From: an uncultured Chloroflexia bacterium
GTDB taxonomy: Bacteria > Chloroflexota > Dehalococcoidia > DSTF01 > JALHUB01
DNA: 64,000 bases
Direction: 5' to 3'
NCBI GenBank assembly: GCA_963726245.1
Contig: CAVSBT010000017.1
Span: 128,001 to 192,000 of the forward strand
In this document: positions 1 through 64,000 of the stretch, piece by piece
Numbering within the stretch: position 1 is the first letter of the stretch
Layout: each line of letters begins with the position of its first letter
Translations under genes and position numbers: made by a program
Notes under the pieces: generated by a model
What the model saw: the letters and a program-made list of their open reading frames with translations, nothing else
Databases searched by the model: none
What the model was told of the DNA's origin: nothing

Positions 1-1156
1 TCTGCCTTAAGAGGACTTGTCGTCCTCGGCTCTACAGGTTCCATCGGTCGGCAGACGCTGGACGTAGTTCGCGGCCTGGGCGACCGATTTCGCGTCATCG
101 GTCTGGCTGCCGGACGAAACGTCGTTACCCTCGAGCAGCAGGTGCGCGAGTTCGCACCTCGGCTGGTCGGGCAGCGAGAGCGCCGATGACTACGCCCGCC
201 TGAAGTCCACACTAGGCGCCCGAGCGCCGGCCTGGGCCACCATGGAGGAGATGGCCACCCTCCCCGACGTGGACATCGTGGTGGTGGCCACGGCCGGCAA
301 GGCCGGCCTTCACCCCACCCTGGCCGCCCTGCGCGCCGGTAAGGTCGTGGCCCTGGCCAACAAAGAGGTCCTGGTCATGGCCGGCCACCTCGTCACCGAG
401 GCGGCCGAACGGGGCCGCGGCCAGCTCCGCCCCATCGATAGCGAGCACAGCGCCGTCTGGCAGTGCCTCTGGGGCGAGGAGCGTTCCTCCATCGCCCGCG
501 TCATCCTCACGGCGTCCGGCGGCGCCTTCCGCGATCGCTCCCTGGAGGAGCTGCGCTGCGTGACGCCGGAGCAGGCGCTGCGCCACCCCACCTGGCAAAT
601 GGGTCGCAAGGTGACAGTGGACTCGGCCACCCTCCTGAACAAGGGCTTTGAGGCCATGGAGGCCCGCTGGCTCTTCGGCGTGCCCTTCCAGAGCGTTGAG
701 ATCGTGCTCCACCGTCAGAGCATCGTCCACTCGCTGGTGGAGTTCATAGACGGCTCCATCAAGGCGCAGATGGGGATGCCGGACATGAGGCTGCCGATCC
801 AGTGCGCCCTCTGCTATCCTGAGAGGCTCCGCTGCCCATCGGTGGCCCGCCTGGACCTGACCCGGGTGGGCAGCCTGGAGTTCGCGGTGCCGGACCTGCG
901 CCGCTTCCCTTGCCTGCGCTTGGGCCTGCAGGCGGGCGCCAGAGGCGGCACCTACCCCGCCGTCCTGGCCGCCGCCGACGAGGTGGCGGTGGAGCAGTTC
1001 CTCGCCGGCCACCTGGGCTTCATGGAGATCGGCGCCGTCCTGGAGGGCGCGCTGGAGGCTCACCGTCCCAGCGGAGACGTATCGCTGGCGGCGGTGCTGG
1101 AGGCCGACGCCTGGGCCCGCGCCTGGGCTGAGGACTGGGTGAGGGCGAAGACGTGA
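1..1156 (+). CDS. dxr: 1-deoxy-D-xylulose 5-phosphate reductoisomerase (5' end at or beyond window edge; one apparent indel near 170-240)
   Basis: Frame 1 from base 1 reads [19 protein letters not shown] (NADPH motif); ORF 242..1156 has [39 protein letters not shown]. Confidence 0.96.
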
Positions 1157-2499
1157 CCATTATCCAATCCGTACTCCCCTTCATAGCCATCATCGTTGTG
1201 CTCGTTGTCGTGCACGAGCTGGGGCACTTCGTGACCGCCAAGCTGAGCGGCGTGCGGGTGGAGGAGTTCGGCTTGGGCTACCCGCCGCGATTGTGGGCCA
1301 AGAAGCTCGGCGAAACAGAGTACTCCATCAATGCCCTGCCGCTGGGCGGCTTCGTGCGCATGGTGGGCGAGGAAGACCCGTCCGACTCCCGGAGCCTGGC
1401 GAGCAAGCCACGGCCGCTGAGGCTGGTCGTCTTAAGCGCGGGCTCCTTCATGAACTTCATCTTCGCCATCGCCCTCTTCACGACGGGCTTGATGATCCCG
1501 CGCGAGATCCCCGCCGGCAGGGCCGTTATCCAAGAAGTGATGCCGGGCTCCCCGGCGCAGCAGGCCGGACTCCAGAGCGGCGACGTCATCTGGAAGATCG
1601 ACAACCGTGAGGTCCACAACGTCCCCGAGACAGGGAATGCCATCCGCCTCCACCTCGGCGAGACCATTACGATGCAGGTCAAGCGCCAGGGGGAGTTCGT
1701 GGACGTGCCCGTGAAGGCGCGCTGGGTAGCTCCCGACATAGTCCACACAGTTCAGGCGGGAGAGGACGTCCCGACCGTGGCGAAGCAGTTGGGCTTGAGC
1801 GCCGACATCGTGAGGGAGGCAGCCGGCATCAAGACGACGCTCGATGCGGGAAAGCAACTCACGATCGGCGAGGGCCCCGATGCCGTAATCTACACGCCGG
1901 AAGAGGGCGACACCGTCGCCTCGGTGGCGCAACGGCTGGGTGTGAGCCAGGCGGCGGTGCGAACTGCTGCGGACCTGCCCGACCCGGACAAGCTCGAGGT
2001 GGGGAAGGAGCTACACTTCCCGCAGGGGCCCACCGGCATCGTGATTGCGCCCCAGTACACGTACACAGAGACTCAGTCGTACTCCTTCTTCAAGGCTGTT
2101 CCTCTGGGCGTGAGAAACACCGTCGACTCCCTGACCCTGGCCCGGAACCAAGTCATCATGTGGATCAAGGGAGGCGGCAGCCCCGAGGTTTCGGGGCCTA
2201 TCGGCATCGCCCAGGCGACGGGCGAAGTGGTGCAGGAGGCGGGCTGGAAGGTCTTGACGGACTTCGCCGCCCTCCTCAGCGTCAACCTGGCTGTTATCAA
2301 CATCCTGCCTCTGCCCATGCTGGACGGCGGCCGCATCGTCTTCGTCCTGCTCGAGGTGCTGCGCGGCGGCCGGCGCATTGCCCCTCGGAAGGAGGCGTTG
2401 GTGCACCTCGTGGGCCTCGTGGCCCTCCTCACCCTGGTCGTAGTCGTCAGCTACTTCGATATCGTCCGCATAATCCAGGGAGGCAGCCTCTTTCGATGA
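1153..2499 (+). CDS. rseP: RseP/RIP M50 intramembrane zinc metalloprotease with PDZ domain and an inserted pair of LysM-like repeats
   Basis: HELGH, LPLGGFV, NILPLPMLDGG motifs; PDZ (SPAQQAGLQSGDVI); insert HTVQAGEDVPTVAKQLGL and YTPEEGDTVASVAQRLGVS...LEVGKELHFP; lies between dxr and ispG. Confidence 0.93.
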   Translation: MTIIQSVLPFIAIIVVLVVVHELGHFVTAKLSGVRVEEFGLGYPPRLWAKKLGETEYSINALPLGGFVRMVGEEDPSDSRSLASKPRPLRLVVLSAGSFMNFIFAIALFTTGLMIPREIPAGRAVIQEVMPGSPAQQAGLQSGDVIWKIDNREVHNVPETGNAIRLHLGETITMQVKRQGEFVDVPVKARWVAPDIVHTVQAGEDVPTVAKQLGLSADIVREAAGIKTTLDAGKQLTIGEGPDAVIYTPEEGDTVASVAQRLGVSQAAVRTAADLPDPDKLEVGKELHFPQGPTGIVIAPQYTYTETQSYSFFKAVPLGVRNTVDSLTLARNQVIMWIKGGGSPEVSGPIGIAQATGEVVQEAGWKVLTDFAALLSVNLAVINILPLPMLDGGRIVFVLLEVLRGGRRIAPRKEALVHLVGLVALLTLVVVVSYFDIVRIIQGGSLFR

Positions 2500-3637
2500 T
2501 CCAGCGGCGGAAATCGAAGCCCCTCCAGATCGGGGACGTCACAGTCGGGGGCGAGGCGCCCGTCGTCGTCCAGTCGATGGCCAGCACCGACACGGCCGAC
2601 GCGACCGCCACCCTGCGGCAGGTCCGCGAGCTGGCCGAGCTGGGATGTGAGCTGGTGCGGGTGGCCGTGCCCCACAAGGCGGCCGCGGCCGCTCTGCCCG
2701 AGATCGTGCGCGGCAGCCCCGTTCCCATCGTCGCCGACATCCACTTCGATCACCGGCTGGCGCTCGCCGCCCTCGAGGCCGGGGTGCACGGCCTGCGCCT
2801 CAATCCCGGCAACATCCGCGACCCGGAGAAGGTGCGAACCGTCGTCCGGGAAGCCCGCGGGCGCCGGGTGCCCATTCGTGTGGGGGTGAACGCGGGCAGC
2901 CTGCCGCCCTTGCCGTCTCTGGCCGAGGGCGAGGATGCCGCCTCCCATGCACGCAGCGGATGGTGGAGGCCGCCCTCTGGGAGATCGGCATCCTGGAGGA
3001 GATGGACTTCGACCTCATCAAGGTCTCCCTGAAGGCGTTCGACGTGCCGACCATGGTGGCGGCCTATCGCGCCATCGCCGGCCGCATCCCCTATCCGCTG
3101 CACCTGGGCGTCACCGAGGCCGGGATGCCCGGCGCCGGCTCCGTCCGCAGCGCCGTCGGCATCGGCATCCTGCTGGCCGAGGGCATCGGCGACACGATCC
3201 GCGTCTCCCTGGCCGCTGACCCGAAGGAGGAGATGCCCGTCTGCTGGGACATCCTGAGAGCCTTGAACCTGCGCCAGCGCGGCCCGACCATCGTCGCCTG
3301 CCCGACCTGCGGGCGCATCGAGATCGACCTCATCCCCCTGGCTACCAAGGTGCAGGAGCACTTCCGGCGACTGGGGAAACCCGTTACCGTCGCCGTCATG
3401 GGCTGCGTCGTGAACGGTCCCGGCGAGGCCAGGATGGCGGACCTGGGGATCGCCGGCGGCAAAGGCCGGGGTGTCATCTTCCGCAAGGGGCAGGTGGTGC
3501 GCACCGTGGATGAGAAGGACTTCCTGTCCGCCCTCATCGAGGAGGGGGACAAGGTCATCGCCGAGATGAACGGCGCGCCGCCGGCTCCTGGAAGCGAGAC
3601 CCTGGTCCCCATTCAGGGGATATCGAGAGAGCAGTAG
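2496..3637 (+). CDS. ispG: 4-hydroxy-3-methylbut-2-en-1-yl diphosphate synthase (one apparent indel near 2950)
   Basis: VVVQSM, PIVADIHFD, RLNPGNI, RVGVNAGSL, then PLHLGVTEAG, GIGDTIRVSL, ACPTCGR, MGCVVNGPGE in the next frame; ATG overlaps rseP stop. Confidence 0.96.
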
Positions 3638-3685
3638 CCTCAACTGTCGACCCGGGCGACCGCCCGCTCTTCCGCTGTCAGACTT

Positions 3686-3949
3686 ATGAACTTCGAAGCC
3701 CTGGCGCTGGCCCTCATGCTCGTCCTCTGGGCGGTGCTGGGGACCGTGTGGTGGCTGGCGGGCGCCGTGGCCCGCCGGGGGCGCGGCGTACTCCCCGCGC
3801 TGCCTCTGGCCGCCATAGGCGGGCTGGCCGGTGGGCTGTTGGTGCCGGCCCTGGGCCGTCGCGACGGCGTCGGCCTGCTCGTGAGCCTGGGGGCCGCCCT
3901 CCTGGGCGGCCTCGTGTTCGCCGCCGCCGGCTTCCGCCTCAGCCGGTAG
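3686..3949 (+). CDS. small three-helix membrane protein, function unknown
   Basis: 87-aa ORF with three hydrophobic Gly/Leu/Ala-rich stretches; high-GC third positions. Confidence 0.6.
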   Translation: MNFEALALALMLVLWAVLGTVWWLAGAVARRGRGVLPALPLAAIGGLAGGLLVPALGRRDGVGLLVSLGAALLGGLVFAAAGFRLSR

Positions 3950-4129
3950 CGCCTGCCGACCGAGGAGTCCGGCCTGGCGGTGCCGCTGCTCTGCTGGCGC
4001 CTGTCAGACCGCATGCAAGATCGGCCGCCTTCGTTGAACAACCGACGCGCAGCATCCAGGAAGTATTGACAGAAAGAGTACAATCGTGTCAGGCGGTGTG
4101 CTGGGACGAAAACGAAGGAGGCGGGGATA

Positions 4130-4435
4130 ATGCTGTTTGTGACCCTCTACAAAGCAAGAGCAGGGCTTACACGCGAGCAGCAGCAGGAGATCTACACGCG
4201 GCGACTTGAGTGGAACCACGACGCGACCACCAAGGTGATAGGCGAGTACTTCCTTGTCGGCACCAGCCCTGAAGACCCGACCGGCGTGCTCATCTACGAG
4301 TCGGACAAGCCGGTCGTGGGGTATAGGGACCACGCTGTTTGGGGGGACCTGCTCGACATCCGGACCCACTTGGCTGTCCCGGCGGAGGAAGGTCTGAAGG
4401 TCATCCGGCAGATGGTTCAGGCGGCTGCCCGGTAG
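4130..4435 (+). CDS. hypothetical protein, loosely DUF3303/muconolactone-isomerase-like small alpha/beta protein
   Basis: AAGGAGG RBS, ATG; MLFVTLY...RRLEW...KVIGEY...GVLIYE pattern. Family assignment from memory of the pattern only. Confidence 0.6.
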   Translation: MLFVTLYKARAGLTREQQQEIYTRRLEWNHDATTKVIGEYFLVGTSPEDPTGVLIYESDKPVVGYRDHAVWGDLLDIRTHLAVPAEEGLKVIRQMVQAAAR

Positions 4436-4643
4436 CAACGAGCAGGAGCTGGTTGCCAGGATCACCACCCGCACACCGCCGCCTCAGCCTTAGGTTCTCC
4501 GCAGGGCTGGCCCGGGAGGGCATAGAATTGCACGCTCCGACCGGCAGGGGTCCGGCCTGCCGTCGCCGTCGCGTCGCCGGCAGCGGGACAGCACGGGCCG
4601 GAAAGGGCTCGGCGCGGGGCCTGGCGGTCCCGCGGCGGCGCTT

Positions 4644-5384
4644 CTAGGCCCCGGGCTCCGCTTCCTGGCTCTGGTTCGCGATAATCCGCGCCGGGACGCC
4701 GGCGACGGTGGTGTGCGCCGGAACATCCTTGAGCACCACGGAACCGGCGCCGATGATGGCCCCGTCGCCGATCTTGACGGGGCCGAGGATCTTCGCGCCC
4801 GTTCCTACGAACACCCCATCCCCGAGCTCCGGCGCGTCCAATGTTCCAGGGGTGAGACCTATGCTCACCCACGGGCAAAGCACGCACCCTCGCCCTATGG
4901 TCAGCCGCCCGCCGATGACCAGATACCCGTGGGGCACGTAGACGCCTTCCCCAAGCACCACATAGTCGCCGATGCTCATGTCGAAGAAGGTAATGCAGAT
5001 CCTGTGGATGAGGGTGGGAAGGATGGGTACGCGGGCTCCCTCAAGCCAGGTCCGAACGCGGTAGAGCAGTACGCCCAGGAAGGCGTCGGATTTCCAGGCC
5101 AGCCGGAGCATGTGGAAGGGCGTGGCCAGCCGGCCCTGGTCAGCGATCTCGAATCTGCCCGCGATGAAGGCCCGCACGTCCTCCCGGATCGCCCTCCGCA
5201 AAGACGGTCGGCGCGCCCGGAGTTGGCGATGGTACTCCCGCCAGAACCGTTTCCAGTCGCGCTTGGCCTCAGGTCGGGCGTTCGGTTCGGTTACTCCCAA
5301 AGGGGTTTCCAGTCGCTCAACGCGGTCACGCTGGCCGCCATGCCCGGCGGAGGGCATGGTACCCTGGGCTCCATCTCCCGTCAA
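4644..5384 (-). CDS. serine O-acetyltransferase-like hexapeptide-repeat acyltransferase
   Basis: [49 protein letters not shown]; YVPHG motif; GAGGAGG upstream. Confidence 0.85.
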
Positions 5385-5506
5385 ACCCCTCCTCTGTGGC
5401 CGCTTTCGCTTGGGGGTGCCGTTTCTGGCGGTCAGCGCTGAGGCCGGGATGTTTGGCAGGCAGAAGCCTCGGCCGAATGTGGGGCCCGAGTGGCCTCGGC
5501 CGCCGC

Positions 5507-6170
5507 TTATGCGCGGGACGCCTCCTGTCCGGGAGGCTCGAAGTTGGGCTGGGGAGTCACCCGCAAATACGGCTTTAGCTCTTTGTAGCCCCTCGGAAAG
5601 AGCTCGGCGGCCTCCGTATTGCTGACGGAGGGCAGGATCACTACGTCTTCGCCGGGCTTCCAGTTCGCGGGTGTCGCGACCTTCTGGTCATCAGCAAGCT
5701 GCAACGAGTCGATGACTCGCAGCAATTCGTCGAAGTTCCGCCCTGTCTCGGCCGGATACGTAAGTATCAGCCGGACCGTCTTCTTCGGATCGATGATGAA
5801 CACGGATCGCACTGTCTCGGTTGCGTGGGCGTTCGGATGAATCATGTCATACAGCTGCGCGACTTTTCGATCCGCATCAGCAAGCAGTGGAAAGTTGAGC
5901 TCTACTCCCTGAGTCTGGGCGATGTCGTGTGCCCACATGTCATGCCGGAACAGGGGATCGACGCTGAGGCCGATCACCTTCACGTTGCGTGTCTCGAATT
6001 CTGGCTTCAGGCGCGCCACCATTCCCAGTTCGGTTGTGCAAACTGGAGTAAAGTCAGCGGGATGTGAGAAGAGAACCGCCCAGCTGTCACCCATCCACTC
6101 GTAGAGGTGGATGGGTCCTTGCGTTGAATCCTGCGTGAAGTCTGGGGCTTTGTCTCCCAGTCGCACCCAT
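5507..6170 (-). CDS. 1-Cys peroxiredoxin (Prx6 family)
   Basis: [54 protein letters not shown]; real start probably at 6170/6166 ([10 protein letters not shown]). Confidence 0.95.
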
Positions 6171-6868
6171 GGTGTTTGCGGAAGAGCCACTCGGGAGCCA
6201 GCGCGGTCATCTCTCGGTGCCCTTTTCTGTTTGGCGGCGTCGTCCTTCCTTGATTTGTCGGCAGCGTACTGGCCCTGGTGTAACAACTTAACCTCCCATC
6301 AGTGGAGCGTCGCGGCACCAACATCCCTGTCTGTGCTGGCCCGTTTCGCCGAAGCATACCTGTGCCCGGGGGGCGGTGCCTGGCGTGAAGGGAGTGGGCG
6401 GCACCGTGCCAGCCCTTTAGCGTACCATAAGCCAGTCGTTTAGCCTACCGTACGGCGGAGGGAGGGGTCAACCAAAGGGTATCCAACGGAAGCAGGGTCG
6501 CGTCGCGGGCCATTGCTCCCCGCCCCGGCGACCGGGGTGCGTCGGGCGGACCGGCGGCCGAGCGCGAATGTCAACCGAAAAGGCACCCACCGTGATGATT
6601 GAAAAGACACCCCCCTGTGTTTGTTGAGCCAAAAGAGCGCCACTATGATGAGGAGAAACGCCGCCGCCCATGGAATGCCAAAATGTCATTACTATCCGGA
6701 CGGTTGACCCGCGGAGCCATTTGGATCGGCGTTGAGGCACTGTGTCCTCAAGCGATCCACGACCGAACTACCAGCGCGGTGGCTGGGCAGAGGGAAGAGA
6801 CGGGAGCAGTATTGGCATCTCATAGCCAGTCAGCAAGGGATAGAAGCAGAGGCGACAGGCTCCCAACG

Positions 6869-6900
6869 AAAAGAGGCCGCCCAACAGAGCGGCCTCTTTA
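6869..6900 (-). terminator. intrinsic terminator of the phospholipase-like gene
   Basis: Minus strand AAAGAGGCCGC-tctgttgg-GCGGCCTCTTTT about 20 nt after the stop. Confidence 0.8.
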
Positions 6901-6920
6901 TTCTGGGCCTGGCTAGCTCC

Positions 6921-9311
6921 TTATCGTATGTTCAGCACCTTGCCCACGGCTTGCTGGTCCTTGTCCACCGCACCCACGTAGTCGTGGGCCGCCAGTAGAG
7001 CATCACCCTGTGCCACGAGGTCTCTAGCTTGCTGGATCTTCTGCAGATCCTTCGGCTTGACGGCGAGTGCTTCCGCCTTCTCGATGGCCTCCACGGCCAC
7101 CGACTTGGCTGCCAGCGCCAGCAAGCCCTTATCGTTTGTCAGGTCGAGGCCCGGCGCGGCTGCCTCCGCCGCCTCCAACTTGCGGAGCGCCCACTTGATC
7201 TTCACGTGGCATGCCACGCGCAGTGTTCCGGGTTCCCCGCTCGAGCATATAAGGGGGGGCCTAGGGTGTTGGGGGGTTCGCAGAATGGCAATCGCGGCTC
7301 GAATGTACGGGGCATGGGCGAGAGGGGTCAGATTCTCAACGACCGTTGCGATAGCCCCCGCGGCGTCGACTACCTCTATCTGGGCGGTTGTCGTGCCGAC
7401 ACCAGCGTCGTCATCGGTCACGTTCAGCGTGATCGTGTAGATGCCCGGGTCAGCGTAGATGTGCGTGGCGTTCAAGGTCCCCGTGGCCCAGCCCAGGCAG
7501 TCACTGAACGAATCGAAGTCAGCCTGCGTGTAGACCTCGCCGTCGCCCCAGTCGAGTGACGCCGTGTGGGTGTCCACGATCCCGGCGTCGGTGAAGCTCC
7601 CCGCCAGGTCAACCTCGAGACCCACCAGAGCCACCGGGACGTCTACCCCGATCTCTGCACCCGTCTCATCGGCGAGGCTGTCGATGCTGGCCACCGGCGG
7701 CACGTTCTCCACCGTCACCACCACCGTGTCGCTCCCCTGGGCGCCGCGGCTATCCGTGACCGTGAAGCTGAAGGTGTACACACAGTCGTCGATGGGCGCG
7801 AAGGTCAATGTCTGCGTGGTAGCGTCTGGGACGTCCACGCAGTTGGTGCCGCTGCTGCTCTCCAGTTGCCACAACAACGTGTGCGTGTCGCCGACGTTGG
7901 GGTCGGTGAAGGAGCCGTTGAGCGTCACCACGGCATTCTCATCGACCGTCTGGTCCAGGCCGGCGTTTGCCGTTGGAGGCGCGTTGGGCGCTAGGATGTG
8001 AAACCAGATATGAGAATTGTCGGCTTCCTCCCCGAAGCTGTCCATCTGGGCTCCGCACGCACCTCCGAGCTCTCCCGACACCGCCCCATCCACGCCGGCC
8101 ATGCACGCGTCAAGGTTGACCGTCAGCGCCAGGCTCCTGTCGTTGTCACGCGGATCGATGTCCGAGAAATCATCGTCATCCCCATCATCATCCCAGAGTT
8201 CAATCTCGACGGTGGTGGTGCCTGTGAGCCCGACATCCCGCCCAAACGCCCACTCGGGATCGATGGCGGTGGCAGTCTCCATCTGGTCGCCCTCGTTCCT
8301 GAACCAATCGCCACCGATGCCGACCCTGACGTAGTAGTCCGGGTCGTCCAGCGCCCCGTGGCCCCCAATTTGCTCCACGTGGTCAATGACTACCGTTAGG
8401 TCGGTCTGTTGCTTGCTTGCCTCTTCGAAGAGACCGTAGAGCGCAGCAGCTGCTCGTATGGAGTGGAAATAGGAGTTTCTGCGGATTATCTCCATGTACG
8501 CCTTGCACATGGAGCCCTCCTCCGAATAGTCGCAGCCATCGACTTTGCTCGGGTCATTGAATTCCGGGATATCCTCGAAGGCACTGAAATCGACCAACCC
8601 CAGTGGGTCTTCCGTGTTACCGGGCACATCGTCAGAGGCGTATATGCCCCCGATCTGAGCCGTTGTGTACATCAACCAGTACAGGGGCAGGTAGGGGCCG
8701 TCCGGAATCACAACGGGCCCCGCGGCTATTAGCCCATTCTTCTCATCTTGAGTTAGGCACTCATTGCCTGGATCAACAGGAGGATCGCATGAGACTCCCA
8801 TATTCATGTACTGGTCGTCGAAGGTGTCTGGATAAACATGCGAGTCGAAATGCACGTGAGCTGGCACAGACATGTCCCCTATGAGGTGAACAACGTGGCC
8901 CAAGTATTCGTACGCAACGTCCTTGTTTCCCTTGTGGTATTCGCCTAAAGCCATGCCCCACAACACTCGGGCTTTCTGCCAGGCATTGGGATCGTGGTAA
9001 TTGCAAACAAGAGTATCCATAGTGTGATCAGGGCCTAGGTCTGGGTCCCAGAAATGTGTAATTGTCACACACCATCCTGTGTGATTCCAGACGTGGTCGG
9101 TCTGGTCCTCATCGCGGGCGCCAGCCTCGATGGTCGACGCGTACTGACGGATTTCAAGGATTTTATCACTCGGCCACAGCTCCCTTGCATACTTGGCGAT
9201 CTGGACGTGGATATCGCCGCCATAGGCTTGTGCACCTTCTGGTCGCACGCCTCCCGAAGCCAGTACACTCAAGCCCAGGATCAGAACCGCGAATAGAATC
9301 CATCGTTTCAT
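6921..9311 (-). CDS. secreted multidomain protein: Zn-dependent phospholipase C/P1-nuclease-like domain, acidic C2-like domain, two PKD/Ig-like domains, helical C-terminus
   Basis: Signal peptide MKRWILFAVLILGLSVLA...AQA; GARDED, THFWDPD, YLGHVVHLIGDMSVPAHVH (PLC Zn-ligand pattern); DPDYYVRV...EIELWDDD; NAPPTANAGLDQTV and LDWGDG...HIYADPGIYTITLNVTDDD (PKD). Confidence 0.78.
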   Translation of the reverse strand: MKRWILFAVLILGLSVLASGGVRPEGAQAYGGDIHVQIAKYARELWPSDKILEIRQYASTIEAGARDEDQTDHVWNHTGWCVTITHFWDPDLGPDHTMDTLVCNYHDPNAWQKARVLWGMALGEYHKGNKDVAYEYLGHVVHLIGDMSVPAHVHFDSHVYPDTFDDQYMNMGVSCDPPVDPGNECLTQDEKNGLIAAGPVVIPDGPYLPLYWLMYTTAQIGGIYASDDVPGNTEDPLGLVDFSAFEDIPEFNDPSKVDGCDYSEEGSMCKAYMEIIRRNSYFHSIRAAAALYGLFEEASKQQTDLTVVIDHVEQIGGHGALDDPDYYVRVGIGGDWFRNEGDQMETATAIDPEWAFGRDVGLTGTTTVEIELWDDDGDDDDFSDIDPRDNDRSLALTVNLDACMAGVDGAVSGELGGACGAQMDSFGEEADNSHIWFHILAPNAPPTANAGLDQTVDENAVVTLNGSFTDPNVGDTHTLLWQLESSSGTNCVDVPDATTQTLTFAPIDDCVYTFSFTVTDSRGAQGSDTVVVTVENVPPVASIDSLADETGAEIGVDVPVALVGLEVDLAGSFTDAGIVDTHTASLDWGDGEVYTQADFDSFSDCLGWATGTLNATHIYADPGIYTITLNVTDDDAGVGTTTAQIEVVDAAGAIATVVENLTPLAHAPYIRAAIAILRTPQHPRPPLICSSGEPGTLRVACHVKIKWALRKLEAAEAAAPGLDLTNDKGLLALAAKSVAVEAIEKAEALAVKPKDLQKIQQARDLVAQGDALLAAHDYVGAVDKDQQAVGKVLNIR

Positions 9312-9664
9312 GATGGTCTCTCCTTGCTCTTGAGAAGCATGACGCCTCTTTCTCCGAGGCGGCGGGCGGTTATGTGGTGGGTGCTCAATGGGATCGGCTG
9401 AGTCGTTCTCATTCGCAGCGAAGTATACTGCTCACACTTCCTCGCGTCACCTCCGAGTTCCCATCATCAGGATGGAGTTGGCGAGGGTGGGACGTGGGGA
9501 TGAGGTCTAGAGTCTGTCGGCTGGACTGAGCCTGCGGTGAGCCGCGAGCGCTCGTTCAGTTGCGGTGGAAGCGGCGTGGCGGGTCCAGGAGGTCATGTTG
9601 TCGAGGATGTCGCCCTCGGTTACGATTGGGCTATGATGCGTTCCCACGGCTCCTATCGCAAGCT

Positions 9665-10582
9665 ATGAGTCTCCTGGCCCTATCCACCATGTGGTCGCAG
9701 CAGGAGCGCTTCTCGGCCGACCTGCGCGAGTTCGCCCGCGTGGCGCGCTCCCTGGGCTACGACGCCCTGGAGGTGAACTACGTCATCCCCCGCGAGGGCG
9801 TCGAGCAGCTCCTGGACGGCGCCGCGCTCCCCATCGCCAGCTTCCACAGCCCCTCGCCCCGCGTCAGGCACGGCGACGGCCGCTGGAGCGAGAGCTTCAA
9901 CCTGGCCTCCACCGACGAAGCGGAGCGCCGCCAGGCCGTCGCCTACAACCTCGCCACCCTCGAGTGGGCGGCGCGGGCCGGCGCATGCTGCGTCGTGCTG
10001 CACCTGGGCGGCGTCGGCGACCGGATGACGGAGCCCGAAAGGCGGCTGCGGCGCCTGTTCGACTCCGGCGTGCGCGAAGGAGAGGAGGTGGAGGGCCTGC
10101 GGCAGGAGCTGCGGCGACTGCGACGGGAGCAGGAGGGCCCGTACCTGGAGGCGGCCCGTCGCTCGCTGGCCGAGCTGGCTGAGGAGGCCTCGCGCCGGGG
10201 CGTCGCCCTGGGCCTGGAGAACCGCTACCACTACCACGAGATCCCCCAGGTGGAGGATGCCTTGACCCTGCTGGCGCCCTACCCGCCGGACCTGGTGGGC
10301 TACTGGCACGACGTGGGCCACGCCGAGGTGCTCCACCGTCTGGGCCTCGTCGACCGCGAGAGCTGGCTGCGCGCGCTGGGGCCTCGCACGATAGGCAGCC
10401 ATCTTCACGACGTGGAGGGCATCGGCGATCACCGGGCGCCCGGCCGGGGTGACGTGCAGTGGGACTACATCGCGCGCGGCTTGCCGCCCGCCGCCCTGCG
10501 CGTCTTCGAGATCGACCAGCGGCAGCCCGACGACGCCGTGGCCGCCGCCATCCCGTACCTCCGCGAGAGGGGCGTCGTCTAG
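9665..10582 (+). CDS. sugar phosphate isomerase/epimerase (AP endonuclease 2-type TIM barrel)
   Basis: LGLENRYHYHEIP, YWHDVGHA, HLHDVEGIGDHRAPGRG, FEID metal motifs; likely ATG at 9665. Confidence 0.85.
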   Translation: MSLLALSTMWSQQERFSADLREFARVARSLGYDALEVNYVIPREGVEQLLDGAALPIASFHSPSPRVRHGDGRWSESFNLASTDEAERRQAVAYNLATLEWAARAGACCVVLHLGGVGDRMTEPERRLRRLFDSGVREGEEVEGLRQELRRLRREQEGPYLEAARRSLAELAEEASRRGVALGLENRYHYHEIPQVEDALTLLAPYPPDLVGYWHDVGHAEVLHRLGLVDRESWLRALGPRTIGSHLHDVEGIGDHRAPGRGDVQWDYIARGLPPAALRVFEIDQRQPDDAVAAAIPYLRERGVV

Positions 10583-10763
10583 CGCGGGTCTCTCCTGGCA
10601 TGCCGAGCTTGTCGAAGCACCTCAGCTTCCCGAAGGACCTGGGTGGTTGGTGTGCGATTTGTACCCGACGAACAAAATAACTTGCCTGACGTTCAGCCAG
10701 GGAGTAGCATTGGTCCTCAGGAGTACTTCCTTAGGCGTACTCCGAAAGTAGTGGTGAGAACCA

Positions 10764-11231
10764 ATGCACGACCCGGAGACATTGGAAAAGGCGATGGACC
10801 TCTACTTGCGCGCCGCCAGCGCCTTGGACCCCATTCGCGTTAGGGGGTGGAGGGACTTGGAGCTGACTTTGACGCAGCTCTTCGTCCTCTTCCACCTCCG
10901 CGAAACGCCCGGTACCTCGGCCGGCACACTGGCGGAAGAATTGCGCGTTACGCCTCCCACCGTGACCGGGTTGGTGGATCGATTGGTCCGCATGGGACTG
11001 GTGCGGCGGGAGGAGGACGCCAAGGACCGCCGGCTGGTGCGCAACGCCCTCACAGCACGGGGCGAGGAGACCGTCGGCGAGGTGGAACGTGAGGGCCGGT
11101 CCCTTCTGATTCAGCTATTCGAACGCCTCACTGCCCGGCAGCTCTCACGACTGGTCGATTCGCTGGAAGTGCTCGTGGCTGCCGCCGACGATATGGCACG
11201 CCTCGCAGCGGACGATTCGGCGGCCTCCTAG
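10764..11231 (+). CDS. MarR-family transcriptional regulator
   Basis: LTLTQLFVL...LAEELRVTPPTVTGLVDRLVRMGLVRREEDAKDRR...LTARG. Confidence 0.92.
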   Translation: MHDPETLEKAMDLYLRAASALDPIRVRGWRDLELTLTQLFVLFHLRETPGTSAGTLAEELRVTPPTVTGLVDRLVRMGLVRREEDAKDRRLVRNALTARGEETVGEVEREGRSLLIQLFERLTARQLSRLVDSLEVLVAAADDMARLAADDSAAS

Positions 11232-11482
11232 CCGGCCGCCAGGCGGCAAGCCCTCGCTCGCAGCTTCGGACCACCCCAGCCCTCACGTCCCTAAAGGCCC
11301 CCTCTGGAGAGCGTGGTGCAGCCTGCGCTTTTCGTCGCCGATCATCCTCTGGAAGGTACCGATGCCCGTTTGGTGGGGTGTTCAGGCCGTTTGGCAATTG
11401 ACGACCCGTACCCGTGGGGACGACAATCTAGGCACTGGATACCGCAGAAGGCGCGGGCGAAGCCGGCGGCTCGTGGAAAGCG

Positions 11483-12127
11483 ATGGTACTGATCTTCTTC
11501 GGCCTGCTCATACTGGCCATCGTGCTGCTGCTCATGCTGCTCGTCTTTGGGTTCACACTGCGCGCGCTGGGCAGCCTCCTCCTCATCCCCGGCGAGTTTG
11601 CCGACATCGTCAGCAGAGAGTCGGTGCGCCGCAACCACGCCCTCAAGAACGCCACTATGAACGTCATCGAAGAGCGGTTGGGCCGGCGGCCCCTCGGCGG
11701 CCAGGCCCGGAGGGACGGCTTCACGCTGGAGGGGGCGGCGCCCCTGGACCTGGTGCTCTCGGCGGCGCGGGAGGGCCTGAGCCGGCTGAAGGCCGGCGAG
11801 CAGCACCTCGCTGTGTACCGCCGCTGCGGCCCTACCATAGCCACAGGCGCCTTCCTCTGCGCCGTGCTCTTCCTGGGCGTCCTGCTGGGCATCGGACGCC
11901 TCTCGCTGCTCAACGTGGCTCTGGCCGTGCTGGTCGCTGACCTGCTGGGCCCTCGAATCAGCATCATCCTCCAGCGCGTCCTCTCCTCCTTCGCCGACGT
12001 GTCCAGCCTGCGTGTCGTGGGTCTGGCGGGCCGGCCGCTGCCCCACACCGGCGGAGCGCCCTCCGCGCGTTTCGACGTGCGAACGGCGCCGGACGGTGCG
12101 GAGTCTCGGAATCGGCGTCTCCCTTAA
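11483..12127 (+). CDS. membrane protein, DUF6391-like
   Basis: N-terminal TM; RRNHALKNAT and LAVYRRCGPTI resemble the RRNHxLEHAT / LAxHPxCGT motifs I recall for this family; C-terminal TM pair. Confidence 0.6.
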   Translation: MVLIFFGLLILAIVLLLMLLVFGFTLRALGSLLLIPGEFADIVSRESVRRNHALKNATMNVIEERLGRRPLGGQARRDGFTLEGAAPLDLVLSAAREGLSRLKAGEQHLAVYRRCGPTIATGAFLCAVLFLGVLLGIGRLSLLNVALAVLVADLLGPRISIILQRVLSSFADVSSLRVVGLAGRPLPHTGGAPSARFDVRTAPDGAESRNRRLP

Positions 12128-12147
12128 TGGTCTGTTGAAAAAGCGAC

Positions 12148-12191
12148 CTCTTCTGTCACCCTGAGTCCGCCACAGGCGGACGAAGGGTCTC
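12148..12191. repeat. second-family palindromic repeat (GTCAxxCTGAG...CGAAG type)
   Basis: TGTCACCCTGAGTCCGCCACAGGCGGACGAAGGGTCTC; a related CATGCCGAGCTTGTCGAAGCA sits near 10599-10619. Confidence 0.5.
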
Positions 12192-12324
12192 GCCAACCCA
12201 GAAAACGCGGGGCGCCCTTCGACCACAGCCGAAGGACGTTGACCCAAAGCCGTAGGCGTCCGAGAATGCTGCCAGCCCCTCCGTCGGCGCCCGGCAGCGC
12301 GCCGGCCTGAGGTGGCGACGCTGC

Positions 12325-12663
12325 GTGGAACCGAAGGTAAAGCTCTGGATAGAGGAAGGCGGCCTGCTGGCCCTCAGCGACTACCGGGTGCGGTTGCTCC
12401 AGCATGTGGCCGACACGGGGTCGCTGGCGCAGGCGGCGCAACGCATGGGCCTCTCCTACCGGCGGGCCTGGGGCAAGATCAAGGAGATCGAGCGGAATCT
12501 GGGGGTTCGCCTGGTGCGGAGCGAAGTGGGCGGCGTCGGCGGCGGCGGGACGCGGCTCACGCCCAGGGGCGAGCGACTGCTGGCCCAGTACCGGCGGTTC
12601 CGGGCGGCGGTGGAGACGGATGTGAGCCGGGATTACATGGAGGCGTTCGGCGAAGAGCCGTAG
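12325..12663 (+). CDS. ModE-like winged-helix regulator (DNA-binding domain only)
   Basis: LLQHVADTGSLAQAAQRMGLSYRRAWGKIKEIERNLGVRLVRSEVGGVGGGGTRLT is the ModE N-terminal signature; directly upstream of tupABC. Confidence 0.9.
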   Translation: MEPKVKLWIEEGGLLALSDYRVRLLQHVADTGSLAQAAQRMGLSYRRAWGKIKEIERNLGVRLVRSEVGGVGGGGTRLTPRGERLLAQYRRFRAAVETDVSRDYMEAFGEEP

Positions 12664-12676
12664 TTTTTTTCGCGGC

Positions 12677-12698
12677 GTTATGCTGGTCGTGGCATAAC
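12677..12698. promoter_or_regulatory. putative ModE-type operator
   Basis: Inverted repeat GTTATGC-N8-GCATAAC between the ModE-like gene and the tupA RBS; resembles ModE boxes (CGTTAT...ATAACG). Confidence 0.7.
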
Positions 12699-12725
12699 AC
12701 CTTTCAGGACGGAGGATAACACAGG

Positions 12726-13592
12726 ATGAAGAATCGACCGATGGCCTGGCGATGGATCGCAATCTTGGCTGGGATGGCCGGCGCTGCTCGCGCTGGCGGC
12801 GACAGGCTTGCGGGGGTGGAAAGGAGATCATCCTGTCTACCACCACCAGCACACAGGACAGCGGCCTCCTGGATGTGCTGCTGCCCGCGTTTAAGCAGGC
12901 GAGCGGCTACAAGGTGAAGGTCATCGCCGTGGGCTCGGGCGAGGCGCTGGCCATGGCCGACCGCGGCGATGCCGATGCCGTCCTGGCGCACGCTCCCAGC
13001 TCCGAGCAGGCGCTCGTCGACAAGGGGTCGGTGGTCAACCGACAGCTCGTCATGCACAATGACTTCGTCATCGTGGGCCCGGCCGGCGACCCGGTGGGCA
13101 TCAAGGGCATGAAGTCGGCCACCGAGGCGCTGACCAAGATCGCGGACCAGAAAGCGTCCTTCATCAGTCGAGGCGACGACTCCGGCACAGACAAGCTGGA
13201 GAAGAGCCTGTGGAAGAAGGCCAACCTGACGCCGACGGGACAAGGCTGGTACGAGGAGAGCGGCCAGGGCATGGGCGCCACCCTCCAGATCGCCAGCCAG
13301 AAGAGCGGCCTACACCATCTCCGACCGCGGCACCTACCTGGCCCAGAGCGCGAACCTCTCGCTGGAGGTGCTGGTGGAGGGCGACCCGGTGCTGCTCAAC
13401 ATCTACCACGTGATGCAGGTGAACCCCGATCGGTTCAGCCGCGTCAACGCTGAGGGCGGCAAGGCCTTCGTCGACTTCATGGTCTCGGCCGATACCCAGA
13501 AGATGATCGGCGACTTCGGCGTCGAGAAGTTTGGCCAGCCCCTGTTCATCCCCGACGCCGGCAAGGCGGAGTCTGAGCTGGGTCTGCCATAG
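12726..13592 (+). CDS. tupA: tungstate ABC transporter substrate-binding lipoprotein (apparent indels near 5' end and ~13310)
   Basis: LSTTTSTQDSGLLD (TTTS tungstate motif), FISRGDDSGT, ESGQGMGATL, then DPVLLNIYHVMQVNP in the shifted frame. Confidence 0.9.
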
Positions 13593-13611
13593 CGGGTAAG
13601 GAGGCAGGGCC

Positions 13612-14310
13612 ATGGACCTCATCTGGGACGGCGTCCGGGAGGCATTTCGCATCCTGGGGACGGGCGACTACTCCCTGTGGGAGATCACCCTGCGGTCGCT
13701 CTTCATATCGGGGTCGGCCGTGGTCATCAGCCTCTTCATCGGCGTTGCGCTGGGGTCGCTGCTGGCCTTCAAAGAGTTCCCGGGCCGGAACCTGGCCTTT
13801 ACGCTCGTCAACACGGGCATGGGGCTGCCGCCGGTGGTGGTCGGGCTTCTGGTCGCCATCATGCTGTGGCGCAGCGGGCCCCTCGGCCAGCTCAACCTCA
13901 TCTATACGCCGATGGCCATGATCATCGCCCAGACCATCATCGCGGCGCCCATCGTCACCGGCTTCACCGCGGCGGCGCTGCGCAGCCTCAGTCCCAGGCT
14001 GCGCTTGCAGCTCTACGCGCTGGGCGCGTCGCGGCTCCAGATGCTCTGGCTCGTCCTCTGGGAGGCGAAGCTGCCTCTGCTGGCGGCGGTGATGGCGGGC
14101 TTCGGGGGTGCCGTATCCGAGATTGGCGCCTCCATCATGGTGGGCGGCAACCTGGCTGGGGACACCAGGGTGCTGACGACGGCGGTGGTCTTGGAGGTCT
14201 CCCGGGGCGAGTTCGCGCCCGCCATCGCTCTGTCCATCGTGCTGCTCGGCCTCATATTCGCCGTCAACCTGATCCTGACCACCGTGCAGCAGCAGGAGCA
14301 GCGCTCGTGA
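13612..14310 (+). CDS. tupB: tungstate ABC transporter permease
   Basis: NTGMGLPPVVVGL, RSGPLG, AGFGGAVSEIGASIMVGGNL, TRVLTTA. Confidence 0.93.
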   Translation: MDLIWDGVREAFRILGTGDYSLWEITLRSLFISGSAVVISLFIGVALGSLLAFKEFPGRNLAFTLVNTGMGLPPVVVGLLVAIMLWRSGPLGQLNLIYTPMAMIIAQTIIAAPIVTGFTAAALRSLSPRLRLQLYALGASRLQMLWLVLWEAKLPLLAAVMAGFGGAVSEIGASIMVGGNLAGDTRVLTTAVVLEVSRGEFAPAIALSIVLLGLIFAVNLILTTVQQQEQRS

Positions 14311-15485
14311 GCGAGCCCAAGCTCTCTCTCCGCGACGTCCAGGTGCGGCGCCGCGGCGGCGACATCCTCCAGGTGCCGCACTTGGACGTGCTTCCCGGCG
14401 AGGTGCTGGCCGTCATCGGGCCGAACGGGGCGGGCAAGACCACGCTCATGATGGTGCTGGCCCTGCTGGAACGTCCCTCGCAGGGGGAGGTGCTGTTCGA
14501 GGGCGAGAGCGTGCGGGGACGCGAGCTCTCGCTGCGACGGCGGATGGCGGTGGTCTTCCAGGAAGCGCTCCTTCTGCGTCGCTCGGTGGTGGACAACGTG
14601 GGTATGGGCCTGGCCCTCCGCGGCGTGCCCCGCCGCCAGCGGAACGAGCGCGCCCTGCACTGGATGGAGCGGTTCGGCATCCCCCAACTGGGCCGCCGGG
14701 GGGCTCGCAATCTCTCCGGCGGCGAGGCGCAGCGCGCCAGCCTGGCGCGCGCCTTCGCCCTGGAACCGGAGGTCCTCCTCCTGGACGAACCGTTCAGCGG
14801 CCTGGACCAGCCCACCCGCGAGGCGCTCCTGGAGGAGCTGGCCGCAGTGCTGGCGGAGACGGCCATGACCACGGTCTTCGTCACCCACGATCGGGATGAG
14901 GCGGCCCGGCTCAGTCACCGCGTGGCGGTGTTGCTCAGGGGCCGCTTGCGGCAGGTGGGCGCGGCGGCGGACGTGTTCGCCGCGCCCGTGGACGAGGAGG
15001 TGGCGGCGTTCGTCGGGGTCGAGACCATGGTTCCGGCCCGCGCCGTCGGCGATGCGGGCGGCCTGGCGCGCCTGGAGGTGGCCGGCCACGTCATCGAGGC
15101 CGTGGTCAAGGGTCCGCTCGCCCCGGACGTGCTGGTCTGCCTGCGTCCGGAGGACGTCGTGCTGGCGCCGCCCGACGGCGTCATGCCGTCCAGCGCCCGC
15201 AACCGTCTGCCGGGCGTCATCACCCGCGTCGTGCCTGCCGGGGCCCAGGTCCGCGTGACCGTGGACTGCGGCTTCCCGCTGGTCGCGGTCGTCACCCGCC
15301 GGTCGCTGGAGGAGCTGGGATTAGTCGCCGGCGCTCCGGTGGTGGCCACCTTCAAGGCCAGCGCCGTCCACCTCATCCCCCGGCCCGCGGCCCGCAGAAC
15401 CGTAGGGACAGAGCTTCAGCTCTGTCCGTCTCCAACGAGACGCCCGCCTGCACGGCGCGCAGCAGCTCCAGGCTGTCGGCGATGA
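14307..15485 (+). CDS. tupC: tungstate ABC transporter ATPase with C-terminal TOBE domain
   Basis: GTG overlapping tupB stop; GPNGAGKT, LSGGEAQR, LLLDEPF, VTHD; SSARNRL...FKASAVH (TOBE). Tail runs through a REP, so the true stop may be earlier. Confidence 0.9.
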   Translation: MSEPKLSLRDVQVRRRGGDILQVPHLDVLPGEVLAVIGPNGAGKTTLMMVLALLERPSQGEVLFEGESVRGRELSLRRRMAVVFQEALLLRRSVVDNVGMGLALRGVPRRQRNERALHWMERFGIPQLGRRGARNLSGGEAQRASLARAFALEPEVLLLDEPFSGLDQPTREALLEELAAVLAETAMTTVFVTHDRDEAARLSHRVAVLLRGRLRQVGAAADVFAAPVDEEVAAFVGVETMVPARAVGDAGGLARLEVAGHVIEAVVKGPLAPDVLVCLRPEDVVLAPPDGVMPSSARNRLPGVITRVVPAGAQVRVTVDCGFPLVAVVTRRSLEELGLVAGAPVVATFKASAVHLIPRPAARRTVGTELQLCPSPTRRPPARRAAAPGCRR

Positions 15486-16168
15486 GGCCGCTGGCGCCCC
15501 AGCCGATCACCTTCCTCGCATCCTCCGGGTCGTCAATGCCCCAGACGTAGAGCGCCAGACCCTCGGCCCGCAGGCGGCGGGCCAGCGCTTCGTCGAGCAG
15601 GTCGCGCTGGATGGCCACCCCCGCTCGAAGGCGGTCGTCGGGAGGCAGGGCCAGGAGGGCGGCGCGGTGGCGCCGGCTGTTGACGGAGCGCACGAGGCGC
15701 AGGTCGGGCTCGCTGCGCCGCAGCTCGGCCAGCAGGCCCCAGTGCTCAGACGAGACCGTCGCCTCCTTCAAGGCGTCATTGCGGCGCAGGGCGTCGAGCA
15801 GGGCGCCCGGAAAGGGCCGGGCGAGGGCTTTGAGGTCCAGGTAGGGCCGCGCGCGCCCTTTGACCTGCTCGAGGAGCTCGTCCAGGGTGAGCTGGGCGCT
15901 ACGGTCGACGCGCAGGTACCAGCGGTCCCAGTACAGAGGCAGGAAGGGGAGCCGCCGCGCGTGCCGGGCGACGATGCGGCCGCCGTCCCAGCGCAGGTCG
16001 GCCTCAACGGCGTCGACGCCGGCCGACAGGGCCCGTCTCAAGGGCGGCGCGGTCGTTGCCCGCTCGGTGAGCGATCGTCAGGATGTGGCCGGTGCCTGCC
16101 TGGGGGCGTCCGCCGGGGCCGGGAGAAGAGGAAGAGGGGCCTGATGGCCCCTCGCTGTCGTCTCTCAC
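15373..16168 (-). CDS. glycerophosphodiester phosphodiesterase-family protein (apparent indel near 16040)
   Basis: LTIAHRAGN in one frame, then GVDAVEADL, YLDLK, LYVWGID, GASGLIAD. Ends approximate. Confidence 0.82.
15402..15427 (+). repeat. GTAG-type REP palindrome
   Basis: GTAG-GGACAGAGC-ttca-GCTCTGTCC; near-identical inverted copy at 45088-45115. Confidence 0.8.
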
Positions 16169-16183
16169 GGTGCCCAGGCCGCG

Positions 16184-16702
16184 TCAGTCCTCACACAGGC
16201 CGAGCACGCTCACCAGCACGGAGCGCCGCTTCGGGCGGTCCAGCTCGACCAGGAAGACGCGTTGCCACTGCCCCAGCGTAAGTCTCCCGTCGACGATGGG
16301 GATGGTCTCGCTGGTGGGCAGGAACAGGTGCTGGCAGTGGGCGTGGCCGTTGGGGCACTCGTCGTCGTCCATGTTCTCGGTGCGGCGCGAGAAGTCGTTG
16401 TGGTGGTAATCGTCGTCGCAAGAGGCGGCGCCGTCCAGGGCGCGCGCCATGTCCTGCAGGAGAAGAGGCTCGTTCTCGTTGATCTTGACGGCGGCCGTGG
16501 TGTGGGTGGAGTAGACGGTGGCCTGCCCGAACCGAACGCCGGAGGCGGCGACGACGGACTCCACCTGCTCCGTGATGTCGATGAACTCGGGGGCGGTGTT
16601 TGTCTCCACCTCCAGCGACTCGCAACAGAAGGCCGTTGCGCGGTTCTGCCTTCGCATGACGACCGGTCTCTGGGCGGGAGCACCTGCGGTCACACTTCTC
16701 AT
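16184..16702 (-). CDS. YjbQ/UPF0047 family protein
   Basis: FIDITEQV, HTTAAVKINENEP, NGHAH, LTLGQWQRVFLVELDRP. Confidence 0.92.
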   Translation of the reverse strand: MRSVTAGAPAQRPVVMRRQNRATAFCCESLEVETNTAPEFIDITEQVESVVAASGVRFGQATVYSTHTTAAVKINENEPLLLQDMARALDGAASCDDDYHHNDFSRRTENMDDDECPNGHAHCQHLFLPTSETIPIVDGRLTLGQWQRVFLVELDRPKRRSVLVSVLGLCED

Positions 16703-16830
16703 TTGGACACGTTTCCTCCGCCTAACTCAGATGGGCTCGCTGGAGAGCATAACCGTATTAGTGTAGCACGTTTGGCCGCTAGATGAAGGGGGATCAAGCC
16801 CCCGCCAGCGAAGATCGGGGGTACTCCTCA

Positions 16831-17710
16831 TCATCTCTTAATGTAGCCGAGCCCCTCCGCAAGACGCTTGGGCGCGAAGCCGAAGTTGCGGGGCACGGCG
16901 TCGATATCCGTCGCGTTGTCCTTGGCCAGCATGGCCAGTTGCTGGCGCGTGACCAGGGGCCGCGGAAGAAGAGCTTCCATGGCTCTGGCTGCCGCGCGCA
17001 CCAGCGGTCAGGGGCACGTGAACGCTGAGCCGGCGCACGCCGAGCTCGCGACGCACCGTCGCCAGCATCTCCTCGTAGGTCAGGTGCTCCGGTCCTCCCA
17101 CCTCGATGATCTGGCCGTCGTGCGCGCCTTCCTCCAGGCAGGCGGCGATGCAGGTGACCAGGTCCTCCACCCAGATGGGCTGGAAGCGGGTCTTGCCGTC
17201 CCCGGCGACGGGCACGATGGGGTTCCAGCGCACCAGCCCCGCCAGCCGGTTGAAGAAGTCGTCCTCCGGGCCGAAGACGATGGAGGGCCGCAGGATGGTG
17301 TAGGTGAGGCCGCTGCCGATGACCGCCTGCTCGGCTCCCCACTTGGCTGCCCAGTAGGGGAAGCGCGGGTCCGGGTCGGCGCCGATGGCGCTGACGTAGA
17401 CGAGCTTGCGCACGCCGGCGGCGCGGGCCGCCTCCACCAGCCGCTCGGTGCCGCCGCGAACAACGGCGTCGAAGGTCTGGGGCCCGCGCTCCGCGATGAT
17501 CGCGACCAGGTGCGCCACCCGCTCGACGCCCTGGAGGGCGACCGCCAGGCCGTCGCCGGTGACCACGTCGGCCGTCACCGATTCCACGCCGTCGGGGAGT
17601 CGGGGAGAACGCGCGCCGCGAGCGGCAACGCGCACCGGCTTGCCCTCCTGGGCCAGTCGCGCCACCAGCCGGCTGCCGATGAACCCCGTGCCGCCGGTAA
17701 CGAGGATCAT
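16831..17710 (-). CDS. NAD(P)-binding SDR-like protein, NDUFA9 family (apparent indel near 17000)
   Basis: MILVTGGTGFIG, HLVAII, YWAAKWGAEQ, TILRPSIVFGPED, FQPIWVEDL; shifted frame ends TRQQLAMLAKDN...GLGYIKR*. Confidence 0.88.
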
Positions 17711-17889
17711 GGTGGGCCTCCTTTCCCGCCGTCGCAGGGCTGAGGTCTGGCCGCGTCCGCTGGGCGCCATCTTAGCACCCACCTGCGTGGCGCGGCAACG
17801 CGCGACGCCAGCCAGCCCGTACACATAAGGGCTCCTCTTCCACTATCATTGGAGAACTCAGGCATACGCTACCCGGGAAGGAGCAGGAC

Positions 17890-19058
17890 ATGGACTTCGA
17901 GCTGTCCGAAGAGCACAAGATGATCCGGGAGACCGCCCGGCGCATCGCCCGCGAGCGCATCGCTCCACGGGCGGCCGAGATTGACGAGAAAGAGGAGTAC
18001 CCTCACGATATCTTCCAGGTGTTTCGGGAGGCGGGCCTCCTGGGGCTGAGCATACCCCGGGAGTACGGCGGGGCAGGCGCCGGCATACTGGCCCTCTGCC
18101 TGGCCGTTGAGGAGGCGGCGAAGTACTGCTGCTCCTCAGGGCTCATGCTCCTCCTCTCAGGCCTCTCCACGCAGTCCATACTCATCGGCGGCAGCGAGCA
18201 GCAGAAGCGCGAGTTCGCCGCCCGCGTCGCCAGCGGCGAGTACAAGGGCGCCTTCTGCCTGACGGAGCCCAACGCCGGCTCCGACGCCGCCAACCTCCAG
18301 TCTCGCGCCCGCCGCGACGGCGACGACTACGTGATCAACGGCGAGAAGTGCTTCATCTCCGGCGGCAGCGTGGCCGACTACGTGGTCACGTTCGCCAAGA
18401 CGGACCCGGAGGCCGGCGCCCGCGGCATCTGCGGCTTCATCGTGCCCGCCGACGCGCCCGGCTTCTCGGTGGCCCGCACCGACCAGCAAGATGGGCGTTC
18501 GAGGCGTGCCCACGGCCAGCCTGGCCTTCGACAACTGCCGGGTGCCTGGCCAGAACCTCCTGGGCGGGAAGGAGAACGGCGGCTTCCGCACGGTCATGAT
18601 GACCCTCAACAGCATACGGCCGGTGGTGGGGGCCCGCGGCGTCGGCCTGGCCGAGGGCGCCCTCAGCCTATGCCCTGGAGTTCGCCCGCCAGCGAGAGGC
18701 CTTCGGCGGGCCCATCGCCAACCTCCAGGCCATCCAGTTCATGTTCGCCGACATGGCCATCCAGATCGAGGCGGCCCGCCTCCTCGTCTACCAGGGCGGC
18801 TGGTTGGTGGACCAGGGCCGCTTCGACCGCCAGGATGCCCACTTCCTGTCCATCGGCAAGGTCTTCGCCACCGAGATGGCGGTCCGCGTCTCCTCCGACG
18901 CCCTCCAGGTGCTGGGCGCCCAGGGCTATATGCGCGACCATCCCCTGGAGCGCCACTACCGCGACGCCCGCCAGCTCATGATTGTCGAGGGGACGAGCCA
19001 GATCCAGCGCGTGGTCATCTCGCGGGCGCTCCTTCAGCGAGACCTGGTCTATCCGTAG
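17890..19058 (+). CDS. acyl-CoA dehydrogenase (two apparent indels)
   Basis: MDFELSEEH, FCLTEPNAGSDA, INGEKCFISGG, KMGVRG, QVLGAQGYMRDHPLERHYRDARQLMIVEGTSQIQR. Confidence 0.92.
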
Positions 19059-19115
19059 AAGGCTGGTGACCTCCGGGAGGGGCGCACAGTCCGCCAGGGG
19101 CGGACGCCCCTACGA

Positions 19116-20249
19116 CTACGGCTGGCGGCCAGGCGAGAGGGGCACGTCCGCTTCCTCGGTCCAGACCTGCCAGGCGGGCTTGGCGGAGCCGTCGGCGCGG
19201 CGGAGGCCGATGTACTGTAGCAGGTCCAGCGGCGGCTCCTGGACGACGGCGGGGATCGGTGCTGGCGAACCAGACCACGAAGGCCATGTCCAGGCGCTGG
19301 GCGTCCTGGAACAGACGGCGGAGGAAGGCCTCCTGGTCCTCCTCCGTGCCCTCGTTGATGCCCTCGCGCCCCGGGCCCGAGGAGTAGCCCGCGGCGGCGA
19401 TGGCGATGGGGGCGTCGCTGTAGCGCCGGAGCTGGTCATAGTAGTCAGGCGGGATGTCGTCGGGGGTGGCGAAGGCGAAGCTGGGATAGGTGGTAACGGC
19501 CAGGATGTCCACCTTGGGCTCGAAGTCGCAGCACCAGGTGCCAGCGGCTGACGGCCCCCGGCTGCGGCAGACTGGCCGGCCGGCGAAAGCAGGTTCTGGA
19601 TGGCCTCCATCTGGAACGTGGGGAAGACCAGCGTCTCCGGCGAGATGTCCTTGACGGCGTCATAGGCCTCGAAGTAGAGGCTGACGAAGTTGTCGAAGTC
19701 ATCGGGCCGGGCCGCCTCATAGAGGTCCACCTCCATGCCCAGGGCCATGTAGCGGGGCCTCAGGTTCAGGGCCAGGTACTGGGCATAGGCGATGAAGGCA
19801 GAGCGGACCCGCGGGTCGCCGAAGCCGGCGTCCGCCAGGTCCTCCGGCGGGGAGGCCAGCCGCCCCCGGTCCGCCGGGTCCAGGGGGTCCACGGCGGCGA
19901 AGATGCCCAGGCCGTTCTCCTCGGCCAGGCGCTTCTCCTCGCGGGTCAGGTCCAGCGTCTCGGCGGAGATGACGCCGCCGGGCCGGAACTCCTCCCAGGG
20001 CGGCGCCCGCTGGATGAGGATGAGCTCGCCGTTCTCGCCGGCCAGTTTGAAGGCCTCCTCGTAGCCAGCCTTCGATGGCTGCTCCGGGAAGGAACTGAGG
20101 CCCATCTCAAAGGACCGGGGTTCCGCCCCCTCTTGCTGGGGCTGGGGTTCTTCAGAGGTCCCGCCACCGCGACACGCCGCACCGAGAAAGACCGCAATCA
20201 GCAGCAGGGGGAGAAGGAGGAATGGCTTGCGAACGATAGTGGATCTCAA
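19116..20249 (-). CDS. lipoprotein with glycoside-hydrolase-like TIM barrel (apparent indels ~19260-19530)
   Basis: Lipobox-like LGAAC; YMALGMEVD, YDAVKDISPETLVFPTFQ, DILAVTTYP, QEAFLRRL, IGLRRADGSAKPAWQVW as in clan-A GH-like barrels. Confidence 0.65.
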   Translation of the reverse strand: MRSTIVRKPFLLLPLLLIAVFLGAACRGGGTSEEPQPQQEGAEPRSFEMGLSSFPEQPSKAGYEEAFKLAGENGELILIQRAPPWEEFRPGGVISAETLDLTREEKRLAEENGLGIFAAVDPLDPADRGRLASPPEDLADAGFGDPRVRSAFIAYAQYLALNLRPRYMALGMEVDLYEAARPDDFDNFVSLYFEAYDAVKDISPETLVFPTFQMEAIQNLLSPAGQSAAAGGRQPLAPGAATSSPRWTSWPLPPIPASPSPPPTTSRLTTMTSSGATATPPSPSPPRATPRARGARASTRARRRTRRPSSAVCSRTPSAWTWPSWSGSPAPIPAVVQEPPLDLLQYIGLRRADGSAKPAWQVWTEEADVPLSPGRQP

Positions 20250-20422
20250 GGTTCCTGTGACGCCGCCCAGGGGTGGCAGTTCGACCCTCGACTCTCTCGG
20301 CTGTCCCTGCCGAATTCTCGCCGCATATCTCGCTGGGGTCAACCGGCGCCCAGGGGACGGTGTTGACCCGGCGCTGTAAACTAGGGTCTGTGTTCCTACT
20401 CACAACCCGGCCTGAGCGTGGC

Positions 20423-21140
20423 ATGCACCGGCTAACCTTCCGCCCCCGCGAGCTGCGCCGCCTCTTCTATCCTCGCCACCTTCCTTGGCATGTTCGACCG
20501 CTTCCAGGAGGTGATCAACAGCCACGTCCCGGCCGGAAGCGTCCTCCTGGACGCCGGCTGCGGAAGGGGCCGCACGTTCCTCTATCGACGCCGCCTGCCG
20601 TCCGTCCGGGTCGTGGGGCTGGACATGTCGCCCTACGCCCGCGACAACCCGAACGTGGACTCCCAGGTGCGGGGGAACGTGGAGGCATTGCCCTTCGCCG
20701 ACGCCTCCTTCGACGCCGTCCTCAGCACCCACGTCGCCGAGCACCTGGCCCGCCCCGAGGCCGCCTTCGGCGAGATGGCCCGCGTGCTGCGGCCCGGCGG
20801 CCGGCTGCTGCTCCTCACGCCCAACCGCCTCCACTACGTGCCCCTCCTGGCCCGCCTCCTGCCCGCGGGCCTGCACGCGGCGGTGAACCGGCATCGCGGC
20901 CTGGGCGAGCACGACGTGTTCCCCACGCTCTACCGGGCGAATACGGCCGCCGACCTGCGCCGCCTGGCGGCGGGCGCCGGCCTCCACGTGGAGCGGCTGG
21001 AGGCCTTCGAGACGGAGCCCGAGTACCTGGCCTTCCACCCTCTCGCCTATGCCGCCGGCGTCCTCTACGAGCGAGTGGTGAATCGCTATCGGGCCCTGGC
21101 GCCCCTGCGCGTGAACCTGCTGTTGGTGGCGCGAAAGTAG
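20423..21140 (+). CDS. class I SAM-dependent methyltransferase
   Basis: LLDAGCGRG, VVGLD, LPFADASFDAV, EMARVLRPGGRLLLLTPN; start 20423 (with indel) or 20490. Confidence 0.9.
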
Positions 21141-21220
21141 GGGCGCCCCTCGCGGGCGCCCCCTGGGGCAGGGGCGAGCCCTGCCTGCACGGCGAACCGT
21201 AGGACGAGCTCAGCTCGTCC
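21137..21220 (+). repeat. GTAG-type REP cluster
   Basis: GTAGGGGCGCCCCTCGCGGGCGCCCC ... GTAGGACGAGCTCAGCTCGTCC. Confidence 0.75.
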
Positions 21221-21300
21221 GCAAGGTCTCTAGCGGCAGCTGTGACGGCTGTGGCACGCTTGGTCAGAGGCGTAGGGCCGGGCTGAGGGGCGGCCCTGCC

Positions 21301-22341
21301 TCAGCAGATCCGCGGCAACTGCTCGCCGCTCATCATGTCGACGATGCGCTCGCCGCCGATCCTGGTCTTCATCACCACGACGCCCGCGTGCTCGGCGGCC
21401 ACCCGGCCGATGAGGGCGGCGCGGGCCCCCAGGGGGTGCCGGCGCAACGTCTCCAGGGCGCGCGCTCCCTGTCCCTCGGCCACGATGGCCAGGAAGTTGC
21501 CCTCGTTGGCCACGTAGAGGGGGTCCAGGCCCAGGATCTCGCACACGCCCTCCACGTCGGCCGGGATGGGCAGGGGCTCCTCGTCGAGCCGGATGCCCAC
21601 GCCGCCGCGCCCCGCCATCTCGTTCAGCGCCGAGGAGACGCCGCCGCGGGTGGGGTCGCGCAGCATGTGGATGTCCAGCCCGGCCGCCGCCAGCGCCTCC
21701 ACCATCGGGTAGACGGGGGCGCTGTCGCTCCTGATCTCCGTCTCCAGCTCGATGCCCTCCCGCAGGGCCATGATGGCGATGCCGTGCAGCCCGATGGGGC
21801 CGCTGATCACGATCTCGTCGCCGGGGCGCAGCCGGTGCGGCCCCACGTCGAGGCCCGGCAGCACCGAGCCGATGCCGGAGGTATTGATGAAGACGCCGTC
21901 GCCCTTTCCCCTCTCGACGACCTTGGTGTCGCCGGTGACGACCTGCACCCCGGCCTCGGCCGCCGCCTCGCGGATGGAGACGATGACGCTCCAGAGCTCC
22001 TCCATGGGCAGCCCCTCCTCCAGGATGAGGCCGCAACTGATGAAGAGGGGCCGCGCCCCGCACATGGCGAGGTCGTTGGCCGTGCCGAAGACGGAGAGGC
22101 GGCCGATGTCGCCGCCCGGGAAGAAGAGCGGGTGGACCACGTGGGAGTCGGTGGTGAAGGCCAGGCGGCCGCCGTCCAGGGAGAGGATGGCGCCGTCGTG
22201 CAGGGGCTCCAGGAGCCGGTTCTCGAAGGAGGGGTAGAGCATCTTCTCGATAAGGTGCTGGCTGAGGCGGCCGCCGCCGCCGTGGGCCAGGAGCACCCGC
22301 GGGTACTCGCTGAGGGGTATCGGGCAGGTGAACTCGGTCAT
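21301..22341 (-). CDS. hypE: hydrogenase maturation carbamoyl dehydratase
   Basis: [38 protein letters not shown]-terminal GEQLPRIC. Confidence 0.97.
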
Positions 22342-23438
22342 CGCCTCACCGCCTCCTGCCGCCGGTAGGCGTAGTAGGCGGCGCAGGCGCCTTCGGCGGA
22401 GACCATGGGCGCCCCCAGCGGGCGCTCGGGGGTGCAGTCCGTGCCGAAGGCCGGGCACTCGGGCGGCTTCTTCACCCCCTGGAGGACGAGGCCGCTGATG
22501 CAGACCTCCGCCTCCTGGCAGGTCATGTCCTGGAGGCCGAAGACGCGGGCGGCGTCGAAGCGGGCGTAGGCCTCGCGCAGGCGCAGGCCGCTGCGGGGGA
22601 TGAGGCCGATGCCCCGCCACTTGTGGTCCATCACCTCGAAGATCTCCGCCATGATGGCCTGGGCCTGGCGGTTGCCCTCCCGCCGCACCGAGCGCGCGTA
22701 CTGGTTCTCCACCTCGTGGCGGCCCTCCTCGAGCTGTGTGAGGAGCATGAGGATGCCCTGGAGGAGGTCCAGGGGCTCGAAGCCGGTGACCACGATGGGC
22801 ACCCGGCGCTCGCGGGCGATGGGCTCGTACTCGCAGTAGCCGGTGACGGTGCAGACGTGGCCGGGGGCCAGGAAGCCCTGCACCTGGTTGTCGGGCGAGG
22901 CGGCGATCAGCTCCACGGCCGGCGGCACCAGCACGTGGGAGGTGAGGACGAAGAAGTTGTCCAGGCCCTGGCGGTGGGCCAGCCAGACGGCCATGGCGTT
23001 GGCGGGGGCCGTCGTCTCGAAGCCGATGGCGAAGAAGATGACCTTTCGCTCCGGGTTCTGGCGGGCCAGCTTGACGGCGTCCAGCGGCGAATAGACCATG
23101 CGCACGTCGCCGCCCTCCGCCTTCACGCTCAGGAGGTCCTTCTCGCTGCCGGGGACGCGCAGCATGTCGCCGTAGGAGACGAAGATGACGTCCGGGCGGC
23201 CCGCCAGCGCCACCGCCTGGTCGATGGCCTCCACGGGGGTGACGCAGACGGGACAGCCGGGCCCGTGCACGAGGGTGACCGCCTCCGGCAGCATCTGGTC
23301 GATGCCGTAGCGGAGGAGGGTGTGGGTCTGGCTGCCGCAGACCTCCATGATGACCCAGGGACGGGTCACCACCGCCTCGATCCGGCGCAGCAGCCTCTTG
23401 GCCGCCGGGGCGTCGCGGTACTCGTCCAGGTACTTCAC
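22338..23438 (-). CDS. hypD: hydrogenase maturation protein HypD
   Basis: [44 protein letters not shown]. Confidence 0.97.
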
Positions 23439-23671
23439 AGGGCCGCCTCTTCCATCTCTTGCAGGAGGCGGAACACGGACTGCGCCTCCTCGGCATCGAT
23501 GACGCTGATGGCGAAGCCGGCGTGGACTATCACGTACTCGCCCACCTGGGCCTCCGGCACCAGGTTCAGGTTCGCCTCGCGGACCACGCCGCCGAAGCGC
23601 ACCCGGGCCTGGCGCAGGCCCTGGGCGTCCTCTTCAATCGACAGGATTTCGCCGGGGATACCAAGGCACAT
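23435..23671 (-). CDS. hypC: hydrogenase maturation chaperone HypC
   Basis: MCLGIPG...[13 protein letters not shown]. Confidence 0.97.
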
Positions 23672-23672
23672 C

Positions 23673-25937
<2,265 letters not shown>

Positions 25938-25938
25938 G

Positions 25939-26313
25939 CTAGCGCTCCAGCTCCAGGTGGCGGATCAGGCAGCCCGTATCGCCCTCGACCTGCACGCGGG
26001 CGGAGCCGCAGTGGGGGCAGCGGGCCAGCAAGTAATGGGCATCCAGCTCATGGTCGTCCGAAGGCTCGAACGAAGAATGGCGCCGGCAGTCGGCGCAGAA
26101 CAGCGAGGCGGCGGCCCTCACGGCGCGGACGGTGGCGTCCTTTCCCAGGCCTTCCCCGAGGGACTCCTTCACCCAGAAGGCGATGTTGTCGACGCTGCCG
26201 TGCACCAGGCCGCCGACCTCGATGTCGACGGCGACGATGCGCCGGGCGCCCTCGCGCTCCGCCTCGGCCTTCAGCCGCTTGGCGATCTCCTGGGCCAGGC
26301 TGAACTCATGCAT
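25939..26313 (-). CDS. hypA: hydrogenase nickel metallochaperone HypA
   Basis: N-terminal MHE, CADC and CPHC. Confidence 0.93.
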   Translation of the reverse strand: MHEFSLAQEIAKRLKAEAEREGARRIVAVDIEVGGLVHGSVDNIAFWVKESLGEGLGKDATVRAVRAAASLFCADCRRHSSFEPSDDHELDAHYLLARCPHCGSARVQVEGDTGCLIRHLELER

Positions 26314-26439
26314 GGCGGTGCTCCAGCAGCAGTCCTCCCACCCGGCGACGAGGGCAGGCAGCTACACCTCAAGCTGGGGCAAGAGCCCTAACGCAGTAGT
26401 ATAAGCGGTTCTTGGGCAATAAGCGCCCAGAGCCTCGGG

Positions 26440-28155
26440 CTATCCGCCGCCGGGCGCAGGAGTGGTGCGGGCGCGGACCTCGGCAGCGGCGCCGCTCCAG
26501 GGGGCAGAGGGTGGCCTCTTTGTCCCGCCGGCCCTTGAGCTCGGCGGAGGCCTTCTCCAGGGTGCGCGGGCTGACGGTGATGCGCAGGGGCATGCCCAGG
26601 AGGTCGGCGTCGTTGAACTTGACGCCGGGCGACTCCTCGCGGTCGTCGTAGAGCACGTCGACGCCGGCGGCCTGGAGGTCGGCGTAGAGGCGGTCGGCGG
26701 CCTCGGCGACGCCGGGGCGGTCGGTGTTCAGGGACACCAGGTGGGCGTCGAAGGGGGCCAGCGAGGCGGGCCAGATGATGCCCTTCTCGTCGTGGTTGGC
26801 CTCGACGACGGCGGCCAGCAGGCGCTCCAGCCCGATGCCGTAGCAGCCCATGACGGCGGGGCGGGCTACGCCCTGGCTGTCCAGGAAGGTGGCGCCGAGC
26901 TTCTCGCTGTAGACGGTGCCCAGCTTGAAGACGTGGCCCATCTCGATGCCCCGGTCGCGGCGCAGCTTCGAGCCGCAGGAGGGGCAGGGGTCGCCGTCGC
27001 GGGCCAGGGCGATGTCCGTCACCAGGTCGGCCGACCAGTCGCGGCCGTAGTTGACGTTGCGCAGGTGGGCGTCCGGCTTGTTGGCGCCGGCCACCAGGTT
27101 GGGCGACCCCGGCGCCGAGTCGTCGGCCACGATGCGCACGTTCTTGAGGCCCATCGGCGACGCGTAGCCGGCCACCAGGCCCGCCGCCTCCAGCTCGCGG
27201 TCGTCCATGAGGCGCAGCTCGTCGACGCCCAGGGCGTCGCGCAGCTTGGTCTCGTTGACGTCCAGGTCGCCGCGGATGGCCACGAAGACCGGCTGGCCGC
27301 CGGCGGAGTAGAAGACGGCCTTGCAGCGTCTTCCAGGGCGGGATGCTCAGGAAGTTGGCCAGGTCTTCGATGGTCTTGATGCCCGGCGTGGAGACTTCCT
27401 CGACCGGCAGGGGCTCTTCGGGCTCGGGCTGGCGCTTGCGGATCTCCGCCTTCTCCGTGTTGGCGGCGTAGCCGCAGCTCTCGCAGAGCACCACCTCGTC
27501 CTCGCCGACGTCGCAGAGGTACATGAACTCCTGGTTGTCGCGGCCGCCGATGGCCCCCGAGTCGGCCTGGACGGCGACGGTCGGCACGCCGCAGCGGTCG
27601 AAGATGTTCTTGTAGGCCTGGAGCATCTTCTGGTAGCTCACGTCCAGGCCCTCCCAGTCGACGTCGAAGCTGTAGAGGTCCTTCATCGTGAACTCGCGCA
27701 GGCGGATGAGGCCGCCGCGGGGGCGCGGCTCGTCGCGGAACTTGGTCTGGATCTGGTAGATCATGACGGGCAGGTCGCGGTAGCTCTGGACGTGGCGCTT
27801 GAAGAGCTCCACGGTGATCTCCTCGTGGGTGGGGCCGAGCGCCAGGTAGCGGTCGCGGCGGTCCTTGAGGACGAACAGGTTGTCGCCGAAGGCCTCGTCG
27901 CCTGCCGGAGGCCTCCCAGATCTCGATGGGCTGGAGGGCGGGCATCATGAGCTCCTGGCCGCCGGCGGCGTCCATCTCCTCGCGGATGATCTGCTCGATC
28001 TTGCGCAGGACGCGCCAGCCCAGCGGCAGGTAGCTGTAGATGCCGGCCGCCAACTGCTGGACGAGGCCGGCCCGCAGGAGGAGGTGGTGGTTGGCGGTGT
28101 CGGCCTCCGCCGGGGCCTGGCGCAGCGTCTTGCCGAAGAGGCTTGAGAGGCGCAT
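26440..28155 (-). CDS. proS: proline--tRNA ligase with editing insertion (three apparent indels)
   Basis: [76 protein letters not shown]. Confidence 0.96.
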
Positions 28156-28344
28156 AGATAGCTCCTGGGCCCTGCTAAGAGGGCCCTCAGCAGCAGGATA
28201 GGGCAGGCGTTAGGGGGGGTCAAGCTAGAGTGCCTGCGGCGCCTGGTTCACGAGCCACGGCGGAGTATCCAGCCTACGGGGCCAGGCATGGACAGCACAG
28301 GGCTGACGGGCGAACGGCTCGCGACACGACCCGGTGCAGACCAT

Positions 28345-28372
28345 TTGCGAACAGACAGAGTGGGTGTAAAAT
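28345..28372 (+). promoter_or_regulatory. putative sigma70 promoter giving a near-leaderless transcript of the cyclase array
   Basis: TTGCGA-N16-TAAAAT ending 9 nt before the ATG at 28382; no SD sequence in between. Confidence 0.5.
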
Positions 28373-28381
28373 AGCGCCGTC

Positions 28382-29725
28382 ATGGAGCCACGCATCCAGT
28401 ACGCCAGGACCACTGACGGGGTGAGCATCGCCTTCTGGACGCTGGGGCAAGGGCCACCCGTCGTGCAGATGGGGCTTCCGTTCAGCCATATCCAGTTGGA
28501 GTGGCAGGACCCCGGGTGGCGCCGCTGGTACGAGCGGCTGGCGGAGAGGCGGAAGCTGGTCCGCTACGACGGGAGGGGGTCGGGCCTTTCGGACCGCAAC
28601 GTGGCCGACTACTCCCTGGACGCCCATATGCGGGACCTCCAGGCGGTGGTGGAACGCCTGGGCGTGCAGAGATTCGCTCTAGTCAGCCCTCACATGGCAT
28701 GCGTGGTCGCCGTCGCCTGCGCGGCCCGCTACCCGGAGGCCGTATCGCACCTCGTGCTGTGGTGCGCCTGGGGACTAGGCCCCCGAGGCCGCGCACAGGT
28801 ATTCGGGACGCTGAGAGAGGGGGACTGGGAGCTATACACGGAGGCATTGGCGCATGCCGGGTTGGGATGGTCGGCGGGTGAGGAAGCGCACCGCATAGCT
28901 GCCTTCATGCGGGAATGCGTGACGGCAGAAGCGGCACGCGCCATCTTCAGCGCGCTTGCGCGGTTTGATGTCGCGGCCGTCCTTTCGCAAGTGACGTCGC
29001 CCACCTTGATACTCCAGCGTCGCCAGGTCGCGGCGCTTCCCGGCGTGGAGATCGCCAAGGATCTTGCCTCCGGAATTCCGGACGCCCGCCTGGCCCTCCT
29101 GGAGGGGGCGTCGCTCTTGCCGTGGGTAGGCGACATGGAGGCGGTGCTGGCGGCCATCGACGAGTTCCTGGGGGATACCGAGCCGGCCCCAGCGGGAGCC
29201 GAACAGCACGCGGCAGGCGCTTTTCGCACCGTCCTGTTCACCGACGTGGAGGGGTCTACAAGCCTAACCCAGCGGCTCGGCGACGCGAAGGCGCGGGAGC
29301 TGTTGCGTGAGCATGGGCGCATCGTACGCGAGGCGCTGCGGGCCCACGGCGGCTTCGAGGTGAAGACCATGGGCGACGGCTTCATGGCCTGCTTCACCTC
29401 CGCGACGCGGGCGCTGGAGTGCGCCATCGCCATGCAGCGGGCGTTTGCCGAGCACAACGAGCCGGCGGCGGAGCCGATAAGGGTGCGTGTGGGGCTGAAC
29501 GCCGGCGAGCCGATTGAGGAGGAGAAAGACCTGTTCGGGACGGCGGTGATCCTGGCGGCGCGCATTGCGGCCCGGGCAGAGGGCGGTGAGATCCTGGCCT
29601 CGGACGTGGTGCGGCAGCTCGTGGCGGGCAAGGGCTTCCTCTTCTCCGATCGCGGCGATGTAGCCCTGCGCGGCTTCGAGGACCCGGTGCGGCTGTACGA
29701 GGTGCGCTGGGGGGAGGAGGGGTGA
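28382..29725 (+). CDS. alpha/beta-hydrolase-fold (triad-less) + class III adenylate cyclase, copy 1
   Basis: IQYARTTDGVSIAF, VRYDGRGSGLSDR; elbow FALVSPHMAC; cyclase LFTDVEGST, EVKTMGDGFM, RVGLNAGE, DLFGTAVILAARI, LRGFEDPVRLYEV. Confidence 0.93.
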   Translation: MEPRIQYARTTDGVSIAFWTLGQGPPVVQMGLPFSHIQLEWQDPGWRRWYERLAERRKLVRYDGRGSGLSDRNVADYSLDAHMRDLQAVVERLGVQRFALVSPHMACVVAVACAARYPEAVSHLVLWCAWGLGPRGRAQVFGTLREGDWELYTEALAHAGLGWSAGEEAHRIAAFMRECVTAEAARAIFSALARFDVAAVLSQVTSPTLILQRRQVAALPGVEIAKDLASGIPDARLALLEGASLLPWVGDMEAVLAAIDEFLGDTEPAPAGAEQHAAGAFRTVLFTDVEGSTSLTQRLGDAKARELLREHGRIVREALRAHGGFEVKTMGDGFMACFTSATRALECAIAMQRAFAEHNEPAAEPIRVRVGLNAGEPIEEEKDLFGTAVILAARIAARAEGGEILASDVVRQLVAGKGFLFSDRGDVALRGFEDPVRLYEVRWGEEG

Positions 29726-31114
29726 TGGAACAGCACATACGCTTCTGCACCAGCTCGGATGGGACGCGCATAGCCTACGCCACCGTGGGCCAGGGGTGGC
29801 CGGTGATCAGCATCCGCCCGTGGTTCACCCATTTAGAGTTCGAGTGGGAGAACTCGATGTGGCGGTCTTCCATCGAACGCCTGTCCGCACGTCATCTCCT
29901 GATTCGCCACGACGCGCGCGGCATGGGGCTATCCGACCACCAGGTGAGCGACTATTCCCCCGAAGCCCAGGTGCGCGACCTGGAAGCGGTGGTTGACGCC
30001 CTGGGCCTTGAACGCTTTGCCCTATACGGCATCTCCCAGGGCGGGGCAACGTGCATCACTTACGCCGTGCGCTACCCCGAGCGCGTTAGCCACCTGATAC
30101 TCCAGGGCTCGTTCGCCCGCATGGGGTGGTTTATTGACACAGAGGAGGGGCAGCAACGCTTCCAGACTGCCCTGAGCCTGATGCCGCAAGGATGGGGTTC
30201 GGATCTGCCTGCGTACCGGCAGTTCTTCACCAGCCTGTTCATGCCGGACGCGGACGCGGAGGCGATACGGCAGTTCAATGAGATGCAACGGATCTCCGCT
30301 TCGCCCGAGAATGCCGCTGCCGTGCTCTCAGCAATACGAGACACTGATGTGAGTGAGCTCCTATCGCAGGTGAGAGCGCCCACACTCGTGGTCCACTGTC
30401 GGGGGGACGCCATCGTGCCGTTTGAGGCGGGCCGGGAGCTCGCAGCCGGTATTTCGGGTGCCCGTTTCCTCCCTCTGGACAGCAAGAATCACGCTCTGCA
30501 GCCGCACGAGTCGGCAGCAGAGGCCTTAGGAAGAGCGGTGAACGAGTTCCTGGGCGAGGGCGAAGAGGTCGCCGCGGCGAGAGCCGAGTCGGCGGCGGCA
30601 GGCGCCTTCCGCACCGTCCTGTTCACGGACGTGGAGGGGTCGACGGCGCTGACCCAGCGGCTGGGGGACGCCAAGGCGCGCGAGGTGCTGCGAAACCACG
30701 AGCGCATCGTGCGGGAGGCGCTGCGGGCCCACGGCGGCTCCGAGGTGAAGACGCATGGGCGACGGCTTCATGGCCTCGCTTCTCCTCCGCGACGCGGGCG
30801 CTGGAGTGCGCCATCGCCATGCAGCGGGCCTTCGCCGAGCACAACGAGGCGGCGGAGCGAGCCCATGAGGGTGCGCATCGGGCTGAACGCCGGCGAGCCG
30901 ATAGCGGAGGACGAGGACCTGTTCGGCACGGCGGTGAACCTGGCGGCGCGCATCGCGGCCCGGGCAGAGGGTGGGGAGATCCTGGCCTCGGACGTGGTGA
31001 GGCAACTAGTGGCGGGCAAGGGCTTCCTGTTCTCCGACCGCGGCGATGTGGCGCTGCGGGGCTTCGAGGACCCGGTGCGGCTATACGAGCGTGCGGTGGC
31101 AGGAGGAGGGCTGA
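29725..31114 (+). CDS. alpha/beta hydrolase (intact triad) + class III adenylate cyclase, copy 2 (apparent indels in cyclase domain)
   Basis: GISQGG, HCRGD, SKNH; LFTDVEGST, DLFGTAVNLAARI; TGATG overlaps at both ends. Confidence 0.9.
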
Positions 31115-32490
31115 TGGAACAGCAGATCCGTTTCTGTACCACATCCGACGGCGTTCGCATCGCCTACGCCACCGTGGGGCAGGGGCCACCCCTGGTCCGC
31201 GTCCTCGGCTGGTTCACCCACCTGGAGTTTGAATGGGAGAATCCTATCTGGCGGGGTTTCATCGATGGTCTATCCCGCCGTCTTTTCCTGGTTCGCTACG
31301 ATGGCCGGGGCATGGGCCTGTCCGATCGTGACGTAAAGGACTATTCCCTGGAGACCCATGTGCGTGACCTAGAAGCAGTGGTTGACGCCGTTGGTTTTGA
31401 GAAGGTCGCCATGTTAGGCTTCTCTCAGGGCGGGCCGGCAGCCATTGCTTACGCGGTACGCCATCCTGCGCGCGTCAGCCACCTCATACTCTATGGCTCG
31501 TTCGCTCGCCAGCGGGCCCTCGACACGGAGGAAGGCCGTCAACAGGCTGTGGCCATGGGGACGCTAATCCGCCAGGGGTGGGGCAGTGACTCGCCAGCGT
31601 ACCGCCAGTTCTTCACGGGCGTGTTCATGCCCGATGCCGACAGCGACACTATTCGAGGCTTCAACGAACTCCAGCGGGTCTCCGCCTCCGCCGACGATGT
31701 TGTGGCGCTTGCGGCTGCCGACCTGCGGATAGACGTCCGGGAACTCCTCCCGCAGGTAGCGCCACCCACATTGGTAATTCACCGTCGTGGTGATACAGCT
31801 ACCCCATTTGAGCTGGGTCGAGAGCTTGCCGCCGGCATCCCCGGGGCCCGCTTCCTCCCCTTGGACGGCAGGAACCACGCCTTCTTCGTGCCCAACGATC
31901 CTGTGAAGGAGACCATCTACAAGGCTATCGAAGAGTTCGTTGGCGTGGGTGGCGAGGCTGAGGCGGTAGCTGCTCCCTGGGGTCTCTGCACTATCCTCTT
32001 CACGGACGTGGAGGGGTCGACGGCGCTGACCGAACGGCTGGGGGACGCGAAGGCGCGGGAGGTGCTGCGGAAGCACGAGCGCATCGTGCGGGAGGCGCTG
32101 CAGGCCCACGGCGGCGCGGAGGTGAAGGCGATGGGGGACGGGTTCATGGCCTCGTTCTCCTCGGCGACGCGGGCGCTGGAGTGCGCCATCGCCATGCAGC
32201 GGGCCTTCGCCGCAGCACAACGAGTCGGCCGCGACGAGCCCATAAGCGTGCGCATCGGGCTCAACGCCGGCGAGCCGATAGCGGAGGACGAGGACCTGTT
32301 CGGGACGGCGGTGAACCTGGCGGCTCGCATCGCGGCGAGGCGGAGGGCGGCGAGATACTGGCCTCGGACGTCGTGCGGCAACTGGTGGCGGGCAAGGGGT
32401 TCCTGTTCTCGGACCGCGGCGATGTGGTGCTGCGCGGGCTTCGAGGACCCGGTGCGGCTGTACGAGGTGCGCTGGGGGGAGGAGGGGTGA
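31114..32490 (+). CDS. alpha/beta hydrolase (intact triad) + class III adenylate cyclase, copy 3 (apparent indels near 3' end)
   Basis: MEQQIRFCTTSDGVRIAY, GFSQGG, HRRGD, GRNH; LFTDVEGST, EVKAMGDGFM, DLFGTAVNLAARI. Confidence 0.9.
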   Translation: MEQQIRFCTTSDGVRIAYATVGQGPPLVRVLGWFTHLEFEWENPIWRGFIDGLSRRLFLVRYDGRGMGLSDRDVKDYSLETHVRDLEAVVDAVGFEKVAMLGFSQGGPAAIAYAVRHPARVSHLILYGSFARQRALDTEEGRQQAVAMGTLIRQGWGSDSPAYRQFFTGVFMPDADSDTIRGFNELQRVSASADDVVALAAADLRIDVRELLPQVAPPTLVIHRRGDTATPFELGRELAAGIPGARFLPLDGRNHAFFVPNDPVKETIYKAIEEFVGVGGEAEAVAAPWGLCTILFTDVEGSTALTERLGDAKAREVLRKHERIVREALQAHGGAEVKAMGDGFMASFSSATRALECAIAMQRAFAAAQRVGRDEPISVRIGLNAGEPIAEDEDLFGTAVNLAARIAARRRAARYWPRTSCGNWWRARGSCSRTAAMWCCAGFEDPVRLYEVRWGEEG

Positions 32491-33838
32491 TGGAGCCGCG
32501 CATCCAGTACGCCAAGACCGCCGACGGCGTGAGCATCGCCTTCTGGACGCTGGGGCAAGGCGTGCCCTTCGTGCAATGCCAAATCTTCCCTGGAGCCATA
32601 TCCAACTGGAGTGGCAGAATCCCGGGTGGCGCCGCTGGTACGAGCGGCTGGCGGAGAAGAGGAAGCTGGTCCGCTACGATGGGAGGGGGACGGGCCTTTC
32701 GGACCGCAACGTGGCCGACTACTCCGTCGATGCCCATATGCTGGACCTGCAGGCGGTGGTGGAACGCCTGGGCGTGCAGAGATTCGTTCTGTGTCGGCTT
32801 TGTCAACGCAGCGCCGGTCGCCATCGCCTACGCGGCCCGCCACCCGGAGGCCGTATCGCAGCTTGTGCTGTGGTGCCCCTGGTGGTGCGGCACGCGCAGC
32901 CCGTCGAGCGCACATTGCGCTGAGCAATGGCAGGGGGACTGGGAGCTATTCACGGAGGCAGTGGCGCATGCCGCGTTCGGGTGGTCGGCGGGTGAGGAAG
33001 CGCACCGCTTCGCTGCCTACATGCGGGAATGCGCCACGCCAGAGGCGGCACGCGCCATCTTTCGCGCGCTTGCAGAGTTTGATGTCGCGGCCGTGCTTCC
33101 GCAAGTGAGGTCGCCTACCTTGATACTGCAGCGTCGCCAGGCCACGGGGATTCCCGCTCTGGAGATCGCGAAGGCTCTTGCCTCCGGAATACCGGATGCC
33201 CGCCTCGCCCTCCTGGAGGGGGCGTCGCTCGCGCCGTGGGTGGGCGACATGGAGGCGGTGCTGGCGGCCATCGACGAGTTCCTGGGCGAGTGGCGAGCCC
33301 GCCCCAGCCGGAGCCGAGGCGCCCGCGGCGGGCGGTCTCTGCACCATCCTCTTCACGGACGTGGAGGGGTCGACGGCGCTGACCAACGGCTGGGGGACGC
33401 GAAGGCGCGCGAGGTGCTGCGAAACCACGAGCGCATCGTGCGGGAGGCGCTGCGGGCCCACGGCGGCGCGGAGGTGAAGGCGATGGGGGACGGGTTCATG
33501 GCGTCGTTCTCCTCGGCGACGCGGGCGCTGGAGTGCGCCATCGCCATGCAGCGGGCCTTCGCCGAGCACAACGAGTGCGGCGCGAGCGAGCGCCGATAAG
33601 CGTCCGCATCGGGCTGAACGCGGGCGAGCCGATAGCGGAGGACGAGGACCTGTTCGGGACGGCGGTGAACATGGCGGCGCGCATTGCGGCGCAGGCAGAG
33701 GGCGGTGGGATCCTGGCCTCGGACGTGGTGCGGCAACTGGTGGCGGGCAAGGGCTTCCTGTTCGCGGACCGCGGCGATGTGGCGCTGCGGGGCTTCGAGG
33801 ACCCGGTGCGGCTGTACGAGGTGCGCTGGGAGGCGTAG
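32490..33838 (+). CDS. alpha/beta-hydrolase-fold (triad-less) + class III adenylate cyclase, copy 4 (several apparent indels)
   Basis: MEPRIQYAKTADGVSIAFW, close DNA similarity to the copy 1 N-domain; EVKAMGDGFM, DLFGTAVNMAARI, LYEVRWEA*. Confidence 0.88.
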
Positions 33839-33868
33839 TGCCTCGCTGCCGGGCCAGCCGCATTCCCC

Positions 33869-35099
33869 TCACACCAGCAGGCTGATGGGGTTCTCCAGGA
33901 AGTTGCGAAGCTCGGCCAGGAAGCGGGCGCCCAGGGCGCCGTCGGTCACCCGGTGATCGGCGGAGAGCGCCACCTTCATCTGCTCCCTCACCACAATCTC
34001 CCCGTCGCGCACGGCGGGCACCTTCCGCACGACGCCCACGCCCAGGATGGCCGTCTGCGGCGGCGGGATGATGGCGATAAGGGTCTCCACTCCGTACATG
34101 CCCAGGTTGCTGACGGTGAACGTGGCGCCGCTGTACTCCTCGGCCTTGAGGACGCCCGAGCGCGCGCGCTCCGCCAGGTCCCGGCTGGCGCGGGCGATGT
34201 CGGCCAGGCTCTTCCGGCCGCAGTCGAGGATGGCGGGCGCGATCAGGCCTTCGTCCAGTGCAATAGCGACGCCGATGTTCAGGGCCTCCTGTGGCTGGAC
34301 CTGGCCGTCGACGAACCAGGAGTTGAAGATCGGGTGGCGTTGCAGAGCCTTGGCCACGGCCTTCACGATCACGTCGTTTACGCTGATGTGGACCTCGCCC
34401 TCGGCGGCGTCGTTGAGCTGCCGGCGCAGGCGCTCGGCCTCCGTCATGTCGATCTCCATGGTCAGGTAGTAGTGGGGGGCCTCGCGCTTGCTCTGTGTCA
34501 TGCGCCGCGCGATGGCCTGGCGCATGCGGCTCATGGCCGGCGGCTGCAGCCGGCGCTGCGAGGGGAGCAGCGGCCGGGGGAGCAGCGGCCGGGGGAGCAG
34601 CCTCTGGCGCCTTCGCCGCCGCCTCGATGTCGCCGCGCAGGATGCGGCCGTCGGGGCCGGTCCCCCGCACGCGCGACAGGTCGACTCCCAGCTCCTCGGC
34701 CAGACGCCGCGCCGCCGGCGAGGCGTGGACGCGGCCGGCCTCGGGTGGCGGCGCCTCGGTGGGTGGACGCTTGGGCGCCGCCGGAGGTGGTGCCGCGGCT
34801 GCGGGGGCTGCCGCGCCCTCGCCCGCCTGCCCGGCGGGCAAGTACCGGGAGATGTCGTCCTCGGGGGCGGCGATGACGGCGATGACCTGGCCCACGGGCA
34901 CGGTCGTCCCTTCGGCCAGCAGGATGCGGCGGAGCACGCCCGACTCGTACGCCTCGATCTCCACGTTCGCCTTGTCGGTCTCGATCTCAGCGATGATCTC
35001 GCCCCGCTCGACTGCGTCGCCCTCCTTCTTGAGCCAGCGCAGGATCGTGCCCTCCTGCATGTCGGCGCCCATCTGAGGCATCACCACTTCGCTGATCAT
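33869..35099 (-). CDS. pdhC: pyruvate dehydrogenase E2 dihydrolipoamide acetyltransferase (indel near 34540)
   Basis: Lipoyl EIETDKAN, E3-binding ASPAARRLAEELGVDL...GTGPDGRI, catalytic TFTVSNLG and LSADHRVTDG. Confidence 0.93.
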
Positions 35100-36084
35100 G
35101 GCGCCCTCCTACGATCATCCCCTTCACGGCCTGCGACGATCTGCTCTTCTGAGGGCAGGGCGGCCGTCTCCAGGCGCTTGTTGTAGGGCATGGGCACGTC
35201 GGCGCCGCAGACGCGGGCCACCGGCGCGTCCAGGTAGTCGAAGGCGCGCTCCTGGATGAGGCTGGAGATCTCGCCCGCGAAGCCGCCCGTGCGCCAGTCG
35301 TCCTCCACCACCACCGCGCGGCTCGTCTTCTTGACCGACTCGACGACGGTGTCGATGTCCAGCGGCCGCAGCGTGCGCAGGTCGATGACCTCCGCCTCCA
35401 GCCCCTTCTCGGCCAGCATGGCGGCGGCCCGCAGCGACTGGTGGACGCTCCCCGAGTAGCCGACGATGGTCACGTCGCGCCCCTGGCGGCGGACGTTGGC
35501 CTGCCCGAAGGGGACGTGGTAGTCGTCCTCCGGCACCTCGCCTTTCATGGCGTAGAGGGCGGTGTGCTCGATGAAGATGACGGGGTTTTCGTCGCGGAGG
35601 GCGGTCTTCAGGAGACCCTTGGCGTCGTAGGGGGTAGCGGGCACGACCACCTTGAGGCCGGGGACGTGGGCGTACCAGCCCTCCAGGCTGTGCGAGTGCT
35701 GGGCGCTGAGCTGGCTGCCGCCGCCGCTGGCCATGCGAACCACCAGCGGCACGTTTATCTGGCCGTCCCGACATGTAGTGGAGCTTGGAGGCGTTGTTGA
35801 TGATCTGGTCGATGGCGAGGAAGCTGAAGTTGATGGTCATCAGCTCCACGATGGGCCTCAGCCCGCCCATGGCCGCGCCGATGCCGGCGCCGACGACCAC
35901 CGACTCCGAGATGGGCGTATCGCGCACGCGCTCGGGCCCGAACTCCTCCAGCAGGCCCGCGGGTGACGCCGTAGGAGCCGCCGTAGGCGCCGATGTCCTC
36001 GCCCATGAGGATGACGCGCTCGTCGCTCAGCAGCGCCTCGCGGATGGTCTGGCGCAACGCTTCTCGAAAGGTGATCTCAGCCAT
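35096..36084 (-). CDS. pdhB: pyruvate dehydrogenase E1 beta subunit (indels)
   Basis: [53 protein letters not shown]. Confidence 0.93.
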
Positions 36085-36086
36085 CG

Positions 36087-37095
36087 CTAGGAGGAACTCC
36101 CCTCCTTGTAGACGTGCTCGTACAGCGCCTCCGGTGGCGGCTCCGGGCTCTCATCGGCGAAGCGCACGGCCTCGTTGACTGCTGACTCGACGCCGTCCTC
36201 CAGAGACCGGGCCTCCTTCTCCGTGATGAGCCCCTTCTCCTCCAGGTAGCGACGAAAGCGGAGGATGGGGTCCTGGGCCTTCCAGCGCTCCACCTCCGCC
36301 TTGTCCCGGTAGAACTCCGGGTCGGCCATCGAGTGGCCGCGGAAGCGGTAGGTGATCGCTTCCAGGAAGTAGGGGCCGTTGCCGCCGCGGGCTGACTCGA
36401 CGGCGCGGCGCGCGGCCTCGCGCACGGCCAGCACGTCCATGCCGTCCACGCGCTCGGCGGGGATGTTGTAGGCGCAGGCGCGCTTGTAGACCTCCGGCTC
36501 GGCGGAGACGCGGCGCACGTCGGTGCCCATGCCGTAGAGGTTGTTCTCGCAGAGGAAGACGACGGGCAGCTTCCAGACCGACGGCCAGGTTCAGCGACTC
36601 GTGGAACTCGCCCTGGTTGACGGCGCCGTCGCCGAGGATGTTGAGGACGATGCGGCCGTTCTTCAGGTGCGAGGACGCCAGGGCCAGGCCCACCGCCAGC
36701 GGCATGTGCCCGCCGACGATGGCGTAGCCGCCCATGAAGCCGCGCTTCACGTCGAAGAGGTGCATGGAGCCGCCGCGGCCGCCGCTCACGCCGGTCGCGC
36801 GCCGAACAGCTCGGCCATGATGCGGCCCGGCTCGACGCCGCGGGCCAGGGCGTGGCCGTGCTCCCGGTAGTGGCTGACGACGTAGTCGCTGGGGCCGAGG
36901 GCGGAGATGGCGCCCACCGCCACGGCCTCCTGGCCGATGTAGAGGTGCAGGAAGCCCCCGATCTTGCTGCGGGCGTACATCTCCGCCGCCTTCTCCTCGA
37001 AGCGGCGGATGAGCATCATCTGGCGCAGCAGGTCGATGAGTTGCCCTTTGTCGGGCTGCGTCCTTCGCGGTGCGATTACGTGCTCGAGTGGCCAT
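36087..37095 (-). CDS. pdhA: pyruvate dehydrogenase E1 alpha subunit (indels)
   Basis: [40 protein letters not shown]. Confidence 0.93.
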
Positions 37096-37105
37096 ATCCT
37101 CGGTC

Positions 37106-37165
37106 GTAGGGGCGTCCCTCCGTGGTCGCCCAGCCGTAGGGGCAGGGACGGGGCCCTGCCCCTAC
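37106..37165. repeat. GTAG-type REP doublet
   Basis: GTAGGGGCGTCCCTCCGTGGTCGCCC...GGGCAGGGACGGGGCCCTGCCCCTAC; the same two units recur at 46489-46553 and 60940-60998. Confidence 0.8.
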
Positions 37166-38570
37166 GGCTGGCGCTCCTCCCTCCAGAAGTGGATGGCCTG
37201 CCCGTAGGCGCCCAGGGCCGCCTCTTTGAAGGCCTCCGAGAGCGTAGGGTGGGCGTGGACCGTCAGGCCTACCTCGCGGGCCGTGGCCTCCATGAGGGTG
37301 CCGAGGGAGGCCTCGGCCAGGAGCTCCGTCACCTCCGGCCCGACCATGTGGCAGCCCAGCAGGTCGCCCCCGTCGGCATCGACCACCAGCTTGATCACGC
37401 CCTCGGTCTGGCCCAGGGCGGTCGCCTTGGCGTTAGCGCGGAAGGGGAAGCGGCCTATCTTGACCGAGCGGCCCTGCTCGCGGGCCTGGGCCTCCGTCAG
37501 GCCGATGCTGGCCACCTGGGGCTGGCAGAAGGTGGCGCGAGGCATCTTGACGTAATCCAGAGCCGGCGGGTCCTGCCCGGCGATGCCCTCGACGGCGGCG
37601 ACGCCTTGCGCCGACGCCACGTGAGCCAGCATCAGCTTGCCCGTGACGTCGCCGATGGCGTACACGCCGGGGACGCTGGTCTGCATCCGCTCGTCGATCT
37701 GGACGAAGCCCTTTTCCAGCGCGATGCCCAGCTTGTCGAGGCCCAGGGCCTCTGTGCTGGCGGCCATGCCGACGGCCATCAGCACGCGGCTCGGCGCGCA
37801 GCTCCTCCTCGCGGCCGCCGGCGCTGACCTGGACGGCGGCGCCGGCCCTTGCCCAACTGCACGCCCTGCACGCGGGCCGAGGTCAGGCTGCGGATGCCCT
37901 GCTGCTCGAAGGCGCGCGCCAGCCGCTGGCTGATCTCCTCGTCCTCGGTGGGCAGCAGGCGGTCCAGCATCTCGACAATGGTGACCTGGCTGCCGTAGGC
38001 GCGGTAGAGGTAGGCGAACTCCGCTCCCACGGGCCCGCCGCCGACGATGACGATGGACTCCGGCGCCTCTTTCAGTTCCAGGGCCTCGCGGCTGGTGATG
38101 ACAACCTTGCCGTCGATGTCGACGCCCGGGATGCTGCGGGCGTGGGCGCCGGTGGCGACGATGACGTGGTCGGCCTCGACCGACGCCGCCGGCGAGGCGA
38201 TCACCTCGACCTCGTGGGGGCTCTGGAGGCGGCCGGCGCCGCTGATCACGTCCACCTTGTTGCGCTTCAGGAGGAATTCCACCCCCTTCACTGTGCGCTC
38301 CACCACCTGCCGGCTGCGCTCGACGGCCTTGCTCAGGTCGAAGCGCAGGTCGCCGGTGGTGACGCCGAACTCGTCGGCGCGCTGGAAGAGGTGGATGACT
38401 TCGGCGTTCCAGAGGAGGGCCTTGCTGGGGACGCAGCCCCAGTTCAGGCAGAGCCCGCCGACGCGGTCCTTCTCGATGAGGGCCGTCTTCAGGCCCAGCT
38501 GGGCGGCGCGGATGGCGGCCACGTAGCCGCCGGGCCCCGCCCCGATGATAGCCAGGTCGTACTTGGCCAT
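37162..38570 (-). CDS. lpdA: dihydrolipoyl dehydrogenase (indels near 37800)
   Basis: [46 protein letters not shown]. Confidence 0.95.
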
Positions 38571-38591
38571 GGTGACCGTCCTCGAACTCCT

Positions 38592-39545
38592 CTAGCCGCC
38601 GCCCTCGAGGGTCGGCTGCACGGGTATCGTCTCTACCAGCGGCGGAGGCTCGCGGCCCGCCTCGCGCAGCATCAGGCCGACCTGCTGGTGGGCGTGGTAG
38701 GAGCTCCGCACCAGCGGGCCGGCCTCCACGTGCTGGAAGCCCAGCCGGCGCCCTTCGTCCGCGATCTCGGCGAACTCCTCCGGCGGCACGAAGCGCTCCA
38801 CCGGCAGGTGCTTCTGAGACGGTCGCAGGTACTGCCCGATGGTGACGACGTCGCAGCCCGCGCTGCGCAGGTCTGCCAGGACCTCCCTCACCTCTTCCCG
38901 CGTCTCGCCCAGGCCAAGCATCATGCCGGACTTGCTGAGCATCGAGGCGTCCATCTCCTTGACCGCGGCCAGCAGAGCTAGGGAGCGCTCGTAGCGGGCC
39001 TTGGGACGCACGCGCCGGTAGAGGCGCGGCACGGTCTCGACGTTGTGGTTGAGCACGAAGGGCCTCGCCTCCACCACCGCGGCCAGCGCCTCGCGGTCGC
39101 CCAGGAAGTCGGGGATCAGCACCTCCACGCGGCAGTCGGGCCGGCGGGCGCGGATGGCGCGGATGCAGGCGGCGAACATGCCCGCGCCGCCATCCGGCAG
39201 GTCGTCCCGGTTCACGGAGGTGATGACCACGTAGTCCAGCCCCAGCACGTCGACGGTGCGGGCGAGGCGGTGCGGCTCCAGGAGGTCGAGGCCCTGGGGC
39301 CGCCCGGAGGTGACGGCGCAGAAGCCGCAGCTTCGGGTGCAGGTGTCGCCCAGGATCATGAAGGTGGCGGTGCCGTGGTTGAAGCACTCGCCGATGTTGG
39401 GGCAGCGGGCCTCCTCGCAGACCGTGTGCAGTTCGCGGCTGCGCAGCAGGCCCTTGATCTCGCCGTAGCGCTCGCCGGCGGGGAAGCGCACCTTGAGCCA
39501 GGGCGGAAGCCGGCGGCCGTTGTTGGCGGGGGACATCGTCTCCAT
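38592..39545 (-). CDS. lipA: lipoyl synthase
   Basis: TVCEEARCPNIGEC, CTRSCGFC, NHNVETV, GQYLRP, GPLVRSSYHA. Confidence 0.97.
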   Translation of the reverse strand: METMSPANNGRRLPPWLKVRFPAGERYGEIKGLLRSRELHTVCEEARCPNIGECFNHGTATFMILGDTCTRSCGFCAVTSGRPQGLDLLEPHRLARTVDVLGLDYVVITSVNRDDLPDGGAGMFAACIRAIRARRPDCRVEVLIPDFLGDREALAAVVEARPFVLNHNVETVPRLYRRVRPKARYERSLALLAAVKEMDASMLSKSGMMLGLGETREEVREVLADLRSAGCDVVTIGQYLRPSQKHLPVERFVPPEEFAEIADEGRRLGFQHVEAGPLVRSSYHAHQQVGLMLREAGREPPPLVETIPVQPTLEGGG

Positions 39546-40255
39546 CAGGCTCCTCCAGACGCGACGGTGGCCTCATCGCGGGCGGGCAGTCCGTCCTTCG
39601 CCTCGACCATCTCCAGGCCGAAGACGCGCCCCAGGCTGTCGATGACCAGCTCCTCCACGTCCGGCAGGGGGACCGGGCGACCCACGAGGCGCTCGACGGA
39701 GGTGACGCCGGCGTCGACAAGGCCGCAGGGCACGATGTGCGCGAAGTAGGAGAGGTCGGGGCTCACGTTCAGGGCGAAGCCGTGGCTGGTGACGCCCCGC
39801 GAGACGCGCACGCCGATGGCCGCTACCTTGGCGGCGCCCACCCAGACGCCGGGCCGGCCCTCGACGCGGCCGGCGGCGATGCCCAAAGCGGCCAGCGTGT
39901 CGATAAGGGCCTCCTCTAGCCTGCGCACGTACCAGCTCGGGCCTTCGCGCCAGTCGTTGAGCCGGAAGATGGGGTAGCCCACGATCTGCCCCGGCCCATG
40001 GAAGGTGACGTCGCCGCCGCGGTCAACGCGATGTACCTGCGCCCCAAGCCGGGTCAGCGCCTCCTCGGAGGCGAGAAGGTGTTCGGACTTGCCGCGCACG
40101 CCCAGGGTGTAGGTGGGAGGATGCTGGAGAAGAATGAGCACGTGCGAAGAGCGGCCGTCGCCCACGGCGTCGACCGCCTGCCGCTGCATCTCCCAGCCCT
40201 CCGCGTAATCGGTGAGGCCGCGGCGAAACACCAGGCACTGCCTGAAAGGGGACAT
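39545..40255 (-). CDS. lipB: octanoyltransferase
   Basis: HPPTYTLG, DRGGDVTFHGPGQIVGYPI, KVAAIG, TSHGFALNV, IVPCGL. Confidence 0.96.
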   Translation of the reverse strand: MSPFRQCLVFRRGLTDYAEGWEMQRQAVDAVGDGRSSHVLILLQHPPTYTLGVRGKSEHLLASEEALTRLGAQVHRVDRGGDVTFHGPGQIVGYPIFRLNDWREGPSWYVRRLEEALIDTLAALGIAAGRVEGRPGVWVGAAKVAAIGVRVSRGVTSHGFALNVSPDLSYFAHIVPCGLVDAGVTSVERLVGRPVPLPDVEELVIDSLGRVFGLEMVEAKDGLPARDEATVASGGA

Positions 40256-40339
40256 TCCCACCAAGAAATGATAGCACACCGCAGGTCCGGGCCGGACAGG
40301 GTGGGTCAAGATCAGAGGACGAAGATCGGTCTGGAAGGA

Positions 40340-40534
40340 GTCTTGCCGCCGGGCGGGGTCGGCGGCAAGACGGCGGGCCAGGAGGGCTCCAGGGGCCCCT
40401 CCCGGCCCGCTACGCCGGGGGCCCAGTGAAAACGTCAGAGATTCCTATGGCTGCGGCGGGGACCACTCTCATAGACCGGTTGGGTTCTCTGACGCCGACC
40501 CACTGAGCTCCGCGGCCAGGCGGGCCAGGAGGGG
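40340..40534 (-). ncRNA. candidate structured RNA of unassigned family (long irregular hairpin, duplicated arm, second hairpin)
   Basis: Nested complementary blocks CCCCTCCCGGCCCGC/GCGGGCCAGGAGGGG, CAGTG/CACTG, CGTCAGAGA/TCTCTGACG, CTATG/CATAG across 40396-40534; perfect 12-bp stem at 40340-40371. Confidence 0.5.
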
Positions 40535-40747
40535 GCGGCGAGACCTAAACCCCTTAGGCCTCTTTTCCCCTTGCTGATAGTGAATGATGCCGCCAGCGGC
40601 GTTCGCGAACAATTAGGGAATACCCTGATTCTTGGCAGGCAGCGGCGAAAGGGGCGCCGGTGGCTGGTGCACGGGGGCTCGCCGACGACCAGTCTGGCGC
40701 GCTATACTGCCCACCAAGAAACCCTCGTGGCGGGCAAGGAGAGTGGC

Positions 40748-41569
40748 ATGACATCGCGAGGGGACAGGGAGCAACTGCAGAACAGGCCGATAGGGATATT
40801 CGACTCCGGCGTCGGCGGGCTCACCGTCTGGCGGGCCGTACGCCGTCTGCTGCCCCGCGAGAGCCTCATCTTCCTGGCCGACGTTGCCCACGTCCCCTAC
40901 GGCGAGAAGACGGCCGAGGAGCTGCGTCGCCTCGCCGCCGACATCGTACGCTTCTTCCTCCGTCAGAACGTCAAGATGGTGGTGGTGGCCTGCAACACAG
41001 CGACCGTCTACACCATCGACTACCTGCGACAGCAGTTCCCCGATGTGCCGTTCGTGGGGGTTGTGCCGGTGGTCAAGACGCTGGCCCGTCTCACCCACAG
41101 CAAGCGCATCGCCGTCCTCTCGACGCCCGCCACGTCGCGCAGCGCCTATTTGGAGCAGCTCATCGAGGAGTTCGCACCGGACCTGGAGGTCACCAACGTG
41201 GGCTGCGACGGCCTCGAAGACCTAATCGAAAGCGGCACCATCCGCGGCCGCAAGGTCACGGATCTGCTGCGGCGCCACCTGGCCCCGGTCATGGCCGCCC
41301 AGCCCGACGTGGTGGGCCTGGGCTGCACCCACTATCCCTTCCTGCGGGCCCGCATCAAGAAGATCCTGGGACCGGAAGTGCGCGTCTACGACCCCTCCAG
41401 GCCGGTGGCGCGCAGGGTCCGCCAGCTACTCACCGCGTCCTCCCAGCTTGCCACGCAGGAGGAGCCGGCCTTCCGCTTCTACACGACGGGCGACGCCGAA
41501 CGCTTCGCAGCCGTCGCCAGCAAGCTGCTGCGCCTCCCGGTCCGCGAGGCGGGCCACATCGACCTGTGA
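40748..41569 (+). CDS. murI: glutamate racemase
   Basis: IGIFDSGVGGLTV, PYGEK, VVACNTAT, LGCTHYP; AAGGAG before ATG 40748. Confidence 0.96.
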   Translation: MTSRGDREQLQNRPIGIFDSGVGGLTVWRAVRRLLPRESLIFLADVAHVPYGEKTAEELRRLAADIVRFFLRQNVKMVVVACNTATVYTIDYLRQQFPDVPFVGVVPVVKTLARLTHSKRIAVLSTPATSRSAYLEQLIEEFAPDLEVTNVGCDGLEDLIESGTIRGRKVTDLLRRHLAPVMAAQPDVVGLGCTHYPFLRARIKKILGPEVRVYDPSRPVARRVRQLLTASSQLATQEEPAFRFYTTGDAERFAAVASKLLRLPVREAGHIDL

Positions 41570-41576
41570 TGCGGCC

Positions 41577-41696
41577 GTAAGGACGAACCTTCAGGTTCGT
41601 CCGCTCTTGCACCGCAGAGGGCACCGCCTCGTAGCTGCAGGGCTTCAGCCCTGCCAGAGAGCAGTCCCGAGGGCAGACCTGAAGGTCTGCAGCTAC
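41577..41696. repeat. REP/REPIN-like composite
   Basis: GGACGAACC-ttca-GGTTCGTCC, then GTAGCTGCAGGGCTTCAGCCCTGC...GCAGACCTGAAGGTCTGCAGCTAC; degenerate inverted copy near 52335-52385. Confidence 0.75.
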
Positions 41697-41737
41697 GGTG
41701 GTGGATCGCAGAGTCATCTCCCGGCCGCAAGCGGGCG

Positions 41738-42769
41738 CTACGGCACCACCACCAGCTTCCCGAAGAAGTCGCTGGAGGCCATGGTCTCGAAGGCGCGGCG
41801 TGCCTCCGAGAGGGGGAAGGTGCGCGCCACGCTGGTTCGCAGCTCGCCCCTCTCCAGGAGCCGCAGCACGTCCAGCACGTCGGCCTTCGTACCCATCGTG
41901 GAGCCCAGGATGGAGAGCTGGCGGGTGAAGAGCTGCCCCATGTGCAGCTCGACGCGGTGGCCGCTGCTGACGCCGCAGTTCACCAGCCGCCCGCCGACAG
42001 CCAGTGAGGCGAAGTTCCTCTCCCACACCGAGGCCCCGATGTGGTCGACGATCACGTCTACGCCGCGCCCTCCGGTCAGCGCCAGGACGCGCTGCGAGAA
42101 GTCCTCGGTCTGGTAGTTGATGGCCTGCTCGGCGCCCAGTTCTCGGGCGAGCGCCAGCTTCTCGTCGCTGCCGGCGGTGGCGAAGACGCGCGCTCCCAGG
42201 CGGCGTGCGATCTGGATGGCGGCGCTGCCGACGCCGCTGCCGGCCGCCATCACGAGCACGTCCTCGCCGGGCTGGAGGCGGGCGCGGCCCACCAGCATGT
42301 GCCAGGCCGTCACGAAGGTCGTGGGCACGCTGGCCCCTTCCTCGAACGACAGGTTCGCGGGCAGGGGATAGACGTTGTCTATGGGAACCCGGGCCAGCTC
42401 GGCCAGGCCCCCGTCCGACGAGAGGCCGATGATCCAGGCCCGCACGCACTGGTTGTCGCGGCCCCGCCGGCAGGGCTCGCACCGGCCGCAGGACACGTGC
42501 GGGTAGACCAGCACGCGGTCGCCGGGCTGGAAGGCGTCGCCGGCGTCCTCACCGAGCGCGGCCACCTCTCCCGCGAAGTCGCGGCCCAGGATGTGCGGGC
42601 ACTGGAGCCGCACCCCCTTCCGGCCCATGACTGCGAAGAGGTCCACGCGATTGAGGGAGCAGGCCCTCACCCTGATCAGCGCCTCGCGACGGTCGGGCGT
42701 GGGGTCGGGCCTATCGCCGTAGTGCAGATGGTCCAGGCTGCCCTGCTCGACAAGGAACGCTGCCTTCAT
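41738..42769 (-). CDS. zinc-binding alcohol dehydrogenase / quinone oxidoreductase family
   Basis: PHILGRDFAG, structural Zn CGRCEPCRRGRDNQC, AAGSGVG, GVDVIVDHIG, FGKLVV. Confidence 0.9.
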   Translation of the reverse strand: MKAAFLVEQGSLDHLHYGDRPDPTPDRREALIRVRACSLNRVDLFAVMGRKGVRLQCPHILGRDFAGEVAALGEDAGDAFQPGDRVLVYPHVSCGRCEPCRRGRDNQCVRAWIIGLSSDGGLAELARVPIDNVYPLPANLSFEEGASVPTTFVTAWHMLVGRARLQPGEDVLVMAAGSGVGSAAIQIARRLGARVFATAGSDEKLALARELGAEQAINYQTEDFSQRVLALTGGRGVDVIVDHIGASVWERNFASLAVGGRLVNCGVSSGHRVELHMGQLFTRQLSILGSTMGTKADVLDVLRLLERGELRTSVARTFPLSEARRAFETMASSDFFGKLVVVP

Positions 42770-42835
42770 CGCTCACGCCTCCACGTGGAAGGCTGAAGCC
42801 TTCCGCTACATCTACGACGGATTCTGGGTGGCGCG

Positions 42836-43528
42836 TCACGTCATGGTGCCGAAGAGGCCGCCCTCGCCTTCCTCGAATCGCCAGGCGTAGGTCTGCTTGA
42901 TGAAGCCCTTGATGACCTTGAGGGTGCCCAGCGGCGCCTCGGCGATGGTGCCGGCTACTGCCAGAGCCGCGTCGAGCAACCGGTCGGGCGGCACCACCTG
43001 GCTCACCAGCCCGATGCGCAGCGCCTCCTGCGCGTCGATGCGCCGGCCCGTGAGACAGAGGTCGCGGGCCAGGCCACCGCCGATGATGTCCTTCAGCGGG
43101 CCATAGAGTGCGGGCGCGCCGAACTTAATCTCGGGGTGAGCGAAGGCGGCGTTCTCGGCGGCGATGCGCACGTCGCAGAGAACAGCCAGGTCCATGCCGC
43201 CGCCCAGGGCGGGGCCGTTCACGGCCGCCACCAGCGGCTTGGGGAAGTCGGCCAGCCGCCGGTGGTAGCGGTCCGAGGACTCCTCGACCGCCTTCATCTG
43301 GTCTGGCTCGCGGACGGCGAACTCGGAGGTGTCGAAACCGGCGCAGAAGGCGGGCCCCTGGGCGGCGATGACCAACACGCTCACCTCGTCGTCCGCCTCC
43401 AGCTCGCCAAGACAGCGGTCGATCTCGTTGCGCAGGGCGATGGAGAGGGCGTTGCGTTTCTCGGGCCGGTTGAGGGTGACCAGCGCCACCTTGTCTTTTT
43501 TCTCGACGAGCAGGAACTGGTAGCTCAT
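42836..43528 (-). CDS. enoyl-CoA hydratase/isomerase
   Basis: LNRPEKRNAL, FCAGFD, AAVNGPALGGG, HPEIKFG, AQEALRIGLV. Confidence 0.92.
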   Translation of the reverse strand: MSYQFLLVEKKDKVALVTLNRPEKRNALSIALRNEIDRCLGELEADDEVSVLVIAAQGPAFCAGFDTSEFAVREPDQMKAVEESSDRYHRRLADFPKPLVAAVNGPALGGGMDLAVLCDVRIAAENAAFAHPEIKFGAPALYGPLKDIIGGGLARDLCLTGRRIDAQEALRIGLVSQVVPPDRLLDAALAVAGTIAEAPLGTLKVIKGFIKQTYAWRFEEGEGGLFGTMT

Positions 43529-43606
43529 GTCTCCTCCTGCGGGTGCGAACAGTAGTCGTGGGGGCGCCCCTCGCGAGCGCGCTTGCGGGTCAGGGGTGAG
43601 CCCTAC

Positions 43607-44560
43607 CTACTCATACTCCTGCGCCAGCCCGCTGAGCACTTCCTTCGCCTCGCGCATGATGTCCTCTACCACCTGGCCCGCGGGCACGATCTCCTTGATG
43701 AGGCCGGAGCCCTGGCCCGCTGGTGAGAGGCCCCAGTCCATGTCGCCGCCGAGGATGGCGGCGGCCATCTTCTCGCCGGCTACGAAGACCTGCATAGGAA
43801 AGGGTTTGGCCTCGGACTGGCGGTCCTTCCACTCCTCCGTCCAGCGGTTGCGGATGTTGCGCAGGGACTTGCCAGTGTAGGCGCGGGTGACCACCGTATC
43901 GTCGTCGCCGATCTGGACCAGCTTCTGCTTGTAGTTGAGGTGGACCGCGGCCTCGTAGGTGGCGATGAAGCGCGTGCCGATGAGGACGCCGCAGGCGCCC
44001 AAAGCCAGGGCGGCGACGAGGCCGCGGCCGTCGCAGATGCCGCCGGCAGCGACCACCGGGATGGGCTTGACGGCGTCCACGACCTGCGGCACCAGCGCCA
44101 TCGCGGCCACGCGACCGGTGTGGCCGCCGGCCTCGTGACCCTGGGCGACGATGATGTCGACGCCGTCCTCGGCGCAGCGCCGGGCGTGGCGTACGTTCCC
44201 CACGAGGGCCACGATTTTCATTCCCTGCTCGTGCATGCGCTGCACCCAGGGCCCGGGGGTGCCCAGGCCGGACACGAAGACGGGCACCTTCTCCTCGAAG
44301 ATGATGTCCATCAGCTCTTCGGTGTTGGGCAAACCCTCGGCCAGGAGGAGGTCGACGCCGAAGACCTTGCTGGTGCGGCGCTTCGTCTCACGGATCTGGT
44401 CGCGGAAGAGGTCAGCTTCCAGCGCAGCGCCGGCCATGACGCCCAGGCCGCCCGCGTTGGAGACGGCGGCCGCCAGCTCGGCCAGGGCCACGCCGCCCAT
44501 GCCGGCCTGGATGATCGGGTACTCGATGCCCAGCAGCTCGGTCAGTTTGGTCTTGAACAT
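43607..44560 (-). CDS. nitronate monooxygenase / FabK-like FMN oxidoreductase
   Basis: LLGIEYPIIQAGMG, AAVSNAGGLG, QGHEAGGHTG, AAGGICDGRG, GTRF. Confidence 0.9.
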   Translation of the reverse strand: MFKTKLTELLGIEYPIIQAGMGGVALAELAAAVSNAGGLGVMAGAALEADLFRDQIRETKRRTSKVFGVDLLLAEGLPNTEELMDIIFEEKVPVFVSGLGTPGPWVQRMHEQGMKIVALVGNVRHARRCAEDGVDIIVAQGHEAGGHTGRVAAMALVPQVVDAVKPIPVVAAGGICDGRGLVAALALGACGVLIGTRFIATYEAAVHLNYKQKLVQIGDDDTVVTRAYTGKSLRNIRNRWTEEWKDRQSEAKPFPMQVFVAGEKMAAAILGGDMDWGLSPAGQGSGLIKEIVPAGQVVEDIMREAKEVLSGLAQEYE

Positions 44561-44592
44561 GGCCTTCCCTTCCGATGGCGCTGCACCTGTGC

Positions 44593-44966
44593 TCACCGCC
44601 TGTACGCGAACACCGGATCGAGCGCTGAGGCACTGAACGGGGGTGCGGTCGCGGATACGTAGACGAGCGACTTCGTCGCCACTGTTTCTGATCGCATGAC
44701 CCGTCTGCGGCGGCACGAAGACGAGCGTGCCCGCGACTCACCTCTTGCTCCTCGTCTCCCACCTTCATCAGCCCTCGCCCGCGCACGATGACGTACACCT
44801 GCTCGTTCTCGGGATGAGCATGCACCGGCTGCTCGCTGTTCGGCTGGCCCTCCACCCACGTGATCGACAGGTTCTGCGAGCCGAACTGGCCCTTGGTCAG
44901 CAGCAGGTACGAGACCTGCCCGCCGCGTGCGTTCTTAGGGCTGTCTGCCACCGTCTGGGTGTGCAT
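44593..44966 (-). CDS. cupin domain protein (one apparent indel)
   Basis: QPVHAHPENEQVYVIVRGRG, then FVPPQTGHAIRNSG and LVYVSATAPP. Confidence 0.8.
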
Positions 44967-45062
44967 CCTGATCTCCTTAGATGCCGGGCGGCGCGAGCCG
45001 TACAGGGCTCATTTGTCGTTGACAACACATCGGCTTCACGACACGCGGCGGGTGACGATACT

Positions 45063-45115
45063 GTAGGGGCCGAGCTTCAGCTCGGCCCTGGACAGAGCTA
45101 AAGCTCTGTCCCTAC
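45063..45115. repeat. GTAG-type REP inverted doublet
   Basis: GTAGGGGCCGAGCTTCAGCTCGGCCC-t-GGACAGAGCTAAAGCTCTGTCCCTAC. Confidence 0.8.
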
Positions 45116-45139
45116 GGTGAACAACCACGTCGGCCAGCC

Positions 45140-45805
45140 TTACAGCTCCATCTCCCGCAGGTCGGGCGGCCGGATGAGGCGCGGCTCCGAGGCCTCCTGC
45201 ACCTCCTCGAAGGTGACGCCGGGAGCCACCTCCCGCACCACCAGGCCCTCGGGAGTCACCTCGATGGCGGCCAGGTTCGTCACCACGAGGTCCACGGCAC
45301 GGATGGCTGTCAGCGGGTAGGTGCACTCGCGGAGGATGCGTGGCTGGCCGTCCTTGGTGGTGTGCTCCATCGCTATCACCACCCGGCGGGCGCCGACAGC
45401 CAGGTCCATGGCGCCGCCGATGCTGCCCACGGCCTTCTCGGACACCATCCAGTTCGCCAGGTCGCCCTTCTCGGAGACTTGCAGGCCGCCCAGGACGGTC
45501 ATATCCACGTGCCCACCGCGGATCATGACGAAGGAGTCGGCGCTGTGGAAGAAGGAGGCGCCGGGGAGCAGGGTCACGGGCTGGCCGCCGGCGTTGATGA
45601 GGTCGGCGTCGATGTGCTCCTCTTCGGCGATGCCGCCATAGCCCAGGATGCCGTTCTCGGCCTGGAAGATGACGGTGATGCCCTCGGGGATGAAGTTGGC
45701 GACCTGGGTGGGTATTCCGATGCCCAGGTTGACGACCATGCCGTCGCGTAGCTCCCGCGCCACCCTCAGCGCGATGAGCTCACGAGTCAAACCAACGGAT
45801 CTCAT
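45140..45805 (-). CDS. 3-oxoacid CoA-transferase subunit B
   Basis: VNLGIGIPT, QAENG (catalytic Glu), MIRGGHVD, GGAMDL, CTYPLT. Confidence 0.93.
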   Translation of the reverse strand: MRSVGLTRELIALRVARELRDGMVVNLGIGIPTQVANFIPEGITVIFQAENGILGYGGIAEEEHIDADLINAGGQPVTLLPGASFFHSADSFVMIRGGHVDMTVLGGLQVSEKGDLANWMVSEKAVGSIGGAMDLAVGARRVVIAMEHTTKDGQPRILRECTYPLTAIRAVDLVVTNLAAIEVTPEGLVVREVAPGVTFEEVQEASEPRLIRPPDLREMEL

Positions 45806-46499
45806 CTCGTTCTGCCTGTACTATGCGCTTGACGAAGATGCCCGGCGTGACGATGACCTCCGGGTCCAGCGTACCGGCCGGCACGATCTCCTGCGCCTCG
45901 GCAATCGTGACGTCGGCGGCGGTAGCGATGACGGGGTTGAAGTTGCGGGTCGCCATGCGGTAGACGAGGTTGCCCATGGTGTCGGCTCGTTGAGCGCGGA
46001 CGAGGGCGAAGTCGGCGCGCAAAGGCATCTCCAGGAGGTACTCGCGGCCGTTCAGCGTCCGCCGCTCCTTGCCTTGCTCGACGACGGTGCCGACGCCGGT
46101 CGGCGTGTAGAAGCCGCCGAGCCCTGCGCCGCCGGCCCGGATGCGCTCCGCCATCGTGCCCTGGGGCGACACCTCCACCTCAATCTCGCCCGCCCGCCAC
46201 TGCTCCTGCAGGAAGGTGGTCCGCGCGCCCCAGGTGCGGATGGGGAAGGAGCCGATGAACTTGCGCACCTGCCGGTTCTCGAAGAGGGCGTCCAGGCGGT
46301 CGCCGAGGCCCACGTTGTTGGTGATGATGGTGAGATCGCGGGCCCCCTGGTCGGCGAGGGCGAAGACCAGCATGGCCGGCGAGCCCACGGGCCCAAAGCC
46401 GCCGATCATGACGACCGCGCCGTCGAAGACGTCGGCCACGGCTTCAGCGGGGCTGGCGTAGACCTTGTTCACTCCTGTCGCCTCCCTCAGGGCGACCAC
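45780..46499 (-). CDS. 3-oxoacid CoA-transferase subunit A
   Basis: MIGGFG, PQGTMAERIRAGGAGLGGFYTPTGVGT, RNFNP, TPGIFV. Confidence 0.93.
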   Translation of the reverse strand: MVALREATGVNKVYASPAEAVADVFDGAVVMIGGFGPVGSPAMLVFALADQGARDLTIITNNVGLGDRLDALFENRQVRKFIGSFPIRTWGARTTFLQEQWRAGEIEVEVSPQGTMAERIRAGGAGLGGFYTPTGVGTVVEQGKERRTLNGREYLLEMPLRADFALVRAQRADTMGNLVYRMATRNFNPVIATAADVTIAEAQEIVPAGTLDPEVIVTPGIFVKRIVQAERDEIRWFDS

Positions 46500-46695
46500 G
46501 GGGGGTCGCCCCTACCGGTCACACGTTGTAGGGGCGGGGCCCCGTCCCTGCCCTTCCGAGGGCTAGGGCCTCTATCCCCAGCGCAGCAAGTATGATAGAA
46601 CGAAAGCGCGCCCCGGCCAAGGGGTGGCCCCGGCCGCATCTTACATCCTGCCGTCAATCTTGTCCCCCACATGAGCGCTAAGGAGGTAAAAGCCT

Positions 46696-48018
46696 ATGCG
46701 CAGAGTCTGCATCGTGTCTGGAGGCATCACCAAGTTCGCCAAGGCCAACCTGCTCACCCAGGAGGCCATGTGCAAAGATGCCCTGGACTACGCCATGAAC
46801 GATCTGAACGGACGTCTGGAGCTACGCGACATCCAGACCACCATCTGCACCTACTTCTCCGACCACTTCAACGGCCAGCTACTCTTCGACTCCCTAACCC
46901 AGGATTACCTGGCGATGTGCCCCAAGCCCTCGATGCGCATCGAGGGCGGCGGCGCCACCGGCGGCCTGGGCATCCGGGCGGGATACATGGACATCGCCTC
47001 GGGCCTCTCTGAGCTCTGCCTGGTCTACGGCTTCGAGAAGATGAGTGAGGTGAACACGGCCAAGGGCAACGAGTTCATCGCTCTGGCCTCGGACACCGAC
47101 TTCGACTTCCCGGTCGGCGGATATTATTCCGGCTACTACGCCAACATGGCCCAGCGCCACATGTACGAGTTCGGTACCACCGCCGAGCAGTTCGCCCGAA
47201 TCGCCGTCAAGAACTACGACAACGCCTTCCACAACCGCTGGGCACAGAAGCACGAGCACTGGACCATCGAAGGCGTTCTCAACGCGCCGCTTATCTCCAC
47301 GCCTCTCACCCGGCCGATGGTCTGCGTCATGAGCGACGGCGCCGCCTGCGTCATCCTTTGCACCGAGGAGTGGGCCAAGCGCCTGCGCCCCCAGGGCGAC
47401 TACGCGGTGCTCACGGGACTGGGCTGCGGCACCGACACCATGCGCATGGGCGACCGGCCTCGGGGCGACGTGATCGTGCTGCCCGGCGAGGAGCGCAGCA
47501 AGTACGACTACAAGACGGTTCAGGGCGAGGCCCTCAACGGGCAGTGGCCCGGCGTCGCCTCCTTCCGCGGCGGTCGCGAGGCCGCCCGCCAGGCCTACGC
47601 CATGGCCGGCATCACCGACCCCGTCGAGCAGATCGACTTCGCTGAGGTGCACGACGCTTACGCTTCCAGCGAGCTCCAAACCTACGAGGACATGGGCCTG
47701 GCGCTCTACGGCCAGGGAGGCCGCTTCGTCGAGGATGGTCATCCATACGTGGGCGGCAAGCTGCCCGTGAACCCCTCGGGCGGCCTGCTGGCCTGCGGCC
47801 ACCCTGTGGGGGCTACCGGCATCATGCAGGGGGTGTTCGCCCTCTGGCAGCTTCAGCATCGCATGGCCGAGCACTGCAGCGACCCGGAGGCCGGCATCGA
47901 CGGCGCGCCGATCCAGGTGAAGAACGCGCGTCGCGGCCTCATCCACAGCCACGCCGGCACCGGCACCTACATTGCGGTCAACATTCTGGAGACGCCTGAC
48001 CTGGCGGCGCAACACTGA
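46696..48018 (+). CDS. SCP2-type thiolase-fold protein lacking the N-terminal catalytic Cys
   Basis: RIEGGGATGG at the usual ACASG position; GFEKMS, SDGAACVIL, AEVHDAY, VNPSGGLLACGHPVGATG. Confidence 0.88.
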   Translation: MRRVCIVSGGITKFAKANLLTQEAMCKDALDYAMNDLNGRLELRDIQTTICTYFSDHFNGQLLFDSLTQDYLAMCPKPSMRIEGGGATGGLGIRAGYMDIASGLSELCLVYGFEKMSEVNTAKGNEFIALASDTDFDFPVGGYYSGYYANMAQRHMYEFGTTAEQFARIAVKNYDNAFHNRWAQKHEHWTIEGVLNAPLISTPLTRPMVCVMSDGAACVILCTEEWAKRLRPQGDYAVLTGLGCGTDTMRMGDRPRGDVIVLPGEERSKYDYKTVQGEALNGQWPGVASFRGGREAARQAYAMAGITDPVEQIDFAEVHDAYASSELQTYEDMGLALYGQGGRFVEDGHPYVGGKLPVNPSGGLLACGHPVGATGIMQGVFALWQLQHRMAEHCSDPEAGIDGAPIQVKNARRGLIHSHAGTGTYIAVNILETPDLAAQH

Positions 48019-48030
48019 GGAGGAGCCGAT

Positions 48031-48494
48031 ATGACCCACGTCTACAACGTCAACCCTCTCCAAGTGAGCCGCCCTTACCAAATCGAGTACATCCACAGCT
48101 ACGGCGAGGTCAGCGACTTCTTCCTCGGGCTCAAGGAAAAGAAGCTGCTGGCGACGCGCTGCACGAAGTGCGGCAAGGCGTGGCTGCCGCCCCGGCGCGA
48201 CTGCGGCGCCTGCGGCGCCAGGACTCGTGGTTCGAAGCGCCTCAGAAGGGGAAGGTCCACACGTTCTCCATCCTCCACTTCGCCGCCGAGGCCTTCCTCC
48301 ACGAGGTGCCGTTTGTCCTCGCCTACATTGAGCTCGAAGGCATCGACACGGTCTTCCTCTCTCGGGTGGTGGGCTGCCGGCCGGAGGATGTCTACATCGG
48401 CATGCCGGTGCGGGCCCGATTCCGCCGGCTGGTGGACTGGACGCCTAACGACGTCGTCTTCGTGCCGGACGAGGCCGCGGCCGGCGAGCAATAG
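48031..48494 (+). CDS. DUF35 Zn-ribbon/OB-fold acyl-CoA-binding partner (one apparent indel)
   Basis: RCTKCG...PPRRDCGAC, GKVHTFS, PFVLAYIELEG, IGMPVRARF. Confidence 0.9.
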
Positions 48495-48509
48495 GACTGC
48501 AAGCGTCTG

Positions 48510-49682
48510 ATGGACTTCCGCTTCAGCGAGGAGCAAGAGCGACTCCGCCGAGATGTGCGGCAGTTCCTGGAGCAGGAGCTGCCGGGATGGGCTGACGGCG
48601 CCCCTGACGGCCTGGCCGCCCTGATACCCGGCTACCTCTACTTCTCGGAGTTCGAGCGCAAGGTGGGGGCCCGCGGCTGGCTCGGCCTGAGCTGGCCCGT
48701 CGAGTACGGCGGCGGCGGCCTCACGCCCATCGACCAGCTCGTGGTGGACGAGGAGCTGGCCGCCTATGGTGCGCCCGGCAGCGAGAACATCGGGCGCACC
48801 ATCGTGGCGCCGTCAATCCTGGCCTTCGGCAACGACGAGCAGAAGCGGCGCTACCTGCCGGGCCTGGCCCGCGGCGAGATATCCTTCTGTCTGGGATACA
48901 CGGAACCCGAGGCCGGCTCCGACCTGGTGAGCCTCCAGACGCGGGCCGTGGCTCAAGGCGATGACTTCGTGATCAACGGGCGTAAGATTTACACCAGCGG
49001 CGCCGGCCGCACCACCCACTGCTGGCTCCTGGCCCGCACCGACTCGGAGGCGCCCCAGCACCGCGGTCTCTCGGCCTTCGTCGTGCCGATGGACGACCCG
49101 GGCGTGATGGTGAGCCCGCTCACCAACCTCCTGAACACGGACTGGTTCGATGAGGTCCTCTTCGAGGATGTGCGCGTGCCCCGCGAAAACCTGGTCGGGC
49201 AGGAGAACCGCGGCTGGTACCAGGTGGCGGCGGCCCTGGACGTGGAGCGGCTGGCCCTCTACCCGTACCTGAGCCACGTCCGGGTGTTCCGCGCCCTGCT
49301 TCGCTATATGGCTCAGGCGCCCCATGGCCCTGCGGGGCGCCGCGATCGGCTGCGCCAGAAGATGGCGGAGCTGGCGATCGAGTTCCAGGTGGCCCGCGTG
49401 CTCACTTACCGGGCGGTGTGGCTCCGCAGCCGGGGGCAGCGGCCGGACTGGCAGGCGGCCCAGGTGAAGCTCTTCAACAGCGAGATGGCCCAGCGCCTTT
49501 ACCAGGTCGCAGTGGAGGTGGTTGGGCTGCATGGCCAGCTTCGGGGCGACTCGGCGCGGGCGGTGCTCTCCGGCGTCGTGGTCCAGGGCTACCTCTCGAC
49601 GGTGCAGGAGACCATCGGGGCCGGCACCTCGGAGGTGCAGCGAAACATCATCGCCGGTCGCGGCCTCGGCCTGCCGCGCTAG
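48510..49682 (+). CDS. acyl-CoA dehydrogenase (FadE26/FadE29-like motif set)
   Basis: GWLGLSWPVEYGGGG, FCLGYTEPEAGSDL, EVLFEDVRVP, TIGAGTSEVQRNIIAGRGLGLPR. Confidence 0.9.
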   Translation: MDFRFSEEQERLRRDVRQFLEQELPGWADGAPDGLAALIPGYLYFSEFERKVGARGWLGLSWPVEYGGGGLTPIDQLVVDEELAAYGAPGSENIGRTIVAPSILAFGNDEQKRRYLPGLARGEISFCLGYTEPEAGSDLVSLQTRAVAQGDDFVINGRKIYTSGAGRTTHCWLLARTDSEAPQHRGLSAFVVPMDDPGVMVSPLTNLLNTDWFDEVLFEDVRVPRENLVGQENRGWYQVAAALDVERLALYPYLSHVRVFRALLRYMAQAPHGPAGRRDRLRQKMAELAIEFQVARVLTYRAVWLRSRGQRPDWQAAQVKLFNSEMAQRLYQVAVEVVGLHGQLRGDSARAVLSGVVVQGYLSTVQETIGAGTSEVQRNIIAGRGLGLPR

Positions 49683-49702
49683 GCGCGACGCGAAACCCCT
49701 AT

Positions 49703-49729
49703 TAAGGCTTTCCCCAACCCTGCCGATAA
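49703..49729 (+). promoter_or_regulatory. sigma28 (FliA/SigD/WhiG)-type promoter
   Basis: TAAG-N15-GCCGATAA versus consensus TAAA-N15-GCCGATAA, 16 nt before the ORF at 49746. Confidence 0.7.
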
Positions 49730-49745
49730 GATAATCGGTCCCCCT

Positions 49746-49967
49746 ATGAGACCGGTCGAAACTATGTACACTGTCTCGGTAAGACGCGGCGACAAGTTCG
49801 AGCATTCAACGCAGTTCCCCAACCTCCGCGATGCCCTCCGGCAGTTGGACGGGTTCGCGTACGCGTTCCCGGAGCTGGTGTCAGAGCTGTGGAGCGGCGG
49901 CGGCGTGCTCTGGCGCTGCAATGCGCCGCAAGCGAGGGCCGGCGCTGAGCCGCCGGACGCGGCGTAG
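49746..49967 (+). CDS. small hypothetical protein
   Basis: 73-aa ORF filling the gap behind the sigma28-like promoter; no recognisable motif. Confidence 0.55.
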   Translation: MRPVETMYTVSVRRGDKFEHSTQFPNLRDALRQLDGFAYAFPELVSELWSGGGVLWRCNAPQARAGAEPPDAA

Positions 49968-49999
49968 GGCACGCCGCGCTTCCTCAGCGCGACAAGGGC

Positions 50000-51019
50000 C
50001 TACGCCCGCTGGAGCTCCCGCAGCATGTGGCGCAGGCGCTCCTCGTCCTCGGGCTTGCGGAGGGGAATGGCGAGGCCCGTTCGGGTGATGATGCCGCTCC
50101 AACGGGCTTTGATCTTGTCAACCAGGCCGTCGTAGGGAGAGACGATGGCAAATTCCTCCAGCATTTCCTCCGTGATGAGTTTGCCCATCTCCGACCAGCG
50201 GCCCTGAGTGGACATTTCGTGCAACTCCAGGCAGACGTCGCCCCAGCCGTGTGCCTCGAAGACGGCCCGGTAGCTGCGCGTCGAGCCATAGAAGGCCACC
50301 TGCGTTCGCACGGCCTGTTTCATCCGCTCGATCTCCTCCTCCGTCTCGCCCGTGACCAGGAAGCTGCCGCCGCAGATGTCGATGTCGCTGAGGGGGCGGC
50401 CGGCCTTGCGGGCGCCGGCCTCCAGGTTGGGCAGGATCGCCTCCCTGGTGTACTTGGCGGTGTTGAAGGGGTGCAGGCGGACACCGTCGCAAAGCTCGCC
50501 CGCCAGGCGCAGCATGTAGGGGTTGACGGCGGAGACGTAGACGGGGATGTGAGGGTGCTCGACGGGGCCCGGGTTGAAGTAGGGGGTCATGAGGGTAAGG
50601 TTGTAATAGTCGCCCTGGAAGTCGAGCTTGGCGCCGTTTTGCCACGAGTCCCAGACGGCGCGCAGGGCAAGGATGTACTCACGCATGCGTGGCCCCGGCG
50701 GCGCATACGGGATGCCGAAGCGCCGGACGATATGTCCTTTCACCTGGCTGCCCAGTCCGAGCAGCAGCCGGCCTCCGGAGAGCGATTGAATGTCCCAGGC
50801 GATGTGAGCCAGGCTGGTGGGGCTGAGCGGAAAGGCGATGGCCACCGCTGTGCCCAGGCTGATCCGCTGGGTGTGCTCGGCGGCGAGGACCAGGGGCAGG
50901 AACGGGTCGTGGCCTACCTGGCTGCTGACGACGCCGTCGTAGCCGAGTTCCTCGGCTTTGCGGGCAGCGGCAGGCACGTCGCGGAGGCTGGGCGCCTCGA
51001 TGCTGGCTTCTACCTTCAT
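50000..51019 (-). CDS. LLM-class probable F420-dependent oxidoreductase (TIGR03617-like)
   Basis: HDPFLPL, LGTAVAIAF, LGLGSQVKGHIVRRF, TLMTPYFNPG, AFYGSTRSYRAV. Confidence 0.88.
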   Translation of the reverse strand: MKVEASIEAPSLRDVPAAARKAEELGYDGVVSSQVGHDPFLPLVLAAEHTQRISLGTAVAIAFPLSPTSLAHIAWDIQSLSGGRLLLGLGSQVKGHIVRRFGIPYAPPGPRMREYILALRAVWDSWQNGAKLDFQGDYYNLTLMTPYFNPGPVEHPHIPVYVSAVNPYMLRLAGELCDGVRLHPFNTAKYTREAILPNLEAGARKAGRPLSDIDICGGSFLVTGETEEEIERMKQAVRTQVAFYGSTRSYRAVFEAHGWGDVCLELHEMSTQGRWSEMGKLITEEMLEEFAIVSPYDGLVDKIKARWSGIITRTGLAIPLRKPEDEERLRHMLRELQRA

Positions 51020-51358
51020 GACCGGCTCGCTAGCAGGATCCTGGGCGACGGAATCATCGCCGCCCATCATAGCGTGGGTGGCCGTGGTGTCAACGAGGCC
51101 AGGTTCGGGTCGGGATTCGCGCCAGCTGGGCGCCAAAACAAAACGGGGCCCAAGAGACTGCATTCTTCCCTGCCATTCGGCTAATTCAGTCTCCTGGGCC
51201 CAACCTATATTAACATAACACGGCGGCCTTGCCAACCCCCCGTCAACCTATCCGGAGTCTGGCTCGCGGTCGATCCCCAGGAGGTCACACGGGGGTATTG
51301 TTACGCGCCGCCAACAAGCACATACTTATAGAGGAGGTGAAGCAAAGGGAGGTGAAGT

Positions 51359-51844
51359 ATGGCTCAGCGTAAGGTTCGCGTACCGCCCCTCGACATGGCA
51401 GCCGTACGTGGTCTGCCGGAGTGGGTGGCGCTTTATCAGGCATACAACGCTGTCTTTAAGGTCCACGAGCTGGCCCTCCTGCCGCAGCGCATCACTATGC
51501 CGCAGCTTCAACTGCTGACGGTACTGGTCTCTGCCGGCGGAGTCCTGCCTTCGACGCGCATCGCGCGACACATGGTGAAGGAAGCTCAGACGATAACCGG
51601 CCTGGTGGACAGGATGGAGGCGGCCGGATGGGTAGCTCGCCAGGGCGACCCAAAGGACCGCCGAAAGACCTTGGTCTCTCTCACGAACGCCGGCGTCAAG
51701 AAGTTCCAGGAGTCGTTCCCTGTGGCCAATCAGGTGGGCGTCGAGATCTTCGCCGTCCTCAACGACCGGGAGCTGTCTGGACTGCGGGTGGCCGTGGAGA
51801 AGCTAGGGGAGACCACGTTGTCCCGCCTGGGCATTCGTCTCTAG
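51359..51844 (+). CDS. MarR-family transcriptional regulator
   Basis: ITMPQLQLL, TITGLVDRMEAAGWVARQGDPKDRRKTLVSLT; GGAGGTG RBS. Confidence 0.9.
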   Translation: MAQRKVRVPPLDMAAVRGLPEWVALYQAYNAVFKVHELALLPQRITMPQLQLLTVLVSAGGVLPSTRIARHMVKEAQTITGLVDRMEAAGWVARQGDPKDRRKTLVSLTNAGVKKFQESFPVANQVGVEIFAVLNDRELSGLRVAVEKLGETTLSRLGIRL

Positions 51845-51968
51845 CGCCCCCCTGCCGGCAGACGCCTTCGGCGTCATCGAGCGGCCGGCATGCCTTCTGT
51901 GGCATGGAGTGACGAGATGCGGCACTCCGGGAGTACGCATCCCCGTTCGGGCCTTTGGAGGAACTTAG

Positions 51969-52142
51969 TTGTTAGTCCTAACGCGAAAAACGAGTCAGTC
52001 AATCGTCCTTACCTGTGACGACTCTGTGGTAAGGCTTAAGATCATCCGCGTCGGCAGGGACAAGGTATCCCTCGGGGTGGAAGCCCCTCTGACCGTGAAG
52101 GTCTTGCGGTCGGAACTCGAGGACAAGCGCCCGGCGGCCTAG
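51969..52142 (+). CDS. csrA: carbon storage regulator CsrA/RsmA (57 aa; not in the supplied ORF track)
   Basis: Hand translation from TTG after GGAGGA: MLVLTRKTSQSIVLTCDDSVVRLKIIRVGRDKVSLGVEAPLTVKVLRSELEDKRPAA*; MLVLTRK, LGVEAP and VLRxE are CsrA hallmarks. Confidence 0.9.
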   Translation: MLVLTRKTSQSIVLTCDDSVVRLKIIRVGRDKVSLGVEAPLTVKVLRSELEDKRPAA

Positions 52143-52486
52143 TCTTGGCCGCGGTGCGCGAAGGATTCCCACCCCAGAGCTGCGTGGGCAGGCCCGTAGA
52201 GCTTGTCACGGGCCCCGGCGTCGCTGCGTGCCCGCGGAGGGTCATAGCCCCAGTGTCAACGCTGGGGCATCGCGTGACGAATCTATTCCCTCGCCTTTGT
52301 GTCATTGAGCTAATAGGCCAACAAATCTGGCGACTGACCCTCAGGTCTACCCTTGGCACTGCTCTCTCGGCGGCTGAAGCCCTGATCCGGTTTCCTCGCG
52401 GGGCGGACTGTGTTTCAATGGGGAAGATCGTTCCGCCCACAGTATGAAGGGGCCGGACGACCAGCCTTCGCAGCTCCGAGGCAACT

Positions 52487-53536
52487 GTGATCAGCGTCTT
52501 CTGCGGCCCCGACAGCTTCACGCTCCATGAGGCCCTCGCCGAGCTCAAGGCGGAGCTGAACGGCGACGGCATGCTCTCCACCAACACCGCCGCCTTCGAG
52601 GGCAGCCAGGTGCGCCCCGACGAGCTGCTGGCCGTCTGCAACACGGTGCCCTTCATGGGCGCCCACCGCCTGGTGCTGGTCGAGGGCCTTCTGGGTCGTT
52701 TCGAGGCGCCCCGCGGCCGGCGTCAGGCCGGCGCCGGGCCGGCGGGAGACCCCGGCCGGCGGGCCGAACTGGGCCCCTGGCGAGACCTGCCCGCCGCCCT
52801 CGAAGGCCTGCCTCCTTCCGCCGCCCTTGTCTTCGTAGACGGGGATATCTCCGAGAGCAACCCTCTGCTGAAGCTGCTGTCGCCTCTAGCCCAGGTTCGG
52901 CGCTTCCCCCGCCTCGGCCAGCGCGACCTTCCGGGATGGATCCAGGCTCGCGCCCGGCAAGAGGGCGTGGACATCTCGCCCGCGGCGGTGCGCCTGCTCG
53001 CCGACCTGGTGGGGAACGACCTGTGGACGCTCTGGCAAGAGCTGAAGAAGCTGGCCTTATACGCCTCTGGCGGGCGGGTGGAGGACGAGGACGTGCGCGC
53101 CCTTACGGTGGCAGCCCGCGAGGCCAGCGTCTTCACCCTTGTCGATGCCGTGGTCGAGGGCCGTCCCGACCAGGCGCTCCGCCTCCTCGAGCAACTCCTC
53201 GATCAAGGGGCGGCGGCCCCGTACGTGCTGGCCATCATCACGCGCCAGTACCGCAACCTTCTGCTGGCCAAGGAGATGATGGGGCAGCGCCGTCCGAGGG
53301 CGGAGATCGGCGAACGGCTGGGCATCAAGTCAGGCTTTGCCCTGGGAAAGGTGCTGGAGCAGGCGGGGCGCTGCCCGCCGGCCAGGCTGGAAGCCGCCTA
53401 CCGCCGGCTGCTGGAGGCCGACGCCTCGATCAAGTCCGGCGTCTACCGCGAGGAGCTGGCTTTGGAGGTGCTGGTGGAAGACCTGGCGCGCATAGCGGCG
53501 CCGCCTTCGCCAGAACGCGGGAGGAGGCCCGCATAA
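52487..53536 (+). CDS. holA: DNA polymerase III delta subunit
   Basis: TVPFMGAHRLVLV, LVGNDLWTLWQELKKLALY, VFTLVDAV, LLEADASIKSG. Confidence 0.92.
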   Translation: MISVFCGPDSFTLHEALAELKAELNGDGMLSTNTAAFEGSQVRPDELLAVCNTVPFMGAHRLVLVEGLLGRFEAPRGRRQAGAGPAGDPGRRAELGPWRDLPAALEGLPPSAALVFVDGDISESNPLLKLLSPLAQVRRFPRLGQRDLPGWIQARARQEGVDISPAAVRLLADLVGNDLWTLWQELKKLALYASGGRVEDEDVRALTVAAREASVFTLVDAVVEGRPDQALRLLEQLLDQGAAAPYVLAIITRQYRNLLLAKEMMGQRRPRAEIGERLGIKSGFALGKVLEQAGRCPPARLEAAYRRLLEADASIKSGVYREELALEVLVEDLARIAAPPSPERGRRPA

Positions 53537-53558
53537 CGCGGGCGGTGTCCCCGACGAG

Positions 53559-54188
53559 TTAGGAGATGGGGCGGAAGACGGAGAGCACGCGCCCCTGGAT
53601 CTCCACGTTGGCGGCGTCGGTGTAGATGGGAGGCAGGGTCTCGTTCGCGGGCTGGAGACGTACCTGGTTGCCCTCCCGGTAGAACTTCTTGAGGGTGACC
53701 TCCTCCTCCTTCTTGAGCCAGACGGCTACCATGTCCCCGTCCTTGGCAGTGTTGGCCTGCTCCATCACCACGATGTCGCCATCGTTGATGAGGGCGTCGA
53801 TCATCGATGTGCCCTTGACGCGGAGAGCGAAGACGTTGTCCTGCCCGCCGGCCATGTCCGGGGTGACCGACACCGTCTCGTCGTAGGCGACGCTGCCCTC
53901 CGGCACGGGGATAGGCTGGCCGGCGGCGATGCGCCCAACGAGCGGCACGGCGACACTGCGTACGCGGCGGCCGCTGCCGTCCAGCAGCTCGATGGCCCGC
54001 GAGACCTCGCGGTCGCGCCGGATGTGGCCCATCCTCTCGAGGGCCTTGAGGTTGTAGTCGACCACAGACGTGGAGCTGATGCCGCAGCCGATCTGGATGT
54101 CGCGGATGCTGGGCGGATACTCCTTATCATCGATGAAGCGACGGATGAAGGCCAGGATCTTCTGCTGTCGGGGCGATAGAGGCTTCAT
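53559..54188 (-). CDS. lexA: SOS repressor LexA
   Basis: YPPSIRDI, SSTSVVDYNL, GRIAAGQP (Ala-Gly site), LRVKGTSMIDA, VTLKKF, LQPAN. Confidence 0.97.
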   Translation of the reverse strand: MKPLSPRQQKILAFIRRFIDDKEYPPSIRDIQIGCGISSTSVVDYNLKALERMGHIRRDREVSRAIELLDGSGRRVRSVAVPLVGRIAAGQPIPVPEGSVAYDETVSVTPDMAGGQDNVFALRVKGTSMIDALINDGDIVVMEQANTAKDGDMVAVWLKKEEEVTLKKFYREGNQVRLQPANETLPPIYTDAANVEIQGRVLSVFRPIS

Positions 54189-54241
54189 AGAGTCACCTCG
54201 CTGCGCAGGCTGCGCCTTTCTGGGGTCCGTTCTTTTGCTCG

Positions 54242-54291
54242 GAACCTGTGTTCTGTCGAACAACAGTACCAGCGAAGAGGGCCTTTGTCAA
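54242..54291 (-). promoter_or_regulatory. lexA promoter with two SOS boxes
   Basis: GAACCTGTGTTC (54242-53) and GAACAACAGTAC (54258-69); minus-strand TTGACA-N17-TACTGT overlapping the second box. Confidence 0.85.
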
Positions 54292-54551
54292 GCCTTCTAC
54301 CGGATGAGGTCTTGAGGCAGATCGGCGGGTTTGTCAGCCTCGATGGGCTGTGCTAGACTGGAGGCCGCTCGCCGCCGGGCCGAAGATCCATGTGAGGGTC
54401 ACAGAGTCCGCCCGCGGTGGGCCTGCCCGTCCGATATGGGAAGAACACCTGACTATCGCCTGTGCCGCTGCTCCCCCGCCAGCGCGGCTTTCTCGTGTCC
54501 AGATACGGGTTCGGGCAGGGGTGGCGGGCCGACCGGGTTGCGAGGTGAGCC

Positions 54552-55049
54552 GTGAACTGGCTGGACGGCGTTATCCTGGCGGTGCTCGCCTGGTTCATCT
54601 TTGCCGCCTTCACCGCCGGCTTGATCCGCGAGGTCGTCACCATCTTCTCCGTTATCCTGGGAGTGGTGCTGGCGGGCCTCTTCTACGAGCGGCTGGCTGG
54701 AGACCTCAAGACGATTATCGACAGCGACAGGGCAGCAAGGACGGTGGCCTTCCTGGCTATCTTCCTCACCATTGCGGTGGCCGGCCAGGTGGTGGCCATG
54801 CTGCTCAAGGAAACAGCCTCGCTCTTGATGCTGGGCGTATTCGACCAGTTGGCGGGGGCTGCCTTCGGGTTCGTCAAGGGCGTGGTGATTATCCAGGTGA
54901 TCCTCATCCTGTTTGCCACCTACCCGTCCCTGGGCCTCGGCAGCGCCATCAGCAACTCCAAGCTGGCGCCCCTCTTCACCGAGCGGGCGCCAATCCTGCT
55001 GCGGGTGCTCCCCGCGGAGTTCGACGCCGCCAAACACCTTGGCGGTTGA
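54552..55049 (+). CDS. CvpA family membrane protein
   Basis: MNWLDGVIL...GLIREV...FDQLAGAAFGFVKG...SKLAP. Confidence 0.88.
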   Translation: MNWLDGVILAVLAWFIFAAFTAGLIREVVTIFSVILGVVLAGLFYERLAGDLKTIIDSDRAARTVAFLAIFLTIAVAGQVVAMLLKETASLLMLGVFDQLAGAAFGFVKGVVIIQVILILFATYPSLGLGSAISNSKLAPLFTERAPILLRVLPAEFDAAKHLGG

Positions 55050-55110
55050 CCGGGACGTCCGCAATCGATATAGTGCCGTGGGGCACCCCCCTCCAGGCTA
55101 AAGCTTCGTT

Positions 55111-55893
55111 ATGGCTGAACTAGGGAGAGTCCTCTTTCAGGCCCGGGTCGCCCGTGGACTGACCATCGAGGACGCCGAGCGCGACACCCGCATCTCCAAG
55201 CGGTATCTGGAAGCCCTGGAAAGAGAGGACTTCTCCGCCTTTCCGGCTCCCTTCTATGCCCGCGCCTTCCTTCGCACCTATGCCCAGTACCTGGGTCTGG
55301 ATGCCGGGCAGCTCCTGGCCGCGCTCCCCCATGCCCGGCTGGAGCCGGAGGTGTCGCCGCTGCCCGAGATCAGCCGTCCCACGACGCCCGGGTTCTCGAT
55401 GAACTGGGTGGTGGCGGGCATAGTGGTCCTCTTCCTGCTGGCTGCCGGCCTCCTCCTCTACCGCTCGGCGCCCGGCAGCCAAGGCGGCATCATACCCGGC
55501 CAGCCCACTCGCGTCCCCACCGCCGAGCTTGCCCAGACAGGTACGGAGGCACCCCCTCCAGCAGTGGAGCCTACCTTGGAGACGCCGACGGCTGAGGCGC
55601 CCCCGGCCGAGGCGCCCCCGGAAGAAGCGCCCACTGCGGAGCCTGTCCCCACCCAACAGCCTCAGGGCCGCCCGATAGCGCCCACAGACCCCGGCATAGT
55701 GCCGGACTTCGGGGGCGCCACCCTGGACGCGTCCGTCGCCGTCCTCCGCGACAAAGGCATGAGCTACGTTGTCGTCGAGGTGGAGAACAGCGATGTTGCA
55801 CCGGGTGTCGTCTTCGACCAGAGCCCGGCCCCCAACAGCAAGCTTGGTGACAATGAGTCTGTCACGCTTGTCGTTAGCCGCAGCGGCGTCTAG
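55111..55893 (+). CDS. RodZ-like HTH membrane protein with C-terminal PASTA domain
   Basis: TRISKRYLEALE...FYARAFLRTYAQYLGLD; one TM; Pro/Glu/Thr linker; VPDFGGATL...GVVFDQSPAPNS...VTLVVS. Confidence 0.85.
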   Translation: MAELGRVLFQARVARGLTIEDAERDTRISKRYLEALEREDFSAFPAPFYARAFLRTYAQYLGLDAGQLLAALPHARLEPEVSPLPEISRPTTPGFSMNWVVAGIVVLFLLAAGLLLYRSAPGSQGGIIPGQPTRVPTAELAQTGTEAPPPAVEPTLETPTAEAPPAEAPPEEAPTAEPVPTQQPQGRPIAPTDPGIVPDFGGATLDASVAVLRDKGMSYVVVEVENSDVAPGVVFDQSPAPNSKLGDNESVTLVVSRSGV

Positions 55894-55902
55894 CAGGTCT
55901 TC

Positions 55903-57228
55903 GTGCGCTATCACCTGGTGACTCTGGGCTGCCCCAAGAACGTCGCCGACTCCGAGAAGCTAGAGGCGCTCCTCCGCGAGGGCTATCACGAGCCCGCCGA
56001 CCGTCCCGCCGATGCCGACCTGATCGTGGTCAACACCTGTGGCTTCCTGGAGGCGGCTCGGCAGGAGTCGATTGACGCCGTCTTGCGGCTGGCCCTCGGT
56101 AAGCGGCTGGGGCAGAAGCTGGTGGTGGCGGGCTGCCTGACGCAGCTGGACGCCCGGCAGCTCAAGGACGAAGCGCCGGAGGTAGACGCCTTCTTCGGCG
56201 TGGAGGCCTGGGAGCAGGTGGCGGCCCTCGCGGGCACCGCCTCCCGGCCCGACGCGCAGGCGCCCCTCGATATCCCGGAGACTTCGCGGGGCCGGCGGCC
56301 CAGCGCCTACCTGAAGATCTCTGACGGCTGCGACGCCCACTGCGCCTTCTGCCTCATCCCCCGCATAAAGGGGCGCCTCCACAGCATCGAGCCCGACACC
56401 CTGGTCGCCGAGGCCAGGCGGCTGGCGGCCCAGGGGGTGCAGGAGCTGGTGCTGGTGGCCCAGGACAGCACCGCCTACGGGCGCGACCTCGGCCAGCGCG
56501 ACGGCCTGCCTGAGCTGCTGGAACGCCTGGCGGAGGCCGTGCCGCAGGTGCCCTGGATCCGGGTGATGTATGCCTACCCCGGCCACGTCAGCGCTTCCCT
56601 GGCCCGCACCATGGCCTCGCTGCCCCAGGTATGCCACTACCTGGACATACCGCTCCAGCACGCCAGCGCCGACGTCCTGCGGCGCATGCGCCGGCCCAGC
56701 AATCCGGACCATCTGCGTCAGATGCTCGCCCGCCTGCGCTCCGCCATGCCGGACATCGCCCTGCGCACCACCTTCATCGTGGGCTACCCGGGGGAGACAG
56801 AGGCGGAGTTCGAGGAGCTGCTGGACTTCGTGCAGGAGACGCGCTTCGACCACGTCGGCGCCTTCGTCTACTCTCCGGAGCCGGGCACGCCGGCGGCGCA
56901 GGCGCCCGGACAGGTGGCGACGGTAGTCAAGCGCCGGCGCTACCGGCGCCTGATGCGACTCGCCCAGGAGGTGTCCCTGGCCCGCAACCGGCAGTGGGTG
57001 GGCCGCGAGCTCACGGTGCTGGTGGAGTCTGAGGCCGCTCCCGCCGGCCGCGGCGACGAGTCGCGACCCGAGGGAGATGAGGTGTTCGCCGGGCGCTCCT
57101 ACCGTGACGCGCCGGAGGTCGACGGGCTGGTGCTGGGCCACGGCCGCCCGCCGCCCGGCTCGATGGTGCGCGTGCGGGTCGAGCAAGCGTTGCCTTACGA
57201 CCTGTGGGGCAGCCTGGTGCCCTCGTAA
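55903..57228 (+). CDS. rimO: ribosomal protein S12 methylthiotransferase
   Basis: LGCPKN, NTCGF, AYLKISDGCDAHCAFC, YLDIPLQH, DAPEVDG. Confidence 0.96.
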   Translation: MRYHLVTLGCPKNVADSEKLEALLREGYHEPADRPADADLIVVNTCGFLEAARQESIDAVLRLALGKRLGQKLVVAGCLTQLDARQLKDEAPEVDAFFGVEAWEQVAALAGTASRPDAQAPLDIPETSRGRRPSAYLKISDGCDAHCAFCLIPRIKGRLHSIEPDTLVAEARRLAAQGVQELVLVAQDSTAYGRDLGQRDGLPELLERLAEAVPQVPWIRVMYAYPGHVSASLARTMASLPQVCHYLDIPLQHASADVLRRMRRPSNPDHLRQMLARLRSAMPDIALRTTFIVGYPGETEAEFEELLDFVQETRFDHVGAFVYSPEPGTPAAQAPGQVATVVKRRRYRRLMRLAQEVSLARNRQWVGRELTVLVESEAAPAGRGDESRPEGDEVFAGRSYRDAPEVDGLVLGHGRPPPGSMVRVRVEQALPYDLWGSLVPS

Positions 57229-57262
57229 CGGATTGTCAGTAGGGGCGCGCGGCCGTGTGCCC

Positions 57263-57556
57263 CTACAGCGCCTGGAGCATCTCGATTTCGTAGTCCAGGA
57301 GCTCCGCCTCCAGCCGGCTGCCGGCGATGTACTTGACCACGTTCGTAAGCATCTCGTCGGCGTGGCGGGTGCTGTTGGAGACGCAGCTAATCCCCAGGGA
57401 GACGATCTGCCAGCTCTCGTTGTCGTCGATCTCGGCGATGGCGACGTTGTACTTGTTTCGGACGCGGCTGGTGACGGACTTGATTAGCTGACGCTTGCCC
57501 TTCAGGGAGTCGTTCTCGGGCAGGCGCAGGGTGATGCGACAGGCTCCGACGGTCAT
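57263..57556 (-). CDS. DUF503 (YlxP) family protein
   Basis: MTVG...SLKGKRQLIKS...KYNVAIAEIDDNESWQ. Confidence 0.9.
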   Translation of the reverse strand: MTVGACRITLRLPENDSLKGKRQLIKSVTSRVRNKYNVAIAEIDDNESWQIVSLGISCVSNSTRHADEMLTNVVKYIAGSRLEAELLDYEIEMLQAL

Positions 57557-58122
57557 GGCTTCTCCCCCTCTGGGCCCGATCGCTCCTCCTTTGGCAGGGG
57601 CGGCAGGTCCTGCGGGCTCTCCAGGCCGAAGTGCTCCAGGAAGCGGACGGTGGTCGCCAGCAGGGCTGGGTGCCCCGGCGTGGCGGCCCGTCCTGCCTCC
57701 TCCACCAGGCCGCGGGCGATGAGGGTGGCCACAGCTCGGTCCGAGTTGACGCCGCGGATGGCGTCGATGGCGGCGCGGGTAATCGGCTGCCGGTAGGCGA
57801 TGATAGCCAGGGCCTCCAGGGCGGCGTGGGAGAGGCGCTGCTCGTGGTCCATACCCAGGAGCCGTTCCACGTAGGGGGCGGCCTCGGGATCGGTCACCAT
57901 CTGCACGTAGCGACCATCGCGCTGGACGCGGATGCCCCGGTCGCGGCACGCGGCGGCCAGGCTGACCAGCGTCTCTTCCACCTGCCCCGTCTCGATGCGG
58001 AGGACGCGCGCCAGCACTCCCATGTCCACCGGTCCCTGCGCCACGAAGAGAAGGCTCTCCAGGACGGCCCGGAGCCTCTCAGTCGGGGGTGGTTGCAGTC
58101 TTGGCACGTCGCCGCTCCCCAA
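57553..58122 (-). CDS. scpB: SMC-Scp complex subunit ScpB
   Basis: LESLLFV, LSHAALEALAIIAYRQPITRAAIDAIRGVNS, FLEHFGLESPQDLPPL. Confidence 0.95.
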   Translation of the reverse strand: MGSGDVPRLQPPPTERLRAVLESLLFVAQGPVDMGVLARVLRIETGQVEETLVSLAAACRDRGIRVQRDGRYVQMVTDPEAAPYVERLLGMDHEQRLSHAALEALAIIAYRQPITRAAIDAIRGVNSDRAVATLIARGLVEEAGRAATPGHPALLATTVRFLEHFGLESPQDLPPLPKEERSGPEGEKP

Positions 58123-58134
58123 TGGGCCTTTGTT

Positions 58135-58169
58135 CTATGCCCTATGCGTTATGCCCTGTGCGCTATGCG
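58135..58169. repeat. heptamer tandem repeat, 5 copies
   Basis: ctatgcc ctatgcg ttatgcc ctgtgcg ctatgcg. Confidence 0.85.
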
Positions 58170-58879
58170 TCAGGCCCCGTGCCGGCTTGGGGGCTCTCGC
58201 CCTCGCCTTCCGCCGGCATCTCTTCGGCAGCGGGCGCTTCTTCGTCCGCCGCCGCCGCCTCGACGGTCATCGCCTGCGGCTCCTCGGCCGGAGCCGGCGG
58301 CGGAGAGGGCGAGGTCGTGGCCGGCTTCGCCGCCAGGCGCAGCTCCGAGTAGCGGAGGTTGAGGCGAGGCGGTCTCGCCATCTCGACGCTGAGCCGGTTC
58401 GTGAGTATGTTTTCCACCGCCCTGCATGCCTCCTCCGAGGTGAGGGCCAGGTTGGTATCCGGGTCCACGTGCAGCTCCAGGTCTACCTCCACACCCTTGC
58501 CGCGGGCCGCCACCATGGCCTTGACCTGGGTGACGTGCGGCACAGCGGACACCTCCTGCTGGAGGCGCTGGCCGATGGCGTCTGTCGAGAGGAGGGCGTC
58601 GCCGGCCCGCACGTCGCGCACGGGCACCCGCTCCGCCCGGGGCGGCGTCAGCTCGGCGATGACCACGACCAGGGCGAGGAGGGCCACCACGACGCCACCC
58701 AGGGTGAGGATGATGCGCGATCCGTTGTCGTCCTGGTGATCGTGCAGGAACTGGACGAAGTCCGAGAGGCGCTGCACGCTCTCGGAGGCGGCGGCCCAGG
58801 TGAAGAGGATGACCAGCGCCACGGCGAACATGAGCAGCAGGGCACCCAACAAGATGATGAGGCGGTTGGCGACGTTCAT
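58163..58879 (-). CDS. AmaP/Asp23-like membrane-anchored protein
   Basis: MNVANRLIILLG, two TMs, then an Asp23-like domain (LSTDAIGQRL...VDLELHV) and an acidic tail; GAGGAGG RBS. Confidence 0.72.
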   Translation of the reverse strand: MNVANRLIILLGALLLMFAVALVILFTWAAASESVQRLSDFVQFLHDHQDDNGSRIILTLGGVVVALLALVVVIAELTPPRAERVPVRDVRAGDALLSTDAIGQRLQQEVSAVPHVTQVKAMVAARGKGVEVDLELHVDPDTNLALTSEEACRAVENILTNRLSVEMARPPRLNLRYSELRLAAKPATTSPSPPPAPAEEPQAMTVEAAAADEEAPAAEEMPAEGEGESPQAGTGPDA

Positions 58880-60316
58880 TGTTTCCTCCTCAAACTCTCG
58901 CCCCTGCCGGCCAAGCAGGCCAGATGCGCCGATGACGCCCAGACGAGCTCTCCCCAGACGCCTCCCTCGAATTCGCCCCGCCCTCGCGTCCGGCCGGCGG
59001 GCTGCGTCGAGCCGGTGCCGTCTCCGAGTCGGGCGGGCAGGATGCGGTTCCAGAGGTTGGCGTCGCTGCGGGTGAATACGCGGATGTAATTGTCGGTCAG
59101 GCCTTCCCAAAGCAGGCCGCCCCTGGTGCGCCGGGTCCTCTCCCAGAGCACGGGCATGACCCGCCCCAGGAAGCGCGCCTCGAAGGCGGCCCGCAGGTCG
59201 CGGCCCAGGGCCAGCAGGCGCCGCGTGCGCTCCCGCTTCACGGGCTCCGGCACCTGGTCGTCCGCCAAAGGCGGACGGGCGGCGACGGTGCCCGGCCGGC
59301 GCGAGTAGGGGAAGACGTGCAGCGCGGCGAAGGCAGCCTCGCCGCAGAGGGCGTAGCGTCTCCTCGAAGTCGGCCTCGGACTCACCCGGGAAGCCGACCA
59401 TGACGTCGGTCGTCACGGCCGCATCGGGGACGTGCCTGCGGATCAGGGCCAGGGCCTGGCGAAAGTCAGCGGCGGTGTAGCGGCGGCGCATGCGGGCGAG
59501 GACGTTGTCGCTGCCGCTCTGGAGAACCAGGTGGAAGTGGCGGCAGAGACGCGGGTCCTCCCACAGCGAGAGCAGCTCTGATGTGACGTCCTGCGGCTGT
59601 AGCGACGAGAGGCGTAGCCGCGGCGCCGCCGTCTCCCCCAGCAGGGCCCGCAGCAGCGCCGAGGGGCCGGAGGCGGCCGCGCCGTTGCTCCTCTCTCGCC
59701 CATGGGCGGCCCTGTAGGCACCCAACTGAGTGCCGGTGAGCACCACCTCCTGCACACCCTCTTTCTCGCGGGCGCGCACGGCGCTGACCACCTCATCCAG
59801 GGGCACGCTGCGCTCGCGGCCGCGGGTCCGGGGAACCACGCAGAAGGCACAGACGTCGTTGCAGCCCTCCTGCACCTTGAGGAAGGCCCTGGTGCGCAGC
59901 AAACCCCAGGAGTCGGAACAGGACGCTGACTCGGCAACCCCGCCGGTCTGACGAACGCCCGGACCGGCGAGCCGGGCGGCCAGCGAAGGCTTCTCGTCGT
60001 TCTTCAGGATGAGGTCGGCGCCGATGGCGGCGGCCAGGCCCGGCCCGGCAGTCTCGACGTAGCAGCCGGTGACGATCACCGGCGCCACGGGCGAAAGGCG
60101 GCGGGCCAGACGGGCCAGGTGGCGGGCCTTGCGGTCGGCGACGTGGGTGACGGAGCAGGTGTTGATGACGAAGGCATCGGCGGCGGCGGGCCGGTCCACC
60201 ACCTGGCAGCCCGCGGCCAGCAGGTCGCGGGCGATGGCCTCGGATTCGGCCTGGTTGAGCTTGCAGCCCAGGGTGAGGAGGCAGACGCGGCGGATGGTTG
60301 GGCTCTCGTTGGTCAT
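58876..60316 (-). CDS. mtaB: tRNA t6A methylthiotransferase (one apparent indel near 59355)
   Basis: TLGCKLNQAES, INTCSVT, RTRAFLKVQEGCNDVCAFC, LHVFPYSRRPGT, GLTDNYIRV. Confidence 0.93.
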
Positions 60317-60476
60317 AAGAATGACGAGCCGGCAGGGGCTCGCCCACATGATAGCGGAACGAGGGGGGCTGTCAATCGAGGGGCTAGGAGCGGCCGGGGC
60401 TGCCCGTCAACGTCGCCGTCTTCGGACAGGGGAAAGGTTCCCGGCCGCCCCACGGTAAGGGGGGGAACCCGGAGGA

Positions 60477-60686
60477 TCAGTTGGTGTGGACCCGAATGGG
60501 GTGCTTGTGGCGTTGCACCATGGCCGAGAGCGCCAGCTCCGAGAGTCGGGCCTCCCGCAGGAGCGCCTCGGCGCGGGACCGCATGTCGTCTATGGCGCGT
60601 CGCTGGCGGCGCCGCCACAGATGGAGCGCCACTTCCATGGCCAGCGACCCGCCGGCCGCCAGGGCTCCGCTCAGCAAGAGCGTCAT
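60477..60686 (-). CDS. 69-aa protein with hydrophobic N-terminus and basic helical tail
   Basis: MTLLLSGALAAGGSLAMEVALHLWRRRQRRAIDDMRSRAEALLREARL...; follows the Zn-ribbon ORF by 24 nt; a GGTTCCC/GGGAACC hairpin lies downstream. Confidence 0.6.
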   Translation of the reverse strand: MTLLLSGALAAGGSLAMEVALHLWRRRQRRAIDDMRSRAEALLREARLSELALSAMVQRHKHPIRVHTN

Positions 60687-60710
60687 GTCCCTATCGACTC
60701 CGGCGTCCGG

Positions 60711-60830
60711 CTAGCAGCGGGTGAAGCCGCAGATAGGGCAGCAGATGCAGCCCTCGCCGTGGACCAGCGGGCCGCCGCAGTCCGGACAGCGGACGCCCGT
60801 GAGATGACCCTTCGTTGTGCCCTTGCGCAT
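60711..60830 (-). CDS. 39-aa Cys-rich zinc-ribbon microprotein (not in the supplied ORF track)
   Basis: AGGAGG RBS; MRKGTTKGHLTGVRCPDCGGPLVHGEGCICCPICGFTRC*. Confidence 0.8.
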   Translation of the reverse strand: MRKGTTKGHLTGVRCPDCGGPLVHGEGCICCPICGFTRC

Positions 60831-60846
60831 CGCTGTGCCTCCTAAG

Positions 60847-60935
60847 GAACATGTGTTCTTCTTCCTATACGTCAGTAATTATCAGAACAGCCGTTCTTTG
60901 TCAAGGGGTTTGACGAAAAAAGAACAAATATTTTC
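60847..60935 (-). promoter_or_regulatory. cluster of SOS boxes with sigma70 -35
   Basis: GAACATGTGTTC (60847-58), GAACAGCCGTTC (60885-96), degenerate GAACAAATATTT (60922-33); minus-strand TTGACA at 60899-904. Confidence 0.85.
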
Positions 60936-60939
60936 GTGC

Positions 60940-60998
60940 GTAGGGGCGACCCCCCGTGGTCGCCCGGAAAAGGGGCAGGGACGGGGCCCTGCCCCTAC
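60940..60998. repeat. GTAG-type REP inverted doublet
   Basis: GTAGGGGCGACCCCCCGTGGTCGCCC...GGGCAGGGACGGGGCCCTGCCCCTAC. Confidence 0.8.
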
Positions 60999-61096
60999 GC
61001 GCGCGGTGTCCAATTTCCGCAAGGTTGGATGAAACTACGGTGGGGGCGATATCATGAAGCGTCCGCTCAGCATGTTTAGCCGCTTGAGGAGGCCTG

Positions 61097-62247
61097 GTGC
61101 GGATTCTCATCGCTCCGCAGGAGTTCAAGGGCAGCCTCTCCGCTGTTGAGGCTGCCCAAGCCATGGCGGAAGGCCTGGGTCGCGCCCTTCCCGGCGTCGA
61201 GCTTGACCTGGCGCCCATGGCTGACGGGGGCCCGGGCACCGTCGAGGCGCTGGTGTCGGCCGCCGGGGGGCGTCGTCTCACGTCCACGGTCGCCGGCCCT
61301 CTGGGGCGGCCCGTGGAGGCCGCCTGGGGACTGGTGGAGGAAGGCCCCACCGCCGTCATCGAGATGGCGGCGGCCTCGGGCCTCGTCCTTCTTCGCCCCC
61401 AGGAGCGCGACGCCCGCCGCGCCGGCACCTATGGCACCGGCCGGCTCATAGCCGCCGCCCTGGACGCGGGCTGCCGGCGCCTCATCATCGGGCTGGGCGG
61501 CAGCGCCACCAACGACGGTGGCGCGGGGATGGCTCAGGCCCTGGGCGTCCGCCTCAACGACGCGGAGGGCCGCGACCTGCCCGCCGGCGGCGCCGCCCTG
61601 GCCCGCCTGGCCCGCATCGACGTGAGCGGGCTGGACAAGCGCCTGCGCCACTGCCGCGTCCTGGGCGCCACCGACGTCACGAACCCCCTCTGCGGGCCCC
61701 ACGGCGCCTCCGCCGTCTACGGGCCTCAGAAGGGCGCCTCGCCCTCCGATGTCGAGGAGCTGGACGCTGCCCTGGCCCACTACGCCGCCGTCATCGAGCG
61801 CGACCTGGGCAAGCGGGTGTCTGAGGTGCCCGGCGCGGGAGCGGCCGGCGGCGCCGGGGCCGGGCTCATCGCCTTCCTGGACGCCGAGCTGCGTCCCGGC
61901 GCCGAGCTCGTGGCGGAGGCGGTGGGCCTTGAGAGACGCATCGCGGCCGCCGACCTGGTGGTCACCGGCGAAGGACGGCTGGACGCCCAGACGGCCTACG
62001 GCAAGACGGTGGCCACGGTGGCCCGCCTGGCGCGGCGGCAGGGCCGGCGTGTCGTCGCCCTGGCGGGGCGCGTCGACGACGCGCAGGAGGCCTGCTCGGC
62101 GCTGGGGCTGGAGGCGGCCCTCAGCATCGTGCCGCCGGCCACGCGCTGCCCGAGGCAGAGGCCATGTCGAGGGCGTCCGAGCTGCTGTCGGCCGCCGCCG
62201 AAAGCCTGCCACGATTGCTGAAGCTGGGACGTGGACATCCGGGCTGA
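61097..62247 (+). CDS. glxK: glycerate kinase (GlxK family; indel near 3' end)
   Basis: IAPQEFKGSL, PMADGGPGT, GLGGSATNDGG, DVTNPLCG, YGPQKGA, TGEGRLDAQT. Confidence 0.93.
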
Positions 62248-62289
62248 GGGACTGCCGGCCCAAGAGATGCTGAGATGGCCGCTCCGGGC

Positions 62290-62778
62290 CTACTGCGGCT
62301 TCTGGGCCTGCGGTGCGGAAGAGCCAGGCCCGGCCGGGACGGCGCCGGCCTTGATTGACAGCGCCGGCTTCCGGCCTGCCTGCCAGAGGAACACCAGCAG
62401 GGCCAGGAAGATGACCGCCACCGCAAAGGGAAGGACGGCATGTTTGAGGTTGGTTAGCGTGGCGATGGCTATGCCCGCCTGGGAGACGTAGGGAAGCCAG
62501 CGGAAGACGCTGTACTTGGCCGGATTCCAGCCGAGAAGGGCGTAGACGGGGGCCAGGATCAGGACGTGAATGCCCAGGAGCCGCTGGGCCGCGTGCTGGT
62601 CTATGCCGGCGCTCAGGGAGCCGGCGTTGGCGGAGAAGAGGAGCGAGAGGCCCCAGATCGCGGTCCAGAAGGCCAACAGGATGAGGACAACGCGCCGGGC
62701 CGCGCCGACGCTGACCACGGCGCCATCTTCAGACGCGGCCTGCGTCGTCACCTTTCCCGCTTTCGATTGCTGAGCCAT
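62290..62778 (-). CDS. hypothetical membrane protein
   Basis: 162 aa with about four hydrophobic segments; GGGAGA upstream. Confidence 0.65.
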   Translation of the reverse strand: MAQQSKAGKVTTQAASEDGAVVSVGAARRVVLILLAFWTAIWGLSLLFSANAGSLSAGIDQHAAQRLLGIHVLILAPVYALLGWNPAKYSVFRWLPYVSQAGIAIATLTNLKHAVLPFAVAVIFLALLVFLWQAGRKPALSIKAGAVPAGPGSSAPQAQKPQ

Positions 62779-62942
62779 GGCGGCCGTCTCCCGTCACAGA
62801 GATCATCGGGAAGTTTCCCTTCCCACTGAAACTATTCTAGCACCTATGCATGACCCTAAGCCTGTTTCGGACAATCCGTGTCTGCCTGCCTGCCGGTAGG
62901 CAGGTCTGAGCCCATCTGTGGCTGAGGGTCAGCCGCCGGCGC

Positions 62943-63323
62943 TCAGTCCAGCCCCATCTCGGCCAGCTTCTCGTCCGAGATGCCGAAGTGGTGGGCGATC
63001 TCGTGGAGGACCGTCTTGCGCACCTCTTCCGTCAGCTCGGCCTCGTCGGGGAAGTCGCGCTCCAGCGGCTCCTGGAAGATGGTGATCTTGTCGGGCAGCA
63101 CCAGCCCGTAGCCGCTGCGCTCTGTGAGGGGCACGCCGGAGTAGAGGCCGTACGGCATCTCGCCCGGGCGCAAGCCGGACTGCCGGCGGTCGTTCGGGCT
63201 CGGCCGGCGCTTGACGACTATGTCGATGTTGGAGAGCCGGTCGCGGAAGGGTGACGGAAGGCCGGCCAGGGCGCGCCGCACCAGACGCAAGAAACGCCCT
63301 CGGGGCATCACGGGCAGCCGCAC
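62943..63323 (-). CDS. minimal zincin-like metallopeptidase (DUF1025-like)
   Basis: YGLYSGVPLTER, LPDKITIFQEP, TVLHEIAHHFGISDEKL. Confidence 0.9.
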   Translation of the reverse strand: MRLPVMPRGRFLRLVRRALAGLPSPFRDRLSNIDIVVKRRPSPNDRRQSGLRPGEMPYGLYSGVPLTERSGYGLVLPDKITIFQEPLERDFPDEAELTEEVRKTVLHEIAHHFGISDEKLAEMGLD

Positions 63324-63395
63324 CTCTGGGTGGAGCGGACGCGCGCTGGCGGCGGGCGCCGAGGAGAAGCCGGAAGGTTTGCACGCGGAGGCCCC

Positions 63396-63833
63396 TTAGC
63401 CGTGCGTCTGCCAGAGGGCCCGATAGCCCTCGCCGCGGATGGCGCTTTGGACCTCGCCCCTCTCGAGATCCCGTAGCTCCTGGAGCACCTGCTCGCAGCG
63501 CTGAGCGGTGTCGGGGAATCCCTTCTCGGTGAGGCGCTCGACCAGGGCGCCCCAGACGCCGCTCTCCACCAGGCTATCGACGTGCCGGGGCCACCAGATG
63601 GAGGTGATCTTCTCCGGGAGGCGGAAGCGTGGCCGCAGGCGCTTCAGGCTGCGGAACCGCTCCTCGACCGAGGCGGCGGGAGGCACGAGCTTCAGCATAG
63701 GCGGGTCGATCTCCGTGTGGCGGCAGTCCGCCAGCAGGCGCTGGCTGACGATGACGAACCGGAACGTGAGGACGTCGGCGCTACGAACGGTGGCGATAAT
63801 CTCGTTCAGGTCGAGGAAGTAGTCGTTGTCCAT
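63396..63833 (-). CDS. hypothetical protein
   Basis: MDNDYFLDL...SVEERFRSLKRLRPRF...GEGYRALW; normal codon bias, no motif recognised. Confidence 0.7.
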   Translation of the reverse strand: MDNDYFLDLNEIIATVRSADVLTFRFVIVSQRLLADCRHTEIDPPMLKLVPPAASVEERFRSLKRLRPRFRLPEKITSIWWPRHVDSLVESGVWGALVERLTEKGFPDTAQRCEQVLQELRDLERGEVQSAIRGEGYRALWQTHG

Positions 63834-64000
63834 AAGTGCTGAAAGCCGGTCTATCCGCGGGCAGCCACGGTGCGGGGAGGACACCCAGGAACGCAGCGTC
63901 GAGGGGGTAGCGCCTGCGGTCATTCTAGCACTGGAATTGGAAGGGCGGCAAGCAACCTTCTCGACCGTTGGTGGTCGACCAGGGGCCGTCTCGCGGCGTG

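Follow-up and report, generated by a model that had tools for sequence, protein, structure and literature searches.

Four head-to-tail hydrolase-cyclase genes

The window analysed here is a stretch of 64,000 nucleotides from an uncultured Dehalococcoidia contig, and all positions refer to it. By tblastn and frameshift-aware alignment we located four head-to-tail gene copies on the forward strand (c1 to c4). Each joins an N-terminal alpha/beta-hydrolase fold to a C-terminal class III cyclase (Abhydrolase_1 and Guanylate_cyc in Pfam). The features of the locus are:

28345..28372, forward strand: promoter-like site TTGCGA-16-TAAAAT, a consensus match only, 9 bases upstream of the c1 start
28382..29725, forward strand: c1, intact 447-aa open reading frame; A-type N-domain without triad, and cyclase
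29713..29727, forward strand: junction c1/c2, GGAGGAGG within the final c1 codons (…WGEEG and stop), then TGATG
29725..31114, forward strand: c2, B-type N-domain with GxSxG Ser, Asp and His; cyclase with the six canonical residues
31102..31116, forward strand: junction c2/c3, GGAGGAGG, then TGATG
31114..32490, forward strand: c3, B-type N-domain with the triad kept; canonical cyclase domain
32478..32492, forward strand: junction c3/c4, GGAGGAGG, then TGATG
32490..33838, forward strand: c4, A-type N-domain without triad; canonical cyclase domain

An earlier, sequence-only reading had described four tandem TGATG-coupled fusions. The copies, their order, the junctions and the domains all stand, but only c1 is an intact open reading frame. 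In c1 the hydrolase fold covers aa 1 to ~265, a disordered linker aa 266-275 and the cyclase aa ~283-447. The fourth copy ends in …VRWEA-TAG, with no further copy downstream. The promoter-like site lies in the 226-base gap between c1 and the divergent proS, and a consensus promoter scan gave 2 sites versus 0.4 expected. No Shine-Dalgarno sequence is visible ahead of c1, and no terminator was found downstream of c4. TGATG is present at all three junctions of the array, where the stop and the next start overlap by one base; across the lineage, a strict overlap of this kind occurs at 10 of 22 junctions. The four copies would be old paralogs, translationally coupled within a single transcription unit.

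Frame breaks in c2, c3 and c4

The host is an uncultured high-GC member of the Dehalococcoidia (Chloroflexota), and the contig is error-rich. Frameshift-aware alignment revealed 13 frame breaks in the array, none of them in c1, four in c2, four in c3 and five in c4, and therefore a listing of open reading frames gives fused or truncated frames for the last three copies. The breaks are:

30754, 30779, ~30855 and 31090, forward strand: frame breaks of c2, all within the cyclase domain
32212, ~32234, ~32341 and 32436, forward strand: frame breaks of c3
~32574, 32792, 33291, ~33385 and ~33576, forward strand: frame breaks of c4

In c3 the breaks at 32212 and ~32234 cancel each other: the raw frame is open, but it reads AAAQRVGRD in place of EHNESAA. 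Further compensating shifts may be hidden in c4 near aa 129-150. The cyclase domains, the most repeated part of the array, hold 10 of the 13 breaks. By a rough count, the density is 13 breaks in ~4.1 kb (c2 to c4) versus at least 8 in ~14 kb of flanking genes, where proS, hypF, the PDH E1a/E1b/E2 genes and lpdA are split as well (proS in three frames).

We compared the breaks with short-read contigs from four other metagenomes. These contigs belong to other populations, with an identity of at least 90%, and may originate from paralogs. In these contigs the extra base is missing at five of the eight insertion-type breaks of the array (c2 30754; c3 32210 and 32436; c4 32793 and 33290/33291), and one base is left out at both proS breaks. 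The remaining three insertion-type breaks and all five deletion-type breaks had no counterpart among the short-read contig differences listed. In the best sequencing run, a fraction of 0.27 of the sampled words was present. Because flanking housekeeping genes are also broken and the extra bases are absent at five of eight sites, we read the 13 breaks as probable errors of the assembly consensus; such errors would concentrate where the paralogs are most alike. Once the breaks were bridged with X, no in-frame stop appeared in c2 to c4, and the dN/dS of the cyclase domains was ~0.14-0.27.

Two types of N-domain

The order A, B, B, A that had been proposed for the N-domains was confirmed. The split of c1 and c4 (type A) from c2 and c3 (type B) is carried by 159 informative sites, and the two other splits by 9 each. 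Identity is 78% in amino acids and 85.6% in nucleotides between c1 and c4, 62% and 66.2% between c2 and c3, and 36-38% and ~52% between the types. Scores against PF00561 were 34.1 bits for c1, 72.7 for c2 and 70.8 for c3 (cut-off 25.8). The piece of c4 that was searched, 223 aa bounded by frame breaks, matched no Pfam profile, and c4 is assigned to the fold because of its 78% amino acid identity to c1. The N-domains most closely match ordinary esterases and enol-lactonase-like hydrolases, and the model of the c1 N-domain aligns to esterases with TMt 0.79-0.84.

In the columns of the catalytic triad, c2 and c3 have S/D/H, c1 has H/V/L and c4 has V/A/L. Judged from the alignment, the A-type keeps the fold without any triad residue, while the B-type keeps all three. 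Among 116 full-length family members, the entire triad was seen in 6 and no part of it in 90; this sample over-represents A-like members because it was collected with c1 as the query, and its alignment of divergent N-domains leaves some uncertainty in the triad calls. The N-domains would be regulatory or sensor modules, the A-type a non-catalytic binder and the B-type possibly a hydrolysing receptor or an esterase.

Cyclase domains and their catalytic residues

Against PF00211, c1 scored 71.1 bits, c3 52.5 and the C-terminal piece of c4 34.8 (cut-off 21.9); the c2 piece, which holds the domain start only, scored 16.2, below the cut-off. The AlphaFold model of c1 (pLDDT 92.5) aligns to the cyclase domains of Ma1120 and Rv1900c with TMt 0.92-0.95 and rmsd 1.3-2.4. 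At the six catalytic positions c2, c3 and c4 have D, D, K, D, N, R, and c1 has D, D, K, D, I, R; the Lys/Asp at the substrate positions we take to be the ATP-specifying pair. Among the 116 full-length members both metal Asp are present in all 116, the Lys in 115, the substrate Asp in 110 and the Arg in 116. The position of the transition-state Asn varies, with N in 47, I in 46 and Q in 21. Adjacent copies in tandem arrays share the same residue at this position in 12 of 22 pairs, and a pairing of variants that complement each other catalytically is therefore disfavoured. The Asn/Arg and Lys/Asp positions were mapped by alignment and through the published account of Ma1120 (PMC4215837). According to that account, Ma1120 is active with Ala164 in the transition-state position, and A164N is crippling (PMC4215837); therefore the Ile of c1 need not mark an inactive subunit dependent on a partner. 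The proteins would be dimeric adenylyl cyclases.

The sequence-only reading had also sorted the cyclase domains into two types, c1 and c2 against c3 and c4, so that the array would cover all 2x2 combinations of sensor and cyclase. The diagnostic strings are all present (GAFRTVLFTD versus GLCTILFTD; EVKT/ATGGGCGACGGC versus EVKA/ATGGGGGACGGG; RV versus SV), and the split of c1 and c2 from c3 and c4 holds 16 informative sites versus 3 and 2 for the others. However, discrete types are not found. The four domains are mutually 85-93% identical in amino acids and 85.5-93.8% in nucleotides, and c2 is nearer to c3 and c4 (91.5-91.6% nt, dS 0.18-0.26) than to c1 (88.4% nt, dS 0.37), which itself has 39 private sites. 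Neither the DNA tree nor the protein tree recovered a group of c1 and c2, and AU tests did not separate the groupings (p 0.33 for c1+c2, 0.26 for c3+c4, 0.17 for c2+c3+c4 and 0.19 for all four). The states EVKT and RV shared by c1 and c2 are the consensus or majority states of the family, and are probably shared ancestral states and no marker of a type. The full 2x2 array thus does not hold, since the cyclases make up a shallow ladder of mosaics, not two classes. The patch REVLRNHER, taken as a trace of conversion between c2 and c4, does occur in both, but it consists of a single residue difference (N versus K in c3) and 2-3 nucleotide sites.

Different histories of the two domains

The two halves of these genes were expected to yield discordant trees, and they do: AU tests on cyclase-domain DNA reject both the A clade (p 1.4e-8) and the B clade (p 1.25e-48) of the N-domains. 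Nucleotide identity between c2 and c3 is 66% in the N-domain versus 91.6% in the C-domain, and between A and B copies ~52% versus 86-94%, with the jump at alignment columns ~880-905, in the inter-domain linker. For paralogs of the array, dS in the N- and C-domain is 1.52 and 0.26 (c2-c3), 1.63 and 0.14 (c3-c4), and 1.37 and 0.18 (c2-c4). Between orthologs the relation is reversed, with 0.22 and 0.55 for c4 and L004, and 0.21 and 0.64 for c1 and L002. Similarly, the G019 gene L005_149 has N- and C-domain dS of 0.33 and 0.75 versus its ortholog, and 0.94 and 0.40 versus a paralog in its own genome. This pattern, in which paralogs of one genome have a lower cyclase dS than orthologs do and N-domain dS behaves in the opposite way, was seen in at least three genomes (G000, G009 and G019), and it upholds the proposed exchange between copies.

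Clusters of cyclase domains by genome were starred in both the DNA and the protein trees (G019, G009/C18, the L101 pair, G021 and G007), and the N-domains of their members sit elsewhere, with their orthologs. A further paralog, on contig C18, has a mosaic cyclase domain. Its 5' half shares 97% identity with c3/c4, whereas the 3' half shares 96% with L004 of G009 but 67-71% with c1-c4. The baseline is high, as cyclase domains of different genomes reach 88-89% nucleotide identity (median end branch 0.08); the similarity of c2 to c4 exceeds it by only 3-5 points, and c1 is level with it. N-domains group with their orthologs from other genomes, while paralogs within one genome have homogenised cyclase domains. 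On these sequence comparisons, concerted evolution is confined to the cyclase domain. The homogenisation would be gene conversion, aided by the tandem arrangement and the high nucleotide identity.

Occurrence in related genomes

PF00211 matches ranged from 0 to 54 per genome across 41 genomes. Relatives yielded another 17 tandem arrays of 2-4 such genes, in many of which the junction overlaps in the same way, and the order A then B recurs in G009 and G017. The family, the junction type and the decoupling of N- and C-domains recur across the order, the decoupling also in genomes with dispersed copies (G019 and G009). The genome that carries the array has three cNMP-binding domains, one of them directly downstream of the paralog on contig C27. 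The statement that no operon of this kind had been described holds for the literature searched, in which no operon of such hydrolase-cyclase fusions was found, but the arrangement is not peculiar to this locus, given the other 17 arrays.

Interpretation

The explanation that we consider probable is that the four genes are old, coupled LipJ-like paralogs whose cyclase halves have been homogenised while their N halves diverged, and that the breaks are assembly errors. A further step, which we regard as unlikely, is that near-identical cyclases are kept so that paralogs with different input domains can dimerise, these input domains being pseudo-hydrolase binders or hydrolase receptors with a triad. 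Coupled arrays such as this one would then make mixed dimers, which would serve as combinatorial or coincidence detectors and feed one cAMP pool. If this were true, lineages in which a 3-Mb genome holds as many as 54 cyclase domains would rely on this as a main sensory system instead of large two-component repertoires. Equally doubtful is a recombination-shuffled receptor array that holds every combination of two sensor and two cyclase types, with co-translated products whose homo- and heterodimers integrate signals into cAMP. The domain discordance is real, the split of c1 and c2 from c3 and c4 is the commonest cyclase pattern, the stop/start overlaps and internal GGAGGAGG favour coupled translation, near-identical cyclases would have compatible dimer faces, and c1 has Ile where the other copies have the transition-state Asn. 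However, one of the two cyclase types is no group by identity, dS or trees, and its diagnostic states are those of the family consensus. Decoupling is seen with dispersed copies too, hence it is no design of this array, and complementary pairing at the Asn position is neither the rule among neighbours nor called for by the activity of Ma1120 with Ala there.

It is improbable that copy number, order or a chimeric make-up is an artefact of mis-assembly across near-identical cyclase segments of ~500 bases in a contaminated bin. The source MAG is 82.8% complete and 6.3% contaminated, contig C18 begins 7 bases before another A-type copy and is otherwise ~90% identical to C29, hence two strains in one bin, and contigs from other metagenomes connect 28465 to 32576 and 29700 to 32488. 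Yet a distinct N-domain of ~850 bases (86% alike at most) anchors each copy, the contig is 214 kb long, and both the order A then B and arrays of 2-4 genes with identical junction architecture recur in independent assemblies, the latter at 17 loci. Decay of c2 to c4 into pseudogenes, with real breaks and c1 alone functional, is quite improbable. All 13 breaks lie outside c1, at a density several-fold above that of the neighbouring genes by the rough count, but essential neighbours (proS and PDH E1/E2/E3) are broken too, and related populations lack five of the eight insertions and both proS breaks. Moreover, the bridged frames are free of stops, the catalytic residues are intact, dN/dS is well under 1, and the concentration of breaks in the cyclase domains is what mis-mapped polishing reads would produce. 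Most improbable of all is that no gene conversion took place and that strong purifying selection and GC-biased codon use alone keep the cyclases alike. Cyclase domains are highly conserved between genomes, and c1 is as close to some foreign copies as to c2-c4; against this stand the opposite dS patterns of the two domains, the clusters by genome, which remain in the protein tree, and the mosaic C18 cyclase.

Comparison with known systems

Among the sequence-related structures of both N-domain types are D14/KAI2 of plants and RsbQ of Bacillus subtilis (E 1e-4 to 1e-10), in which the hydrolase fold serves as a signal-input receptor. The B-type copies keep the triad as these proteins do, but D14/KAI2 and RsbQ are separate proteins that signal via partners, with no cyclase fusion. 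The transmembrane cyclases of Trichomonas are a large, recently duplicating family for which gene conversion is discussed (PMC2914791). They differ in being eukaryotic and transmembrane, with many pseudogenes and no operon, and the available part of that report makes no claim of homogenisation restricted to one domain (PMC2914791).

PDB entry 3MR7 bears the depositors' name 'Adenylate/guanylate cyclase/hydrolase, alpha/beta fold family', which suggests that it belongs to the same fusion family; it matches the array cyclase with E 5.8e-21, and its solved chain comprises 189 residues only. The closest solved cyclase is Ma1120 of Mycobacterium avium (PDB 4WP8 and others; E 3e-34, 40-42% identity, TMt 0.93-0.95), whose structures comprise only the cyclase domain (chains of 163-210 residues) and no alpha/beta-hydrolase part. 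Its non-Asn residue, Ala164 (PMC4215837), parallels the I and Q variants of the array family.

The likeness of the single genes to mycobacterial LipJ, pointed out in the sequence-only reading, was supported by both sequence and fold. LipJ (Rv1900c) of Mycobacterium tuberculosis likewise carries a class III cyclase behind an alpha/beta-hydrolase fold. NF058673, 'bifunctional lipase/adenylate cyclase LipJ' in NCBIfam, was the top match of that collection for all three queries, with scores (c1 232.5 bits, c2 piece 140.1, c3 piece 188.4) far under the equivalog cut-off of 800 bits. Residues 5-407 of c3 align to positions 10-404 of the 449 in this model, so that the B-type matches over nearly its whole length. 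The Rv1900c cyclase domain (1YBT/1YBU) matches the array cyclase with E 2.7e-25 and the c1 model with TMt 0.94 and rmsd 1.3. At the substrate positions the array cyclases have Lys/Asp, and Rv1900c reportedly has Asn/Asp. The array differs from LipJ in that its A-type copies are without the hydrolase triad and its genes are multi-copy, tandem and translationally coupled. The array is a lineage-typical variant of the LipJ-like architecture.

Layout of the array

Four genes of one type, c1 to c4, lie head to tail in the window, and each encodes an alpha/beta-hydrolase fold (N-domain) followed by a class III cyclase (Pfam Abhydrolase_1, then Guanylate_cyc). The source MAG, whose contig C17 supplies the window (C17:128001-192000), comprises 2.68 Mb in 46 contigs (completeness 82.8%, contamination 6.3%), and its relatives carry the names of Dehalococcoidia or Chloroflexota MAGs.

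The array and its neighbours (window coordinates)
23566-25903, minus strand: hypF, frame-split
26369-28155, minus strand: proS, divergent neighbour of c1, three overlapping frames
28382-29725, plus strand: c1, open 447-codon frame
29725-31114, plus strand: c2, from frameshift-aware alignment
31114-32490, plus strand: c3, from frameshift-aware alignment
32490-33838, plus strand: c4, from frameshift-aware alignment
33869-38570, minus strand: 2-oxoacid dehydrogenase cluster (E1-alpha, E1-beta, E2, lpdA), all frame-split

The c1/c2, c2/c3 and c3/c4 junctions all read TGATG, so that each stop overlaps the next start, and upstream of each lies GGAGGAGG, encoded by the C-terminal ...EEG codons of the preceding copy. 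The terminus of c4 deviates from the other copies (...WEA-TAG). A promoter-like site was present 9 bases upstream of c1. No terminator was found 3' of c4, where the E2 gene (from 33869, minus strand) is convergent; inside c2 and c3 there were two terminator-like matches, no more than expected by chance. Next to hypF, a small ORF (25939-26313, minus strand) carries a CxxC...CPHCG motif and may encode the hydrogenase maturation factor HypA.

N-domains and cyclase domains have separate histories

The sequence-only reading had sorted the N-domains into two kinds in the order A,B,B,A, and the alignment bears this out: 159 informative sites support c1 with c4 and c2 with c3, compared to nine for each of the two alternative splits. 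The A-type N-domains of c1 and c4 share 78% of amino acids (85.6% of nucleotides) and the B-type N-domains of c2 and c3 share 62% (66.2%), while A and B share 36-38% of amino acids. All the sequence strings quoted in that reading were found. It had also divided the cyclases into two types, c1/c2 and c3/c4, giving a '2x2 design' of sensors and cyclases. That split is indeed the commonest (16 sites versus 3 and 2), but it does not define two discrete types, because the four cyclase domains are 85-93% identical in amino acids (85.5-93.8% in nucleotides), c1 holds 39 private sites, and c2 is nearer to c3 and c4 (91.5-91.6% of nucleotides, dS 0.18-0.26) than to c1 (88.4%, dS 0.37). Moreover, a ladder (c1,(c2,(c3,c4))) yields the same unrooted split. 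The EVKT and RV states shared by c1 and c2 are the family majority (consensus of 91 sequences) and are most simply explained as ancestral states that were kept. A c1+c2 group was absent from both the DNA and the protein cyclase trees, and AU tests on the cyclase domain did not choose among c1+c2 (p 0.33), c3+c4 (0.26), c2+c3+c4 (0.17) and all four together (0.19). The evidence does not support the '2x2 design'.

We then compared the two halves across 116 family members, namely 110 distinct full-length relatives from 106 loci and six copies of the source genome (c1 to c4, C18:8-1345 and C27:35030-36373). In the N-domain tree, c1, c4 and the C18 copy form an A clade (100/100) with copies of four relatives' genomes (G005, G009, G012 and G017), inside which c4 groups with the G009 and G012 copies (95/91). 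The B clade, (c2,(G009-B,(L105,c3))), was also supported at 100/100, L105 being a relative's locus. As these clades are shared with other genomes, the N-domains of c1 to c4 are old paralogs, each having orthologs elsewhere. The cyclase trees cluster by genome instead: four copies of G019 group together (DNA 100/99, protein 95/88), as do the tandem pairs of L101, G021 and G007, and the B-type and A-type copies of G009 group together with the C18 copy. The discordance predicted from the sequence alone was thus confirmed, since cyclase-domain DNA rejects the A and B groups defined from the N-domain (AU p 1.4e-8 and 1.25e-48). The two halves of these proteins are evolutionarily decoupled.

The dS values gave the same answer as the trees. 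Within the array, dS in the N-domain and cyclase was 1.52/0.26 for c2-c3, 1.63/0.14 for c3-c4 and 1.37/0.18 for c2-c4; between orthologs it was 0.22/0.55 (c4 and G009) and 0.21/0.64 (c1 and G017). The G019 copy L005_149 gave 0.33/0.75 with its ortholog versus 0.94/0.40 with a same-genome paralog. Together, trees and dS point to concerted evolution limited to the cyclase domain. A- and B-type copies are 50-60% identical up to the linker (alignment columns ∼880-905) and 85-97% identical beyond it. The cyclase domain is strongly conserved between genomes too (up to 88-89% of nucleotides). Because the cyclase similarity of c1 equals this between-genome baseline, and because c1 and c4 have diverged to a similar extent in the two halves (dS 0.26 and 0.37), exchange within the array has lately involved mainly c2, c3 and c4. 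The pattern argues strongly for gene conversion as the process behind cyclase homogenisation.

Frame breaks in c2, c3 and c4

Only c1 has an open frame. Frameshift-aware alignment placed four breaks in c2, four in c3 (two of which cancel) and five in c4, in total eight extra-base and five missing-base sites. Assembly errors are the probable cause. The nearby proS, hypF, E1-alpha, E1-beta, E2 and lpdA are likewise split, indicating a contig rich in single-base indel errors, and in four other metagenomes the short-read contigs are one base shorter at each of the two proS breaks and at five of the eight extra-base sites (30754, 32210, 32436, 32793 and 33290/1). These contigs came from other populations at least 90% alike (the best run held 0.27 of sampled words), and the differences listed for them include neither the other three extra-base sites nor any of the five missing-base sites. 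When the breaks were bridged with X, the frames contained zero in-frame stops and every catalytic residue was intact, and cyclase-domain dN/dS was ∼0.14-0.27, both of which again favour assembly errors over decay. Ten of the 13 breaks fall inside near-identical cyclase segments and none in c1, the most divergent copy, which also supports this reading; mis-mapping of reads at polishing would be expected to yield such a distribution. Break density was higher in c2 to c4 than in the flanks, the flank figure being a rough count from flanking ORFs within the window. At five of the six insertion-type breaks displayed (30754, 30779, 31090, 32213 and 32435) the extra base is a C right after a G, suggesting systematic consensus error rather than independent mutations.

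Contigs from another metagenome (run X4) join c1 to c4 or c3, and these joints may reflect either copy-number variation or chimerism of the unitigs. ORF-based annotation of the source MAG will fragment many genes, and caution is needed with repeated domains in error-rich long contigs, which gather frame errors and so resemble pseudogenes.

Predicted structure and catalytic residues

In the predicted model of c1 (pLDDT 92.5), residues 266-275 form a disordered linker. The C-domain of this model fits onto Ma1120 and the cyclase domain of Rv1900c (TMt 0.92-0.95), and the N-domain fits onto esterases (TMt 0.79-0.84); the array cyclase domains are 40% identical to solved homodimers. Five catalytic positions are nearly invariant in the family: both metal-binding Asp and the transition-state Arg in 116/116, the substrate Lys in 115/116 and the substrate Asp in 110/116. 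The transition-state Asn position varies, with N in 47, I in 46 and Q in 21 of the 116. The Q form accompanies a distinct cyclase 3' half (C18, G009 and G012 copies). The Ile of c1 (I390, window ∼29549-29551) is not an error, as its G017 ortholog has it too. Ma1120, the nearest solved relative, has Ala at this position and is active, and it loses activity when mutated to A164N (PMC4215837). Ile or Gln is therefore not necessarily the mark of an inactive protein.

The hydrolase triad (GxSxG Ser, Asp, His) is complete in c2 and c3 and wholly missing from c1, c4 and the C18 and C27 copies. Family-wide it is complete in 6/116 and absent from 90/116, in a sample biased to c1-like members. This loss in most copies argues for the fold as an input module, not an enzyme. 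The B-type N-domains are similar to enol-lactonases and esterases but score below the cut-offs of those families.

Further paralogs and spread of the family

The cyclase domain of the C18 copy is a mosaic, its 5' half being 97% identical to c3/c4 and its 3' half 96% identical to a G009 copy and 67-71% to c1 to c4. This fifth, A-type paralog begins 7 bases from the contig start, and C18:1919-13955 is ∼90% identical to C29:15815-27910. Two related strains have apparently been binned together, and the C18 copy may come from the second of them. The sixth paralog, C27:35030-36373, is followed ∼160 bases on by a cNMP-binding-domain gene (C27:36536-36796, 78 bits), one of three such domains encoded in the source genome; the two are a possible cyclase-effector pair.

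Across 41 genomes of the order, PF00211 matches ranged from 0 to 54 per genome, with 15 in the source genome, a number inflated by split frames. G040 (3.1 Mb) had 54 and G025 (3.3 Mb) 32, against a single match in several genomes belonging to the same family as the window. Copy number in this cyclase family is extremely variable. Among the fetched loci of relatives we observed 17 more tandem arrays (13 pairs, three triplets and one quadruplet), with overlapping stop and start at 10 of 22 junctions by a strict criterion and one codon upstream at several others. G009 and G017 also have an A-type copy followed by a B-type one. Adjacent copies carry the same residue at the Asn position in 12 of 22 pairs, which fits homogenisation; complementary Ile and Asn subunits as an obligatory rule were rejected on this count. 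A flanking gene was shared with the window at only one of 27 loci compared (lpdA at G007:C118), where the tandem pair belongs to a C27-like clade outside c1 to c4. The c4 orthologs of G009 and G012 lie in other gene surroundings than those of the window.

A putative operon of cyclases and its relation to LipJ

In class III cyclases, Lys and Asp at the substrate positions specify ATP, and the presence of this pair suggests cAMP output. The most likely reading of c1 to c4 is a co-transcribed operon of four signal-regulated adenylyl cyclases, whose products would be expected from the class III fold to dimerise. The hydrolase fold would act as the input module: the A-type as a putative non-catalytic binder, the B-type possibly as a receptor that hydrolyses its ligand or as a genuine esterase. 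Gene conversion would keep the cyclase halves alike as the input halves diverge, and such diverging sensors beside homogenised catalytic halves offer a natural experiment on the evolution of modular signalling proteins.

The sequence-only reading knew of no described operon of this kind, and our search of openly accessible papers likewise found no account of tandem, translationally coupled hydrolase-cyclase arrays, of a Dehalococcoidia expansion of the fusion, or of domain-restricted homogenisation in it. To our knowledge, the role of the hydrolase half of LipJ is still obscure. The fusion itself is already known from LipJ (Rv1900c of Mycobacterium tuberculosis) and, by name, PDB 3MR7. The likeness to LipJ first noted from the sequence was upheld, as the NCBIfam LipJ model was the best match for the three copies queried (c1 to c3), although they scored 140-232 bits, far under its 800-bit cut-off. 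The LipJ architecture is greatly expanded in uncultured Dehalococcoidia.

Follow-up and report, generated by a model that had tools for sequence, protein, structure and literature searches.

The locus described here raises the question of whether two short open reading frames, placed behind a promoter that carries LexA-type boxes, are genes of an SOS response and, if they are, what their products might do. Little is known of SOS regulons beyond the model phyla, and the Chloroflexota/Dehalococcoidia, the group from which our comparison set was drawn, are abundant and mostly uncultured. We call the whole 64-kb stretch of DNA that was analyzed the window, and the two frames orfA and orfB.

Promoter, operators and gene order

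The features of the locus, and those of the lexA gene in the same window, are as follows.

60922-60935, no strand: GAAAATATTTGTTC, described earlier as a degenerate third box, not accepted here as an operator
60899-60904, minus strand: TTGACA, -35 hexamer of the orfA promoter, read directly
60885-60896, no strand: LexA operator 1, GAACGGCTGTTC, a perfect palindromic GAAC-N4-GTTC that fills the spacer between -35 and -10
60876-60883, minus strand: -10 region, TGATAATT(A), read directly
60847-60858, no strand: LexA operator 2, GAACACATGTTC, a perfect match lying after the likely transcription start and before the ribosome-binding site
60838-60843, minus strand: Shine-Dalgarno sequence AGGAGG, 7 nt 5' of the orfA ATG, read directly
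60711-60830 (stop included), minus strand: orfA, a 39-aa zinc-ribbon microprotein with cysteines at 15, 18, 28, 31, 34 and 39
60477-60686 (stop included), minus strand: orfB, 69 aa: a hydrophobic helix at the N-terminus, then RRRQRR and a long helix, closing with a conserved QRHKHP[IV]RVHTN
60435-60470, minus strand: hairpin 3' of orfB, weak as a candidate terminator, -23.8 kcal/mol
60348-60375, minus strand: promoter of the downstream mtaB, TTGACA-16-TATCAT, scan match 11/12
54258-54269, no strand: one-mismatch lexA operator, GAACAACAGTAC, overlapping the lexA -10
54242-54253, no strand: perfect lexA operator, GAACCTGTGTTC
53559-54188, minus strand: lexA, the presumed cognate repressor (Pfam LexA_DNA_bind 4.1e-19, Peptidase_S24 2.8e-29)

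A sequence-only reading of this DNA had described the TTGACA hexamer, two perfect GAAC-N4-GTTC boxes and an AGGAGG before a 39-aa frame. All of these are present, and the peptide is exactly as it had been quoted. Its identification of the boxes as Gram-positive LexA sites agrees with the motif published for that group (PMC3323433). The -10 region is ambiguous, since it can be read as GATAAT at a spacing of 15 nt or as a TG-extended TG-n-TAATTA at 17 nt, and the orfA promoter is absent from the matches of a sigma-70 consensus scan. A LexA box is reportedly also described for Dehalococcoides. The third box proposed earlier did not hold up. Its half-sites lie 6 nt apart and not 4, and it is missing in the closest relative, L001, and for these two reasons we rejected it as an operator. 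In some other loci, a properly spaced GAAAATTTGTTC is found about 30 nt upstream of operator 1.

The same motif had been claimed in front of lexA, and this proved correct: one perfect and one one-mismatch box lie upstream of the gene, 6.5 kb from the operators of the two small frames. On the minus strand, the lexA promoter reads TTGACA (54286-54291), 17 nt and TACTGT, with the perfect box about 55 nt upstream of lexA and the boxes together covering the -10 and the start region. Perfect GAAC-N4-GTTC sites are rare in the window, with only three in all (two at the micro-operon and one at lexA) against 0.41 expected, and at least three such sites occurred in 3 of 100 shuffled windows. The count of one-mismatch boxes (16, with 14.98 expected) is uninformative.

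Conservation of the ribbon gene and its operators

From 200 confirmed genomic matches to orfA, we kept 80 Chloroflexota/Dehalococcoidia loci of 8 kb, which together with the window make up 81 sources. Contigs from complete or nearly complete assemblies are among these loci (CP070630.1, OY969814.1, OY969584.1, OY969567.1 and OZ241365.1). Co-conservation of the boxes with the zinc-ribbon gene, one of the checks suggested with the sequence-only reading, was found in 80 of the 81, each having at least one LexA box just upstream of the ribbon; the sole exception, L072, is a sequence that ends 61 nt upstream of it. The region up to 260 nt upstream of the ribbon motif (20,832 nt over the 81 sources) holds 68 perfect and 95 one-mismatch boxes, compared with four perfect and 151 one-mismatch boxes in the remaining 538,891 nt. 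One of those four is itself the ribbon promoter of L025, giving 69 perfect boxes versus three, an enrichment of roughly 600-fold. The family consensus of the box is A-GAAC-[AG]NN[TC]-GTTC-T, and a second box follows 23-38 nt from the first in most loci. The position of operator 1 is conserved in L001, L002 and L034 and across the loci, and 69 of the 81 sources show TTGAC[AG], 16-18 nt containing a LexA box, and TAnnnn, in a lenient test of promoter layout that requires only TA of the second hexamer. Most loci also have GGAG-type sites before the ribbon start.

The usual order of the locus is glxK, then the boxes and the ribbon, then either mtaB or an asp23-like gene. Because glxK is divergent, the boxes might be thought to serve it. 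We rejected this candidate because they stay by the ribbon, about 40-130 nt from its start, even where glxK is 1.7-1.9 kb away (L002, L004, L006). Across the sources compared, the operators are the most conserved feature of the ribbon locus.

A skeptical reader could still hold that neither frame is a gene, orfA being a decayed 3' fragment of nrdJ and orfB a frame left open by chance in GC-rich DNA. High-GC DNA does yield many chance ORFs, several of which overlap at this locus, and the window contains many split genes. However, orfA is equipped with a promoter, a ribosome-binding site and a start of its own, no remains of nrdJ adjoin it, and 80 loci retain it in the same syntenic position, its dN/dS being low (0.16 against L001). 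The orfB frame likewise has the lowest dN/dS of all six against L001 (0.345, versus 0.58-2.4 in the other five, and 0.21 over codons 25-69) and a constant length, with 29 of its 30 homologues having 69 aa and 41 protein clusters collected with a profile. A decayed nrdJ fragment, which had been named beforehand as a possible undoing of the earlier reading, is excluded by the synteny and the low dN/dS, and we give the broader denial of both genes almost no credence. These comparisons show that orfA is a genuine and widespread gene, representing here a family that keeps to a single spot on the chromosome, and that orfB is coding but restricted to its lineage. We regard LexA control, along with the reality of both genes, as very likely.

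The family of orfA appears to consist of zinc-ribbon proteins of 36-60 aa kept with LexA boxes across the Dehalococcoidia class. Its homologues include 10 stand-alone proteins of 36-48 aa, a further search gave 99 representatives, and in public sets the homologues of orfA and orfB are called hypothetical protein, 'UPF0148 Zn finger' or, wrongly, 'FlaF'.

The gene following the ribbon offers another reading of its role. In 48 of the 81 sources, mtaB lies directly 3' of the ribbon, often after only 25-60 nt, a gap that makes co-transcription likely in those loci. The ribbon could then be a redox or metal-binding helper of MtaB, a radical-SAM methylthiotransferase, with LexA control being secondary. 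Two public proteins fit this idea: in P0047 the ribbon runs straight into the N-terminus of MtaB, and in P0071 it is fused to a thioredoxin-like [2Fe-2S] ferredoxin. However, P0047 is a single record and possibly an assembly artefact, 19 sources have the asp23-like gene after the ribbon instead of mtaB, and it is the LexA operators that are best conserved at the locus. In the clade of the window, moreover, mtaB has its own promoter, conserved in L001, L002 and L034, which marks the end of the micro-operon. We therefore consider a role as helper of MtaB very improbable.

The hairpin said to close the operon does exist, but it folds no better than shuffled sequence (z 0.29, with 121 of 200 shuffles folding at least as well). 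It is partly conserved in L001. Since the terminator scan also did not call it, we rejected it as a terminator. No Rfam family matched 60300-61150, and no antisense RNA was found there. At the position of orfB, 10 other loci carry an unrelated 33-aa hydrophobic ORF.

The ribbon, the NrdJ tail and a clamp-like motif

General searches said little about the nature of orfA. Pfam gave only a sub-threshold match to Auto_anti-p27 (20.3 bits, with a gathering cut-off of 24.1), and a sequence search of the PDB with the family profile reached a best E of 0.012, finding only rubredoxin CPxCG knuckles. The AF2 model of orfA has a pLDDT of 83-90 for residues 11-39 and leaves the N-terminal tail disordered; the tail preceding the ribbon, MRKGTTKGHLTGVR, is basic. 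When this model was compared with the PDB by Foldseek, none of 249 matches had E <= 0.001, and only generic zinc ribbons appeared (TFS4, ZifS). From the ESM Atlas came only small clusters without a name, plus one viral cluster in which 11% of the members have IBR.

A more specific relationship emerged from NCBIfam. The model NF006417 aligns residues 12-39 of orfA with positions 731-758 of 759 (E 9e-7, 27.5 bits) and is matched by 38 of 38 family members, bearing out the earlier suggestion that the ribbon resembles the C-terminus of class II ribonucleotide reductases (RNRs; NrdJ), for which an HMM comparison had been advised. The match covers only the tail, about 28 residues of a common fold, and stays below the 961 bits set as cut-off for the whole protein; 31 of the 38 members also match NF001645, an archaeal zinc-ribbon model unrelated to it (best E 2.7e-8). 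In a tBLASTn search of phages with orfA, all 12 of the matches listed, of 38 records, lie inside annotated B12-dependent RNR genes, and where the ribbon closes a long protein, that protein is an RNR or a TSCPD protein. No RNR gene is present within the 64-kb window. Since orfA stands alone, with its own promoter and ribosome-binding site, and is not attached to an RNR barrel or a TSCPD domain, it would be a relative of the NrdJ module and not an NrdJ.

The cysteines of orfA are spaced C-x2-C-x9-C-x2-C-x2-C-x4-C. In NrdJ, the terminal module of the Cys-rich C-terminal domain has cysteines at 920, 923, 933, 936, 939 and 945 (Loderer et al. 2017, PMC5704485). According to the same source, all six are required for turnover and two are proposed to form a redox pair. 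The orfA family shares this spacing and the motif CP[DE]CG...L...EGC..C..CG, and its six cysteines reproduce the terminal Cys6-Zn module. It differs in being short, free-standing and transcribed from a LexA-controlled promoter of its own, and in having a distinct, almost invariant GGPLVHGEGC loop. The last gap is x4 in orfA, as also in RNR- and TSCPD-linked tails, versus x5 in the NrdJ of S. nassauensis (PMC5704485). Among 147 distinct cores, C28 and the terminal cysteine are both present in 123 and both absent in 18, with only one of them in 6 (Fisher p 1e-17, uncorrected for phylogeny). By analogy with NrdJ, C15, C18, C31 and C34 of orfA would bind zinc, and C28 and C39 would form a non-ligand pair. 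One further statement in that report (PMC5704485) speaks against a free ribbon acting on the enzyme: the separately expressed Cys-rich domain restored no activity in trans. The native reductant of the tail is there reported as unknown.

Some relatives of orfA carry an additional motif that points in another direction. In 27 of the 81 sources (type b), T-Q-L-R-[LFM]-x-[LMI]-[FLYS] stands 5-6 residues before the first cysteine, and there are variants in L025 (QFSLF) and in L051 and L064 (SLTMF/SLDLF). At the level of pattern, this TQLRLxLF in the disordered tail resembles the clamp-binding motifs QLxLF and QLxLxL (PMC4564189). The family might then be a replisome-directed SOS factor, in which the N-terminal motif would bring the ribbon to the beta sliding clamp at damaged forks and clamp traffic would be blocked or remodelled, the likeness to NrdJ reflecting shared fold ancestry only. 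The orfA of the window, having lost the motif, would rely on something else, perhaps orfB. Consistent with this, a small membrane ORF comes after the ribbon only in sources that lack the motif, in 14 of 38 type-a sources compared with none of the 43 others. However, the resemblance is one of pattern, and the motif is absent from the window orfA, from the 37 other type-a ribbons and from 11 type-c ribbons. Type b also forms a single clade on a quick GlxK tree and so represents essentially one evolutionary event. We know of no clamp partner that is a 45-aa zinc ribbon. For the family as a whole, we consider the replisome reading rather unlikely.

The 69-residue protein and the proposed SOS module

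The 69-aa frame reported earlier, with a hydrophobic N-terminus followed by WRRRQRR, was confirmed. AF2 predicts a single helix over residues 2-61 (pLDDT 88). The Kyte-Doolittle maximum of 1.66 over 19 residues is borderline for a membrane span, and the segment holds Glu18 and His22. Conservation within the protein is highest in a soluble helix of 45 residues that has a His-rich end; this part probably faces the cytoplasm because RRRQRR comes directly after the hydrophobic helix (the positive-inside rule). Neither Pfam nor NCBIfam gave anything significant for orfB, including LysM, and the ESM Atlas had no match at 0.9 or above. A complex prediction for orfA with residues 24-69 of orfB scored 0.00, which is not evidence either way.

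Among the 81 sources, orfB is intact only in the window, in L001 and, distantly, in L034, whose homologue is also 69 aa long (hhalign probability 90%, E 1.6e-6); in L002 it is a pseudogene. The idea of a two-gene module is thus half sustained, in that both are real small genes behind a LexA-type promoter but they are not a conserved pair. orfB is a young, dispensable addition confined to the lineage of the window. Most loci lack it and in L002 it has decayed, so orfA works without it.

The sequence-only reading had compared orfB with the SOS division inhibitors. Like YneA, SosA, ChiZ, DivS and SidA/DidA, it is small, has one hydrophobic helix and a LexA-type promoter, and shows no sequence conservation beyond its own lineage. 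Gram-positive inhibitors are described as usually having an extracellular C-terminus, mostly with LysM, and a gene beside lexA (PMC6851548). In contrast to the YneA/SosA type, orfB matches neither LysM nor any other Pfam domain, probably has its C-terminus in the cytoplasm, and is the second gene of an operon 6.3 kb from lexA. No lexA was found within 4 kb of the ribbon in the 80 loci.

As an alternative to division inhibition, orfB might be a membrane toxin made in the SOS response, like TisB and DinQ of E. coli, lowering the proton-motive force and favoring dormancy. It shares with these peptides LexA control, hydrophobicity, small size and, to judge from the L002 pseudogene, dispensability. 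Glu18 is conserved inside its hydrophobic helix, even in the distant L034 homologue, and the second, unrelated hydrophobic ORF of 33 aa occupies the same position in its 10 loci. Peptides of the TisB kind are 27-29 aa long, however, and orfB is two to three times longer, with its conserved soluble helix of 45 residues and no antisense RNA partner or Rfam family seen at the locus. DinQ is described as an SOS-regulated single-pass toxic peptide (PMC3567139). We think a toxin of this kind unlikely.

The explanation we lean toward, by a narrow preference, is an SOS (LexA-repressed) micro-operon of a high-GC Chloroflexota bacterium of the Dehalococcoidia class, with orfA acting as a free copy of the NrdJ tail and orfB acting at the membrane. 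LexA dimers at both operators would block RNA polymerase until DNA damage led to RecA-stimulated self-cleavage of LexA and the promoter was freed. The accumulating orfA would then behave like an NrdJ redox tail detached from its enzyme and engage a partner of that tail, either the NrdJ active site or its reductant. That it would in this way alter dNTP supply during repair is a tentative proposal, more doubtful than likely. orfB would act at the membrane from the cytoplasmic side; we infer that a delay of division is its most likely effect, itself a doubtful one, with a lowering of membrane potential ranked behind it as unlikely.

The wider version of this proposal, in which the ribbon is a class-wide SOS effector and its free copy of the NrdJ redox tail links damage to deoxynucleotide supply or to the replisome, is a long shot on present evidence. 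In the clade with the clamp-like motif, the ribbon could act at stalled forks, where it might hold the reductase, regulate it or block the partners of the clamp. In the lineage of the window, the motif is missing and orfB may have been added as the gene of a membrane-anchored partner.

The module had been put forward as undescribed, and our literature search found no published description of the ribbon family or of the SOS module. A ribbon gene of 36-60 aa would rank among the most constant members of the SOS regulon in Chloroflexota/Dehalococcoidia. The locus also shows the recruitment and loss of small membrane proteins in an SOS operon, two unrelated ones being found at the same position in different clades and one having turned into a pseudogene. 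Through its kinship with the NrdJ tail, orfA suggests a connection, open to testing, from DNA damage to deoxynucleotide supply, and the clamp-motif-like sequence carried by a third of the family suggests another, leading to the replisome. If the ribbon is indeed a class-wide effector, it may lead to the physiological partner of the Cys-rich domain of NrdJ.

Operators and layout of the micro-operon

The window contains three perfect GAAC-N4-GTTC boxes against 0.41 expected (at least three occurred in 3 of 100 shuffles), and its 16 one-mismatch boxes are not above chance (14.98 expected). Two of the perfect boxes precede orfA, encoding a 39-aa zinc-ribbon microprotein, and the orfB that follows it. 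The peptides quoted in the sequence-only reading are identical to the translations of these two ORFs.

Features of the micro-operon (window coordinates)
60904-60899, minus strand: -35 hexamer TTGACA, read from the sequence
60896-60885, minus strand: box GAACGGCTGTTC, 2 bases after TTGACA
Between the two perfect boxes, minus strand: TGATAATTA, read from the sequence
60858-60847, minus strand: box GAACACATGTTC, read from the sequence
60843-60838, minus strand: AGGAGG, 7 bases ahead of the orfA ATG
60830-60711, minus strand: orfA, 39-codon ORF with an ATG start
60686-60477, minus strand: orfB, 69-codon ORF, its ATG 24 nt past orfA

The same motif had been said to precede lexA, and the third perfect copy indeed sits ahead of a gene whose product contains LexA_DNA_bind and Peptidase_S24 domains. 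The promoter of this gene is TTGACA-17-TACTGT, with a one-mismatch box over the -10 and the perfect box just 3' of it. The LexA box of Dehalococcoides has reportedly been the subject of a published study. The genes holA (DNA polymerase III delta, 52487-53533) and lexA (53559-54188) are convergent neighbors whose ends are 26 nt apart. Two other elements of the sequence-only reading did not hold up: the degenerate third box, GAAAATATTTGTTC, has half-sites separated by 6 nt and does not occur in the closest relative (L001), and the closing hairpin 3' of orfB is no more stable than its shuffles (z 0.29; 121/200 shuffles).

Assignment of the orfA -10 is ambiguous, and a consensus promoter scan did not pick up the orfA promoter. 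The scan did call a promoter for the downstream mtaB, TTGACA-16-TATCAT, which is kept in relatives; because mtaB has this separate, conserved promoter, the micro-operon probably ends before mtaB in the window lineage. Past that promoter but ahead of the start codon of mtaB (60316), there is a GC-rich hairpin followed by ATTCTTATG (60323-60344); it is kept in L001 and in L002, another close relative, and is a possible element of the mtaB 5' leader. A compound GC-rich inverted repeat, an outer stem enclosing two hairpins, sits at 60935-61003, with the start of glxK on one side and the orfA promoter on the other, and is missing from the equivalent place in L001.

Many housekeeping genes of the window are split across two overlapping frames, namely gcpE, hypF, proS, lpdA, mtaB, and the E2 and E1-beta genes of a 2-oxoacid dehydrogenase (split stretches 2160-3634, 23569-25903, 26372-27812, 33872-35099, 35099-35927, 37165-39720, and 58876-60316). 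The L001 mtaB is in a single frame, and the split genes look like the product of an indel-rich assembly, not mass pseudogenisation. Despite this, orfA and orfB match L001 codon for codon.

Conservation of the ribbon and its boxes

A word-based search recovered 10 stand-alone orfA homologues of 36-48 aa, and an exhaustive HMMER search gave 99 representatives (E <= 1e-3), most of them 36-120 aa long and finishing in CPDCGGPLVHGEGC..CP.CG[FY][ST].C. Scanning one genome per species yielded 307 pattern matches, and the best 80 of 200 confirmed were kept as loci; all come from Chloroflexota/Dehalococcoidia MAGs, and the only exceptions carry the labels Acidobacteriota (one contig) and 'uncultured bacterium' (two).

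Across these loci and the window (81 sources), the 260-nt stretches ahead of the ribbon motif add up to 20,832 nt and contain 68 perfect boxes and 95 with one mismatch, versus 4 perfect and 151 one-mismatch boxes in the remaining 538,891 nt. One of those four is part of the ribbon promoter in L025, a locus encoding a protein with a long N-terminal extension, and the corrected contrast for perfect boxes is 69 versus 3, or about 600-fold, in related species that represent fewer than 80 independent events. The expected co-conservation of ribbon and SOS boxes is borne out, with at least one box in 80 of the 81 sources and a perfect box in 50; the sole exception is cut 61 nt upstream. TTGAC[AG], a 16-18-nt spacer holding a box, and TAnnnn occur in 69/81 sources, a lenient test in which the second hexamer needs only TA. 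Half-sites are unchanged across loci while spacers and flanks have diverged.

That orfA is a gene fragment was rejected, given its conservation in 80 loci and a dN/dS of 0.16 against L001. An AF2 model built on the family alignment shows the ribbon with confidence at residues 11-39 (pLDDT 83-90) and leaves the tail disordered. Judged by these sequence comparisons, orfA is a genuine gene, broadly conserved together with the LexA boxes that precede it, and there is good support for a real micro-operon of two genes controlled by LexA. Literature searches, where many subscription papers were out of reach, found no publication on the ribbon family.

N-terminal tails among the 81 sources are short and basic in 38 (the window included), TQLRLxLF in 27, RVRIRTLV in 11, RRLRRM in 4, and a long extension with QFSLF in 1. 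Every tail type is a single clade in a quick tree built from 53 GlxK rows, where the window clusters with L001 and L002. TQLRLxLF matches the clamp-binding patterns QLxLF and QLxLxL given in the available text of PMC4564189. The fuller motif, T-Q-L-R-[LFM]-x-[LMI]-[FLYS], is a good pattern fit to a beta-clamp-binding motif and lies immediately ahead of the zinc ribbon in 27 relatives (L016, L020, L022, L026-L028, L031-L033, L035, L038, L041, L042, L044-L047, L049, L050, L052, L063, L068, L071, L072, L074, L076, and L077), in most loci ~15-60 nt ahead of locus position 4001-4015. QFSLF stands in L025 and SLTMF/SLDLF in L051/L064; the window's orfA tail has no such motif.

Kinship with the NrdJ tail

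A likeness to the C-terminus of NrdJ, the B12-dependent (class II) ribonucleotide reductase (RNR), had been proposed and is upheld by HMM comparison: orfA residues 12-39 match the last 28 positions of the NCBIfam B12-dependent RNR model (E 9e-7), which also matches 38/38 aligned family members (best E 3.3e-9). Long proteins with the same terminal ribbon, found in the HMMER search, carry RNR barrel and/or TSCPD domains. Additionally, orfA matched 38 records among 50,697 phage genomes, and 12/12 of the matches listed lie within genes annotated as B12-dependent RNR. The similarity to NrdJ extends over a single small fold, and an archaeal zinc-ribbon model is also matched by 31/38 family members. 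With orfA, Pfam gave only a sub-threshold match, and PDB and Foldseek searches returned only generic ribbons. Sequence supports kinship with the NrdJ tail, orfA being related to the terminal module of NrdJ yet not itself NrdJ.

The Cys spacing of orfA is shared with the NrdJ tail of Loderer et al. According to the available text of that study, all six Cys are required for turnover, with four proposed to ligate zinc and two to form a redox pair, no native reductant is known, and the tail domain expressed separately failed trans complementation (PMC5704485). Of 147 distinct ribbon cores, 123 keep both non-ligand Cys, 18 have lost both, and 6 have just one of them; this joint presence or loss, in a count that ignores phylogeny, fits a functional pair. 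One public protein, P0071, combines this ribbon with a thioredoxin-like [2Fe-2S] ferredoxin domain.

Partner ORFs and the mtaB flank

Of 30 orfB homologues, 29 are exactly 69 aa, and a profile search reached 41 clusters. Residues 24-69 are near-invariant, terminating in QRHKHP[IV]RVHTN, and the N-terminal hydrophobic third varies conservatively. Against L001, the orfB frame has a dN/dS of 0.345 over the whole ORF and of 0.21 within codons 25-69 (28 differences), the lowest of six frames (the others, 0.58-2.4). The AF2 model is a single long helix (residues 2-61), borderline in hydropathy as a membrane span. By tBLASTn, orfB is limited to three of the 81 sources (the window, L001, and L002); the L002 copy reads as a pseudogene because its hydrophobic part is deleted and stops lie in frame. 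A 69-aa ORF in L034 is, by sequence, a probable distant homologue of orfB (hhalign 90%, E 1.6e-6; tBLASTn E 1.8e-4). Similar to the Gram-positive SOS division inhibitors, as described in the available text of PMC6851548, orfB combines small size, one hydrophobic helix, and LexA control, but it lacks LysM, does not adjoin lexA, and has a conserved part that is probably cytoplasmic. The actions proposed for the orfA and orfB proteins are ones we infer.

A 33-aa hydrophobic ORF, MDPLTVAIQTLLVVSVTGLWAFWGPWRDWRPRS and variants, is unrelated to orfB yet takes the same place, immediately behind the ribbon gene, in 10 loci that all belong to one clade (L003, 2568-2669; L007, 4109-4210; and L004, L006, L009, L013, L017, L018, L023, and L029). 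Small membrane ORFs are confined to short-tail ribbons (14/38 versus 0/43 others), a weak association because these counts equal two or three events.

Synteny around the ribbon is stable, with a divergent glxK on one flank (matches in 58/81 sources). The other flank holds mtaB directly next in 48/81 and an asp23-like gene in 19/81, with neither within reach in 14; lexA lay within 4 kb of the ribbon in none of the loci examined. L007 (JAIVWR010000008.1), labelled Acidobacteriota, has a locus and GlxK that fall within a tight Dehalococcoidia clade, and the contig is probably mis-binned. In another public protein, P0047, the ribbon runs directly into the MtaB N-terminus, which could reflect either a gene fusion or an error of assembly.

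In many species (L045, L032, L027, L035, L041, and others), only 25-60 nt separate the ribbon stop from the mtaB start, and because the two are so near, mtaB is probably co-transcribed there from the LexA-controlled promoter. If so, a tRNA methylthiotransferase would be under SOS control in those species, unlike in the window clade with its separate mtaB promoter.
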